The notes beneath the pieces were generated by a model. The model made no database searches. It had not been told where the DNA came from and saw nothing but the letters and a program-made list of their open reading frames with translations. The translations under genes were made by a program, and so were the position numbers. A stretch of 64,000 nucleotides of DNA, taken from contig MU053520.1 of NCBI GenBank assembly GCA_013239625.1, positions 1,269,103 to 1,333,102 of the forward strand, read 5' to 3'. Origin of the DNA: Lama guanicoe (lineage: Eukaryota). Below are positions 1-64,000 of this stretch, piece by piece (within the stretch, counting starts at the first letter, position 1; every line of letters begins with the position of its first letter).

Positions 1-515
1 GTCTCTGTTTTATTATTTACACAGTCAGCCAATGACTTGACAGAAATTCTCTTAAATGCCAATAAGAATATAGGAAGGAAAAAAAAAAAAGATGTTCTAT
101 CTCTAAATCCCCTGAACTGACAGTGCAGGGAAGCTGGTTTTGTCTGTGAGAATTCAAACAATAGTCAGGCCCTGTGCCAGCCCCTTAGCAATCCGCCAGG
201 CTGATCAAAACCTTAGTTTTTGGAGAACAAAGTCATTATCATCCACCCTGGCACCAGCAAGGAACACCAAAAATACATACCTGATCCTCACAGCTACCTG
301 CTACAGTCACAACCTGTTATCATCACTCTGTAAAATATCAAAATTCACCCAAATTTACCAGCTTCTTTCTTCATCAAGCACTACCTTCACTGTTGCAAGT
401 ATTTGACTAGACTCCAGAGTTCTGAAATACTTTTTGCCAGCTCAATAGTTGTTTTAGTGGGGAGACCAGTTCCTGGAGCTTTCCACGCCACCGTCTTTCG
501 TGACAGCACCGTGTC
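1..515 (-). mobile_element. Old L1 (L1M-type) 5' UTR-like remnant
   Basis: Ends in cacgccaccgtctttc, a degenerate reverse complement of the L1 start motif aagatggcgg; preceding sequence resembles old L1 5' UTRs. Boundaries approximate. Confidence 0.4.
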
Positions 516-1677
516 TTGAGTTTTTGAGCATTAAATGCTTTATCTAATAAAAATGTAGAAGAAAGAAGGGCAGGAAGGAAAGAAGGAAGAAAGGAAACAT
601 AAGGAAGGGAGATGAAAAGGAAGAGAAGGAGTTTTCATTGTTCACCATTGCTTTCAATGTAAGTGCCTTAGTGTAACTAAACCAACTGCTTATTTCTGCC
701 TCCCAGTCATTACAGGGTAAGCACGGAATACTCAGAATCCAATCTCACGAGAATGAGAAGACGCTGACGCCTGAGCTACAGAACAAAAGACAACTGACCT
801 GGGTTCTTGGATTACTTTGTTGGAATTTCTGCCACATGAACATTTGTTTTGGTGTGTCAGCATCCTGTTGAAAAAGATCATGTGATTGCAGGAACAGCTG
901 CATTGTTAAGATTGTACATTTGTTTGTGTTTTTCTGGAATTACTTTGCTCTCTCACTGTAACTGGTCACCATATCATTTGCAGCACTGACTTTCTGTCAT
1001 GACGTATTCTGGTCCTTTTGCTTTCCTGACATTTTTCTTTGGCCGTGTGACCATATAGATCTAATGGACCGATGTTTGTGAGAGGCTTTGCAATTGCACC
1101 CCCTTTTCATATCCTCTGCCTTTATGGTTGACTTTTTAAAGTCAAAAGGAAAAAATATGAAACTCCTCAAGTGCCAAATGATTGATACAGTGATCTAATT
1201 ACCTGATATCTTAAAATATATATATATATGTATTGTATTTGTGGTGGGAGGAGGGGAAAAAAACCATCAAAGCAGTTCTAAGGACAACTCCAAATTCTGT
1301 TTATTAAGCAATATGCTAAGTCTCAGCAGGAAATTTTCTCCTACAGAGCGGCAGACACATGTGAGGGAGATGGTGAGGCACGCTGTGGAAGGCACCAATC
1401 TTCAAAGGAAGCTCTGACCTACTTTGTTTCTGCCTCGTCTCATACTGGTTCTTGCTGTGCTGGTATTCTGAGTCAGGTGGAATCAATTATTGCAGAATTT
1501 TTGGAGGCCAGTCAGCCCACACACAAGAAATGAGACAGATTTTATAATACAGAAGCTTCTTATCTCCTGCCAATAATGAGGAGCATTACTACAAACATTT
1601 CATTGGAAGTTGGAGTTTTCTCCTTTCATTATTTCAGTGTTTGCTTCCACTTTGTCTAATTTAAGAATGGGGAGCAA

Positions 1678-1758
1678 CATTATGCTGTATGCCAGAAATT
1701 GACGCAACATTGTAAACTGACTACACTTCAATAAAAAGAATGGGAATTGAAAAAAAAA
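1678..1758 (+). mobile_element. Very short 5'-truncated L1 3' tail with degenerate TSD
   Basis: gaaattgacgcaacattgtaaactgactacacttcaataaa matches the 3' end of the L1 at 55115-55157; flanks aagaatggggagcaa (1663-1677) and aaaaatagggagcaa (1754-1768). Confidence 0.8.
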
Positions 1759-2479
1759 TAGGGAGCAATGTAACATTTCAAAGTATCTAACAGGGACATC
1801 ATTTTAAGTAGTAGACAGTGATTTCTAAATATACACTGCACAGATCTCCTAGGAAGCTACTTATTCATAAGAACCTCAGGGAACATTTTCTGTCATAACC
1901 TGAGGTTAATCACAAGGAAGCTGCCTCCAAATCAGGAACCTCATTGTTTTGCACAAGCAATATGCACTGTGCCCAACTATTGGCTAATTCCACATATAGA
2001 CGTCCAGTTTGCCTAGATTAAGAAGCTAAAGGTAGAGAAATCTAAGACTTAATTGCATAATAAAAGAAAATTTAAAAGACCAACTTGATCCTAAATAAAA
2101 ACTGCAGAAAGGCCACACAAACTTTAAAAAGAGTTTCCTGCCTTCAGCTTTCTGTCTGCTTTAAACCTAACTGTGCATTGTCTGATTTAATTCATTTAAT
2201 CATCTATTCATACAATCATTCTGTGGACCCATCATTCAAATGTTCAGGAAATTTGCAGCTCCTCTCACCTTTCTCTTGAGTGCCCATCCACTAATCAGTA
2301 GGTATGACTTTTAATTAAAAGTCCAATATAACTTAAAACATAACATGACCTGATAATTTAAACCGTTTTTTTAGACAACATTCAAGATTTTTTTTGGATA
2401 ACAATGTTTAGTCCCTTAGGAATCCTCCCTTTCCTTTGCTTCTCTCCCCAAATAATCATCTGCATATGTGTGGTAGAAT

Positions 2480-2660
2480 CCTGAATGAGAAAATGGAAAC
2501 ATTATATACAGAAATCAGAGTTTTCAGACACAGACTTTAAAATAATTATGATTGATTTGTTCAGAAATGTAGATGGCCAGGTGAGTAACTCCACTGGAGA
2601 ACTGGGATCTGCAATGGTAAATTAAATGGACACTCTGGAACTGACAAATGCCTACAGTAC
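2480..2660 (+). mobile_element. Ancient L1 ORF1 N-terminal remnant
   Basis: gactttaaaataattatgattgatttgttcag...ggagaactgggatctgc...ctggaactgacaaatg resembles old L1M ORF1 coiled-coil sequence. Confidence 0.5.
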
Positions 2661-2899
2661 CAGTTGATGGAGAGCAGCTTGGTTATTCTCATTGAATCTC
2701 TTACATACCAAACCTTAATTCTGGTTCAGATTCCAAGGATACCAAGATCACTATTTAGGAAATCCCCAAGACATCTGATTTCTTAGACTCTTTAACTTCT
2801 TTGACTGCTTCTAACGTCCTCCATGTACTTTCCTGAATTTCAGACTTATTAAAGAGTAAGGCAGAATACAAGGCTCTGAACTCAAACTAATTTTTAAAA

Positions 2900-3590
2900 T
2901 ATGGCAGACCAGAAATGAATCAATGAAACAGAAATAAGCCAAAAATTGATATCTCAAGGAAAGAAAATTACCCAAGAAATCTATTTGAATTTTTTTAAAA
3001 GACTAAAAAAAACCACTAGTCATTTAGATAAAAACAAAAGTTGATCCTGGTGTACTACTCTATATCAACATTTTTAAAAAGTTATTAATTGATTATTTTA
3101 CAACTTTGTGAGGCAAAGTTTTCTAAACAGGAAAACAAAGTCAGATGAAAGGTAATGCTTTTCTGGATGCTTTTTCTTGGAGGAAAAAAGAAAGATAAAA
3201 GAATAAAATCAAACTAGTTAAAAATTTCACAATTTAGACAGGACACTCTAATAATAAATTAGTATTGTTTATTATGTAATGACCTACCATGAAAAAAGAA
3301 TAACCAAATAGATTAGAAATATAGGCAAAATATATGTACTAGCCATGATCAAAATAGGAGGCATGAATTATACAATATTCAGCCTCACCTGAAATTTTAA
3401 AAATGTCAGTTAAATGATAATTATTTTAACTTTACTTCATCAGTCTGAAATAGATTCCAATGCTTAGTAATACCTATTACTAGAATTTAAGTGGAGAAAT
3501 GGACACTCTCAGGAAATAATAGTGGGACTATAGTTTGGGATAATATTTCTAAAGGATATTCCAAACATGAATCAAAAAAACAATATGAGG
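2900..3590 (+). mobile_element. Ancient L1ME ORF2 remnant
   Basis: A-rich, with degenerate ORF2 landmarks (cagaccagaaatgaatcaatgaaacagaa; gtggagaaatggacactctca). Confidence 0.55.
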
Positions 3591-3599
3591 TTATATATA

Positions 3600-3705
3600 A
3601 TGTAGGATGCACAGGATGAGATCTGGAGCAAGACTGCTTGGATTTGAATCATGGCATGTCAGCTTCCTAACTGTACAAACTTGGGCAAGAGATGTCAACC
3701 CTGTC
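3600..3705 (+). mobile_element. MIR SINE fragment
   Basis: ctggagcaagactgcttggatttgaatc...cttcctaactgtacaaacttgggcaag, MIR head/core. Confidence 0.7.
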
Positions 3706-4020
3706 TGCAAAATCTGCTATGGTCCAGAAATTCTCCAAGGTTTAGCTCTCCTGCCAAATGGTGACTCCAGCATCTCATGTCTTCACCATCTCCACACTTT
3801 TCCTCCAGTATGTCTATTACATGGAAAAGCAAACCTGGAGGTTCAGAAAGATTTCCACTGACCAGAATGACACAAGCCATTTGCTCACAGTCCACTGGCC
3901 ATGATTCATCACATGACTTCATGCATGTGCAAGGAGTCTGGAAAATATTGTCATCTCTGGGCTTAGGATGGAAGGGAGAAGCAGATGTACAGGAGCATTG
4001 GGGATCTCTCCCTTACACAT
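3705..4020 (-). mobile_element. MLT1-family (ERVL-MaLR) LTR fragment
   Basis: tttgctcacagtccactggccatgattcatcacatgac...tgcaaggagtctggaaaatattgtc is a typical reverse MLT1 motif. Confidence 0.6.
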
Positions 4021-4489
4021 AGGAATCATGCAATTAACTTAGCTACTAGTATTATTGCATTCCTTTTAACCTAGAAATTTCTACTTCTCGAGCTTATCCT
4101 AGAAAAATACTTTGGGAAATGCACAAAAACGTATATTTAAGGATCTTGTTTATAGTGTTCTGTATATTATTGAAAACTTCAAACTAGCCTAGCATTTTAA
4201 AATCTTGATAAGGACCTATAGTTAAAGGTGTGTTTATGTGTATTTCCCCATGTGTATAAAAATATACCAAAAAGAAGTATGTAGGATAGAAATCATAGAA
4301 GTTGTCACACTTAAATTGGCAAGTTAAAACTGGGAAGTCTGTCCTTTAGTGGGAAAATTAAAATATACTCTTAAAAGTGCCGTATTTAGTTTTAAAAGCA
4401 AAAGTATACTTTGGTTTCCACTCTCATTCTTTTGCACATTTTACAAAGAAAAAAAAATGTATTTTATCCATAAACTCATCATAGAAATG

Positions 4490-6560
4490 CGTATATCAGA
4501 ACTAAAGTAAATATAAATCTAAAAATGGAAATGGGAAACACACTTCATTCACTATACACGGAATACTTTAAAATACTTAGAAATAAATGTAGCAAGAGAG
4601 AAACAGAAACTATATAAGAAAAACAATAAAATTTTATTGTAGAATATAAAATTATATCTGAACAAATGGAAACACATCCCATACACTTTAAGAGAGAATT
4701 TGCCACTATAAACCTATTCTCCCTGAATTAATAGCAGTTTAATGCAATTCCAATTGGACTGCTAACAGATGTTTAAGTTGAATTTCATAAATAGATCCTA
4801 AATTTCATATGGAAGGGAAAAATATATCTAAGAATAAGACAAACAAGAAAGACAGTGAAAATAATGAAGAGGAATTTGCCTTAACAGATGTCAGGATATA
4901 TCAAAAATTTGAAAGTTGCTAGGAGAGTAGACCTTAAAATTTCTCATCACAAGAAAAAAAATTATAACTATGCCTGGTGATGGATGTTAACTAGACATAT
5001 CGTGGTGATCCTTTCACAATATATACAAATATTGGATCATTACGTTGTACACCTGAAACTAATATAATGTTATATGCTAAGTATATCTCAAAATTTTTGA
5101 AAAAGAAACCACGGCTTGTCAAAGAAGAAAATAGAATTCCCTATAAGTTGGATCAATATGTTATTGACAAAAAAAAAATTGATGCATGAATGAGTAAAAT
5201 AGGATATGGAAGAAATGGTCACTAGTACATATGAGAATTTCTTATATACTAATAGTGACATCTCAACATAATGAAAAAAATAAAATTATTTATAAGATTG
5301 TGTCAGACTGGCTATTTGAAAAAAAAAAAGTAAAGTAAAATTGTGCCCTAATCCTATGTCATAAGCAAAATAAAATTATGGAATAAAAATTGGAATGTTA
5401 AAGAAAATTCTGGGAAACATGTCCAAAAAAAGATAGTCATTCCTGTGTATAAAATATTTTAAAATTTTTATGTTCAAAGAAGCTAAAAGCCAAGGCAATA
5501 GATAAATAATGGATTGGAAAGAAACCTGTAAAATATTAAACAGAAAAAGATTGTTATCATTAAATTGAGAAGGAATTGGCAAAAAATAAAATACTTCGCT
5601 GTAATCCATAATTTACATATACCTGACTAACAAGTCCTGAATAACAGACCACAGAACAGCGTGAGTGGAAGCTGTCTTCAGAGTCTGAGCACACAGCCAG
5701 TTAGGTCAATGTAACGTTAAATTAATTATGAAGCAGCCAGTCCTATAACTTGATTAAAAACTAATTTTATCTCCTCTTATTCTGCATAAAAATTCTTCTT
5801 CAAAGATTCATGCTGACTGAATCACCTCTATACTTATTTCCACACATACAAATTTTTGGCATTCATATTTTTTCCTTAACAAAATCAAAAACTCTTAAAT
5901 ATTGACAAGAAAAAAGAAAAAAGCAAATAACCCAGTAAAACTGTGGAAAGAATATAAGGAAACTAATGCCTCAAAAGCAAATCCCAAGGTCAAGAAATAC
6001 ATGTTCAAACTCACTGGTAATTCGGGAAATGCAAATTAAATAATATCATTTTAACACCATTATATAGCCACACCTTTAAAAAGAGCAATAACACTTATTG
6101 ATAAAGCACATGCTGGTAGAAGATGCCCTCACAGGAGGAAACAAAACTGGAATTGTTTACAGCCTTTCTGGAAAGTAATCAGGCAACATCTATTAAAATG
6201 AAAAATCAATATATCATTTGAGCCATCAATCTCCCCTTCAAGGATTGTATCTACAAAAATAAAAACACAGGTATTCAAATATAAACGCACACATACTTTA
6301 TTAGAATATTGGTCAAAGTGAAAATGGTTGAAAAAATTTCATCTGTCCATACCATGAAATACTATACACCAATAAGAAGAAATAAATCAGAAATGTAGGT
6401 GTTGACTTGAAGGAATTTCCATGAGGTATTCTTGAGTGATTAAGAAACAGAATGGAGAACTTTTGTATACAATCTTATATTGAAAGAAAAGAATAACCTC
6501 TGTATGTGTATGAATACTTTATATTTGTGTGTTATTATAGGACTATAGATAAAAATTTGA
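4490..6560 (+). mobile_element. Fragmented L1ME ORF2/3' UTR with nested insertions
   Basis: Collinear ORF2 landmarks: gaacaaatggaaacacatccc, atcctaaatttcatatggaa, ggaaatgcaaattaa, ccataccatgaaatactatacaccaataagaaga. Confidence 0.7.
4910..5100 (+). mobile_element. L1MA-type 3' end nested in L1ME
   Basis: gaaagttgctaggagagtagaccttaaaatttctcatcac...gttgtacacctgaaactaatataatgttatatg. Confidence 0.8.
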
Positions 6561-6779
6561 AAGGACAATTATTAAGTGGTTATTATGAGTTTTCTAAGGT
6601 TGGAAGTGGGGAGGCCTGAAGGAGTTAAAAAAAAACAAGACAGAGGAGGGAAGCAAAAAGGAAAATAAAATGACAAGATTTTCCATGTGGTTTTATGTGA
6701 CTCTGATTAGGAAGATCCAGAAAGAGTTGTCTCAGTTCATGCAAAAGAAATTTTATAAACCACAAAACAGGAACCTGCA

Positions 6780-6990
6780 TAGTAGCATAATACAAGTATT
6801 AACTTGGGAATCAATCATCTAAATGTAGGGTGTGGGACCCTAGAAAGTTACTTAATGTCTCAGATTTTCACTTTCCCCAACTTGTAATAGGTAATAACAC
6901 ATAGCAACTGACAAAATTGTGAAGATATTAAGGTAAAGTGTGTAAAATGCTTAGAATATAGGCACACACTAAGTACTCAGAAATGTTTAA
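6780..6990 (+). mobile_element. MIR SINE (degenerate)
   Basis: aagttacttaatgtctcag...gtgtgtaaaatgcttagaatataggcacacactaagtactcagaaatgtt. Confidence 0.6.
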
Positions 6991-8369
6991 CTTCCTTCCT
7001 TTCCATGTCAATCCAATTATGTCTCTTGCCAGTCAGTGGCAGCCACGTAAGGTCAATTCCTAAAGATGAGTAACGCTGATAATGCAAGTTAGTTTTCAAA
7101 AACTAAGATTGTAAATAATTTTTGTTTTAAATAAGAATTTAAAGTTTTTGTTAGACACCAAAATGTACATGACAGCCCCCTAGGGATAATTAACTTAGGT
7201 TTGCTAAGATACTCCTTGACAATTTCCAGGCATACCTTTTTTTTTTTTTTTTCTGAAGCCCTCATGAACTCCAGTTATCCTGCCAGAGCAGATATTGTTT
7301 CATTATTCGGTTGGATGCAGATGGTTGGTTTTCATATCTCTCTACAATTCTTGCCACCAGACCTACAGAGAGCAAATGAACAAAATTGATTGAGGGAACA
7401 GGACCAGAAGAGCTGACTAGGTCAGGCAGAAATAAACTTTACCCAGGAAATATACGCCTTCTGCTACCTTTTCCACATTTGTTCTGCAGTGTGCTTCATC
7501 TCACGGAACACAGTGATGTCTTTAGAGCTGCAGAGTACACTATTACAGGAGCTGGAAAGAAGACAGGCAACAGGCTCAACGTGGCTGTACACTCCTGCCT
7601 ATGGTATGAGAGGTGCTAGCTATCCGTAGCCATCCCTTAGCTGGGGGTTCCTTAACTTTCCCTTAGTTAGGGCTTGTAGGAGAACAGAGTTTACATACCT
7701 CTTTGGTCTCCTTCACTGAAAATATAAGTAAGCTGACAGATATGGAAACAGATATCAAACTTCATCTTTTTGAATTAGTTCAAAGTGTAACAGAGGGAGA
7801 AAACAACACAGAAATCCCAATGCAAAAAAAAAAAAAGAAAAAGAAAGAAATGTAAGTATAATAATAGACTAGTTAGGGTAATATAAGACATAGAGAATTG
7901 AATATAAGTCAGACTGGATGACTTTGGAAATTTAGCAGATTCTTTTATATTCTAGAAAATGTCTATGTTCTAGAATATTGTGCTGGTACGAATATCCAGA
8001 AATTCTGGGAACCTCCATTTAAATGCAAAGCTATGCTTACACAAAATTAAGGAAAGTTCGCATGAAACATAAGTAGCACCAGCAGAGTCACAGTCTGCCT
8101 TACAAATGTCTGTTGCTTCTTGAAAGCCTCAGTTTTTAATGACCTCATGTTACAATAAGAAACAATGTTCTTATTAAGATGGGGAGTTACAGCTAGGACC
8201 CATAAACTTGTAGTTATTCTTTCAAAGGAAAAATTTAAGTTATATGTATCATAAGTGAAAGGGTAGAGTGGGAAAAGTATCTGTCTATAGGCAAAAGGAG
8301 GTAACAAGAGAATTTTAGATTGGGGGATAGAATAAAGTGGTTTTTTTTTTTAAGAACTCACAATCACAC

Positions 8370-9365
8370 TCCTGCTGTCATGTAGATTTGGGGTTTGCAT
8401 TTATAGTACCTGCGTGGTTCAGGGAACTCAAAGCTGGGAAATTCATATGGTGCTTTCATAGGAATTTCATATGATAGGTTTCATAATCATGGCAGCTCAG
8501 AGCCACTAGTGAAGTTAATGCAAATCCTTTCTGGGTTAGTACACCTTCAATCCACGTCCATTAAGATTCCTAACATGAAAACCAGACAAATATGACATCA
8601 CAATAAACAAATTACCGTGTATAAAGGAAAAAGTCACAGAAAGAAAGTTTGCAGAAACAAAACAGAAAAATATGTCCGCCGAAAAGTACAGATAGTTGGA
8701 CTGTAAGATACAGACTATTAAGGAAGCATATTTCAAAATGTATAGATATAAAATGAGTTAAATAATGAGTGAAGAACACAAGAGTACAGAAAATGACCAA
8801 GCAGATACAAGAACCAAAATAGAATGTCCTCAAATGAAAAATAGTATTGTTGAAATTAAACCACACATACAAGCTCACAGGCTCTGCTGGTCTGGTAAAA
8901 TGCTGTCATTTGCCAGACATTTTCAAACTTCTGTGCCCTGGTTGTGAAATGATATTTGCATCGGTTAAAAGTACTAATTAGTTCATGTGTTTGAAGCTAT
9001 ACTAACAGCAATAAAGACCAAGAAATAATAATTTTTTAAAAAACCACACATGGAAGCAAGTATGCACATGAGCATGTGTGCATGCACGCACACACACACA
9101 CACACACACACACGAGCTGATAAATTGAATAACAGAGCTGAAGAGAGAAGTAGTAAACCAGGGGAAAGATATAAAGACATTACCCAAAAGCTGTCCAGAG
9201 ACACAAAGCGGTATCATCTTTCACTTATGAGAAATTAAAAGACATGGAAGATTGAGTGGGAAAGACTCATGCATCTCTTCTGAGTTCCAGAGATGAGAGA
9301 AGCAGGATTTGAAGAGACAACAGCTAAAAATTTTCTGAAATTAATAAAAATGTAAATTTCCAGAT
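8370..9365 (+). mobile_element. Old L1/HAL1 ORF1 remnant
   Basis: aaatagaatgtcctcaaatgaaaaatagtattgttgaaattaaa...gctgataaattgaataacagagctgaagagagaag is an ORF1 coiled-coil pattern. Confidence 0.6.
9089..9113. repeat. (CA)n microsatellite
   Basis: Read directly; preceded by a largely alternating purine-pyrimidine stretch. Confidence 0.95.
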
Positions 9366-11570
9366 TTCTTCCTTTCCTATCAGTACGATTTTCTTTCCAT
9401 TTCTTACCTTATTACAGTGACTGGAACTTTCAGCACTATGCTGAATAAGAGTGTTAAGAGTGAACATCCTTGCCTTCTCCATGATCTTTGGAAAAAAATC
9501 ATTGAGTATTCATAATGAAGTGTAATGTTAACTGTAAGCTTTTTTTATTAGATGTGCTTTATCACATTGAGGATGTTTCTGTTTCTATTTTTTCAAAAAT
9601 CTTAATCTTGAATGTGTTTTCAGTTTTGTCAGGTTCTCTTTCTGCATTAAATGATACAATCATGTTTTTTCTTCCTTAGTCTCTTATGGAAGTAAATTAT
9701 ATTGATTGATTTTTGAATATTGAACCAAATTTGCATACCTGGAATAAATCTCATCTGATCATAGTGTATAATTCTTGATATCGTGACAATGACTGTCTCT
9801 TTTCATTCAATTTGAGGTCTCTCTGGTTCTTGGTGTAGGTGATTTCAATAAAACTGGTCATATTTGCATTACGTTAGATTCTGGATCTTATTTACACCTG
9901 TTTTAACTGACTTTCTCTGACATCATTCCAGCAGGGGAAGGGGGCACCACCTGGTTACTACCAGGTACAGGCAGAGGCTCAGGTTGACTATTTGGACTTT
10001 ATTGACACCTGAGACTTGGCCACTGTTGTTAGTGTTGTGCAGGGATGGGAGTCTTGGCTTTTCGTGTGGTCTCCGCTGACACTCTGTGGAGGAGGTCAGA
10101 TTCCAACCGGACAATGGTAAAGTCCTGACTCTCCGCTTGGCCTCTTCCAATGTCACCCCAGCAGGAAGACAGAAGGGCACCTTATAACCGCTGCCTGGAG
10201 TTGGGGTTCGGATCCCCCACCTGGTCTTCACTGACACAGGAGGCAGGGAGCCTTACTGACAGCCAATGGGGATGAAAATCCCAGCTGGGCCTTTTCTGAC
10301 ACAGCCCTACAGGGGTGCTGTGGGGTGTCTCTTTACAGTCTCGCCCTATCTAGGATCCCCATTCTGCCTTTGCTGGCATGGATGGATGTTTGACCACAGA
10401 ATTTTTCCTGTGATATTTGGCTTGAGTAGAATGGTTATTGTCTGAGGACTTTCTGTTTTGTCAGGTTGATACTTTATGGTCCTTTGGCTAGAGAAAGCAG
10501 GTGCATCTTGGGGATTTTTTTTTTTTTCTGTGCCCTTGATATTTTTGTTTGGTGTCTTCTTCAGCATTAATTCTGAGGTATATGAGGCAAAAAGAAATCC
10601 AGAAAACCACAACATGTTGTATTTGGGTCCCAAACTCCCTAACTGGTCTGCCTTCGCTCCACCTAACAGATTATTTTTATATATGTTCATTTTATATATA
10701 ATGTCCAGGTATTTTAGTTATTCTGAGTAGGAAGAATAGGAAAAAGAAGTCTGCTCTATCTTCCCAGGAGAAGTCTACCCATATCAGTATTTTTTTTTTT
10801 GCCTTCTTTTCCTTTTCTAGTATAAGCATTAAAACTATAAATTTCCCTCTTGTCACTATTTAAGCAGCATCCCATAATTCTGATATATTGTGTTACCATT
10901 ACCATTTAGTTCAAGCAATGTTTTAGTATTTTTATGTTTTCTTCTTTGACTTTAAATTCCAAAAATTTGGGGGTGTTCAAGATAGCATTTTGTTACTGAT
11001 TTCTAATTTAATTCCACTTAGTAAGAGAGTATAACCCTGATGTTTTCAATCCTGTTAAATATGTTGTGACTTGTTTTAAAATCTCTAAATGTGAGCTTTC
11101 TTAGTGACTGTATCATGTACATTTGAAAAGAATGTATATTCTGTTGTTAACCTATGTAGCATTCTATAATGAATGTACTATTTAAATCTTCTATGCATTT
11201 ACTAATTTTCCACTCGTTCTTTCTATTAGGGAGAGAATTATACTGAAATCTCATACTTATTTCTGATTCTTTTTTCTTTCCTGAAAGTTCTTGATTTATT
11301 TGAAACTGTCTTTAAGTATGTATACATTTAGGGTTTTTTATGTCCTCTTGATATGTTGAATATTTTATTAATATCAAATATCTCACTTTAGGAATTATTC
11401 CTTTTCCTGAATTATATTTTACTTGTTATTAAAATAGCTGCATCAGCTTTCTTATATTAGTTTTTGAATTTATCTTTGTCTTTTTTGTTTAGAGCCTTTT
11501 ATTGCAAAAATGAAATTATTGTGTTTTGGTTTTATATCCAGTCTAATAATTTCTCCCAATTGCTGTTGTT
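9365..11570 (-). mobile_element. Mosaic of old minus-strand L1 pieces (ORF2 RT, 5' region, endonuclease region)
   Basis: cagcactatgctgaataagagtgttaagagtgaacatccttgcc; ctataaatttccctcttgtcactatttaagcagcatccca; catttgaaaagaatgtatattctgttg. Confidence 0.7.
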
Positions 11571-11582
11571 GTTAAATCTTTA

Positions 11583-13035
11583 ACACACTAAACAACAGAT
11601 GTCTTCTATGCAGATGAAATAGCCTTCTGTTGGAAGACGATGCCATGTAGGATTTTCATAGCTTAAGAGGAGAAGTCAATACTCGGCTTCACAGCTACAA
11701 AGGACAGGTTGACTTTCTTTTTACAGACTAATGCAGTTGATAACTTTAAGTTGAAGTCAATGAAGATTTACCATTCTGAAAATCCTAGAGCTTTGAAGAA
11801 TTATGCTAAATCTGCTCTGCCTCTCCCCTATAAATGGAACAACAAAGCACATATGTTTACAACATGGGTTACTGAATATTTTAAGCCCACTGTTGATTCC
11901 TAATGCTCCAAAAAAAAAAAAAAGATTCCTTTCAAAATATTGCTGCTCATTGGCAATGCATCTGATCACCTAAGAGTTCTAGTGGAGATGGACAAAGAGA
12001 TGAATGCTGTTTTCATGCCTGCTAACAGAACATCCATTCCACAACCCATGGGTCAAGGAGTAATTTTTACTTTCAAGTCTTATAATTTCAGAAAAACATT
12101 TATTAAAGCTATAGCTGCCAGAGATAGTGATTTCTTCGATAGATCTGGGCAAAATCAATTGAAAACCTTCCAAACAGGAGTCACCATTCTAGATGCCATT
12201 AAGAACATGTGTTACTTATGAAAAGAAGTCAAAATATAAACCTTAACAAGAGTTTGGAAGAAGTGGATTCCATCCCTGATAGACGATTTTGATAAGTTCA
12301 AGACTTCAGTGAGGAGGTAACTGTGGATCCTGTGGAAATAGCAAGAGAACTAGAATGATTAAGTGGAGCTTGAAGGTGTGACTGAATTGCTGAAATTCTT
12401 GTGATAAAAATTTAATGGATGAGTAGTTGCCTCTTATGGATGAACAGAGAAAGCAGCTTCTTGAAATGGAGACTACGTCTCATGAAGATGCTATGAAGAT
12501 TATTGAAATGACAATAAGGGATTTAGAATATTACATAAACTTCATTGATAAAGCAGTGGCAGGGTTTAAGAGGACTGACTCTAAATTTGAAAGAAATTCT
12601 GCTGTAGGTAAAATGCTATCAAACAGCATGGCACGCTACAGAGAAATTGTTTGTGAAAGGCAGTGTCAACTGATGTGGCAAACTTTACTGTTATTTTAAG
12701 AAATTGCCACAGCATCCCCACCTTCAGCAACCATCACCCTCATCAGTCAGCAGCCTTCAACACTGTGGCAAGATCCTCCACCAGCAAAAAGATCATTACT
12801 TACTGAAGGCTCAGGTGATGGTTAGTATTTTTAAACAATGAAGCATTTTTTAATTATGTACCTTTTTTAGACATAATAATGTTGCACACTTAATAGACAT
12901 ACTGTTTCTATGTGTATAGTGTAAACATAGCTTATCTACACACTGGGAAACCAAAAATAATTGTGTGACTCACTTTATTGTGACATTTGCTTTATTGAGG
13001 TTGTCTGGAACCAAAACTCCAAGGAGTGACTGTAT
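11583..13035 (+). mobile_element. Tigger1 (TcMar-Tigger) DNA transposon, 5'-truncated, decayed transposase
   Basis: ORF pieces [41 protein letters not shown] and DLEYYINFIDKAVAGFKRTDSKFERNSAVGKMLSNS match Tigger1 transposase; degenerate 3' TIR region ctttattgaggttgtctggaacc...gactg followed by TA. Confidence 0.95.
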
Positions 13036-14663
13036 TAGGAATGCTGGGCTGATCTTGCAGATTTCTTCAATTCCTTTCTGTCAGGAATTACAGTTCTGTG
13101 CTGCCTCGTGTCCAGTTTTCTCTTTTGTCACAATGTGAAGGCATTTCCATTACCTAGTACCAAGGAACAGAAGGTCCCCCATTTTTTTAATGGCCTTGAT
13201 TTTGAATCTATTTATTCTGGAGCATAAAACCTGAGCAGATATAAACATATCCTTCTTCCTCCACTCACAGACACATTTTTCATTTCCTTTTTATTTTTCT
13301 CCCATGCATTACATGACTATACCACTTAACATTCAAAAACGTTAAGCAGTAGCAAAGGTTTATTAAATAAATAGATAAATGAATAAATATATTCACACCA
13401 GACAGAATGATGAAGGCGAGGAAAACCATTCCGTTATTTTTTCCCAGCATTATAATTTGAAGAAGGTTCTTAACAATTTTCAACAGTTTATGGCTGCATT
13501 ATTAAATTGTCATAGAGTTTCATATGGAAATAATGGAACACAGGAAGAACTCAGAGTTGGAAGAGTGCATCTTAATAATGCCCCTGACTAAATGAATAAT
13601 CCTAGGAAATTCAACTCTATAAATTTAGTGTCTTCATTTAGAAAATGGAAAAAAAAAAAGTTTTGCCTCTTCTCACAGATTATGAATTCTACAATGTTCC
13701 GTTATGTAAAGGATCAAGTAAACCATAGTTTAGTAAGTATAATAATGTGATCATCAAATTTCACATGCTAACATACTTAGCAATTAATGTGCTCATTGCA
13801 TTATGAAAGAGAGAAATCCAATTTCTGATTTTTCCTCTATGAATGGCCAATCTAAAAATTCCCCAGATTTAGTTTTAAAAATCTAAATCGGGCAGATTAT
13901 CAGCATAGTTTTGTGAGAGCATAATAATAAAACATAAAGCAATGAAAGGTATTAATTTTAAGTATCTCCAAGGTACTCTGTGACTTATGACAAGCACCTA
14001 GTGATTAGTCCTTAGTTTTCTTGTCTTCAGAAGTTATAAAATAATATAGTCAAGAAGAAGTTCAAGGTCTTTTATGAAAGTTTCTAGAATGCTCCAAACA
14101 AGGCTTATAATAAAACTGATTTAGGGAGAATGAATCTGAGTAGACAGTCGAACGCAAATTAGGTCATAAAAAGAAAGTAGCTGCAGAAAACTTGAAGTCG
14201 CTTGTTAAACTAGAGAAAATCATTTCTTGAACTCAAACTTACGGATATGTGCCTTCAGGGTTTGCTTCTGGTTTTAATTGGAGAATTACTTTAAAATTGT
14301 TTCTGTTTCTCAACAGATCATATACTAAGAAACAAAATGAAATCAACCTTTCTTTACTACAAAAAGCATGAGGGAAACTTTCTGAGGCTGAGTTTTAAAA
14401 CAGTTCTAATGAATGTAATTATGTGAATAAAGCAGTTAGGCAGCATGCTAGTATAGAACGTCTCCGTCTCTCTCTCTATTCCCATACAGAGCACAAGTTC
14501 TCAAACCAAAAGTAAGAGAAACCACTGTCATCTCTCATGTTTCTTTCTCAACAAACTGATGTAACATTCATATTAATGCATTTAGTAAGTCAAGCATTCC
14601 ACTGGTATTCAGGAATCTTAATATCTAGACACAGCTGTGTATGTTTGTGTATGATCCAAGGAT

Positions 14664-15160
14664 TGCCAAAGAATTGCATTGGACAAGTTAAGTAGACACA
14701 AAAGACTTTTATTTAATACTGTTGTAGTGGATGTCAAGCCTATTGCAATAGGGGAAAGAAACTTATCTAAAATCCACTGAAACAGAAAGTGGAAAATTTT
14801 CACCGCTGTGGTGAGCTAGTGGGATGAGTAAGGGACAACAGTAAGGGAAAGGTTGGTCCATCTGTGTTTGCATTTGGCTCTTGTCAAAGTTAGGTTCTTA
14901 CCCTCTCCAGAGACTAAAAGAAAGACAGAGTATTATCTTTCTTAATGATTAAATTTCACAAGATGGCCGCAGGTCCCTGATAAAGACATTTCCGGTTGTA
15001 AAACTGTCAAGAGGCTGGAAGAAGATTCACATCTTAAAGGGGCAGAGAAATAAATGACAGTTGCAAGTTTTCTAAAGTAAAGGCACTAAGGAGAGGTCAG
15101 AGGTCTATGATCTGGAAGAAACCTGTCTGAAGTTTGATCAACTGCGGACATTAGATGTTA
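14664..15160 (-). mobile_element. Old ERV1 LTR, MER31/MER67-like
   Basis: tgccaaagaattgcattggacaagttaa...ctattgcaataggggaaaga...gattcacatcttaaaggggcagagaaa...gcaagttttctaaagtaa. Confidence 0.65.
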
Positions 15161-18100
15161 CTTATTATCTTTTTACATTGACCCTGTCATCTAGAAAGTT
15201 GGGGGGAAATATTGAAATATTGAATTTTCAAAAACTAAAAGGAAAAGAATTCAGACTTGATTAGCACTAACAAAAATAGTGTTCTGTGGGAGGCAGATCG
15301 AATAGGACCTATGAGTTATTTCATAAAAGATTAGTCCATCCTCTGCTAATTCACAACGCTTGTGTGAACATTCCAGGTGCTAAGGAGCCTCACAGCTTCA
15401 GTGAAACAAAATGAAGCAAAACAAAAACGCTTTGTTTAGCTTTTTCTTCAGCCAATATTTTTTGAAATGAATACCAAACTCTGCAGAATTTATCTTCCAA
15501 GGACCAGAATTTAGGGTAGGCTAATCTTCAAGTTATCTTTCAGTTCTAAAATTCTATGATTATATGTGTCTAATAATACAGCTATTCTATGTGACAAAAC
15601 AAATTCATTTCTGAGTTTTGTACATTCCTCAGTTCAGTGATGACTTTGCTATTTTTCCCCCAATTGACTCCTTAATATTTGTTATCTAAAATTTGTGAGC
15701 CTTCGTTTTGTATTTTAAGTACAATTGTCAAAGCTTGTTTTTGACTCTAGTACATACTGAACATGGGCTCACCACAGCTTTTTAAAATTCTCTGACAGGC
15801 TACTAGTATTCAAGGTTTTCTAAAAAATAATAATACCTACTTGCTCAATTATTACTTGTATCCTAGAACAGAGGAGGATTCCAGAGAAGTTCAGAAGGAA
15901 AAAAAAAAGATCCATGCTTAAAAAAAAAATCCTAAAGACGTTTATTAAGAAACATCTTTTTAATCTGTAATCCTTTGATGGTTTCTTGAGAAATTTACAA
16001 AAGAAAGATTAAAAGGAAGGGAAGGAAGAAGGGGGAAAGTGAAAGAAAGCTATGTGTATGCATTTATCTCCAGAGTCCTTATTTCACTAGATATATAAAC
16101 AAAATTCATAAGCTCCTATTTATCTTACTCTTTGAAGAATCCTGAGAGTTTAAGCCTTGTAAAATCCTCGGGCAGCAATTCTGCTTCAAATTTCTTCTTA
16201 ACTGTCGCATGGGGAGGGGCTATATACTGGGAGAACTTTATAAAACTTAGAAGGGCCACACGGCTGATGTGAGTTGGTAAATTTCTCTCATTGCAGGTAC
16301 AGACCCATAAGAGACTTCCTCTGAGTTGCGTAATTCCATTTTGGTCAATTAGTAACAGAGATTAATTTAAAAAGAAGACTGGCATTGGGTTTTCTTATAA
16401 ATAACATAACTACATTATTCTACCACAGAACAGAAGATATTGATGCAATGTTCTCCAAAGAAGGTAATAAATTAAGGTCAACAATACAGATGAAATCAAT
16501 GTCATATAATTATCAGCTCAGAAAATTAGATTGAAATATTTTTATAGTCTCCCAATTATTTAAGTATAGTAACAGTGCTGTTGAACACATCTGCTTTTGT
16601 GTCATATGTGCATTTAAGTTGGCGTATCTAAGATGAATGGGAAGCAAAATAATTTTCTACTATGGCTTACCTCTAAACAGTCAAGGAGGGCACAAGAGAA
16701 TGCCAGAGTACATTTTTCAACTAAAAGTTATTCAAATTTTAATCCTGAGTAACAGTTTTATGCTGTAATTGCAGGTGTCAGTATGACAGTTCTTAACTAT
16801 GAAAAGTGGATTTTGAGTTCCAAAGATGCAATTATAAATATAAACGTGTTAATTTTATAGTGGATACAGATGCTTTGGAGGGTCATAGCATATTTTAGAT
16901 GAAGCAAACAGATGTGTAAGTAATAACATACTTAATAAACGTGTTCATTTTCTTCTAAGTACACATATTTGATCATTTTATAGCTTTAGTCCTATCATGT
17001 ACACAAATTAACAAGTTCTATTGGAAAAAAAATGGATAATAATATAGCATGCCTAATGTTAGAGAACCGACCTTATCTACTGACAACTGGAATGTATTTT
17101 CTAAAACAATCAAGAAAGACAAAAGTAATTTTCTGTAAATCTTTTTGTTTCTAATCCATTATTCATTCTAAAGCCCATTTCATTTAATCTGTTATTTTCC
17201 TATAAGGGAAAAGCTGATTAATTATGTTATGCTACATAAGTTAGGGTATGCATATTCATAAGCCATCATGAATTATTTCTGAAATTGAAACAAGAAAACC
17301 TTTATCTTATAGGAAAGCAATTTAAAGTACTTGACACACCAGATAATAAATCAAACTGAAATTTTAGTCCCCACACAATTTGAAACACTGCAGTAAGAAG
17401 TAACACATAGCACTAGATTAGACTTCCAGAGTAAAAGAAACATTTTAAATATTAAAGTTGCTGTCTTAGATCATAAAACATCCTTATGTGTGAATGTACA
17501 GCACATTTTAAAAAGCTAAGCTGGTGGGTGATTTAAGGCACTTTCAGACAGCGTATTATCTTCTGACATACCTGCTTCCCGAAAACCTAGAAGGTTTTAT
17601 ATTTTTATGAAAGTGCCACTGAGAACCAAGAGGACTCCTCAGACTAGAAGGGTTTAAATTTACTCCAGCTTCACAGCAGAAATTAACAAATGATGTAGAC
17701 ACAATATCATTCTGCTGCATGCTCTATGCTCGCTTAATAATCAAGCAATATATAAAGTTGTCAGAAGTCAGGGAATTTCAAAAGAAAAAATATATATAAT
17801 TGAATTGAATGACCTGAAGAAAACATCCAACATGCAATATTCTGTGTGGAAAAAGCTCAAAGCTGTGCCCTAAGATTAATAATTTATATGAAGTAGTTAA
17901 GCCAGTGGTGTCCTAATGACTTCTTGACCTGAAAATGTATTTTTCTTTCTTTTTTATGTCTCAAGTATGTACAGAGCTGAATTTTTTAACCTGGAAAAAG
18001 TAGCTTTTATGGGAACACATACTACTTTGGGGAAAACTCTTAAGTTTATGGTTCTATTGACAACTGCATCTTAGTGGTGTTTTCTATAGTATTAATTGGC

Positions 18101-18499
18101 ACCATTTAGTATTTTTTGAACTGTTCCCAGGTCTTCTTTACACATGTTTGTATCCAGGTCTCCGTCTCAATTTTAAGGTATTTCCAGGGTGTAAATCATT
18201 TTGCCTATCTTATGCTGCTCCTTTTTTCTCTTTCTGACAAACCCTCTTCCCCTCAAACCTCCCACCATTTTAAAAGCAAAACAAAACAAACCTTGTTCAG
18301 AACTCTTCATGTCATGAAAGCTTATTCGTTTCTACTGGCTTCATCAAGCAGGGCTCCACTAAATATATGTATTTTGTATGAGCAATACATCCTATGAATG
18401 TAAGATTTTTTTTCATTTCATGAAAAGGGAACAAGATATGAGGAGTCAACTGAAATTAGCCAAACACAAAAATACCTTAAAATATGTTGAGAGGGATAA

Positions 18500-18700
18500 A
18501 AGTTCTGTCACTGGGTTCAGAATTGTGACATAAATTCTATTTGAGTCTTACCAGCTGTGAGGTCTTAGAGGACTTTAGTCACTAGGTTCTCACACCTTCA
18601 GCTCCATTATCTATTAAGTGATATACTGAGGCTTAGATGAGCTGATGTATATGGAGCAATTTATACAGTAAAGCCTTGTGAAATGTAAGGAAACATTATT
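18500..18700 (+). mobile_element. MIR SINE (degenerate)
   Basis: cttaccagctgtgaggtcttag...cttcagctccattatctattaagtg...gtgaaatgtaagg. Confidence 0.5.
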
Positions 18701-19045
18701 GTAAATCAGAATACATAATTGCTAAATGACAGCTGGGATATTTGAATCATCTTATCTCAATGCTAGATGCTGCCAACGTCAACACTGCTTTTTTCTAGGA
18801 ACTCAGAGCTAGCTAATGGAAAAGCATTAGATTCACAACATGAAAACACCTGTGAGCAGGAATGTGGCACCCCAGAAAGCCTTTAGGTTCTACCTAACTG
18901 GAAAATTTTTGTGCCACTGAATATCTCTAAACGCATAAGATTATGTCGTTCCCATTCTTTTTCCATTTTGATCCCACCCTAATGCATGGTTCTAAATCAG
19001 TCACCAGGGAAGCTGTAGTCCTCCCTCCAACCTCTGTTAGCTTCC

Positions 19046-19381
19046 TCAGTGGTCAAGGTTCTCAATTTTGAAGGTGCATATAAGCATCACCTGGAGAACT
19101 TGTTAAAGTGCAGACATTCTGATTCATTAGGTCTGAGGTGGACCTCAGATTCCGCATTTCTGATAAGCTCTCAGGTAATGAGGAAGATGCTAGTTTCAAA
19201 GGCAGAAGTCTTCCAGTCTGTCTGCATATTAGAATCACCCAGAATATTTAAACAGCCTTGTTTTCTAGGCTCCACTTCCCAGATAAACTGACTTAATTAG
19301 CCTGGGTCAAGTAAGGGCATTTTTTTCCCCCTTCAAAGCTCCCTGGCTGATTCTAATGTGCAGTAATTTTTGAGAACTAAC
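19046..19381. mobile_element. Two adjacent MER5-family (hAT-Charlie) MITEs
   Basis: cagtggtcaaggttctcaa...gcatcacctggagaacttgttaaagtgcagacattctgattcattaggtctgaggtgg; second copy tagaatcacccag...gctgattctaatgtgcag...tgagaact. Confidence 0.8.
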
Positions 19382-19882
19382 GGAGCTATGGCAAGTTGTC
19401 CACATCCCTAGGACTGGTTGGCAAATTCGTGTCTGTCTCATGCTTCCTCTACTTTAAAAGGATACTGTTTTAACATATAGATCTTAACATTTCTCTCTGT
19501 GTTTGCCACATTTCCTTTCTCTCCTTCAAGAAGACAGAATGCTCTGGGTTCATTACTTCAGGGGAAAGATGTGCAGAGAAGAAAGTAGAAATAGCCTGAA
19601 AGTCTTCAGGATTTTAATTTTCCCAAGCCTAAGCTTTTAGGAGAATATGAGAAGATCAGGAGGAGGTAACAAGAAGGCTATTCAGGCAATAGTGTGAGTG
19701 GTTCAACAGAATGAGGATCTGCAAAGTTTAGACAAGAAACAAAGAGGAGTCTGTTGATCCAGAGGTCTGAGAAGACCTTTTGGTCTTTCCTGGAAGTTCT
19801 GCTGTCAAGGTATTTTCTGAGTCAAGAGAGGCATATCTACTTTCTGCATCCAGCTTGACCAGACCATAGGCAAAATGATTCT

Positions 19883-19962
19883 TCTTTTTTAAGTTTTATT
19901 GAGTTAGTCAGTTTACAATGTTGTATCAATTTCCAGTGTACAGCACAATTTTTCAGTCATAC
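19883..19962 (-). mobile_element. Lineage-specific L1 extreme 3' end (~80 bp)
   Basis: Reverse complement reads gactgaaaaattgtgctgtacactggaaattgatacaacattgtaaactgactaactcaataaaa plus an A-rich tail. Confidence 0.9.
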
Positions 19963-21234
19963 TAAATGGATCAAAGACTTAAACATAAGACAAGATACAA
20001 TAAACCTCCTAGAAGAAAATATAGGCAAAACATTTCTCACTTACATCTCAAAAATGTTCTCCTAGGACAGTCTACTCAAGCAATAGAAATAAAAGCAAGC
20101 ATAACAAACGAGACCTAATTAAACTTACGAGCTTCTGCACAGCAAAGGAAACCATAAACAAAATGACAACCTACGGAATGGGAGAAAATTTTTGCAAATG
20201 ATGAAATTGACAAAGGCTTGATCTCCAGAATATATAAGCAGCCCATACGACTCAATAAGAAAAAAATAAACAACCCAATCCAAAAATGGGCAGAAGACCT
20301 AAACAAGCAATTCTCCAAGGAAGACATACAAATGATTAATAGGAACATGAAAAAATGCTCAATATCACTAATTATCAGAGAAATGTGAATCAGAACTACA
20401 ATGAGGTATCACCTCACACTGGTCAGAATGGCCATCATTCAAAAGTCCACAAATGACAAATGCTGGAGAGGCTATGGAGAAAAGGGAACCCTCCTACACT
20501 GCTGGTGGGAAGGCAGTTTGGTGCAGCCACTGTACAAAACAGTATGGAGATTCCTCAAAAGACTAGGAATAGATTTACCATTTGACCCAGTAATCCCACT
20601 CCTGGGCATATATTCAGAAGGAACCCTACTTCAGGATGACACCTGCACCCCAATGTTCATAGCAGCACCATTTACAATAGCTAAGACATGGAAACAGCCT
20701 AAATGTCCATCAACAGGTGACTGGATAAAGAAGAAGTGGTATATTTATACCATGGAATACTACTCAGCCATAAAAAAGACAGCATAACGCCATTTGCAGC
20801 AACATGGATGCTCCTGGAGAATGTCATTCTAAGTAAAGTAAGCCAGAAAGAGAAAGAAAAATAACAAATGAGATCACTTATATGTGGAATCTAAAAAGAA
20901 AAGAAAAAGACAAGAAAAAGACAAATGAACATAAATACAAGATAGAGACACTCATAGACATAGAATACAAACTTGTGGTTGCCAGAGTTGAGGAGGGTGG
21001 GAGGGGACAGCCTGGGAGTTTGAAATTTGTGGATACTGACAGCTATATATAGAATAGATAAGCAAGATTATATTGTACAGCACAGGGAAATATATACAAG
21101 ATCTTGTGGTAGCTCATGGTGAAGAAGTATGTGACAATGAATATATGTATGTTCATTATAACCGAAAAATTGTGCCCTACACTGGAATTTGACACAACAT
21201 TGTAAAATGACTATAACTCAATAAAAAAGAAAAT
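19963..21234 (+). mobile_element. Young 5'-truncated L1 (copy A): ORF2 C-terminus, 3' UTR, polyA signal
   Basis: ORF 20401-20787 ([15 protein letters not shown]...TWKQPKCPS...MEYYSAIKK) is L1 ORF2p C-terminus; AATAAA at 21220; no TSD found. Confidence 0.97.
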
Positions 21235-21239
21235 AATGG

Positions 21240-22100
21240 AAGATATATGTGTCTTATTATTACATTTAAAGAAGTAGTTCAAAGTTTCACCATTTAAATT
21301 ATCTTTCCTATCATTTTTCCTGCACAGAAACCCTTATTAAGGTTAAAAATCAAAAGTTTTTTTCTATTCCTAGTACAATAATTTTTATTAAATACTTTTT
21401 CTGTATCTATTTAGGCAAGCAAATTTTCTTGTTGACTTTTAACTGTTAATATGATGTTAATTTGAAAATAGATTTTCTAAGATTCAATGATCATAGTCCT
21501 TGGATAAATCTTGTTTGTCATAGTTTATGCATACATTTGATTTACTAATACTGCAATTAGGAATTTTACATCTGCATGTTTCATAAATATAATTGGTTTA
21601 CACTTTCCTTGCACTGCTTTTGATCAATTATGCTATTGATTTTCTATTCATTTAAAAAATTAATTGGATAATATTCTTTCCTTTTTATTCTCTGAAACAG
21701 TTATGGTAATAATTTTTTGTTACTTAACTGTTTATAAAACTTTCTTATCCTTTTGGGAAAGTCTTGGATTACTAATTCAATGATAATTGATTTACTTAGC
21801 CTTTCTACTTCTGCAGTTGATTTTGCCATTTTGACCCACTTCTAAATTTGCATATGTACTGTGCTAAAGTCATTTGTGGCATTCCCATTTAACTTAATAA
21901 AAAACAGTTTTCTTTACTGTGTACTCTAATTTCTAATTTTTAAAACACTTTCTGCTTTTTTTCTGGATTCATAGTCCTAAAACTTCTTTAATTAATTATC
22001 TCAAGTTACCAACTGGTTTTGTTGACAATCCCTTTGAATTCTGTAGACCCAAGCTTTTATTTAATTCTTTAACTGGTTCACAATTTTTCTTTTATTTTTT
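21240..22100 (-). mobile_element. Ancient L1ME ORF2 remnant
   Basis: T-rich; ttctattcctag, gatttactaatactgcaattaggaattttacatctgcatg, gatttacttagcctttctacttct. Confidence 0.6.
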
Positions 22101-23220
22101 GCCTTAAAAATATTTCCTTTTATTCATTTCTTTCTCACACCCTTCTCCTCCTTTCTCATTCTCATTTCATCATCTACCTGTCCTCTGAATTCAGAGCTAA
22201 AAAGTCATAAAGAGAGAAAAGACTGAAATAAAAGGAGAGAGTCCATCCTGTGTTTGTTCACACACCAACCCTGTCTTCATTTTGCCTTTGACTAGAAAGA
22301 TGTGGCCATTGACCTCCAGTTCTCGTATTTTTACTATTTCCCTTAACGTAAAGCTAATTAGTGACCTTGAGAGCAGAATCCCAAGAAACAGAAACATAGT
22401 AAGAGCTGATCACCAAAAATGCAAATGAAAGCATTTTTTTTGTTTGTTTGTTTTGGAGTTTTTTGCTTTTGTTTTTGTTTTTATTTTTACCTTTTGAGCC
22501 CATTCACAATGCATTTTTGATGGAGGCAAGAATTAATTATATGGATAGATATGAGCAATATATGCAAATAAACAAGACACTGTAATACTCTGTGGTGTTA
22601 TGACATAAATTAAGGTTGCATGAGGGTATATATAATGCATACCCCTCTCAATCTTGTATGTCTGGAAAGCAGAGTTTTTTCATGAATTTATTTTTTACAG
22701 ATTCTTATCTAAGTTACAAATTAACCCATTTGGTTAATTATTGATTTAATGTCTCCTCGAGCTGATAAAATTCACACTCTAAGTGGTTAGAAAGCTATTT
22801 CTGTCTTCTGTAACACTTTAATCCCTGAACTTAGTGTAGTATCTGACATTTCATAGATGTTCAACAAATGTGTTTAGATCGAAATCTGATTAATTTAATT
22901 CAAGCTCTCTAACACACCAAATATTTAGTTGAAAATATTTAGCAAATTGTTAAGAGATGTGCAAATACCAGGATGCTCTAAGTCATGAAATCGCACTAAC
23001 TATATGATCAGTGTAATTTTGTTTTCATAAAAAAATGGAAGGTTAGACATCAGATATCATTTAGTTGAATCCTCTGCACCCCTTATCTTTAGTACAAAGC
23101 AAGTTACATGAAAATGATTTGACTCATCTTCAATCACTGCTAGATATATCATATCCTTCCTAAAATAATACTTGTCTCTATACAAGAGTAAGACCTTTCT
23201 ACACTGAGAATAATCTTTCT

Positions 23221-23246
23221 CACACACACACACACACACACACACA
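23221..23246. repeat. (CA)13 microsatellite
   Basis: Read directly. Confidence 0.95.
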
Positions 23247-23412
23247 ATTATGATAACCTCCAAACCAGTTCTCAGATCCATTATAGAAGAACATAAATGA
23301 GAAAATTGAGGCCTTGTGTTATCCCAAATCATGGAGTTGGTTATGTTGTTCAAACTATGAATAACAGTAGTTTCCCTGGATCTCAAGTTTTTGAAATGTT
23401 TAACCTATTCTT

Positions 23413-24369
23413 TTTTTTTTTAACATTTTTTATTGACTTATAATCATTTTACAATGTTGTGTCAAATTCTAGTGTAGAGCACAATTTTTCAGTTATACAT
23501 GAATATATATAGATTCATTGTCACATTTTTTTCTCTGTGAGCTACCACAAGATCTTTATATATTTCCCTGTGCTATACAGTATAACCTTGTTTATCTATT
23601 CTACATTTTGAAATCCCAGTCTATCTCTTCCCACCCCCTGCTCCCTTGGCAACCAGAAGTTTGCATTTTATGTCTATGAGTCAGTCTCTGTTTTGTATTT
23701 ATGTTTTGTATTTATGATTTGTTTGTTTTTTTGTTTTTAGATTCCACATATGAGAGATCTCATATAGTATTTTTCTTTCTCTTTCTGGCTTACTTCACTT
23801 GGAATGACATTCTCCAGGAGCATCCATGTTGCTGCAAATGGTGTTATGCTGTCTTTTTTATGGCTGAGTAGTATTCCATGGTATAAATATACCACTTCTT
23901 CTTTATCCAGTCATCCGTTCATGGACATTTAGGCTGTTTCCATGTCTTAGCTATTGTAAATGGTGCTGCTATGAACATTGGGGTGCAGGTGTCTTTTTGA
24001 AGTAGGGTTCCTTCTGGATATATGCCCAGGAGTGGGATTACTGGGTCAAATGGTAAATCTATTCCTAGTCTTTTGAGGAATCTCCATACTGTTTTGTACA
24101 GTGGCTGCACCAAACTGCCTTCCCACCAGCAGTGTAGGAGGGTTCCCTTTTCTCCATAGCCTCTCCAGCATTTGTCATTTGTGGACTTTTGAATGATGGC
24201 CATTCTGACTAGTGTGAGGTGATACCTCATTGTAGTTCTGATTTGCATTTCTCTGATAATTAGTGATACTGAGCATTTTTTCATGTTCCTATTAATCATT
24301 TGTATGTTTTCCTTGGAGAATTGCTTGTTTAGGTCTTCTGCCCAATTTTGGATTGGGTTGTTTGTTTTT
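23413..24369 (-). mobile_element. Young 5'-truncated L1 (copy B) with perfect TSD
   Basis: Poly-T head and ORF2 C-terminal peptide in ORF 23919-24425; TSD gaaatgtttaacctattctt at 23393-23412 and 24370-24389; target reads TT/AAGA in L1 sense. Confidence 0.97.
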
Positions 24370-25289
24370 GAAATGTTTAACCTATTCTTAATAAGTGATT
24401 TTATTCTAATATAGCACAGAGTCAAATAATATAGCCAAAAAGTATATCATATGGGCCAGTTCATTTATTTGACTTAAACTATACACACTCAGTTTAACAT
24501 GGAAAAAAAAGGCAAAAAATAATCATTTGAATTGTGTTGGAAATTCTTCTCACTAGAACATCAATAAATATATTGCCTGAAACAAGTGTAACAGGAAAGG
24601 CTAATATCCTAGTTTCTTTGTTAGTGTCAATTACCCTGTCCTCTCATAATCGAAGCATTTTGCTGCACTAAATTGCATTTAAATATATGTCTTTTTCATA
24701 CAACATGGCCTTCAGCCAAATGCATCATTAAAAGTCCAAACAAAGAAACAGAAAAAAATTTCCCTAGTCGTGTAGGAAAAACTGCCTGTTCTGGGAACAT
24801 TTTAAGACAGACTGTTGAGCTCCATTGATGCACCTTCATAAAGTATCTTCAAGGGTAAGTTTTACATCGGATTTTTCAATTTACGAGATGCATTTAGAAC
24901 TAAAGTTCTGTGTAAATTCAACACCAAGAATGGATAGAAAACATGGGGATTTCCCTTGCTTGAATGGAAGGCTCTGTAAAGCAAGTGCCAAAGATATTTG
25001 GAGCCACTAAACAAAGGCATAAAAACACCCATATAAATGAAAGGTGTAAACCAAAGTAAGCCCTTTTCTATGGTTTATGTGTAAGTGTCTGTAAATTCTT
25101 TGGGAAAAAGTTACTAAAAAAGATGGCTGTCAATTATCCAATCTATGTAGTTAGTTATGGAAAAATTATAATATTTTTGGAAACTAATATTCTGAGAGAT
25201 TCAAATATTAATGACCCAAACAGAATCTCAGTTGGAATGCTGAATTGTGTTCTCTTTTTTGTCTTTTTGCTCATTCTCATGTTCCCTGG

Positions 25290-25482
25290 ACAGTAGTTTT
25301 CAAACTCTAGCATGACCCTGAGTCACCTGAGGGTGATTTCTGGGCCCCACCCATGAGCGTTCTGATTTTAAAAGTCTAGAGTTCCACCTGGCTTCCCAGG
25401 TAATTCTGGGAACTTTCAACAAATTCCCAGGTGATATTTCTGCTACTAATTTTAGGATCACTCTTAGGAGAACAACTGACTT
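25290..25482. mobile_element. MER5-family hAT MITE
   Basis: cagtagttttcaaactctagcatg...gagtcacctgagggtgatttctgggccccacc...aacaaattcccaggtgat...gagaacaactg. Confidence 0.75.
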
Positions 25483-25521
25483 AGAAGGATTCAGGCAAAC
25501 TCAGTTTCCACTGAATGTTAA

Positions 25522-26682
25522 TGTTACCAATCTCAGGTCTAGCTCCTCACTGCTTTAAGATCAATACACAAGAGGCAAGTGTTGGTAGAAAAGAAAATTG
25601 TTCTTAATTAGAAAAGTGGCAATCTGGGGGAGCAGGTGGATTCATGTTCCCCCAAGACCAGCTCCCAAGATTCTGCTCAGACATGAAAGTTTTTAAAGGG
25701 AAAAGGGGAAGTCATCTTAGTTAAGCACTGAGATGGGGGATCAGACTCGTCACCATCTCCCACTAGGTGCAGACTTGTCAACACCTCATGATCTTTTCTT
25801 TAGATGCCATCTTGTTCACACGTGTGTTCACAAAATTACTGAAGGGGAAGTTAGGGAAGAGATCTGGACATCTGCTAATCACTTATCCTTCCTTTTTACT
25901 TCTTTGATCTAAGGAAAGAATCTACAGGTTAGGCAGGGTATTGTGTGAGCAAAAGATTTGAAAAGTGTGCTTGGACCAGAGGTGAGCAGAGCCCTGGGGT
26001 GCCCAGTTTAAGTTTAGTTACAATATAGCTCTCTAAAGTGACAAGACAAAAGGGCATCCTCTTGCAGAGGGCTCTTCCCTGCAAAGAGCTCTTTCCTTCC
26101 AAAGCTGCTTACAAATCCCCATTTGTCAGAACATGATTCCATTTCTCTGGGACTATGGGTGAAAGTCCACCTTCTGCAATTTCTTCACGCTGACGTCGGG
26201 TGCAGTATTCTTAGAGGGAAAGACGTCCACGTGGGTCTGCAGCATCTTTTTGCTGACAGTTTTAGCTACCTGCTTATGTATATGGGCAGAACAAGCTGCA
26301 ACTTTTTTTGATGCCCACAAAGATATAGATTATTATGAGCAGTAGTGTTAACCTCATTCTGTTAAGGCCAGTTCTTGGAATTGTGCTGGCCAGAGATTCA
26401 GTACTGCTCAAGATAGAGCAGCTTATGTCATGGCTACAGTCTGGTCACCATGCAGTTTGCTTTTTCCTTCTGGTGCCAGGTATAGTATCCATAAGATAAT
26501 TCAGGAATGTGCATCAGCCACCGAGTTTGTGACTCTATTGTCTTAATCAACAACTTCTTGAGCCTCATCTCTTGTGACTCAGGGAGGTCAAGGAGACTCC
26601 AGCTTTTCTACAAACTAGAGGCTGGGGACATTGAGGGGACTTTGAATTGGGAGGGGGCCCTGCAAGGTTCTGCTCAGTTCCA
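25522..26682 (-). mobile_element. Long (1.16 kb) ERV1-type solo LTR
   Basis: TG...CA termini (tgttacc...cagttcca); 4-bp flanks ttaa/ttga; left ~490 bp aligns with 43875-44370; its start (revcomp tggaactgagcagaacc) matches the LTR start at 51560. Confidence 0.85.
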
Positions 26683-27877
26683 TTGACAATGCTTATTCCT
26701 ATGTGTGGGGAGGCAGGAGGAAAGGGGAGGAATTTGGCATGATTTACTAACTGTCACATGTTAGGCATGTTTAGAGTAAACTGGGGTCTGAATATACTCT
26801 GATTCACCTATAGCCAATATCTTTCACTGCCTCTACAAAATTATAATAAATTTCATAGCCAACAACTGCTGAAACTCTTATCTCTTTTATAGCTTATAAT
26901 TAATAGTTTAATATGATGCTGTCAACCAGTGATTGTTGGCACATTTGCTTTCCCCATGGTTAAAATACATGGTTAAAAAACAGTTCTTTTGACAATTTAA
27001 CATTGTCATTCAGCATTTCTTGACATTTGTTTTGCATTTGGAAGCTGTGATATAACCTCTTTTGCGTTGCATGTCAATTTTTCTGAGTTGTCTTTGCCAT
27101 GTGTTTCCAGGTTTTGATGAAAGATTTGCTCTTGGAATCAATTATCTTTCTTCTTCCTTATTTTTCTCAGGGGGAAACATCTCCTTATTAAAAAAAATAA
27201 TAATAAGCCATCAGAATTTATCACAATCAGAAAAGGTCAGAGAGGAAACTGAAAAAAGTGTTGAAGGACCCATCACACCATGAAGATATCTCCAGTGCAG
27301 CATCTTGTGGATTCCATTAAGAGAAACTCTTATAGTCAAATGACGTCTGGCCCACATTCCATTTTTCTTATCCTGATGGCTGTGGAAACACAGACAGTAA
27401 CACAAAAGAGCAAAGATTGTGTTCCTTTGATAAAATAGTAACGAACTGAAAAAAAAAATCATCTGGCTGGTATGATTGCCTGAAATCTCATTAAACATTA
27501 AATACATAAAGCATTTTATATAAATTAGTAAAAAGCTCTAGTCACTAAACAGAAAACATCAGTATGAAATTTTTAATGATGAGCTGATTAAAACAAGACA
27601 ATATTAAGCAGATTTGTCTGACATCAATAGCTGTAGTCTAAATATTTTTTAAAAGACATTTTTCTCTCTCTTTCACTTGACATCATTTTTTTCTGGGTGA
27701 GCATATGCTGTGCCTGATACAGAGTAAGTGCTGAGTAAATATTTGTGGAGTAGATGAGACAAACAGTTCCATTAAAAAGTCCCTGGACATTGGTGAATAT
27801 TGGTAACAATTGAGTTTGACAGGATATGAACAGTGTATTTTTACTAAGACCAAGATTCACTAAATATTCCCTTCTGG

Positions 27878-28207
27878 TGTAGTAGAGAATAACTTTCATT
27901 TTGTTGGAGGTTTACAGGGACACCATGACCTAGCCCACAGGAATGGCTGCAAGGACAAAGAATGCCTGCAACAAGAAGATTTCAACAATCAGCCACACCC
28001 CCTCCCTTATTTTTCCTCCCCCTCCCTTAATTTTTGTATAAAAGGAGCATGCATTCTGACGAGAGCAGGATGGTTCTCCAAGACATTTGTCTGCCATCCT
28101 CTCAGTCTGCCGGCTTTCCGAATAAAGTCGCTATTCCCTGCCCCAACACCTCGTCTCCCGATTTATTGGCCTGTGGTGCAGCGAGCAGGAATTTGGATTC
28201 GGCAACA
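27878..28207 (+). mobile_element. Short (330 bp) ERV1-type solo LTR
   Basis: tgtagtag...ggcaaca; perfect TSD ctgg/ctgg; TATA-like tataaaa (28037) and AATAAA (28121); homologous to 48266-48766 and 55874-56409. Confidence 0.92.
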
Positions 28208-30474
28208 CTGGGAGGCTTTTAGACTCAGCCTGCTAAAAAATTTTGGATTAAAAGTGGATTTTATTTTTGTATTTTGTATTTTTTTTGGTGAAAAACATGT
28301 ATTTATTCACTTAAGAAAGTTCATCATTTGTTTAGACAAAACAAAACAAGTTGATCTGCTCAAAGCTAGATTTGGGTGCTTAATGCCTCATCATTCAGTG
28401 AAAAGTAGTTACCATAATAACCACTGTATCAGCTGGACACAAAGAATCTTGAGTGTTTCTCCTAGTACACGAATGCAACTTCCTAAAGGAGAACCCACTT
28501 TATGTTCTTCTCACTATATCCACCTATCAAACCATTTGGGGAAAAACACCCTAGCTCCATAAATTAAAATTCATGCCAGGCATTTCAGCTTTCAGAATAA
28601 ATTTTCACCTCATTCCTTTGTTTGTATACAGCAACACCACCTCTCCTCTTGCTGGGTCTGATATCCGTCTGGAAAACCTCTGCTGAGAAAGGAAAAGTCA
28701 CCTGGCAGCCTGGGTCCCACAGTGGGGCTTTATCAACAATCCTCCTGTCTCAGCTCCAGTTCCAATCGTTACCAAGTCTTCAAGTACCTGGTGCCTCTAA
28801 TTCCTAATTTTATTCTAGGGATGCTGCATTGTGAATTTCTCATTACTAAAAGCATTATATTTTGACCTTTTTTTCTCTTAAAACATTTATCAATTCTCTA
28901 AGTACTTTTCATATTCATACACTGTCTTTCAGATTTATAAATATTTCCTAATTTCACTGAAGGTTAGACTGTTTCTGTTTATCATTCTCTTTGTGGGATT
29001 TGGGTAATTTTGAAAGAAGTTGGTAGAAATAGTAGAAATGTCTTTCTTCACTTAATCATCTCGAAATCATAAATTCTGGAAATTTAAATGAAATAATGGG
29101 CAATTTGCCCTCTATCTTAGGAACGTATTCAATTTAATAAATTCTCATAATGTTTTTAAAATATTTTTTGTCTGCAGAAACCTCTGGTTAAAATCAATTA
29201 GCAGTAATTCTATCAAATAATTTGTACTTATGCTTGTCCTCTAAGAAGGTTCTTATGTGGATATATCTACTGTCCCATATTGCCTTCATATTAACTCTCA
29301 AATCTAGCATAAGAACAAATTAGGTCCAACAAACAAACAAATTCAAAGCTTCAATCAGCTGTGTGTGGGAAATGAGGGAATAAAGGTAGACATTACAAAC
29401 ATGAAGAGACAATAGCAGCTCTCAGCACAGTATCAAAATCGTTTACTTCTAGGAAATGTAAAATTCCAATTTCTTAAACTTTGAAAATTTAATGAACAGG
29501 GAAAGAAAAAAAAAGAAAACTGAGTTAAGTTCTATAGTCAGAATAAAAAGACAATCAGGCAAAATTTCTCTCTGTGGGTGATAAGTTTTATTCTATTTTG
29601 ATCTATTCAAGTGCTCTGGAAGTTGGTGGGCAAAGCCAATTTGTGGCCAGCAATGGCCAAAAAGATGAGTCTTCTCTTTGTGGTATTGGTGTTCTGAATT
29701 TGTTTATGCTTAACTTTAATTACAATGGTTTCAGAACCTGGAACTGATGAATAAAAGACCAAGCCCCTGGAAAAAGCATAATTTTGTGTGCTTGGGGTGC
29801 CTTCATATCCAAGGAAAGAGAGGATCTGCAAGAAATTGCTGACATTCTGACTGCTTGAAGAAGGTGCCTCAATAAATGGGATTTCTGCTAAGAGAAGGAT
29901 GCCCTGCATGTGCCTACCAGCTCTAAAGTAGAGTGGAAACAAAGTTACCTGTGAGTCCTCTTGACTATTACATCCAAAGATAAGTTAGTAGAAAATGAGG
30001 GCTTCCATTTTGATGACCCACCTTCATGTTAAAGGGAGTTTAAAAAAATAAAATTTAAAACTTCAGGAGTTATTATTATTTTTTGTTGTATGAAGCACTG
30101 AGCCTCCAATCCATCCCACTCTCAGTTCAGAATTCCCTTCTTTCCCATTAAATGCTGAAGTCAGCAAATGTTTTAATTGAATGTGAGGTGTGAATTTCAG
30201 TTAGAGGGCAAAAAGGGACATATCTTATGAGAGATTATGGTTAAGAAAGTTCATACATAGGTTATGAAGTTGAAGGATAGGAAAAAATCTGTATTTTTTA
30301 AGATCTTTTCACTTAAAAAATCTTATTTTTTCCAAATTATTGTACATTTTCACATGGTATCTATTTATTTTTGGTTCTTTTCACCACACTTTTATTGTGT
30401 GTGTATCCTAATGGGTCCTCACAACTATTCTAATGGGTAATAGGGAGCATGACATAGATTAAAATGCTAATCTT

Positions 30475-30624
30475 GGGGGGAGGGGATATCTCAGTGGTAG
30501 AGCACGTATTTAGCATGCAAGAGGTCCTGGGTTCAATCCTCAGTACTTCCATTAAAAATAAGTAAATAAATAAAAACCCGATTACCTCCCCCCTAAAATA
30601 AAATAATACATAAAAAAAATTTTT
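30475..30624 (+). mobile_element. tRNA-derived SINE (camelid Vic-1 type)
   Basis: ggggggaggggatatctcagtggtagagc (A box), ggttcaatcct (B box), A-rich tail; TSD aaatgc(t/c)aatcttg at 30462-30475 and 30625-30638. Confidence 0.9.
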
Positions 30625-30849
30625 AAATGCCAATCTTGAGATCCTCAGCCAAGAACTACTGGATCTTCTGTAATATAATAATAAACTGCAGGTATCAGGG
30701 GAAAGATCTAATACATTTTTCCTAATTTCATATCAATTATGAAGATAACAGACTTTAAGGAATATCATTTCCCCCATGATGTGTACAAATGCCTATAATT
30801 AGCCGCAGTTCAATGGAACCTTATTGCGTATCTCATATCGGTACCTCAC

Positions 30850-31030
30850 TTAGGGCAACCATCAGTGTCTCTTATGTTGTTGTTTTGTGTACAAATCTCA
30901 ACCTCTCTACCAGATGACACCCTCCCAGTAAGAAACTTCACTTGTTTTTTTGTTAGGTGGCTACTAATTTCTTAGCATGGTGCCCAGCACCCAGTAATCA
31001 CTCAGTAGTGTTTGTGGAATGCATGAATGA
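30850..31030 (+). mobile_element. L2 3' end
   Basis: cttagcatggtgcccagcacccagtaatcactcagtagtgtttgtggaatgcatgaatga. Confidence 0.65.
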
Positions 31031-31249
31031 TTTTCATCAAAATTATTTTATTTGCAAAGTACTTTTCTAAAAATGCACTTTTTGAAGTCCACACCAAGAA
31101 TAAACACGAACATAAAGTGTTTTTAGTTACCCTGGTTAACTTCTTCAGATGTTTTGCATCAATGTTACTTTTTAATTTTCCATACCCATTGAGATGATTG
31201 ATCCGAGAAGCAATTATAATGACAGAGGTGGTAATAATGCCTGGCATAC

Positions 31250-31455
31250 AATGTTTTTTTTAAAGTAGAAAAAGATTTCAGTCACATTATCACATTCGAT
31301 CCTCACAAAATTCCACACACCAGCAGAGTGATTCTTATAATTCTTTTTCATAGGTGAGTGAGTAAAGAAAAATAAGTCAAGTGGCTTGTCCAAGATTACA
31401 TAAGTGCAGGTGTTGGGGGAACTTGTATTCTGATCCTTCTGACTCCAATACCTCA
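31250..31455 (-). mobile_element. MIR SINE
   Basis: cacattatcacattcgatcctcacaa...aagtggcttgtccaagattaca...ttctgactccaa. Confidence 0.65.
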
Positions 31456-33207
31456 TGTTGAATAGTCAGTCCTCAATTTTCAAGTGCTTAAATTTTAAAG
31501 CCTTCCTCAATCTAAAAACAAAACAAACAACACAAACATCCACATTATTAAAGAAATCACCTGTCCAAATGACCACATGACTACAGGAAATTCGCATCCC
31601 ATTGCGCCTCTCATCCTATATTTCTGGTACTTTCTGGAGAACAGAAAGCATGTGCTTTCTCAAACTGCTTTCTAATTTACAAACATACTCCCAGGGTCCT
31701 TTGCAAACACGTTCTTCTGTGCAGAGAATTTCCATTGGCTTCTGTTGATTTGTGTTTGTTTACTCATCCTTAATGAGGTGAGGAGTATTATGTTGCTATG
31801 CTGCCTGATTCCGAATTCTCTCAGATGAATTTATGCCTGAACCACCTGGAAGCTGGGGTTCAGGAAGCACTTTTGGCAGGTCATGCCCTGTATCTCCAGG
31901 GAAGAGCAAGCAGAAAGTCCGAGTGGAAGCCTCCTCCTGCCTTCTTCCTATGTCGCCGTTTTAATTTTCAGCTCAGTCCCTTCCCTGCCACAGTTAATGG
32001 AAACTTCTTTCAGAATCTTCCGTCTCCACATTTCTGCTGCTGTCCCATCCCTTACAGTGTGTTTAACACACAGCAACCAAGACAATCTTTTAAAAACAAA
32101 TCTAAAAACATCAACCACCTGTCCAAAAGCCTTCAAGAGATTCTGATACATTTCTCACCTCCCCATTCCCACCATTTTTAATGTGTATTTTGGAAATAGA
32201 CCAACTTTACCATTTTTCTTACTATTAAAAAAAAATCTAAAAATTAAGTACAAGTACAATGTAGCTTTAACCTAAATTTTAATTACTGTCTATTCTTTAA
32301 TATGCCTTTCAAAACATACCATAGTCTATCAACTATTTTATTATCAGAGATCTATAAAATTAAGTATCAACTTTCCCTAGGACTTGCCAATCCAGATGGT
32401 TGATAAAATGCTAAATGCAAGTTCCTTTTGGTGCTATATTTCTACACCATCCATTGCCTTTTTTTCTCCAATGAAAACAGAACTTATATGCCCTTACTCT
32501 TCAAGGAGAGAATTCTTAAATTCCATTGGGTGGTCTATACCCCTAAACTCCACATTTCTGTGTTTACAATTCCCAGAGCCAATCATTTCAGTGGAGTAAG
32601 AGCCCCCAGGACTATAGGAAATGCATTTACTATCTCACTTGAGATGAAAAGTAAATCCCATGAGTTATTTTTATTTTGTTTTATTTTGTTTAGCTTCAGA
32701 TTCAACATCTTTAAAAGAGATAAGCCAATTCACTGCATCAAACTAGTCTCTATTTGGTTGTCCACTAAAATAAAATTAAAATTTGATTATCTTTAAGGAA
32801 TTTCTCTCGAAATGTTTCTTGGAACTGTTCAGTAATAAATGTTAGCTTCTCAAAATGCAGTTAGCATTCAAATGTTAATTAATACTCTTACTTTCATCAT
32901 AGTGGTCTTTTGAAATAAGCGTACACAGTATCCTGTAGGCAGGCTTGAACACAGTAAGAACATTTGTTAAGAACAGATAGGAACTGATTTATTAAGTAAA
33001 TATTTACTAAAACTCAATTCTATAGTAGTTCATGTGATATTAAGCATGAAGTAGCAGTTCGTAGAGAATGCTAGGGTAGCCGCCAAGAGGAAAGTACACA
33101 CAGATTTTTCAGCAGTATACAAGCCTTCCAGAAATTTATACGCACAACAGCAAAACAGCATTTACATTCTACCTTATAGGAAAGCAAAATCTCTGATAGG
33201 AATTAAT

Positions 33208-33690
33208 TGTTGGGATATAATTCTCTATGAGAGTGTCTGAATTTCTGCATGTCTAATGAGCAGGGGCACTAGCTGCCCTTTTGTCCTGAAATATTTTTCC
33301 AAGGATGTGTGTATAGAAAATAGCCTTGTAAATTAGAGATAGTATCTCTCTCTGGAGCAGGGGCAGGAATGATTATTGTTTAATATAATAATTTCTCCTT
33401 TTTGCAGGTTTGCTTACTATCCATTGTAACAGATTCAGATTACCTAAGTTCAGGTTCTTCAGCTGTGAGACAAAATTTTCTGCGTATTGCATCACCCCCG
33501 TGGGATTTGGGGGGCAAGGGAAACTGATGCAAACATGAAGCTCATGATGCCTTTTATGCTGTGCATAATAAAGTCCTTTGTCTCTGACCAAGAGATCTCA
33601 TGTCTTCCATTATTATCCACAAAACTGAAGCAAGTTTACCACCTTGCAAACAGGATGGAAATCTAATATGCTTAGAAGTTCTTAATATTC
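33208..33690 (+). mobile_element. MER21/MER68/MER77-like ERVL-class LTR
   Basis: tgttgggatataattctctatg...caaggatgtgtgtatagaaaatagccttg...ctctctggagcaggggcagg...aataaagtcctttgtctctgacc. Confidence 0.75.
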
Positions 33691-34089
33691 ATTGGTAAAT
33701 ATCCAATATTTACAGTTTTAACAAACACCACTAGAAAATAGGGTATAATGTTATGATCTTCTTTTAATGCAGAAAACAGTACCTAATTGTTCTGACTATT
33801 GAAAGGGAACTTAGGTGTCACAATCAATTGTCCTTGGAAGCTGTAAGAAGACCGTGCACCATGCCCCACTGTGCAGTCTGAATTTATACTACTTGCTACT
33901 TACACTACTCTTACTACTTAGGGTGAAATTAAAAAAAAAAAAAAGACTGATTGGATTTCCTGAAGAAGATAATGGAAAGAATGGACAAGATACAATAAAT
34001 GACAAGATAGTAGCTGAGCATTTTCCTGAATTCAAGGAAACCAAGAATCATAAGGGAACTATGTTGAGCCTCAGTTTCATTTAAGGCCC

Positions 34090-34825
34090 CTCACGCCCCT
34101 TCAGTCACACTGGTCATTTTTCGGCTTCTTAACATACCAAATTCTTTTGCTCTTGCAGAGACACCACACATGTTGTTTTCTGCCTGGAATGTTATTATCC
34201 TTCCTCTTTACAGGATAGACTTATACTCATCTTTTAACTTCAGTCAACAGCTCTCTGAAAATTCTTCTCTCACCATTTTATCTAAGTCTCATTTCCCTTA
34301 TTCTTCACAAAGCATCTTTTTTTTTTTTAATTTCCATGGACTATGGTTACTTTACTGATTTATGGATACCCTTGTTTATTATTGTCTCTCATGGTGAGGG
34401 CTGAGATCATATACCTTTATATTCTTCATTGTATCCTGTCTTTGGACTGCTGTAACAAAGACCCCAGACTTGGTGGCATATAAACAGCAGGCGTTTATTT
34501 CTCACCATTCTGGTGGGTGGAATTCTGAGATCAGGGTGCCAGCATGGTCAAGTTCTGATGAGGACCTTCTTCTGGGTTGCAGAATTTTTGCTGTATCCTT
34601 ACATGGCAGAAAGAGGATAAGAAAGTTCTGAGGGCACTAATCTCATTCATGAGGGTCCCACCTCCATGCCCTAAATACCTCCCAAAGTCCCCACCCCCTA
34701 ATACTATAACTTTGGAGGTTAGGACTTCAATGTGTCAATCTGAAGGAGACATTCAGTCCACTGTGTATCCTCACTGCTCAGCACAATGCCTAGCATATGG
34801 TTAATAAATATTTGTTGATTGAATA
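34090..34825 (+). mobile_element. L2 3' fragment interrupted by MLT1A
   Basis: ccttcagtcacactggtc...ttttctgcctggaatg; resumes at 34766 with tatcctcactgctcagcacaatgcctagcatatgg...aataaatatttgttgattgaat. Confidence 0.75.
34437..34765 (-). mobile_element. MLT1A-like (ERVL-MaLR) solo LTR
   Basis: gactgctgtaacaaagaccccagacttggtggc...gagatcagggtgccagcatggtcaagttctg...cattcagtcca; 5-bp TSD tatcc on both sides. Confidence 0.9.
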
Positions 34826-34980
34826 CATAGATCACTGAATGTAAGCACTTAATCCATTGAACATAAATATAATATTAAATAAGTATGTAACTATAGTTAT
34901 AAAACTATTATGTATTTTTATATAAAACTGTAGAATGATTAAAAAGAATGTCTCCTTATAATGGGCTGGGACAAAATTAA

Positions 34981-35015
<35 letters not shown>
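34981..35015. repeat. (AAT)n microsatellite
   Basis: Read directly. Confidence 0.95.
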
Positions 35016-35016
<1 letters not shown>

Positions 35017-35474
35017 TCCAACAAAGCCCATGGGCATCTGCAAGCTGATGAGAAAGAGGGTTTAAGTCATATAATTTCAACAGGAAGTTTCATTTCTGAG
35101 TTGGTAAGTTGAAAACTGTAAGTGTGAGCATAGTAGTGAAACTTAGAAAGGTAAACCCTAAGCAGAACTTAGAATAGAATATGTGCTTTCCAAATCACTA
35201 AAATGAATCAAAAAACTGAGAAAATTGACTGCTTCCTTAAAACTAAGAAAGTTACTTCTTTAAACACTACCAGACCAGGACAGATTTAAGAGTGACTTTT
35301 TTAAAAAAAATCTTTATTGAATAACTGATTTCTTTGGCATTTAAGCTTTTCCAAAGCACTAAGACAGATTCCTTTTATGAATGCTGATTATTAGATCCTA
35401 TATAAATGACTGTAACGTAGAATCAAGCAGTGTGCTAAAATAATAATGCCCCATGACTTAGAGAGACACTATAC

Positions 35475-35540
35475 AATGTATGGTCCAAACAGAACCCTTT
35501 TGAAAGTAAAAGAGGGCGCTATTAATAATTACTCTTTCAA
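35475..35540. mobile_element. MER96-like hAT fragment
   Basis: gtccaaacagaacccttttgaaagtaaaagagggcgctattaataatta. Confidence 0.6.
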
Positions 35541-35639
35541 AGCCAACATGCAATCTCTATGGAATTGGTATTGGCTCCACGTTGAAAATACATGCAGAAT
35601 ACATACTTTTCTCTGTATATTCTGATTTCAGCTCTGCAT

Positions 35640-36325
35640 GAACCATATTCGTGGGTTTTCCAGTTTTCTGCAGTAGTCCCTAACTGCTCTCCCTGCTTCC
35701 ACTGCTGCCTTATACTGTTTGTGTCATTGCTGTCTTCTCAACAGACCAAGTAGAAGGATCCTTTTAAGACGTATATCAGATTACAGCCCTTTCTGCTGAG
35801 CACTTTCTGATGTCTTCCCCGGTCACTCAGGGTACAAGTTAGAGTCCTTTTGATCAATGAGGCTCAGAATGATCTAACCCCCTGACCCCTACCCCCACTG
35901 TTCTCCAACCAGCTAACTCCGCTCTATCTACACTACCATCCCTGCTGTTCTTTGAACTTACCAGTTAATTTACACCTGTCTCTTTTCTTGGCCTGGAATA
36001 TTTTCCCCAGAGATATCAGCCTGGTTTATCTCTTTCAAGACTTTGTTAAGATATCACCTTCTAAATGAATCCTATCACTGTATTTAAATCGTACCCACTC
36101 ACCCCAACCATCCCCTCCCCACTGGAAATGTCTCATCTATTTACTTTGTCTATTGTACTTACAACATTCTAATGTAGCGTTTATTCACTGGTATTTATTG
36201 TTTATTTTTTCTTTCTATCTATGAGAATGTAAGTACCATAAGGGCAGGATTTGTCTTTCTTTTGTTCTCTTTTCTTCTCTTTGCCCTTTCCCCTCATAAT
36301 ACGTGGTTAATAAATATTACTTAAT
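35640..36325 (+). mobile_element. L2 3' portion
   Basis: gcagtagtccctaactgctctccctgcttcc...gatccttttaagacgtatatcagatta...agaatgtaagtaccataagggcagga. Confidence 0.85.
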
Positions 36326-36329
36326 TGTC

Positions 36330-36800
36330 TCCTGAATTTTTTCTAGAATTTCAACTTGACTCTTTTTATATATTCTAGGTCTCTTGAACATATTATTCAC
36401 AGTCTTCTCAAGGCCATGTCTGACAACTCTAGTATCTGAATCTCCTGTGTGTGTGTTTCTGTCATCTATTATTTCGGACCTTCCTCTTCTTTTTTCCTAT
36501 GTCTTGCTTTTGTTTGTTTGTTTGTTTTGCCGACTACCTAACATTGAAGAGTTTTGAAGCCTTGGGTGGTGTTACCTTCCTCCAGAGAGGATTTACTCAG
36601 CCTTTGGCAGGCAGTTAGGTGAGAGGCAGGTCGCTTTAATTCATTCCGAGAGTGAACTGATTCAAAGCTGAGTCTGTTGAGGGCTGGTCTATTCTAGACT
36701 GCCATTACTCAGAGCTCTGGCCTTTCAGAGGTCCCAAATGAAAGAACCCACTGGCAGGTCCTGAACTCCAACTTTTTGTCTCCCAAGCACTGCAAACATT
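36330..36800 (-). mobile_element. Old L1ME 5'/ORF1-region remnant
   Basis: tgtctgacaactctagtatctgaatc...ccttcctccagagaggatttac...ggcaggcagttagg. Confidence 0.55.
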
Positions 36801-38178
36801 TTAAATGTTTAGAATGTTATCCAGTAAAGACTTGTTTTCCTTTTCTTATGTCAAAGTTTTACTTTACTTAGAAGTTTGTTTTTTGGTTCTTGTTTTTTCA
36901 TTTTATACCTATTGACATGCTAAGGAAGAGGTTTTCCCTGGGACATATATTAAGTAATTTTGCTCTGGAGGAAACTGAAAAATAAAATAGAATCACTAAC
37001 TTCCAGATACCTTTTTTAAATCAGCTAAAGAGAAAAATATATTCACATTAAGTTAAAAAGTAATATACAATTAAACTCATTCTATAAGAAACTAACATGC
37101 AAAAAAAAGTCACAAGAAATCATGATTAACAGTAAAACTAATTATCCAGCCTTTTGTGATCAAGTGGGCTGCAGTACCAGAAGACCAAAACCTATGCCTG
37201 AGTTTAATTTAATTAGCATTATAATTTGCAACAAGAATACAAAGTCTTTGAGGTCAAAACTACAGAGGAATAAGCTCTGAAAATTCCAGTGCTGAAACAA
37301 AACAGTTATTTGCCAACTGAGTAAAGGTCACAGTATTTTTTATTTATTCACTTAGAAGGCTTAGGGTGCTGCCTGCAAATCTCCTGCAATAAAAATGAAA
37401 GCCATTAAAATAGCCTTGCTTCCTTGTGTAGCAAACCCTGGACATTGCAGGATATTCCAAAATAACATACAACAGGTTTTTTCTTATATATTTCTCATTA
37501 ACTTTTTATAGCCTCCTGACTTTGTGGAATCACTGCAGTAAGTTCTAAATGATGTATGAAATGGAAAACAAAATTCAGCCTGTCCTTACTTCCATCTAGG
37601 CAATAGACAATAGTATGCCTGTTTTCTTTGTTTTTGTTTTTGTTTTATTTTGTTTTTAAGCCAAACTACTGACAGAATTACCATCCTCTTCCATATAAAG
37701 CTTCAAAAGAATCTGAGAACAGGCACACTACACGCACTGAGGGGACATACAAAAATCAAGACTTCAGAATTCATTCAGATCACAGCACATTTCACCTACT
37801 CTGACCTGCTGCTGTTAGCTTTTATTATCTGTAGCATTGTGGTGTTCTCTCTCTCTTTCTCTGTCTCTCTGGCCTGTTTTCTTAACTGACCTTAAAATTA
37901 AGTTTCCACATTGAAATCAACCCAGTGCCATCCTGGGCTTTCTCTTGCATGACTTAAATTCAAGGTAAGAACCCACACCATGGCATTTGTGATTTTAGAA
38001 CTATCACTGTAGCCATGGTTTTCCATGAAATAAAAATGTATCTTGCTTCTCACTGTGTACAGTGGTAAGTTACCTATAAAACTTGGGGATTTAGGAGGTT
38101 CATTACAGTACTTTTGGACTCAAGTAAGAGTATATCCAACTTAAAGTGAGTATATAAGCAACATAGGTTAATTTTTCC

Positions 38179-38205
38179 CATCATCATCATCATCATCATC
38201 ATCAT
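38179..38205. repeat. (CAT)9 microsatellite
   Basis: Read directly; source of the poly-Met run in ORF 38074-38256. Confidence 0.95.
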
Positions 38206-38229
38206 AACGATGAGTCTATAGATATGCAG

Positions 38230-38580
38230 ATCAGAGTTAGTTAAGTGACTCAGCAATATCGATGTCAGGACTGTGTGTCAGCTTCTCCGGCCTTAAACTC
38301 ATGGTCACAAGATGGCTGCAGTAGCTCTGTAACATCTTTAGAGGATGACATCCTACATGAACACTCTTTATTTGAGGAGAAATAAATATTTCCTGGAAGT
38401 CTGTAGGAGACCGCTTTTCTGTCACACTGGCCAGTGTTGTATCATTTGCCTGTGCCATGGGCTTCAAAGAAAATTAGGAAACAAGCATCCAGCATTGTTA
38501 GCCTCCATAGTGCTAAATGGACTCTGCCAGCAAGGGAAAAAAAAAAAAGGTTGATAAGTATTTAACAGTATCTACCACAG
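38230..38580 (-). mobile_element. MLT1-family LTR fragment
   Basis: ctcatggtcacaagatggctgcagtagctc...cactggccagtgttgtatcat...aacagtatctaccaca. Confidence 0.7.
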
Positions 38581-39374
38581 GAAGAGGCAAAGGAAGTGGA
38601 TTTTCCCCTGGATGGATCACCAGTCTTGATTAGGCAATCATTCATTGTGCAAGATTACATTTACTTGATGTTGGATCCAGTCTTGCCTTGGTTCCACTAG
38701 ATTAAAAAAAAAAAAAGTTCTTGTAAATCAAATCTTCTAAATAAAGGACACATTTTGTTTATACATTTTATATAATTGTGAACTTTTAATATTTTCCTTC
38801 TTAAATGAGTTTTTGTTTGGTTTTCAACCCCACCACAGCATAAATGAAGAAATGTTAAAACCCAAATTACTCCTAAGGTCAAACAACAAATTGCTTGAAA
38901 TTTAGGGAAGAGCCAATACCTTCAGATCGTCTAATGAATCCTTCTTAAATTGTATGCAAATTTTCTAAATTTTTTATGTGTAAATATTTGTTTCTGTACA
39001 AGAAGCCCAAAGCTTTGGCAGATTTTCAAAGTGTCCATAACCCCCTAAAAGTTTAGAAACACCAATAACAACGATTGATTGTAATAATGTAGAGTATTTG
39101 TATGAGTGTATTAGAAAAAGGTCTCTCACCTACATTTTAGAAATTGCACTGGTGTAAAAGTGTTATTATATTTAGGGACATAATTCCACAAGAACATTTT
39201 CACATTTAACCTCCATAAGATTTTTTGTTTACCCATATTATTGAACAACAGAAGAATTACTACCTTCTTTATGCCTGACTTCAGAAAAAAGGTCAATTGA
39301 TTCCAGAAAACGTAGGTGGGAACCTCATCTTTTATTTTCTTTTTATGTACTTCTTTCAGCTGTTCAACAGGAAA

Positions 39375-39545
39375 TTATTGGGTTCTTGCAATGTGCCATT
39401 GGTTTACCTCAATTGTTTTATGAAACTTAGCAGACAAACATAAAGCTCTGATGGAATTTGCTCAACGTCACATAGCTAACAACTGTTAGAGGCTCAAAGC
39501 CAGGACGTGATACTGAGTCTAATGCTCTTTTTACTCTACCACAAC
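39375..39545 (-). mobile_element. MIR SINE fragment
   Basis: aatttgctcaacgtcacatagcta...gagtctaatgctctttttactctaccacaactg. Confidence 0.55.
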
Positions 39546-40797
39546 TGAATTTCTTTATAAGGGCTACTTGGAGTATGATATATATGCCCAAACTGGGAGA
39601 AAAAAAGCTACTCTGATTATCCTATACGTTTAGTTCTTATACAGAGGCAGTTCACAGAATTCAAGGTAAATTTTCAAATATATGCATTTTCAGTAACAAC
39701 ATTACACTTCCACTGACTACACTAACACTCCCATATTATATATGTTTAGTAATATACTCCTTGAAGACTATACACATAAATCCAGAAAATAGGGTAAACC
39801 CTCTTTGATTTGTGATTCTAATTATGTGAGTACCTGTCATGTATACACAGAAAAATAATTGAGATACTAAAACTTCCTTTTGATCTGTGAGAATGAAATT
39901 AGTGGCCAATCATTTTTAAGTTTCTGTTTGAATCATTTTGAGTAATACATTTAATTAAATGTAATAGTTTTCCTCAGTTTTGTGCTATGGATGATTTAAG
40001 TCTTCATTTAAATGTTAATTGCTAGTAACATCATGGAAAATCCTTTATAATTCAATTTTATTCTGCCTTAATTTTATGAAATTCAGGATATTTGTTTTGT
40101 TATAAAGTATGATGGAACATAATGATTATGAGAAGGTGAAAATGAATATGAATTTCTGCGGTAGTCTCCAAACAATTTTGCATAGTGATTCCAAGAGAGC
40201 AAAATATACTGTTTTCATGGTAGTTTCAGCACATGGAGCTTGAAATTCACAGACAGTTGCAGTCAAGCTGCAAAACTCTTCTTCATTCAAAAGAGGAAAT
40301 GATTACTTTCTGGTCTTTTCATTAGTTATCAGCAAGTCGCTACAATTAGATTAGGGATGGATGAAGACCTTATTTTCCATTTCATTCTGTGTTACATTAT
40401 CTGTGCAGTGCATATTGTGTATTTAATAGAAGTTTAGGGAAAAAGGTTAAATAGATTTATAATTTTGATGGGCTCAGTAGGAAACAGTGCCACAGTTGCC
40501 TGGTCAGACTAAAAATCAATTTATGAGCTTAACATGCAAACTGTGTTCAGTTTCAAGCAGAACTATTGCCTTCTTAGGGAGGCACCAGTCTACTCTTTTC
40601 ACAGGTGTCTTTAATATGCCTAGAAAGATGTTGTTCCTAGAATAGGAACAGTTCTGAGAATCTCATGTTGATCCAAGTGATTCATTCAGCATTAGTAAAG
40701 AGAGCTCACTAATTTAAGGCTGTGCCAAAGAGAACTGTTCAAGGTGTCAGTAAAGGCTAATCATCATTATTCATTTAAATTATTACCACATGAATTT

Positions 40798-41250
40798 TGT
40801 GCAGTATATTGATTGCATTAATGACACCTTCAAACTTTCATGTACCTATGCCCTTTGTCATGTGAATTTACACTTTCTCCCACCAGTGGATGGGTGGATT
40901 ATGTTTTCCCATCTTTTGACTTTAGTTGGCCATGTGACTAGTATTGAGAAAGAGATATTAACAAATGATATGCAAACTGAGACTTTAAAAAAGTGCTCAC
41001 TTATTTCCACTTCTCCTCTTACATCTTTGTCACTGTCATGGAAACGTGTCCAGTTTGGCCTACTGGAAGATGAAAAATGCATGACCCAGTGACTCCTGTT
41101 GCCCCAGCCAAAAGTCAGCCATATTCCAAACACGTCAGTGATCCCAGCTGAGAACCAGAACTGCCCAGGTAAGCTCAGCTTTAAAAACTAGCCTGCAAAG
41201 TTATGAGCTAAATAGATCTTACTGTTTTTTAAGTCATTATATTTTGGAAT
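40798..41250 (+). mobile_element. MLT1-family LTR, 5' part (3' end displaced to ~44400-44475)
   Basis: ccctttgtcatgtgaatttacac...ctgcccaggtaagctcagc...ttatgagctaaatagatcttactgttttttaagtcattatattttg. Confidence 0.7.
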
Positions 41251-41251
41251 T

Positions 41252-43870
41252 TTCCACTTATGTTTTCTTCTAGGAATTTTATGGTTTCTGGTCTTACATT
41301 TACTTTGAGTTAATTTTTGTATCTGGTGTAAGATAGTGGTCCCATTTTATTCTTTTGCATGTGGCTGTCCAGGTTTCCCAACATCTTTTATTGAATAGAT
41401 TCCTTTCCCCATTGTATACTCTTGACTCCGTGTCACAGATTAATTCACCACATATGTGTAGGTTTATTTCTAGGCTCTTTATTCTGTTCTGTTGATCTGT
41501 GTGTTTGTTTTGTGCTAATACTGTATGGTTTTGATTATTAGAGCTTTGTAACATAGTTTGAAATCAGGGAGTATTATACTTCCAGGCTTACTCTTTCTTA
41601 AGATTGCTTTGGCTATTCAAGATTTTTTGCAGTTCCATAAAATTTTTACAATTGTTTGTTTTAATTCTGTGAAAAAATGACTTTGGAATGTTAACAGGAA
41701 TTGCATCACATCTGTAGGTTGTTTTGAGTAACATTAACAATTTTAACAACTAACACTGTTAATTCTTCCAATCCATAAGCATGCAATATCTTTCCATTGT
41801 TTGTGTCTTGGGACAGGGAGTTCCTTGAACATAACAAGTTGTTTTTCTCTTGCTGCTTTTAAGACTCTCTCTTCATTTTTAGTTTTGCCATGTTAATTAT
41901 AATGTGTTTTTGCATGGATCTTTTTGGAGTCATCTTGTTTGGACATCTCTGGGTTTACTGGATTTGGATGTCTGTTTCTTTCCCTGGGTTAGAGAAGCTT
42001 TCAGTCATTATTTCTCCAAATTAAGTTTGTGTGTGTGTGTGTGTGTGTGTCCCTTTATTTCTCTCTTCTCCTTCTGGGACCACTATAATTAAATGCTTTT
42101 CCACTTGATGTTATCCCATAGGTCCTTTAAGTTACTTTCACTTTTTGAATTTTTTTTCTTTTTTGTTTTGGTAACTTCCACTGCCTTGTCTTCCAGATAG
42201 TTGATTCTTTCTTCTGCTTCATCCAGTCTGTAGTTGAACCCTTCTAGTATATTTTTCACATTCATTATTGCATTCTTCAGCTCTGGGACTTCTATTGGTA
42301 CTTGTTATATTTTTTCTGTCTGTGTTGAAATTCTCACTATGTTTATACATTCTTCTCCTGAGTTTGTTGTGCATCTTTGTAACCATTACTTTTAACTCTT
42401 TATCAGATAAATTACTTATCATTTCATTAAGGTTTTTTCAGGGGTTTTATCTTGTTCTTTCATTTGGGACATGGAGGAGTCCTCTGACTCCTCATTTTGC
42501 TTGAATCTGTTTGTTTCTCTGTAATAGTGAGACAGCAGCTACTGCTCCCAGCCTTGAAGGAGTGGTCTTGTGTAAGAGATGAACCATATTGTTTAACCTT
42601 TCCCTAGTTCATGGCTGTCACTTGAACTTTTGTGATTGTCTACACAGGCTGATTTATTTTAGATAAGTCTCAGTTGTTGAGGGCATGCCAAGACTTGTGA
42701 GTGATCCAGAAAGGAAGATTTCACTCAGCACTTAGTTTCAGGCTGATCAGAAGCCTGACTCTTAGGCAGTAACTTTTAAGGTAGGCGAATATATACTGCC
42801 CTGTGAGACCATGATCATACACCCTGCTGGCCTCCAGCCTAAGTGATCTGAAGGTGTCCCCTTGGTAACAGTTAGAAAAATCAAGACTCCAGCTGAATAT
42901 GTGAGCTTCTTCCCGGGAGATCCAGCAGGCTACAGTGAAGCCAAAGGAGAATGCAGAGGTGGTGTTTCCTGCTCTGTGTGCCTGATGAGCACTTTCACAG
43001 CCTCTAGATGTGTGGTAAGCCTGGAGCACTCCCGTCAGGCTGAAGCTCCAGGACAAGAAAATATGCTGTTTCAGTCTGCTATCTCTTCAGTACCCTGAGA
43101 ATGGTAGCCTGCTAAAGATGGCCCTTCCAATTATTTCATACTCAGGGTATCCAGCAATGCAATTTCTCCTGGCTACCAAAGTCAGACACTCAAGGGATAT
43201 CCACTGTTGTGGGCTGTGTGTGCCCATCTGGTCTTGGTGGGCTGCAGGAGTGACACAGGGGTGGACACACCCACTGGCACTAGTAGGTTACAAGGAGGGT
43301 ACAAAAATGGTGCCCACCAGTGTCTCCATCCCCTGAGACAATCCCAACAGGCTCTTGTCATGCTGGCAGATGCTTTAAGATGAGCAAATAGGTGTCCTGC
43401 ATATATATTATGGGTCCTTTTCAAACTTCTACTTTTGTGTTGAGTTCCAGAGCAAGTGAGCCTGTGCTCAAGCCCTTTAAGATCAGAATCTCCTTTCCTC
43501 ACAGCCCTATGATTCTCCTGGACATAAGCCTTGTTGGTTTTCAAAGCCAGGTGTTTTGGGGGCTTATTGCTCTGGTACAGGCCCCAGGGGTTATGTTGCC
43601 TGATGTTGAGCACAGATCCTTCACTCATCAGGGAGAAGTTCCATGTTTTTGAGATCCCTCCCAATTGTGGATCAGTGCACTGGGTATGGGGTTCTTGGCA
43701 GGACCATGTCTCTGCCTCTTCTTTTCATCTTTCCTTTGTTGTGGAAGAGCTATTCAGATAGTATTCAGATCAGTTTCAGAGGGAACTGATCCATGTGTGG
43801 CCATAGGTTTGTTGTGTCTGTGGGAGGAAGTGAGTTCAGGATCTTCTTAGGCGGCCATCTTGAACTGCTC
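41252..43870 (-). mobile_element. Rearranged L1: 5' UTR plus part of ORF1 joined to an internal ORF2 piece, no 3' end
   Basis: Starts (revcomp) gagcagttcaagatggccgcctaagaagatcctgaactcac; ORF 42219-42422 (MISNLSDKELKVMVTKM) is ORF1-like; ORF 41300-41554 ([23 protein letters not shown]) is ORF2-like; junction near 41810. Confidence 0.88.
42028..42050. repeat. (TG)n microsatellite
   Basis: Read directly. Confidence 0.95.
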
Positions 43871-43874
43871 ATTA

Positions 43875-44381
43875 TGCTGCTGACTTCAGGTTTGGCTGCC
43901 CACTCCTTGAAAGCCAATACTCTAGAGACAAGTGTTGGTTGGAATGGAAAGTTTACTTAATTCAGGAGGCTGGAAACCTGGGAAGAAGACCTACTCATGT
44001 CCAAGAAGTAACTCTGAACTTTCTGCTCAGGCATGACAGTTTTTAAAGGGAAAAGGGGGAAATAATCTCAGTTGATCATTAAGACAGGGGGTCAGATTCC
44101 TCATTTTCCACTGTGCACAGACTTGCTTACTCCTCTTGATCTTCCTCTAACTGCCGTTGTGTTCACAAAGTTTGCGTGTGGGATAACTGAACGAGAAACT
44201 GGGCAAAAGATCTAGTCATCCATTAATTACTCATTTTTATTCCTATGTCTTTAATCTAAGTATAGAATCAACATGTTAGGTAAGGCGTTCTGTGCTCAAA
44301 AGTTTTGAAAGGTACACTAGGGCTGGAGGTTAGTGAAGCATGGGGGCACCTGCCGTAAAGTTGTTAAAATATGACTTGACA
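43875..44381 (-). mobile_element. ERV1-type LTR, partial or short relative of 25522-26682
   Basis: Collinear with 25522-26025 (caagtgttggt, tttttaaagggaaaagggga, tttgaaa); no clear TSD. Confidence 0.8.
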
Positions 44382-44874
44382 GAGTCTATTATCTATTAGC
44401 TTTTAGGGGTTGTTTACAGCTATATTTTGAGATGGTTGGTTAGGCAGTATTATTTTGGCAGTAGGTAACTTGTATGCCACAATAAGCACCATTTCATTTC
44501 ATAGCAGGAGATGATAATGGAGGTTATTAGAATCATATCATTAATGCCTTCTTGGCTGGTGGGGGAAAAGAAGGAGAGAAAGAGAAAGATAGGGCATTAT
44601 TTTGTTGTTCTACATAGCAAGTACTAGTATTTATTCTTCTCTACCAGGTATAGAATAAGGATGGGTTCATTGGGCCTTATCTCTATATTAGAAGAAAACA
44701 TAGTCACTACAAACTATCAGTGCTAAGACTGGATGAACCAACACACAGTCAGGGTTAGGCTAGAGGCCAGGAGTTCAACAGAGAAGTGAAAGGGAAATAT
44801 GTTACTGCTGACACAACCACCCTGGGGGCAGGTTTAGTTATTTCTTGTTAAACTAAAAAGTTAGGCCAAACATA

Positions 44875-44980
44875 TAGGTTGCCAATAGGTTGCCAGATTA
44901 ATTGAATGCAAATATAAGGCACCCAGTTAAATCTCAGATAAGCAACAAATAATATTTTAAGTATGTCCCATATACTAGAT
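44875..44980. mobile_element. MER53 (hAT) half element
   Basis: taggttgccagatt...gcacccagttaaat...cagataagcaacaaataatattttaagtatgtccca; terminal taggttgcca is tandemly duplicated. Confidence 0.75.
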
Positions 44981-45399
44981 ATCTGTGTATTCTCTAGGCA
45001 TTGGGATTTATGAGGGAAAGATTTGAAGAATGGAGAACTAACTTAGTTTTATATAGTGTTTAAGGTAGTGTTTAAAATCTCTCCTTCTGGTATTTATTTT
45101 GTGGTTTGTGGTCTAAGGAATGATGTCCAAAAGTATCTTTTGCCATGTTCTGTAGAGTAAGTGATTAACTGTCACTATACGTGATGTGTGAAGGTACAAT
45201 GCAACACGGAATGTGGAGCTGGTAAAACAAACAAACAAACAAACAACTCTTTTCCAACCCACTATCCATTTGTGAATTCACCCACAAACACCATGACAAA
45301 ACAAACATGGGAAATGGCATAGTGAGTATCCTTTACCTACCTAACATCTGACTTGACTTTGCAACAAAGTCCATCCCCAAATACTTTACATACATAATT

Positions 45400-45950
45400 A
45401 TTTTTTCCCAAAATTATGTTGTCTTTCTGTTTTTATAATTATAAAATAAATTAGAAGATAAAAAATTTAATTTAAAAAGAGAAAATAGCCCCCTGAGATA
45501 ATAAAATTTAACCCCCTTTTACCACCTGAGATAACTTTTAACTTTCAGGTAAAAATTCTTTAACTTTTCTGTGTACACAGATAAACAGATAAATAGATAA
45601 GGAAAGAGAGAGAGAGAGAGAGAATAAATAGACAGATATGGTGTCCTTTCACCCCCTAGAAATAGAACTACATTATACATGCTACTTGGTAATCTGTTAA
45701 TCTTACTCAATATATTGTGGACTTTTTTTCACTATCAATAAATATGCATTTACATCCTTGTTTTTAAATATTGTGGCCAGTGAATCCATAGTATTTACTG
45801 AGTTCCTACTGAATGCAAAACAGGATGTATTTCATTGCACATATACCCCATGATAGATTTAACCAATTCTCTATACTCAGGCATTTTATGTTGTTTACCA
45901 TTATTCACTACTATAATCAAACCTACAAGGAAATCCTTGTAAGCCTATAA
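45400..45950 (-). mobile_element. Ancient L1ME 3' remnant
   Basis: tcttactcaatatattgtggactttttttcactatcaataaatat...atttaaccaattctctat...ggcattttatgttgtttacca. Confidence 0.6.
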
Positions 45951-46949
45951 CCCAACGGATAGAAGCAGATGTGTCTAGACACACTACAGAAGAGACAATG
46001 TCTTTGGAAATATTCTGACTGTACTGGGGCAAACTGCATGCACATTTCTGATTTTTATGCATATTATTAGATTTTAAATCAATAGTTTATAAAAAGACTA
46101 GTCATTCAGCCCTCTCCTTTTCATTATTCCTGACACCTTTTTCTGCCTGTAGTGTATTTATAGGTACAATTATAATCCCATGATAAGGCAAACAAGAGGA
46201 AGGAAGAAAAAGTCAGTAAAACCAGTCCTGGAGGCTTATATCCATGCTAGCATTTAGGCATATACATTTTCCCATTCATTAAATATTTGCTGAATACCAA
46301 GTATGTGTCAAGCCCTCTTCTGTGTATAGCACATGATAAGGACAGGATGGCTCTTTCCATATACCTTATGGTATGATCGGAGACACTTTGCTTGCTATTT
46401 CAACTATTAGAGCATATAGAAACTGCCCATTCATCACACTCTCTCTAACGCCAAGCATGTGTTTGTTCTTTGCCAATAATAATACATTCATAAAAGGCTA
46501 TTGTAACTAGTAGTTCTAGACTAACTTAAAAAAATTGAGATAAAACAAGGAATCATAAAAACAATACATGAGTCTCTTAAACATTTAAATATGTTTAAAA
46601 TATACTAAGGTGCATTGATCCTTAATATTTTGATGTAGATTCAAAGCCTTTTCTATTTTGGGCATGCGTCTGTTAAGGCAAACTTCTCAAGTAAATTACA
46701 AACACATTTCAAAGTGTTGTTTTGGACTTGTTGCAAAATAAGTAGCTCCAAATAATACCAGTTCAAATATTTATTTATGAGTAAGGGCCATCTTTAGTGG
46801 AGAAAAGGGACTACTAGACGAAGTATGAAAAAGAAATGTCTGTTTAAAAATATAAGACTAGTCATAAAATTGGTTAAAAGGTGGATTCATCTGCTTTTGC
46901 GGCAATAATAAAGTGAAAAAACAAAGGAAAACTTGGTGCCTTCAAAGCA

Positions 46950-47335
46950 CCTGGTTAACTGAACCTCATCACGATTCTGTGGGTTAGCTGAGGCTCATCA
47001 TCAACATGACCTGGCTTAGCTGGGTCATCAGCTGATTCCAGGCTGTTGGTCAGAGTCAGGTTGCCTCCATTTTGAGACTCAGGCTAAAGGAACAGCTTCA
47101 GTCTGGGGCATGACCTTCTCATAATGGATGTCAGAAGCTCAAGAGGATGTCCAGAAACCAGCCAAGCCTCATCAAGCCTTAGCTAAGAATTGATACATTG
47201 TCATTTCTTTCCACCTTTCACTGGCTAAAATAAGTCACATGGGCCTGCCCATGCCAGTGGGATGGGGAAATAAGCTCATCTATGGAGGGAAAGAGGGGCG
47301 AGTGGGTAGTTGCTGAACGTCACGCAATCAGTCAC
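46950..47335 (-). mobile_element. MLT1-family LTR fragment
   Basis: cacgattctgtgggttagctg...tgtcatttctttccacctttcactggctaaaataagtcacatgg. Confidence 0.7.
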
Positions 47336-48265
47336 ACTCATTATCAGCTGTGCAAATGAAAAGCTGACATCAAAGGTGGACCAGTTAATCTGATATACTG
47401 AAAATTAGTACAGACATCGCAGAACAATGTGCTGCTTCAAACAGGCTAAACATAAATTGCTGAAGTGTGTTACTGGAAATGCTAGATGGCATGTTTTCGA
47501 CTTCTATCAGGATTAAATTTATCCCCCCTTTTTAGGTACCTGGTTTTCTTTTCTTGCATAAATCATGCCTATAATTTGTCTTCTATGATTTCCACTTTCT
47601 ATTATAAAGTTCAGAGAAAATCAGGTATTCTGAATGCATAGTCTTTCTAGATTTTTATTGCTTCCATTTGTCTTACAGTTGTCTCACATATATCTAACTC
47701 AATTACCAGTAATTTTTTTTCCTAACTCATTTTTAGTGGCTTTCTAAAGCCCTCAACTTAGCTTTTATAGAGGTAACATTCTTCTCTAGTTGCACATAAT
47801 TATTTACATAATTAAATTAAGTGATTATAAAGACAAGTATTGCTATTATAAAATGGTCTGAGAACAAACACAACTGATTCACAGTAGGCATGGGGCTCAA
47901 TGGCTAAGAGCAGAAAGGCACTGCCACCCGCCATTGTGTTCAGTTGCCCCTCTTATTTAATCATTGTGTTTCACAAGGCAAATGGAAGGGGTTAATCAAG
48001 TGATTCAGTTGAGTGGAGAATGTCTACTGTTGAATTCATTTTTATGTCTGATTACTAAAGAAGTCAATTGTCTTTCAAATATGTGTTAGTCACATATATT
48101 TTCCCAAATAATTTATTTTGTTTATAGATATAAAATCATATCTTTTGTAATTAAGTAACTCTTAGCAATACTACATATGAAGCTAAGGGAGTGAATTTAA
48201 TGAGCTTCAAAATCAAGAAATGTATTGGAAAGATAACATGTATAATTCAATCATCATCAATATAC

Positions 48266-48766
48266 TGTTACCAAATCCAAACCTGTTCTGCTTACCACAC
48301 AACAGGCCAATAAATCAGGAGATGAGGTGCTGGGGCAAGGAATAGCGACTTTATTTGGAAAGCTGGCAGATTGAGAGGTTGGCAGACTAATGTCTTGGAG
48401 AACCATCCTGCTCCAGTCAGAATACAGGCTCCTTTTATACAAAAACCAGGGGAGGGGATATGTTTGGTTATTGCAAACTTCTTCCTGCTGGAATTCTTTG
48501 TTCTTACAGCTGTCCATGTGGGTCAGGCCATGGTGTTCCTGTAAACCTCCAACAAAACAAAGGTTATTTTCTGTTTTGCAACTTGCCATCTCTACATAAG
48601 TGCAGAAGTGATAACATCCTTATAGGTCAGAGCCCCGAGAATAGGCTCTCCTGTATATTTCTGGCTAAAGGCAACATTGTTTTACAAAAGATACAGAGCT
48701 AGCAAGACTAAGCCTAGAAAACAGGGCACAGTGGTTATGGGGTCAGATTTGTTCTCCTCTATTACA
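48266..48766 (-). mobile_element. ERV1-type solo LTR (501 bp)
   Basis: tgttacc...tattaca; perfect TSD atac/atac; same family as 27878 and 55874. Confidence 0.93.
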
Positions 48767-49479
48767 ATACTAGTTACAAAAGATAATGTTTTGTATTAAA
48801 TATATGCTCAGATGAGTGGTAGTTTTACATGGTAGATGTATTGGTTTGTATTTAAATTTTGGATTTAATAAAGTTTTTAAGTAAACAAGCTCCTGCTCAT
48901 TTCAATTAACATTAAAGTACGTTAGTCATTTGATAAAGAAAAGAACACTACATTATCAGTAGGGAAATGTCTTACAGAAACCTCCAACTCCATGTGTTGC
49001 TTGGCTCTTTTCCTCCATCTAAATAAGTTGTTCTTTCCTTTTTCTCTAAAGGTCAGTTGATGGAATCAAGCCTTTCATCTTGCTGAGCCGATGTCAAAAA
49101 TAAAGGTCAAGAGGAGGCATGGAGATCTGTTTGAATCAAGAATCCATATGGAAGGCTACCCTGAAAAGCAGTATCTATTCCTCGTCAAAGGAGTCAAGTG
49201 GCAGTTAGGGAACTCCTGCCAAATTAGGTTGCTTTTTCAGCACTCTATCTGGCTTGTCTTAAGGCTAACTAGCAAAATTGAGCTCCTAATTCAACATAAA
49301 TTTCTCTGAGGTAGGCACTGGAAAAGACGAGTTATAGTGTCATGCTATTTATGATGATCAGATGTGATAGGTTCAGGTCAGCCTGAATACATTTCTATTT
49401 CACCTCTCACAGGTTATTTTGCTCACTGCATTACTGAAAGCTGAGACACTAACAGCCCTTGAATTAAAAGAGGTCTAAC

Positions 49480-49770
49480 AATGTCCAGAAAGAAAGAAAA
49501 TAAAAGACCTGCAGTTTCAAGATGGGTTGCACATCTTTGCACAGAATAGGAAAGGTGGTTAATAGCAGATCTAATGGAGGAGTACAAATTTTTGTTGCTG
49601 GAGAACTTCAGGTGACAGATTGACTGTTTTTCTTTTTTGTATTTATCACAGGCAATTGAACCTGGCGAATGAAAGGAAATTAAGTTACGGAGGAAAATCA
49701 GTTCCAAGTAAAGCTTAGGAAGCAATTTCTACCCATGAAGTAATTAAGGAGTGAAATGAGTTTCTACATT
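49480..49770 (+). mobile_element. Ancient CR1/L3-clade LINE ORF2 C-terminal remnant
   Basis: Frameshifted translations IKDLQFQDGLH, ERWLIADLMEEYKFL, KLRKQFL and EVIKE*NEF parallel, in order, the CR1 motifs LKDLSYEERL, RRLRGDLIEVYKI, LRKNFF and RVVxxWNxL. Confidence 0.6.
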
Positions 49771-50267
49771 AGCTCTTGACACAGAGTCATTTTAATGAGA
49801 AGTCTTCTTGGGGAAAGTATTAAAAGTAATCTTCCCAATGGTCAAGCAGTAGCTGATTTTGAAGTTATAGAAATATAGTCCTTTACAGACAAGGTGTCTT
49901 CTTGCTCAACACGGTATTAAACAAGGACATCTCTGCCACTTTAATAACTACTCTCATTCCAGAAGAAAATAGAGGAAGGGTATCAAGGGATTTTAGAATT
50001 GTTTTGGTGATTGTTTATGTTTTTGCTTTAATTGCTAACTACTGCATCTGTGTTATATTAAGAAATAATAATAATTAAACAAATAGAAGTGTGAAAAGCA
50101 AAAGATAAGAGGGATTCACCAAACATGCCCATACTTGGGTACACCTCACATAACCATACTTGGGTGCATCGCACATAACCCTGCCAGGGATAACTGGTGT
50201 CCTCTCTTTGGATTCACTTCTGTGCATTTCTTGAAATTCTAAGTCACACAGGTTAGTGCTGTCAAAC

Positions 50268-50896
50268 TGTTAGAGCAGGCAGACAGCTAGATATGAATAA
50301 ATAAAGGAAGGATGCAGCCCAAAAAGGAGGGCTACAGGCCAACTGCAGAAAACCATACATTGTGTAAACAGCAGGGGTCCCTGGGCAGAGAAAGAAAAGC
50401 AGGAACCTCTGGGCTGATAAGCAGCCACACATTTTGGTGTGACAAGTGGCTTGGAGGCCGACAAAGAAAGGTGGAAAAAGGCAAGAATCTCCAGTGTGCC
50501 AATGTTACCTTCAACTCATTGTGTCCTCATTTCAATAAAGTGAACCTTGCAGATCAGAAGAACCCATCATGCACTGGTGCCATGACACTTCTGATCCAGA
50601 CTAAATAAGGACAAAAATCCTTCCTCCCTTTGGGAAGGTGGAGTTGGGATGAAAATCAAGGAATATGACCTCAAACCCTTCCTTCCCCAATAAATATTCC
50701 GCCCATTCATTTTTTACACTCTATGTAACCAACTTGCCAAATAAACTCAGGGCAGCTGCTCACTTGAGCCTGTCTGTTATCCCTTTGAGTGTGTACTATC
50801 AATCCCTTTATAAATCCCAACTTTACTTTCTCGACCTCCATGTCCTGTCTCTGAATTCTTTCTGTAATGGGAAAAGAACCTAGTCACTGGCAAACA
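50268..50896 (+). mobile_element. ERV1-type solo LTR (~630 bp)
   Basis: tgttagagcaggc...gaacctagtcactggcaaaca; left flank aaac, right flank runs into an (AAAC)n/(AAAAC)n tract; U5-like actttactttctcgacc...ctgaattctttc. Confidence 0.8.
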
Positions 50897-51559
50897 AACA
50901 AACAAAAACAAAACAAAACAATACATTCCTCCTTCTGTCTGTCTCCAGATGCATCTCCTAGAGAGATCATTCTGGATGATTTAGGAAAGCCAGTCATCAG
51001 GCTAAGGAATCTCTTGACCCAAGCTAAAGACTAATGTTTAAATAACAGAAAGAGAGAGATTTTTCTTTTCAGTGTCCTCTGAGGAAACTTAATAATCTGT
51101 GACTTTGTTATCACTGCATTGCAATAAAAATCAAATCACTGTCCAGTGTTGCCTGGCAGTAAAGAAATTTCAAGCAATAATCCTTTGCCCAAAATATTAC
51201 TTTTCTTTCTCTGTGTCTTCTTCAGTTTGTGTTAATTACATCTGTCTTGTTTGACTGGTTGGCATCTACTTGCATTTGCAGGATAAATCTCTTTATGTCC
51301 AGTATATTTTGAGTTTTTCTGAAAATTATCTGCCAACCATCATCTCTTCATAGCTCTGGTTCAGAATTCTGTTAAAATGTCATGCCACAGGTGAGTTACT
51401 TAGCTCCCTCTTCTCATCATCTGTACTCTTGAAACTGAATCCCCCTAAAACCTAGTCTCCCGCCAAGTTTGTGATTAACCTCTCTATTCCAAATTTTGCT
51501 CACTTTTTGTCTCACTCCTGTTCCCCTCAGGATTGAGAACTATCAAAGAAAAGGGGGAT

Positions 51560-52117
51560 TGAAATTGAGCAGGACCCTGAGATGCCTTCCAGTACAAGCC
51601 CCTCCATGTCCCCTGCTTCTGGTTTGTCCTTCAGTGATTTCCAAAGTGCAGGAAAAAAGCAGTTAATGATGAGAACTATACAGTCACAGGACTCCTAGTT
51701 TCTCCTGAAGGGATGTAGATAACAATCTGATGAGTATCTTTAACTTGTTCTGCAGAAAACTAAGACCCCTCACCCTGTGGAGGATGGTGACTCCATGCTG
51801 AATGCAAGCACATAGACCCCAAACTGATTAGAAACAGTAGGTTGATAATTAAAATTCCCAAAACATAACCATGTTACCTCACCACCGACCAATCAGAAAA
51901 ATGTCCAGGAGCTGATGGCACACACCTTGCAATCCTCACCCTTAATACTGTCTTTAAAAACCCTTGCCTGAAAGCCATCAGGGAGTTCAGTTCCTTTGAG
52001 CATAGCTACTTGCTCTCCTTGCTCGGCACCCTGCATTAAACACTGCACACGGCCCAGTGTCAGTAGACTGATTGTACTGTGTGTCAGGCAAGCAGATCTG
52101 AGTTCCATTCTGTAACA
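51560..52117 (+). mobile_element. ERV1-type LTR preceded by a polypurine tract (3' LTR)
   Basis: aaagaaaagggggat|tgaaattgagcagg...ctgtaaca; CCAAT box (ccaatcag), tttaaaaa TATA-like element, ATTAAA signal; flanks ggat/ctct do not match. Confidence 0.85.
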
Positions 52118-52842
52118 CTCTGTTCCATCCAATCTCCAGGACAATTGTTTTCTGAAACTGGGCTTTTTAGACCCTTGAGTGTCCAAAGACATATTCTGTA
52201 AGTTAGGAAATTCTCTACAAGAATTGAGTGTGTATTAACTTTGATGATTATATTTAAAGATATTAAATCTAAGCATAGTCTCAATTGTCTAAGTGACAAG
52301 TTTACAATCAAGCACAGAGACACAATTTATGTGACCATGTTTTCTTTTATGTTTATGGTTGGTCTAAGGGAGTAAGGTCTAGCTTAGCCTTGAATGAGTT
52401 CGTAAGCATTTGATTGATGTTAAGAAGGCATAAGCTAGTGTCAAAATGACAATAATCAGCCATCTTTGTCTTTATCCACCTTTGTTTTCATGTTGGCTCC
52501 TTAACCAATAATAGTCATCAAGTGTTCTTTTGCAAGAAAAAGACATTCTCAGATACAGGACTAGCCCTTTAATAAATTGAGACTGATTTGCAATTATGAA
52601 AATGACATTAAGAAATGATGATGCAATATACTTTGTACTATAATGGCTAGAAGTGGGGCATCTCACCAAATGGGGAGGAAGGTGATGTCCAGAGAAGACC
52701 ACTGTAGGTTAGGCTTGAAGAATCATTAGGAGTTAGCATATGTAGAAGTGGAAGGGTGAAGCCTGTACAATGGAAGCACCTTTGCAAACATGTGGATGTA
52801 GGAGTACTTGCATAACAGTATATGTATTTTAAAAAGAACTTA

Positions 52843-55194
52843 GGGGGAAGGGGCCAAGATGGCAGAGTAGAGAGACTCTCAGCTAACCCTCTCCCACAAA
52901 TATACCAAGAATTACATCTACAAGCCAACTGAATCACACAGAACATCTACTGAACTCTGACAGAGTGTCTCTCGCTTCAAAATACAGGAGGATTCTCACA
53001 AAATCTGGTCAGAGAACAAAAGAGCAAAGAAAAAGAAAATCATTGTGGGACTGGTCCTGTGGGGAGGAAGCAGCAAAGGAAGAAAGGCACCTTCATGCTG
53101 GGATGCCCCCTTTCCAGCCAGGAGGTCAGCAGGTACAGAAGTGGAGCTTCTAAGTCTTGGAGAAGAAAGTGTCACTTTCTTGGCAGACAGAACTAAGAGA
53201 AACTGGCACAGAGGGTCCCTGTGATTCCCCAGCCCTAGACACAAGCCAGCGGGAACAAGCCAGACTGGCTACTGGAGATCTGTGAGGAGCCCGGGAAGCG
53301 GGCTGGGGCCCACTGCACAGGGGCAGCCTCAGGGGACTGGAGAGCATTGTGGGCCCTGGCTGGGAGTGCTTGCAGAATAGAAAAGCCTGGAACTCCCATA
53401 AAAAAGCACCACTGCTGGTGTACAGGTTGGGGGGAAGGGGCACAACATAGACTTGCCATAGTCCCATCTCTGCTTGGTTTCATTTTGATGTGTTCTCCAG
53501 AGAATATAGGTGGGGCTTGGTCACAGCTATACCTGTTACATGAAGGCAGGGCAAAAAGCTGAATCCATACCCAGGGGCCCTGCAACTTCACAGGCAGGAC
53601 TGAGATTTGTTTACAGCCCCAGACAGAAAGGGTGGATGTGCTCCTCTGGTGCCATTGTGAACCTTCACTTCTGGGACAAACAGGAAGTGAGGGGAGTTCT
53701 GGCACATGGTGGGGGTGAGAATAGGTATTTACAAAAGGCCTGCATACTGTATCAAATATGAAGGAGAGGCTAGGGTCTGCACTGACCCTGTGGTGCACCA
53801 CACATTCAGGTGTGTGGCTGCATGCTCACTATGTTGGGTCCTAGCACCTGACATTGGTGGATCTGCACTAGTGGATCCTGGGGCCCAGAACCTAGGGGAC
53901 ACCAGAGTGGGTGGCCAAAATTCCTGCAGATGAGCCAGGGACAAAGACACCATCAACAAAGAGTTCTTTGAAAGCTCACATAACAAGTAAAAGACAATCC
54001 CACAGGGGGCACTTCCCAGCAGACATCTCCTGCAGTGGTATACTCAGTGACTCCTCTTCCCACTGAAGCGCTCCAGCCCTGCCTACCACACACCACAGCT
54101 CAGAAAAAGGTCTAGAAACCTCTATTCCAGCAACAGGGGAGCAGACCTGGACCCTGTCAAGGCTGTGACAACCAGAGATTTAAAAAGGAGGCCCCGCTCA
54201 ACAACAACAATCAGGGCCGGCTCTGATCACCACAACACCCACCACAGCCCCAGTCAAAGGGATAACAGCCAACACACACAGAAGAAAGATGTGGCAACCA
54301 TCCATACTAAGAACAACCCTCACAGCAAAACTATTAGACACACACACTCTACACAGGAACACTCCCACTTTAAATAAAAACAAACAAACAAATAAAATCC
54401 CCAGAAGGCCACAGTATATAACTGATACTTCTAAATCCATAGAGACAAAGAAATATAAGTAAAACAGTATGAAGATTCCTTAAAAACTAAAAATAGATTT
54501 ACCATATGATCCAGCAATCCCACTCCTGGGCATATATCCAAAGGGAATCTTAATTCAAAAAGATACATGTACCCTAATGTTCATAGCAGCAATATTTACA
54601 ATAGCCAAAACATGGAAGAAAACTAAATGTCCACCAACAGATGACTGGATGAAGAAGTTGTGATATATTTATATAATGGAATACCACTCAGCCACTAAAA
54701 CAAAAATAAAATAGTGTCATTTGCAGCAACATGGATGGACCTGGAGATTATCATACTAAGTTCAGTAAGCCAGAAAGAGAAAGAAAAATATCATATAATA
54801 TCACTTATAAGTGGAATCTTTAAAAAAAAAGAAAGAAAGGGGGAAAATAAAAGCAAATGAACTTATTTACAAAACAGAAATAGACTCATAGACATAGGAA
54901 ACAAACTTACAGTTACCAGGGGGAAAGGGGTGGAAAGGGAAAAAAAATTGGGAGTTTGCAGATACTAACTAATATGTATATGTTATAGATAAACAACAAA
55001 TTCATACTGTCTAGCACAGGGAACTATATTCAATATCTTGTTACTTATGATGAGAAAGAATATGAAAATGAATATATTTATGGTCATGTATGGCTGAGGC
55101 ATTGTGTTGTACACCAGAAATTGACACAAAATTGTAAACTGACTATACTTCAATAAATATATTTATATACAAAAATATGAAAAAAATAAAAAGT
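52843..55194 (+). mobile_element. Internally deleted L1 (copy C): full 5' UTR fused to ORF2 tail and 3' UTR
   Basis: Start gggggaaggggccaagatggcagagtag...ctcccacaaatatacc...cagaacatctactgaac; junction aaatataagtaaaa|cagtatgaagattcc at 54461-54465; 3' part aligns to copy A from ~20540 to the end; AATAAA at 55152. Confidence 0.9.
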
Positions 55195-55254
55195 AAAAAG
55201 TTCATAAATGGTTAATTGGTACATTACCCAACAACCATATAATATAGTTAGTGA

Positions 55255-55375
55255 GTTTACTATTTTCATTCAGTTTATATATGGGAAAATTGCTGCTCAG
55301 AGAAGTGAAGTAAGTTGGCCTGGATCACAAAGCTTAGAAGTAGCAGGGCTGGGATTTGAAGCCATGAAATTGCTA
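55255..55375 (-). mobile_element. MIR SINE fragment
   Basis: gctcagagaagtgaagtaagttggcctggatcacaaagct...gggctgggatttgaagcca. Confidence 0.7.
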
Positions 55376-55873
55376 TTTTACTAAACGTTTTACTAAACCA
55401 CATTTTATTAATCTAGTGCTTGAGATATTTTTGAAGAACATTCTATATTTCCCTAGTTTATCTGTGTCCTGGTTACCAACCAACCATGTAATAGACACTA
55501 TTAGGTAAGCAGTTGCACAAACCCAGATGCTTTGTGAATTAAAAACCTGCTGAAAAGTTAATGATGAGTGAAATCCAAAAGACCAGTATATATCTAGTGC
55601 CTGTTCTGTTCTAGTAACTCTGGAAGGACTAAGCTGGCCAATGAAGCAGATACACCGGGTCCCGTTTCCAGCGTAAACTTAGATCCCTTCCCATTTACCC
55701 TGTTCCAGTCTGCTTTGTGATCTGACAACACTTTGTTCCTATGCATGTTCTTGGTTTTCTCCTCCAATGCCTCTGGTTTAGAAGATCTGTGATATAATCA
55801 CTTGCCATCTTGAACCTGATGTTCTTATATTCTGTTATCAGTCTCTGGCCTCTGGCACAATGACCACTGCTAT

Positions 55874-56409
55874 TGTTACTGAGCCCAAACTTGTTCTGCT
55901 CACCACACAAAAGACCAGTAGATTGGGAGACGAAATGTTGGAGCAAGGAATAGTGACTTTATTTGGAAAGCCAGCAGACTGAGAGGAGGGCAGACTAATG
56001 TCCTGGAGAACTATCCTATGCAAGTCAGAATTCAGGCTCCTATATACTGAAAAGGGGAGGGAATGTGGTTGATCGTTGCAAACTTCTTGGTGAAGGAATT
56101 CTTTGTTCTTCGAAACCTTTGTTCTTACAGCTGTCCACATGGGTCAGATCATGGTGTCCCTGTAAACCTCCAACAAGACAAGTGTTATTTTCCATTCTGC
56201 AACTTGTTATCTTTATATAAGTACAAAAGTGTTAATATCCTTAAAGATCAGAGCCCAGAGAATAGAGTCTCCTGTATATTTCAGGCTAAAGGCAACATTC
56301 TTTTACAAAACATGCAGAGCTAGCAAGACTAAGCCTAGAAAACAGGGCACAGGGTTAAAGCCAAAGAAGCAGATCTAATATGGAGTCAGATTTGTTCTTT
56401 TCTATTACA
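55874..56409 (-). mobile_element. ERV1-type solo LTR (536 bp)
   Basis: tgttact...tattaca; TSD ctat/ctct (one mismatch); collinear with 48266-48766. Confidence 0.93.
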
Positions 56410-57569
56410 CTCTGGCCCTGGAAAACTGAATGGCTAAGTTTACTTCCTCATGGGGGTGAGTCATCAAAGATGTTATCTATAGAATCAAATTTAAAAATAA
56501 ATAGAAGGACTATAGCATGTAGCAACTTCTAAATTCTCTTTTGGAACACACAAATAACTGTTTGGCTAGTTGCTTTTAATTCTTACCTGAAAGACTGCTC
56601 CTCCCGTTCTCATCCTTCTTGGTGTGACTCAGTGGATTTCTCACAGGTAAGACTGGGTTACCAGCATATGTCCGTCTCGAGGCCATTCTCAGCATTTTGT
56701 AAATCACCCCCTCAAAAAAAAAAAAAGTCAACAAAATAAAGGTTCATTTCACAAAACTTTATTAAGTGTTACAGGGATTCTGTAAAATGTATAAAGAGAA
56801 GTGGAAAAGATTCAAATAAAAGTTATGCAAAACATCTTAAAATATCTGACTAAATACACTCATTCATCCCCAAAATTTCTTTCTGCCAGCTAGCCATCTA
56901 CTCAACTGATCTTCTTTTTCTTTTCCCTTCTCCCCACAGCCTTTCAAATCCTTTCTTTTGCCCAGAAACTTCTTAAAAAGCAGTTTCACGGTTGTTCAGT
57001 CCTGATCCTGGGGACTTTGTGCTCCCTCCAAATTAAATTATTTAGTTACAGAACAAATCTATTAGGGTATGTAGAGTCACAGGAATGGCAACAGTGGTGA
57101 AATTGGCTTTCTAAGAAACAAAATAATTTTCCATATTCTTACACCGATACAGAGAGCAAAACTAATTGCATTTTCAGATTTTATGTCTGCCATTTTATAG
57201 TATACAAATAATCCTCTTGATATTTTAATTAACTCATACTAGGATTTTATACAAGAGCATTCAGACATATTAATAACAAATCATCCATTGACCAACCAAC
57301 ACAATAGATCACAGATGGAAATAAAGTCATATATCAGGATTTGATGATTTTGCTGGTGAGAATTCTTCACACATTCAGAGTGCTTTTACACACATTAAGG
57401 AATTTGGGCTTCAAAATAACCCAATGAGATAAGTAGAGTAGGTTGTTTTATATACACAGTTTTTTGTGTTTTTTTTTGTTTTTTTTTTTTTACTGTTGAG
57501 AAAGTCAAGACTTACTATGGTTACAAAACTAGCATGTGGTGAAGTAGGAAACTTCAAACCCATGCTGTA

Positions 57570-57975
57570 TGTGGGTGTGACAGTCTCAGATTGTCATCAG
57601 TGCTGGTCATCAAGTATTTCTGGCTTTCCTCCTTCTGGATGCAGTAGGCTTGGACTCCCCCCACATTTGAAGATAGACTGTGTGACACGCTTTAGCCAGT
57701 CCCACATAGGTGATAATGATGTATCACTTCTGAGAGGAAACTTTGAGAGCCATCACAGAGTCTCCTCACTCCCTATCATCTTCCATGGTTACAGAGGAAG
57801 CACGTGTCAAAATGGACCCTTAGTCTCTTCCTTTAGTCCCATAATGAAAAAGTCACCCATGTCAACTCACATTGGACAGGTGATTTAAATTTTATGATGC
57901 TCTGTCAGCTTAAGTCACTATGATTGGGAGCTGCGTGTTGTCACAGAGTAACCAAGGCTATCCTGAATTGTATAC
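57570..57975 (+). mobile_element. MLT1-family LTR
   Basis: tgtgtgacacgctttagccag...ttaagtcactatgattgggagctgcgtgttgtcacagagtaaccaaggctatcctgaattgtatac. Confidence 0.7.
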
Positions 57976-59149
57976 TTTGGACTTGAATTCTTTCCCCTTT
58001 CTCCTGTAAACGCTTTACAATAGTGTAAGAAAATAATTGAATGTCAATTGGAAAATGGGTATGAATCACTGAGTCTACCATCCTGCTGCTGTTACATTGG
58101 CTACTACTTGTGTCTCTGGCTGAAAAAGAGAGTTATAGCCCTCCTTATTTGTAGTAAATACTTTTTTATGACATGAAAGAGCAACAACTTATACTGTCTA
58201 CCACCTGCCAATGGGAAATACAACATAACACAATTTAACTGAAGATCATTTCATTCATGAATCACCACTATCGAGAGTTACATCCAAAATTTGTGCCAAA
58301 GAATTCATAGGCTACTTCCTAGCTTATGAAGGCAGCAAGGAGCAAGAGAAGAGTGAAAAACGTGGTGTTAATGTAGATAAATGAAAAAGATTAATAGTGC
58401 TGGTTGAAGAAATAGAAAAGCATTTTCTTTAGGGGCCCAAGCTCTGCTAGGAATGAAATAGCAATAGTTGAGAGATTAATAACATACCCATAAGTAGAAG
58501 ACAAAGGTTGATGAAAGGGCAAGTGTGGTTATGATTAAAGATGATTCTAGAAATTTCAGTATTCTTTCCTCTTTCCTCCTCCTCCTAACTAGGGAAAAAA
58601 ATAGACCATTATAAAGCCAATATAAATTGTCAGTTTGTGAAATGTCTAAGCTTATTATATGTGTGTACATATTCAGCCCTGATTATAAAGCTGTTTTTCC
58701 TATGAGTTCTATCAAGAATAGTGAGTATTCCAAGATGAGGTGGGTGGTGGCAATTTTAAGTAAAGTAAGAAGCCTCAAACATGTGATTATAGAATGATGA
58801 TGATGATAGCAGAATTTTGATAAAATGATAGAATTCTGCCTTCACCATGTTGTCTAATGCCAGCTCAGGGCATAGACAAATCAAGTGGCCACTCGATTTC
58901 ATATCATAATTTGAATGGGGAAAAAAAGGCCTGTCTACCTTCCCAAATGTAAAATGGTTTACCCATTTCCCTCCAGTATTTCTGTCTTTCACAAGTAAGC
59001 TCTTAAAAAAACAAAAACAAACAAACAAACAAATAAAACCTCCCTCTATGCTAAAAATAGCAACTTCCAAATATTCCTGTTGACATTTTCCAGGAATGGA
59101 TATTCTTACCCACAGGTAATGTTTAATAAACAATAACAATTTTTCTAGC

Positions 59150-59310
59150 TCATTGCTTCTCAAACCCTAATGAGTATACAATTACTTGAGAATCTTGTTA
59201 AAATCAAGATTCTGATTCTGTAGGTCTGGGGTGGGGCTTGAGATGCTACGTTTATTACAGTCCTCCAGGTGATGCTGACGTTGTTGGTCAAGGATATCCT
59301 ATTGAGTAGC
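59150..59310. mobile_element. MER5A-like hAT MITE
   Basis: cttgttaaaatcaagattctgattctgtaggtctggggtggggcttgagatgctacg...ctccaggtgatgctgacg. Confidence 0.85.
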
Positions 59311-60289
59311 CAGGTTCCCAATGAGGACATCAAGTCTCAGACTGGTGATGTAGCTTACTCAGGTCCACATCTAGTAGGTGGTAAGACCATTGAAGTGTGT
59401 CTGACTCCACAGCTTATATTCTTGGTCAGTAACTTAATGCTCCCTCATAGAGACGGGCACAGACAGGACACTCTCTGAGAAGAAAGAGGTTAGCATGACA
59501 ACAATGGATTGCTAAGCTAGGAAAAAATAGACATGTTAGCTATCACTCGTTTTGGGAAACATGTGCCATCTGCCTGGAAACATTAAAATTAGACCATGTC
59601 TGCCTTATAGCACACTAGCTGTTTTCATGGTTCCACCTCATAAAGTCACACCATTGCCCCCCTGATGGGAGACAATAAAAGAGAGATTTCCTAACACATG
59701 TGATCACCATTTGGTGCCAACACAGCAGTGTCATGGCACAGGAGAGCCACAGGAAGACATTTAATCAGTCTCTTGGCCTGGGAATCAAGAACCTCAGCCT
59801 CGGGTGCTACTCTGGGAGTCTCTTACAGCAAAGGGCTTCAGTGGTCTACTGACACACTACGGCTTGGCTAAAAGCCCACTTCCGAAGTCTCCGGGACTCG
59901 CTGTGTGTTTTATCACTGCTACTCTGCAGTAGTTGATACTGCAGGCAGAAAACAGGAGAAGTCATTAAAATCACTACAACAGCTACAGGAAAAACATTCA
60001 ATAAATCCCAAGCCTACCAATGAAAAGAGCACCCCAGGGTGGGACAGCTCCTGACATGGACAGGGAGAGAGAGATTCCCCTACAAGGTCAGGGCCAGGAA
60101 GGACCAAACATTAGTGTTACAGCTTAATTTTACCTAAGGCAAAGCCTTCTCTGTCTTATACACTTAGCAGCTCCAATAGGCAACTCCTCAAACCTGTCTA
60201 CACCTGTGTCACCCAGAGTCCATGACTCCTTCCCATACCACACCTGCATCACTTACCATTCCTTTTCTATGCTCTCTTCCCCACTATCC

Positions 60290-61140
60290 CATCAAAAGAA
60301 CAAATCTTACTTAACTTTCCTGAAGGCTCAGCAGAAAGCCATAAAGCCTCTTCTGATTCCATTTCTCTCCACAGCCTCCATCGTCTCCACCTTGGTACAA
60401 GCCATCAACATCTCTCCACTGGAAGGCTACAAGAGCCTTCTAATTTGCTTCCTTGTTTAATGCTTGCCCTCCATGTTGCTAGGTAATTAGATAAGTGGGG
60501 GCGCTGGGCAGGTAGGAGGAGGAGAGAGAGGATGGTCTGGAAGATGGTGCTATGCCCACCTCCAGCATAATAGGACTTTACTTTCTCTAAATGAGTGCCA
60601 GCAAGAAACTGATTAGAACCCAACAGCCACAACTGTGAGGTGGTGGCAAAGACCTAACTGGACATGACCCAGTGCTCATTGTAATATAATTAGCATTGCA
60701 GTTTTAGCCCCCCATGGATTTTTCTGTGTGCATCATGGGTAAGGAGATGCACAAAAGGGGATGAGCATGACTAGGCACTCCAGGGGCAAGAGCTGTCAAT
60801 CAATCAAGAGACCACCTTTAAGCAAGGGTATAAGAGAAAGGGATAAACAAAGACCACTGCTATCCTCCCTTGGATCATTCTGCCTCCCATTCCTGGAGGT
60901 GCACTCACCCTTTGCTAAATAAATCCTTTAAAAAAATCTTTTGCTACACAATGCTTCACCTACCATCTGAATTCCTCTTTCAGTTATGTCAAACTGGGGT
61001 CTTTTCCCTTCCCCTTTTGGCGTAACAGTGTGACCACTCCTGCATGTAGCAATAACAATGATATTTTCAAAAGTAATTTAGATTACACCAATCTCTCCTC
61101 TTAAAACTCTCCCATGGCCTTCATCATATTTCTCCCATCA
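60290..61140 (+). mobile_element. L2 fragment split by an LTR
   Basis: ccaccttggtacaagccatcaacatctctccactggaaggctacaagagccttcta; resumes after 61027 with tagattacaccaatctctcctcttaaaactctcccatggcctt. Confidence 0.7.
60477..61027 (+). mobile_element. ERV1-type solo LTR (551 bp)
   Basis: tgctaggtaattagata...ggcgtaaca; flanks atgt/gtgt; gggtataagag TATA-like element and AATAAA; collinear with 63390-63943. Confidence 0.9.
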
Positions 61141-61399
61141 CACTCCAGAGCCTCAGCCCTGACTACACATGAGACTCTCTTGAAGGTCTCCTGCAAAGTG
61201 GCAAAGCCTGGCCATCAGATTCAGGGTGGAGACTGGGCCACTCCCCTGGTGATTCTCAGCACAGCCACGGTTGTGAACCTCCTTCCCAGGTGATCTGGCC
61301 TGTGCCACCTCTGAGTTTCACAGCACTTACTTCTTCTGATCTTTGTATTGCTGTCTCTGTGTTGTCATTCTCAACCCAAATGTTAGCTCCCCAGGAGGT

Positions 61400-61810
61400 C
61401 ATCTCTGTTGCAGAAACGCCCCCCCTTCCGAGCACTTTTCTCTGCTTAAATTTACTTTGCTTCCTCAAGCTGGGACCTACACTCTCCCATCTGAAAATAA
61501 GGCATTTTGTGTCTGTCTTCTTGTCCACTGTGCCTAGCCCAGGGTAGGCAACACATTCGGTAAACAGTTGTGGAGAAGTATTGAGTCAATTCCCCAGGCA
61601 GATCTAGTAACTTCCGCGTCTGTACCTTTCAAGCACTTTAGACACTGCTTCATTAAAATACATGTTTCATATTTTATCCAGTTACATCTGTGCCTGTTTC
61701 CTCTCGATAGACTGTGAGCTATGTGAGTGTGGGAGCTACGTCTTAATTCATCTTTCTATTTCTGTTCCCTAGCATTGCACAAAATATATGATAGGTGCTT
61801 AATAAAACTA
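61400..61810 (+). mobile_element. Two L2 3'-end fragments
   Basis: cttgtccactgtgcctagcccagggtaggcaacac; tagactgtgagctatgtgagtgtgggagc...cctagcattgcac...taggtgcttaataaa. Confidence 0.6.
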
Positions 61811-62399
61811 AGATATTATCTTTCATTATTAAAACCAGAAACTTATTAGTGACATATCAAGGATGCTACAGTAAACTCAGCGATTTAAAAATTAGGCTCA
61901 AAATCTTCTGAGGAGAATTTTGACATGGGTATTATTTTAGAATCGTTGGCAGGTGGTGATAATAAAAAGCAGAAGAACTCTTAGTCATTTATTATTGATT
62001 TTTAATTGTCTACAGACAACGCATCCCCAGGGTGCCCTGCTCCAGGCTGACTCCTGTTTCTGTCTTGCCTCAGGTGCACCACTGTTTACAAGAGGTGCAA
62101 ACATTCCTTTGCATGACTGTTGTCTTCTTCTATCGAAGCCTCAGACAATTAAGAGCTGAGGCTCGAGGCAGAGGAGCCCTCTTGGCTAAGCTTTAGCAAC
62201 AATTACATGTTCATGTGAACCTGAGACTCCAGTAAACCACGATGAAGCTAATTACCTATCTGCTGCTAGCCTGCAGACATTGGAATCAAGAAGATGCAAA
62301 GAAGCCCAACTGTGCAAGGATAAAATAATGCCATGTTTATTTTATATTACATTTAAAGAAATAGCCCAGAGTCATTTTATGTGTTGTGATTGCATTCAT

Positions 62400-64000
62400 T
62401 TTTATTGGGTATTCTTTTTTAAAGTAATACAAAGCTTGTTGTCACAAGGCAAACACTATGAAGGTATATAAAAAAAATGAAATAAAATAACAATCCTTCT
62501 TAAACCCTCCAGTCTAACGCCAATAGCCCAGTGCAACTTGTTATGTTAATTTACGATTTGGCATATATTCTGTGTACCTATTTCTGTGCCCTTAGAAATA
62601 TAGATAGATGGATGGATAGATAGGATATATACACATACACATATTTACACACATGTATATTTCATGTTTTTATAAAAATTGGGTCATCTCATGCAACCTT
62701 TCTATAAAACTTGCTTTCCATCAACAGTATATTCTGTTCTTCCCTCTGGGTCGTTACATACAAATATAACTCATTCTTTTATATTTATATATTCATTCAC
62801 TCATCATATATTTATGATGACTGTCTACAGATATCTGCTTTCGACACTCAGGTGAACAAAACAGACGGAAGTCTTGCTTTCATGGAATTTGCATTGTAAT
62901 ATGGGAGACAGACAATAAACATAAAGAAATAAAATAACAGCATGTCACATGGTACTGAGTGCTGTAGAGAACAGAAAGCAGGGGGCTCCAGAGAAAGGAG
63001 TATGGGGGGAGGCTTGCTGTTTTTCAGAAGTGGTTGGAGAAGGTGTGTAAGCCAAGAACTGAAGGAAATGAGCCAGCAAGACGTGCATCTATCTGGGGCA
63101 AGAACTCTCCAGGCACAGAGAACAGCAATACAAACAACACTGCCAAAAATATCCTACTAAAAGTTTCCTTATGTACTAAAGCTTCTTGAATCATTGGTCC
63201 AAAGATATGCACATATAAAATACGCACCCCAGATCACTTTTGCAGCAATTTACAGTCCTATCAAAAACCTATCAAAATGTATAAGGATGCCCCTTTCACA
63301 ACAAATTGATCAGCACTGGAAATAATCAATCTTTTTAATTCACGTCAAATTAATGTTTTGACTTTTATTTCTCTGATAACTGGTGAAGTTGTTAGGTAAT
63401 TAGATAAATGGAGGCACCGGGCAGATAGATGGAGGAGAGGGAGGATGGTCTGGAAGATGGTGTTATGCCTACCTCCAGCATAAAGGGACTTCACTTCCTC
63501 TAAATGAATGCCAGCAAGAAACTGGTTAGAACCAAACAGCTGCAACTGCACAGCAGCAGGAAGGACCTACCTAGACACGACCCAGTGCTCATTGTAATAT
63601 AATTAGCATTGAGGTTTAGGCTCCCACATGTTTTTTCTCTGTGTGCATCATGGGTAAGGACATGTGCAAAGAGAACAAACACGGCTAGGCATTCCAGGGG
63701 CAAGAGCCGTCAATCATTCAAGAGACCACCTCTAAGCGAGGGTATAAGAGAAAGGGGCAAATGAAGGCCACTGCTTTTGCTCCCTTGGATCAGCCCAGTT
63801 CCTATTCTTGGAGGTGTACTTTTCGTTTCCTAAATAAATGCTTTAAAATCTTTTGCTACACAGCACTCTGTCTCCCATCTGAAATCTTGCCTTTCAGGTA
63901 TGACAAGAATTGGGGTCTCTTTCCTTCCCCTTTGGAGGTAACAAGGTTAGGCAGCTTTTCATATGGTTTTTGGCCAATAAAAGATTCTCAGTTGGAGGCT
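62400..64000 (-). mobile_element. Ancient L1ME 3' remnant interrupted by a minus-strand L2 (~62790-63140) and an LTR
   Basis: tttatttctctgataactggtgaagt|LTR|aggttaggcagcttttcatatgg continues the reverse ORF2 motif across the LTR. Confidence 0.6.
63390..63943 (+). mobile_element. ERV1-type solo LTR (554 bp)
   Basis: tgttaggtaattagata...ggaggtaaca; flanks aagt/aggt; same family as 60477-61027. Confidence 0.9.

What the first reader, a model, noticed from the sequence alone, without database searches (positions are those of the whole stretch)
20262..24369. Inverted L1 pair with a homogenised ORF2 tract carrying the same inactivating mutations: probable gene conversion
Seen: copy A (+) and copy B (-) lie tail-to-tail, 2.2 kb apart. 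By manual alignment 20422-20613 is identical to the reverse complement of 24018-24209 (192 nt). 20391-20633 has only 2 differences, and 20638-20710 is again identical. The 3' UTRs, by contrast, differ by a ~22-nt indel and about 20 differences in the last ~180 nt. Both copies read [28 protein letters not shown] and AAPF. Established: L1 ORF2p has a CX3CX7HX4C knuckle (CWRGCGE...HCWWEC), followed by QPLWK and LPYDP, and the knuckle cysteines are needed for retrotransposition. Both copies have lost the 2nd and last Cys identically. Copy C (from 54465) keeps the Tyr codon and lacks the other shared variants it covers. Inference: two independent insertions later exchanged sequence, probably through fold-back pairing. 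B's intact TSD argues against a net inversion.
Basis: partly seen in the sequence, partly recalled or inferred. Interest (0 to 1): 0.75.

Follow-up and report, generated by a model that had tools for sequence, protein, structure and literature searches.

The report
Neighbouring dead L1 copies share mutations
Two broken jumping-gene (LINE-1) fragments sitting 2 kb apart in opposite directions in a camel-family genome share the same damaging mutations over about 370 bases, most likely because one was used as a repair template for the other, which is a known process with no sign of function here.

Summary
Two 5'-truncated L1 copies lie tail-to-tail, with a 192-nt identical block and an intact 26-nt target-site duplication on B.

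The subfamily-trait rival mostly fails. In 28 dispersed camel-family ORF2 fragments, the five shared amino-acid changes occur in 1/23, 0/25, 0/26, 0/27 and 0/28 copies, and the shared 1-nt loss in 0/26. A and B differ at 4/129 codons; none of 317 panel pairs is that close (median 12.8%). They form a 100/99 clade whose stem is as long as a typical copy's whole branch.

The homogenised region is wider and patchier than reported: about 20422-20788, three identical blocks (192, 73, 71 nt) split by islands of family-polymorphic states. Weak signs point to B as donor.

The best reading is non-allelic gene conversion after insertion (about 0.72). An assembly chimera is untested (no reads laid), fold-back pairing is inference, and the panel's named copies are Camelus only. 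The Cys losses are neutral decay in dead fragments.

The scan's notes showed no similar L1 pair. This is a known process of low interest.

The parts
19962..21228 (+). Copy A: 5'-truncated L1 (end of ORF2, 3' UTR, short A tail); no TSD found; start approximate
23413..24369 (-). Copy B: 5'-truncated L1 (end of ORF2, 3' UTR, A tail)
23387..23412 (.). B target-site duplication, copy on the tail side (26 nt, perfect)
24364..24389 (.). B target-site duplication, copy on the 5' side; its first about 6 nt overlap L1 sequence (junction microhomology)
20422..20613 (+). Identical block 1 in A (192 nt); carries the shared C>Y, C>G, W>Y and Y>F changes
24018..24209 (-). Identical block 1 in B
20634..20637 (+). 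Unhomogenised island: A encodes D (as 15 of 28 panel copies), B encodes K (as copy C and 5 of 28); 3 differences in 4 nt
20638..20710 (+). Identical block 2 in A (73 nt; B 23921-23993); carries the shared L>P
20711..20717 (+). Second island: B-private stop, a CpG difference, and A's G state found in a 5-copy sub-group of the panel
20718..20788 (+). Identical block 3 in A (71 nt; B 23843-23913); carries the shared 1-nt loss near 20773 and N>S
20830..21228 (+). Non-homogenised 3' part of A (last ORF2 codons and 3' UTR); 13.4% substitutions and 8 indel events against B
21229..23386 (.). Spacer between the two tails, AT-rich
19894..19961 (-). 68-nt 3' end of an apparently older L1 type, joined head-to-head to A's 5' end
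54461..55157 (+). Copy C, an older L1 fragment used as outgroup (77% to A)

Best explanation
Two L1 copies of one camel-lineage family, probably from slightly different masters, inserted separately 2.2 kb apart in opposite orientation and decayed neutrally (insertion anatomy shown; different masters inferred). Later, homologous repair copied about 370 nt of the ORF2 end (about 20422-20788) from one copy onto the other without crossover. That carried one copy's private mutations (C>Y, C>G, W>Y, Y>F, L>P, a 1-nt loss) into its neighbour (sharing shown; mechanism inferred). The exchange was patchy, either several short tracts or one long heteroduplex repaired in patches, and left two islands of the original differences. 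B to A is the likelier direction (weak). Whether the template was reached by intrachromatid fold-back or on the sister chromatid or homologue cannot be told. Nothing suggests a function.
For: The shared states are rare or absent in 28 dispersed camel-family copies: 1/23, 0/25, 0/26, 0/27, 0/28, and 0/26 for the frame loss. No copy carries more than one of the five. A-B differ at 4/129 codons, against a median of 12.8% for 317 panel pairs, none as low; the nearest panel copy to A or B is 10.9% away. In the tree A+B has 100/99 support, stem 0.069, tips 0.025 and 0, median tip 0.057. 7 differences in 367 nt has P 0.00014 at 6% and 0.006 at 4.5%. The 3' parts and flanks are not homogenised and B has its own TSD and tail. 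Shared derived changes lie in three separate blocks between copy-specific sites. All 5 panel copies with G at 20716 have L at 20608 (Fisher p 0.0013) and 4 of 5 have N at 20623; A has the G but B's residues at 20608 and 20623. Conversion between TE copies less than 10 kb apart is reported as elevated for Alu (PMC6598467, parts 1-2 of 4 read).
Against: No reads or second assembly were examined, so a chimeric assembly is not excluded. The panel is protein-level, biased to open frames (so the 0/26 for the frameshift is weak), small (95% upper bound on frequency 10-12% for 0 of 23-28), and its 24 named members are Camelus, while the window's species was not determined. Silent sites could not be polarised. 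20262-20421 (7 of 160) is compatible with independent copies (P 0.25-0.57). Inside the left block the 192-nt run alone is only marginal (P 0.03-0.17). The direction rests on one base in A that could be an independent mutation. The tree bootstrap had not fully settled (correlation 0.988).
Confidence: 0.72

Rival explanations
1. Assembly or polishing chimera: the assembler or polisher switched between the two nearby copies at shared words, writing one copy's sequence into the other in patches.
For: Path-switching would also give patchy identical blocks carrying one copy's private changes (inference). No reads were laid. The best independent runs hold only 0.72-0.81 of the sampled words of 19500-25000 (20 of 23 listed runs), which is unexplained and not localised.
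Against: The window has no N. The blocks are interrupted by copy-private changes (20614 in A, 20711 in B) within one read length of shared ones. The copies were about 6% or more apart before exchange, enough for reads to map to the right copy (inference).
Confidence: 0.13
2. Chimera made at insertion: the nascent cDNA of the later copy switched template to its neighbour, so its 5' part is a copy of the neighbour (Gilbert et al. 2005 type; recalled, seen only as a reference).
For: Low divergence runs from about 20860 towards B's 5' end (17 of 602 against 48 of 338, change point 20819-20865). B's perfect TSD fits a young B (probability of no change 0.51 at 1.3%, 0.13 at 4%).
Against: One switch predicts uniform post-event divergence, but the islands at 20634-20637 and 20717 keep family-polymorphic states, and 20262-20421 is as diverged as independent copies.
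Confidence: 0.08
3. Subfamily trait: both copies descend from a dead master that already bore the changes and was mobilised in trans, possibly in a lineage the panel does not sample.
For: The panel's named members are Camelus only and are biased to open frames. Some shared states are family polymorphisms (V at 20590 in 3/28, S at 20781 in 1/27; P0235 has both).
Against: The five amino-acid changes are found in 1/23, 0/25, 0/26, 0/27 and 0/28 copies. Same-master copies should share a 3' UTR, but these differ at 50 of 372 with 8 indel events. Two members of a rare subfamily landing 2.2 kb apart is improbable (inference).
Confidence: 0.07

Closest known systems
Homogenisation of neighbouring Alu elements by non-allelic gene conversion (Zhi 2007; Aleshin and Zhi 2010, not held, seen as cited in PMC6598467 and PMC3670932)
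   Same: Nearby retroelement copies less than 10 kb apart with reduced divergence and a mosaic of subfamily-diagnostic and private sites.
   Different: L1 ORF2 fragments rather than Alu; a single camelid locus rather than a genome-wide statistic; a region of about 370 nt.
L1-L1 gene conversion (Tremblay et al. 2000, seen as a reference; locus NCLI34 in PMC1920257, passage)
   Same: Part of one L1 is replaced by sequence from another L1 on the same chromosome.
   Different: Here donor and recipient are an adjacent inverted pair, and the transferred marks are neutral decay mutations.
Retrotransposon recombination-mediated inversion between inverted L1 pairs (PMC2603318, passages)
   Same: The same substrate: an inverted L1 pair able to recombine.
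   Different: Those events leave chimeric elements with unmatched TSDs; B's TSD matches, so there is no net inversion.

Membership tests
L1 (LINE-1) 5'-truncated insertion | ORF2 C-terminal homology to L1 | tested here: met
   85-90% identity over 53 aa to the top proteins named LINE-1 ORF2 [Camelus dromedarius]. Pfam gave no family for either copy's fragment.
L1 (LINE-1) 5'-truncated insertion | 3' UTR, A tail and target-site duplication | tested here: inconclusive
   B has a tail and a 26-nt TSD; A has a short tail but no TSD was found.
Active L1 ORF2p | Intact CCHC (CX3CX7HX4C) motif and open frame | tested here: not met
   The 2nd and last Cys are lost in both; stops and a frameshift are present. 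86 of 120 other L1 fragments keep the pattern. PMC10830420 (passage) says the CTD is required for retrotransposition and the CCHC role is unclear; the need for each single Cys is recalled, not checked.
Non-allelic gene conversion between TE copies | Local identity higher than independent family copies show | tested here: met
   4/129 codons against 0 of 317 panel pairs as close; run statistics.
Non-allelic gene conversion between TE copies | Shared derived changes that are not subfamily-diagnostic | tested here: met
   1/23, 0/25, 0/26, 0/27, 0/28 in the panel; panel limits apply.
Non-allelic gene conversion between TE copies | Independent insertion, with no flank homology and no crossover | tested here: met
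   Homology ends at the element borders; B's TSD is intact. A's own TSD is absent.
Non-allelic gene conversion between TE copies | An orthologous outgroup locus shows the unconverted state, or shared polymorphism exists between the copies | not testable with these tools
   No whole genome is held for the window; no orthologous sequence was obtained.
Non-allelic gene conversion between TE copies | Identity present in raw reads | not tested
   No read alignment was obtained for the locus.
Retrotransposon recombination-mediated inversion | Unmatched TSDs on chimeric elements | tested here: not met
   B's 26-nt TSD matches.

The most novel reading that the evidence does not exclude
The pair is a recurrent exchange hotspot: two roughly 1-kb L1 fragments that began about 6% apart keep converting each other in short patches through intrachromatid fold-back, perhaps with a 2.2-kb inversion that toggles in living camelids. 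It would be a small natural reporter for tract length, direction and tolerance of divergence in L1-L1 conversion.
Probability: 0.2. Interest if true: 0.4.

Novelty: new member of a known kind. Interest (0 to 1): 0.2.

Why it matters
It is a clean single-locus example that neighbouring inverted L1 fragments can copy decay mutations onto each other. This can mislead dating and subfamily assignment of repeats: two copies sharing six changes look like a new dead subfamily or a recent duplication. It changes no model. Conversion between nearby retroelements is in print, the copies were already dead, and no function is indicated.

Tried and rejected
No whole genome is held for the window, so no genome-wide nucleotide search for the haplotype was possible. 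No read alignment was obtained, so the artefact question stays open; one search lists 20 of 23 runs holding 0.72-0.81 of the words, which does not localise anything.

Searches that gave no camelid copy: the first protein search (best 120 listed, at most 79% identity); exact look-ups of 5 A/B ORF variants, 0 of 5 found; an exact 28-nt pattern in metagenome contigs, 0 matches; related-locus scans, which gave 27 and 7 loci, mostly 51-80% identical and not used. Pfam found no family for A or B. P0222 (labelled as a turtle protein but camel-like) was displayed and left out of all counts.

Shared sites dropped from the strong set: 20293 (panel n=1), 20344 (n=3), 20419 (possible CpG parallelism), 20590 and 20781 (family polymorphisms), 20734 (hypervariable), 20775 (same event as the 1-nt loss).

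Rejected: simple inverted duplication (no flank homology, diverged 3' parts); net inversion (B's TSD); twin priming for the 68-nt piece at 19894-19961 (it is a 3' end and shares diagnostic bases with copies C and D rather than A and B).

Literature: 10 searches listed no paper on this locus or on conversion in camelid L1 pairs; four of them returned nothing, and the library lacks most subscription papers. Aleshin and Zhi 2010 is not held. Supplements of PMC8605555 could not be read; a camelid repeat library there might bear on the subfamily question. Passages of PMC8605555, PMC10830416, PMC7586669 and PMC12350158 added nothing.

Full report
Observation. A self-comparison of the window finds an inverted L1 pair, A 20262-21228 (+) against B 24369-23426 (-), 90% identical over 971 columns, and an older copy C at 54461-55157. 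A further 71 identical bases lie at 20718-20788. From 20830 to the tails the copies differ at 50 of 372 columns with 8 indel events, including a 21-nt gap in B. B has a perfect 26-nt TSD. A extends 5' to about 19962, has no TSD, and abuts a 68-nt L1 3' end on the other strand. Both copies read CWRGYG, HCWWEG, QPLYK, LPFDP and AAPF, and both shift frame near 20773.

More than chance? Over the whole alignment, 0 of 20000 permutations give a run of 192 or more, and the change point at 20819-20865 beats 500 of 500 permutations (17 of 602 against 48 of 338). That contrast is partly ORF against UTR. The 3' parts are more different than same-master copies would be (P about 1e-7 at 6%), so A and B likely came from different masters. 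Within the left block the 192-nt run has P 0.029, or 0.17 with clustered differences merged. The fair baseline is dispersed family copies. Their median 12.8% amino-acid difference corresponds to about 6% at the nucleotide level in simulation, where a 192-nt run has P 0.00012 and 7 differences in 367 nt has P 0.00014 (0.0028 and 0.006 at 4.5%). The first 160 nt (7 differences) are compatible with independence.

Subfamily test. A short query from the block found camel-family ORF2 fragments, and their clusters gave a panel of 28: 23 named Camelus dromedarius, 1 C. bactrianus and 4 unnamed. These share the family-specific residues of A and B, so they are the right comparison. The A/B states occur in 1 of 23 (C>Y, 20473), 0 of 25 (C>G, 20512), 0 of 26 (W>Y, 20533), 0 of 27 (Y>F, 20581) and 0 of 28 (L>P, 20668) copies covering each site. 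The 1-nt loss occurs in 0 of 26, a count biased by selection for open frames. Over codons 20401-20787, A and B differ at 4 of 129; 0 of 317 panel pairs sharing at least 90 codons are that close, and the nearest panel copy is 10.9% away. In a tree of A, B and the 26 panel copies with at least 90 residues, A+B has support 100/99, a stem of 0.069 and tips of 0.025 and 0, against a median tip of 0.057 in a star-like family (bootstrap not fully settled). The shared stem is as long as a copy's whole post-insertion history, which is what copying one element's private decay onto another gives. Limits: protein level only, 95% upper bound on frequency 10-12%, named members Camelus only, and the window's species not determined.

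Anatomy of the exchange. Four strong shared changes sit in block 1, one in block 2 and one in block 3. Between blocks 1 and 2, A encodes D like 15 of 28 panel copies and B encodes K like copy C and 5 of 28, with three differences in four bases. Between blocks 2 and 3, A has a G found in 5 of 28 copies, all of which carry L at 20608 (p 0.0013) and 4 of which carry N at 20623; A has B's residues at both sites. I infer that the islands are leftovers of the two original masters, that the exchange was patchy, and, weakly, that B was the donor.

Mechanism. Best reading (0.72): non-allelic gene conversion without crossover after both insertions, in several short tracts or one heteroduplex repaired in patches. 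Shown: the sharing, its rarity in the panel, separate 3' parts and flanks, and no net inversion by B's TSD (criterion in PMC2603318, passages). Inferred: the conversion itself, its direction and any fold-back geometry. Rivals: assembly chimera (0.13; untested, no reads laid), template switch at insertion (0.08; disfavoured by the islands) and a dead master unsampled by the panel (0.07; disfavoured by the panel, the 3' UTR divergence and proximity).

The Cys losses. The CCHC pattern is kept in 86 of 120 other L1 fragments. PMC10830420 (passage) says the C-terminal domain is required for retrotransposition and that the CCHC role is unclear; the need for each Cys is recalled, not checked. In 5'-truncated copies with stops these changes are markers of neutral decay, not a functional event.

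Comparison with the known. PMC6598467 (parts 1-2 of 4 read) reviews conversion between TE copies, mosaic diagnostic sites in Alu and raised rates for copies less than 10 kb apart. PMC1920257 (passages) describes an L1 locus modelled by intrachromosomal conversion and cites L1 break repair by conversion. PMC3670932 (passages) cites Alu homogenisation. Ten searches listed no paper on this locus, within a library that lacks most subscription papers. The scan's own notes showed no similar L1 pair; they note conversion between mucin paralogues in the same genome.

Verdict. The feature is real in the sequence and is probably true gene conversion between an inverted L1 pair. It is a new instance of a known process with no sign of function. 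Interest 0.2.

Noticed in passing
window 19894-19962: A 68-nt L1 3' end with its tail on the minus strand is fused head-to-head to copy A's 5' end, and A has no TSD. It shares diagnostic bases with copies C and D rather than A and B. Likely A inserted into an older element with target-site deletion.
   Followed up: partly
window 60475-61027 and 63388-63943; 48263-48737 and 55871-56357; 27884-28207; 25533-25966 and 43886-44313: Other dispersed repeat pairs at 69-81% identity; not identified, used only as controls for run length.
   Followed up: no
window 23387-23412 and 24364-24389: B's TSD is 26 nt (about 20 without the junction microhomology), at or above the 7-20 bp range quoted in PMC2603318.
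   Followed up: partly
protein P0222: A UniRef entry labelled as a turtle (Chrysemys picta bellii) protein is within 3 of 105 residues of the camel L1 panel majority; probably contamination or mislabelling, not checked.
   Followed up: no
protein P0126: A Camelus bactrianus GTF2F2 isoform model whose C-terminal part is an in-frame L1 ORF2 fragment: exonisation or an annotation error.
   Followed up: no
loci L028-L034: Seven short contigs in bacterial genome records encode mammalian-type L1 ORF2 pieces; likely contamination.
   Followed up: no
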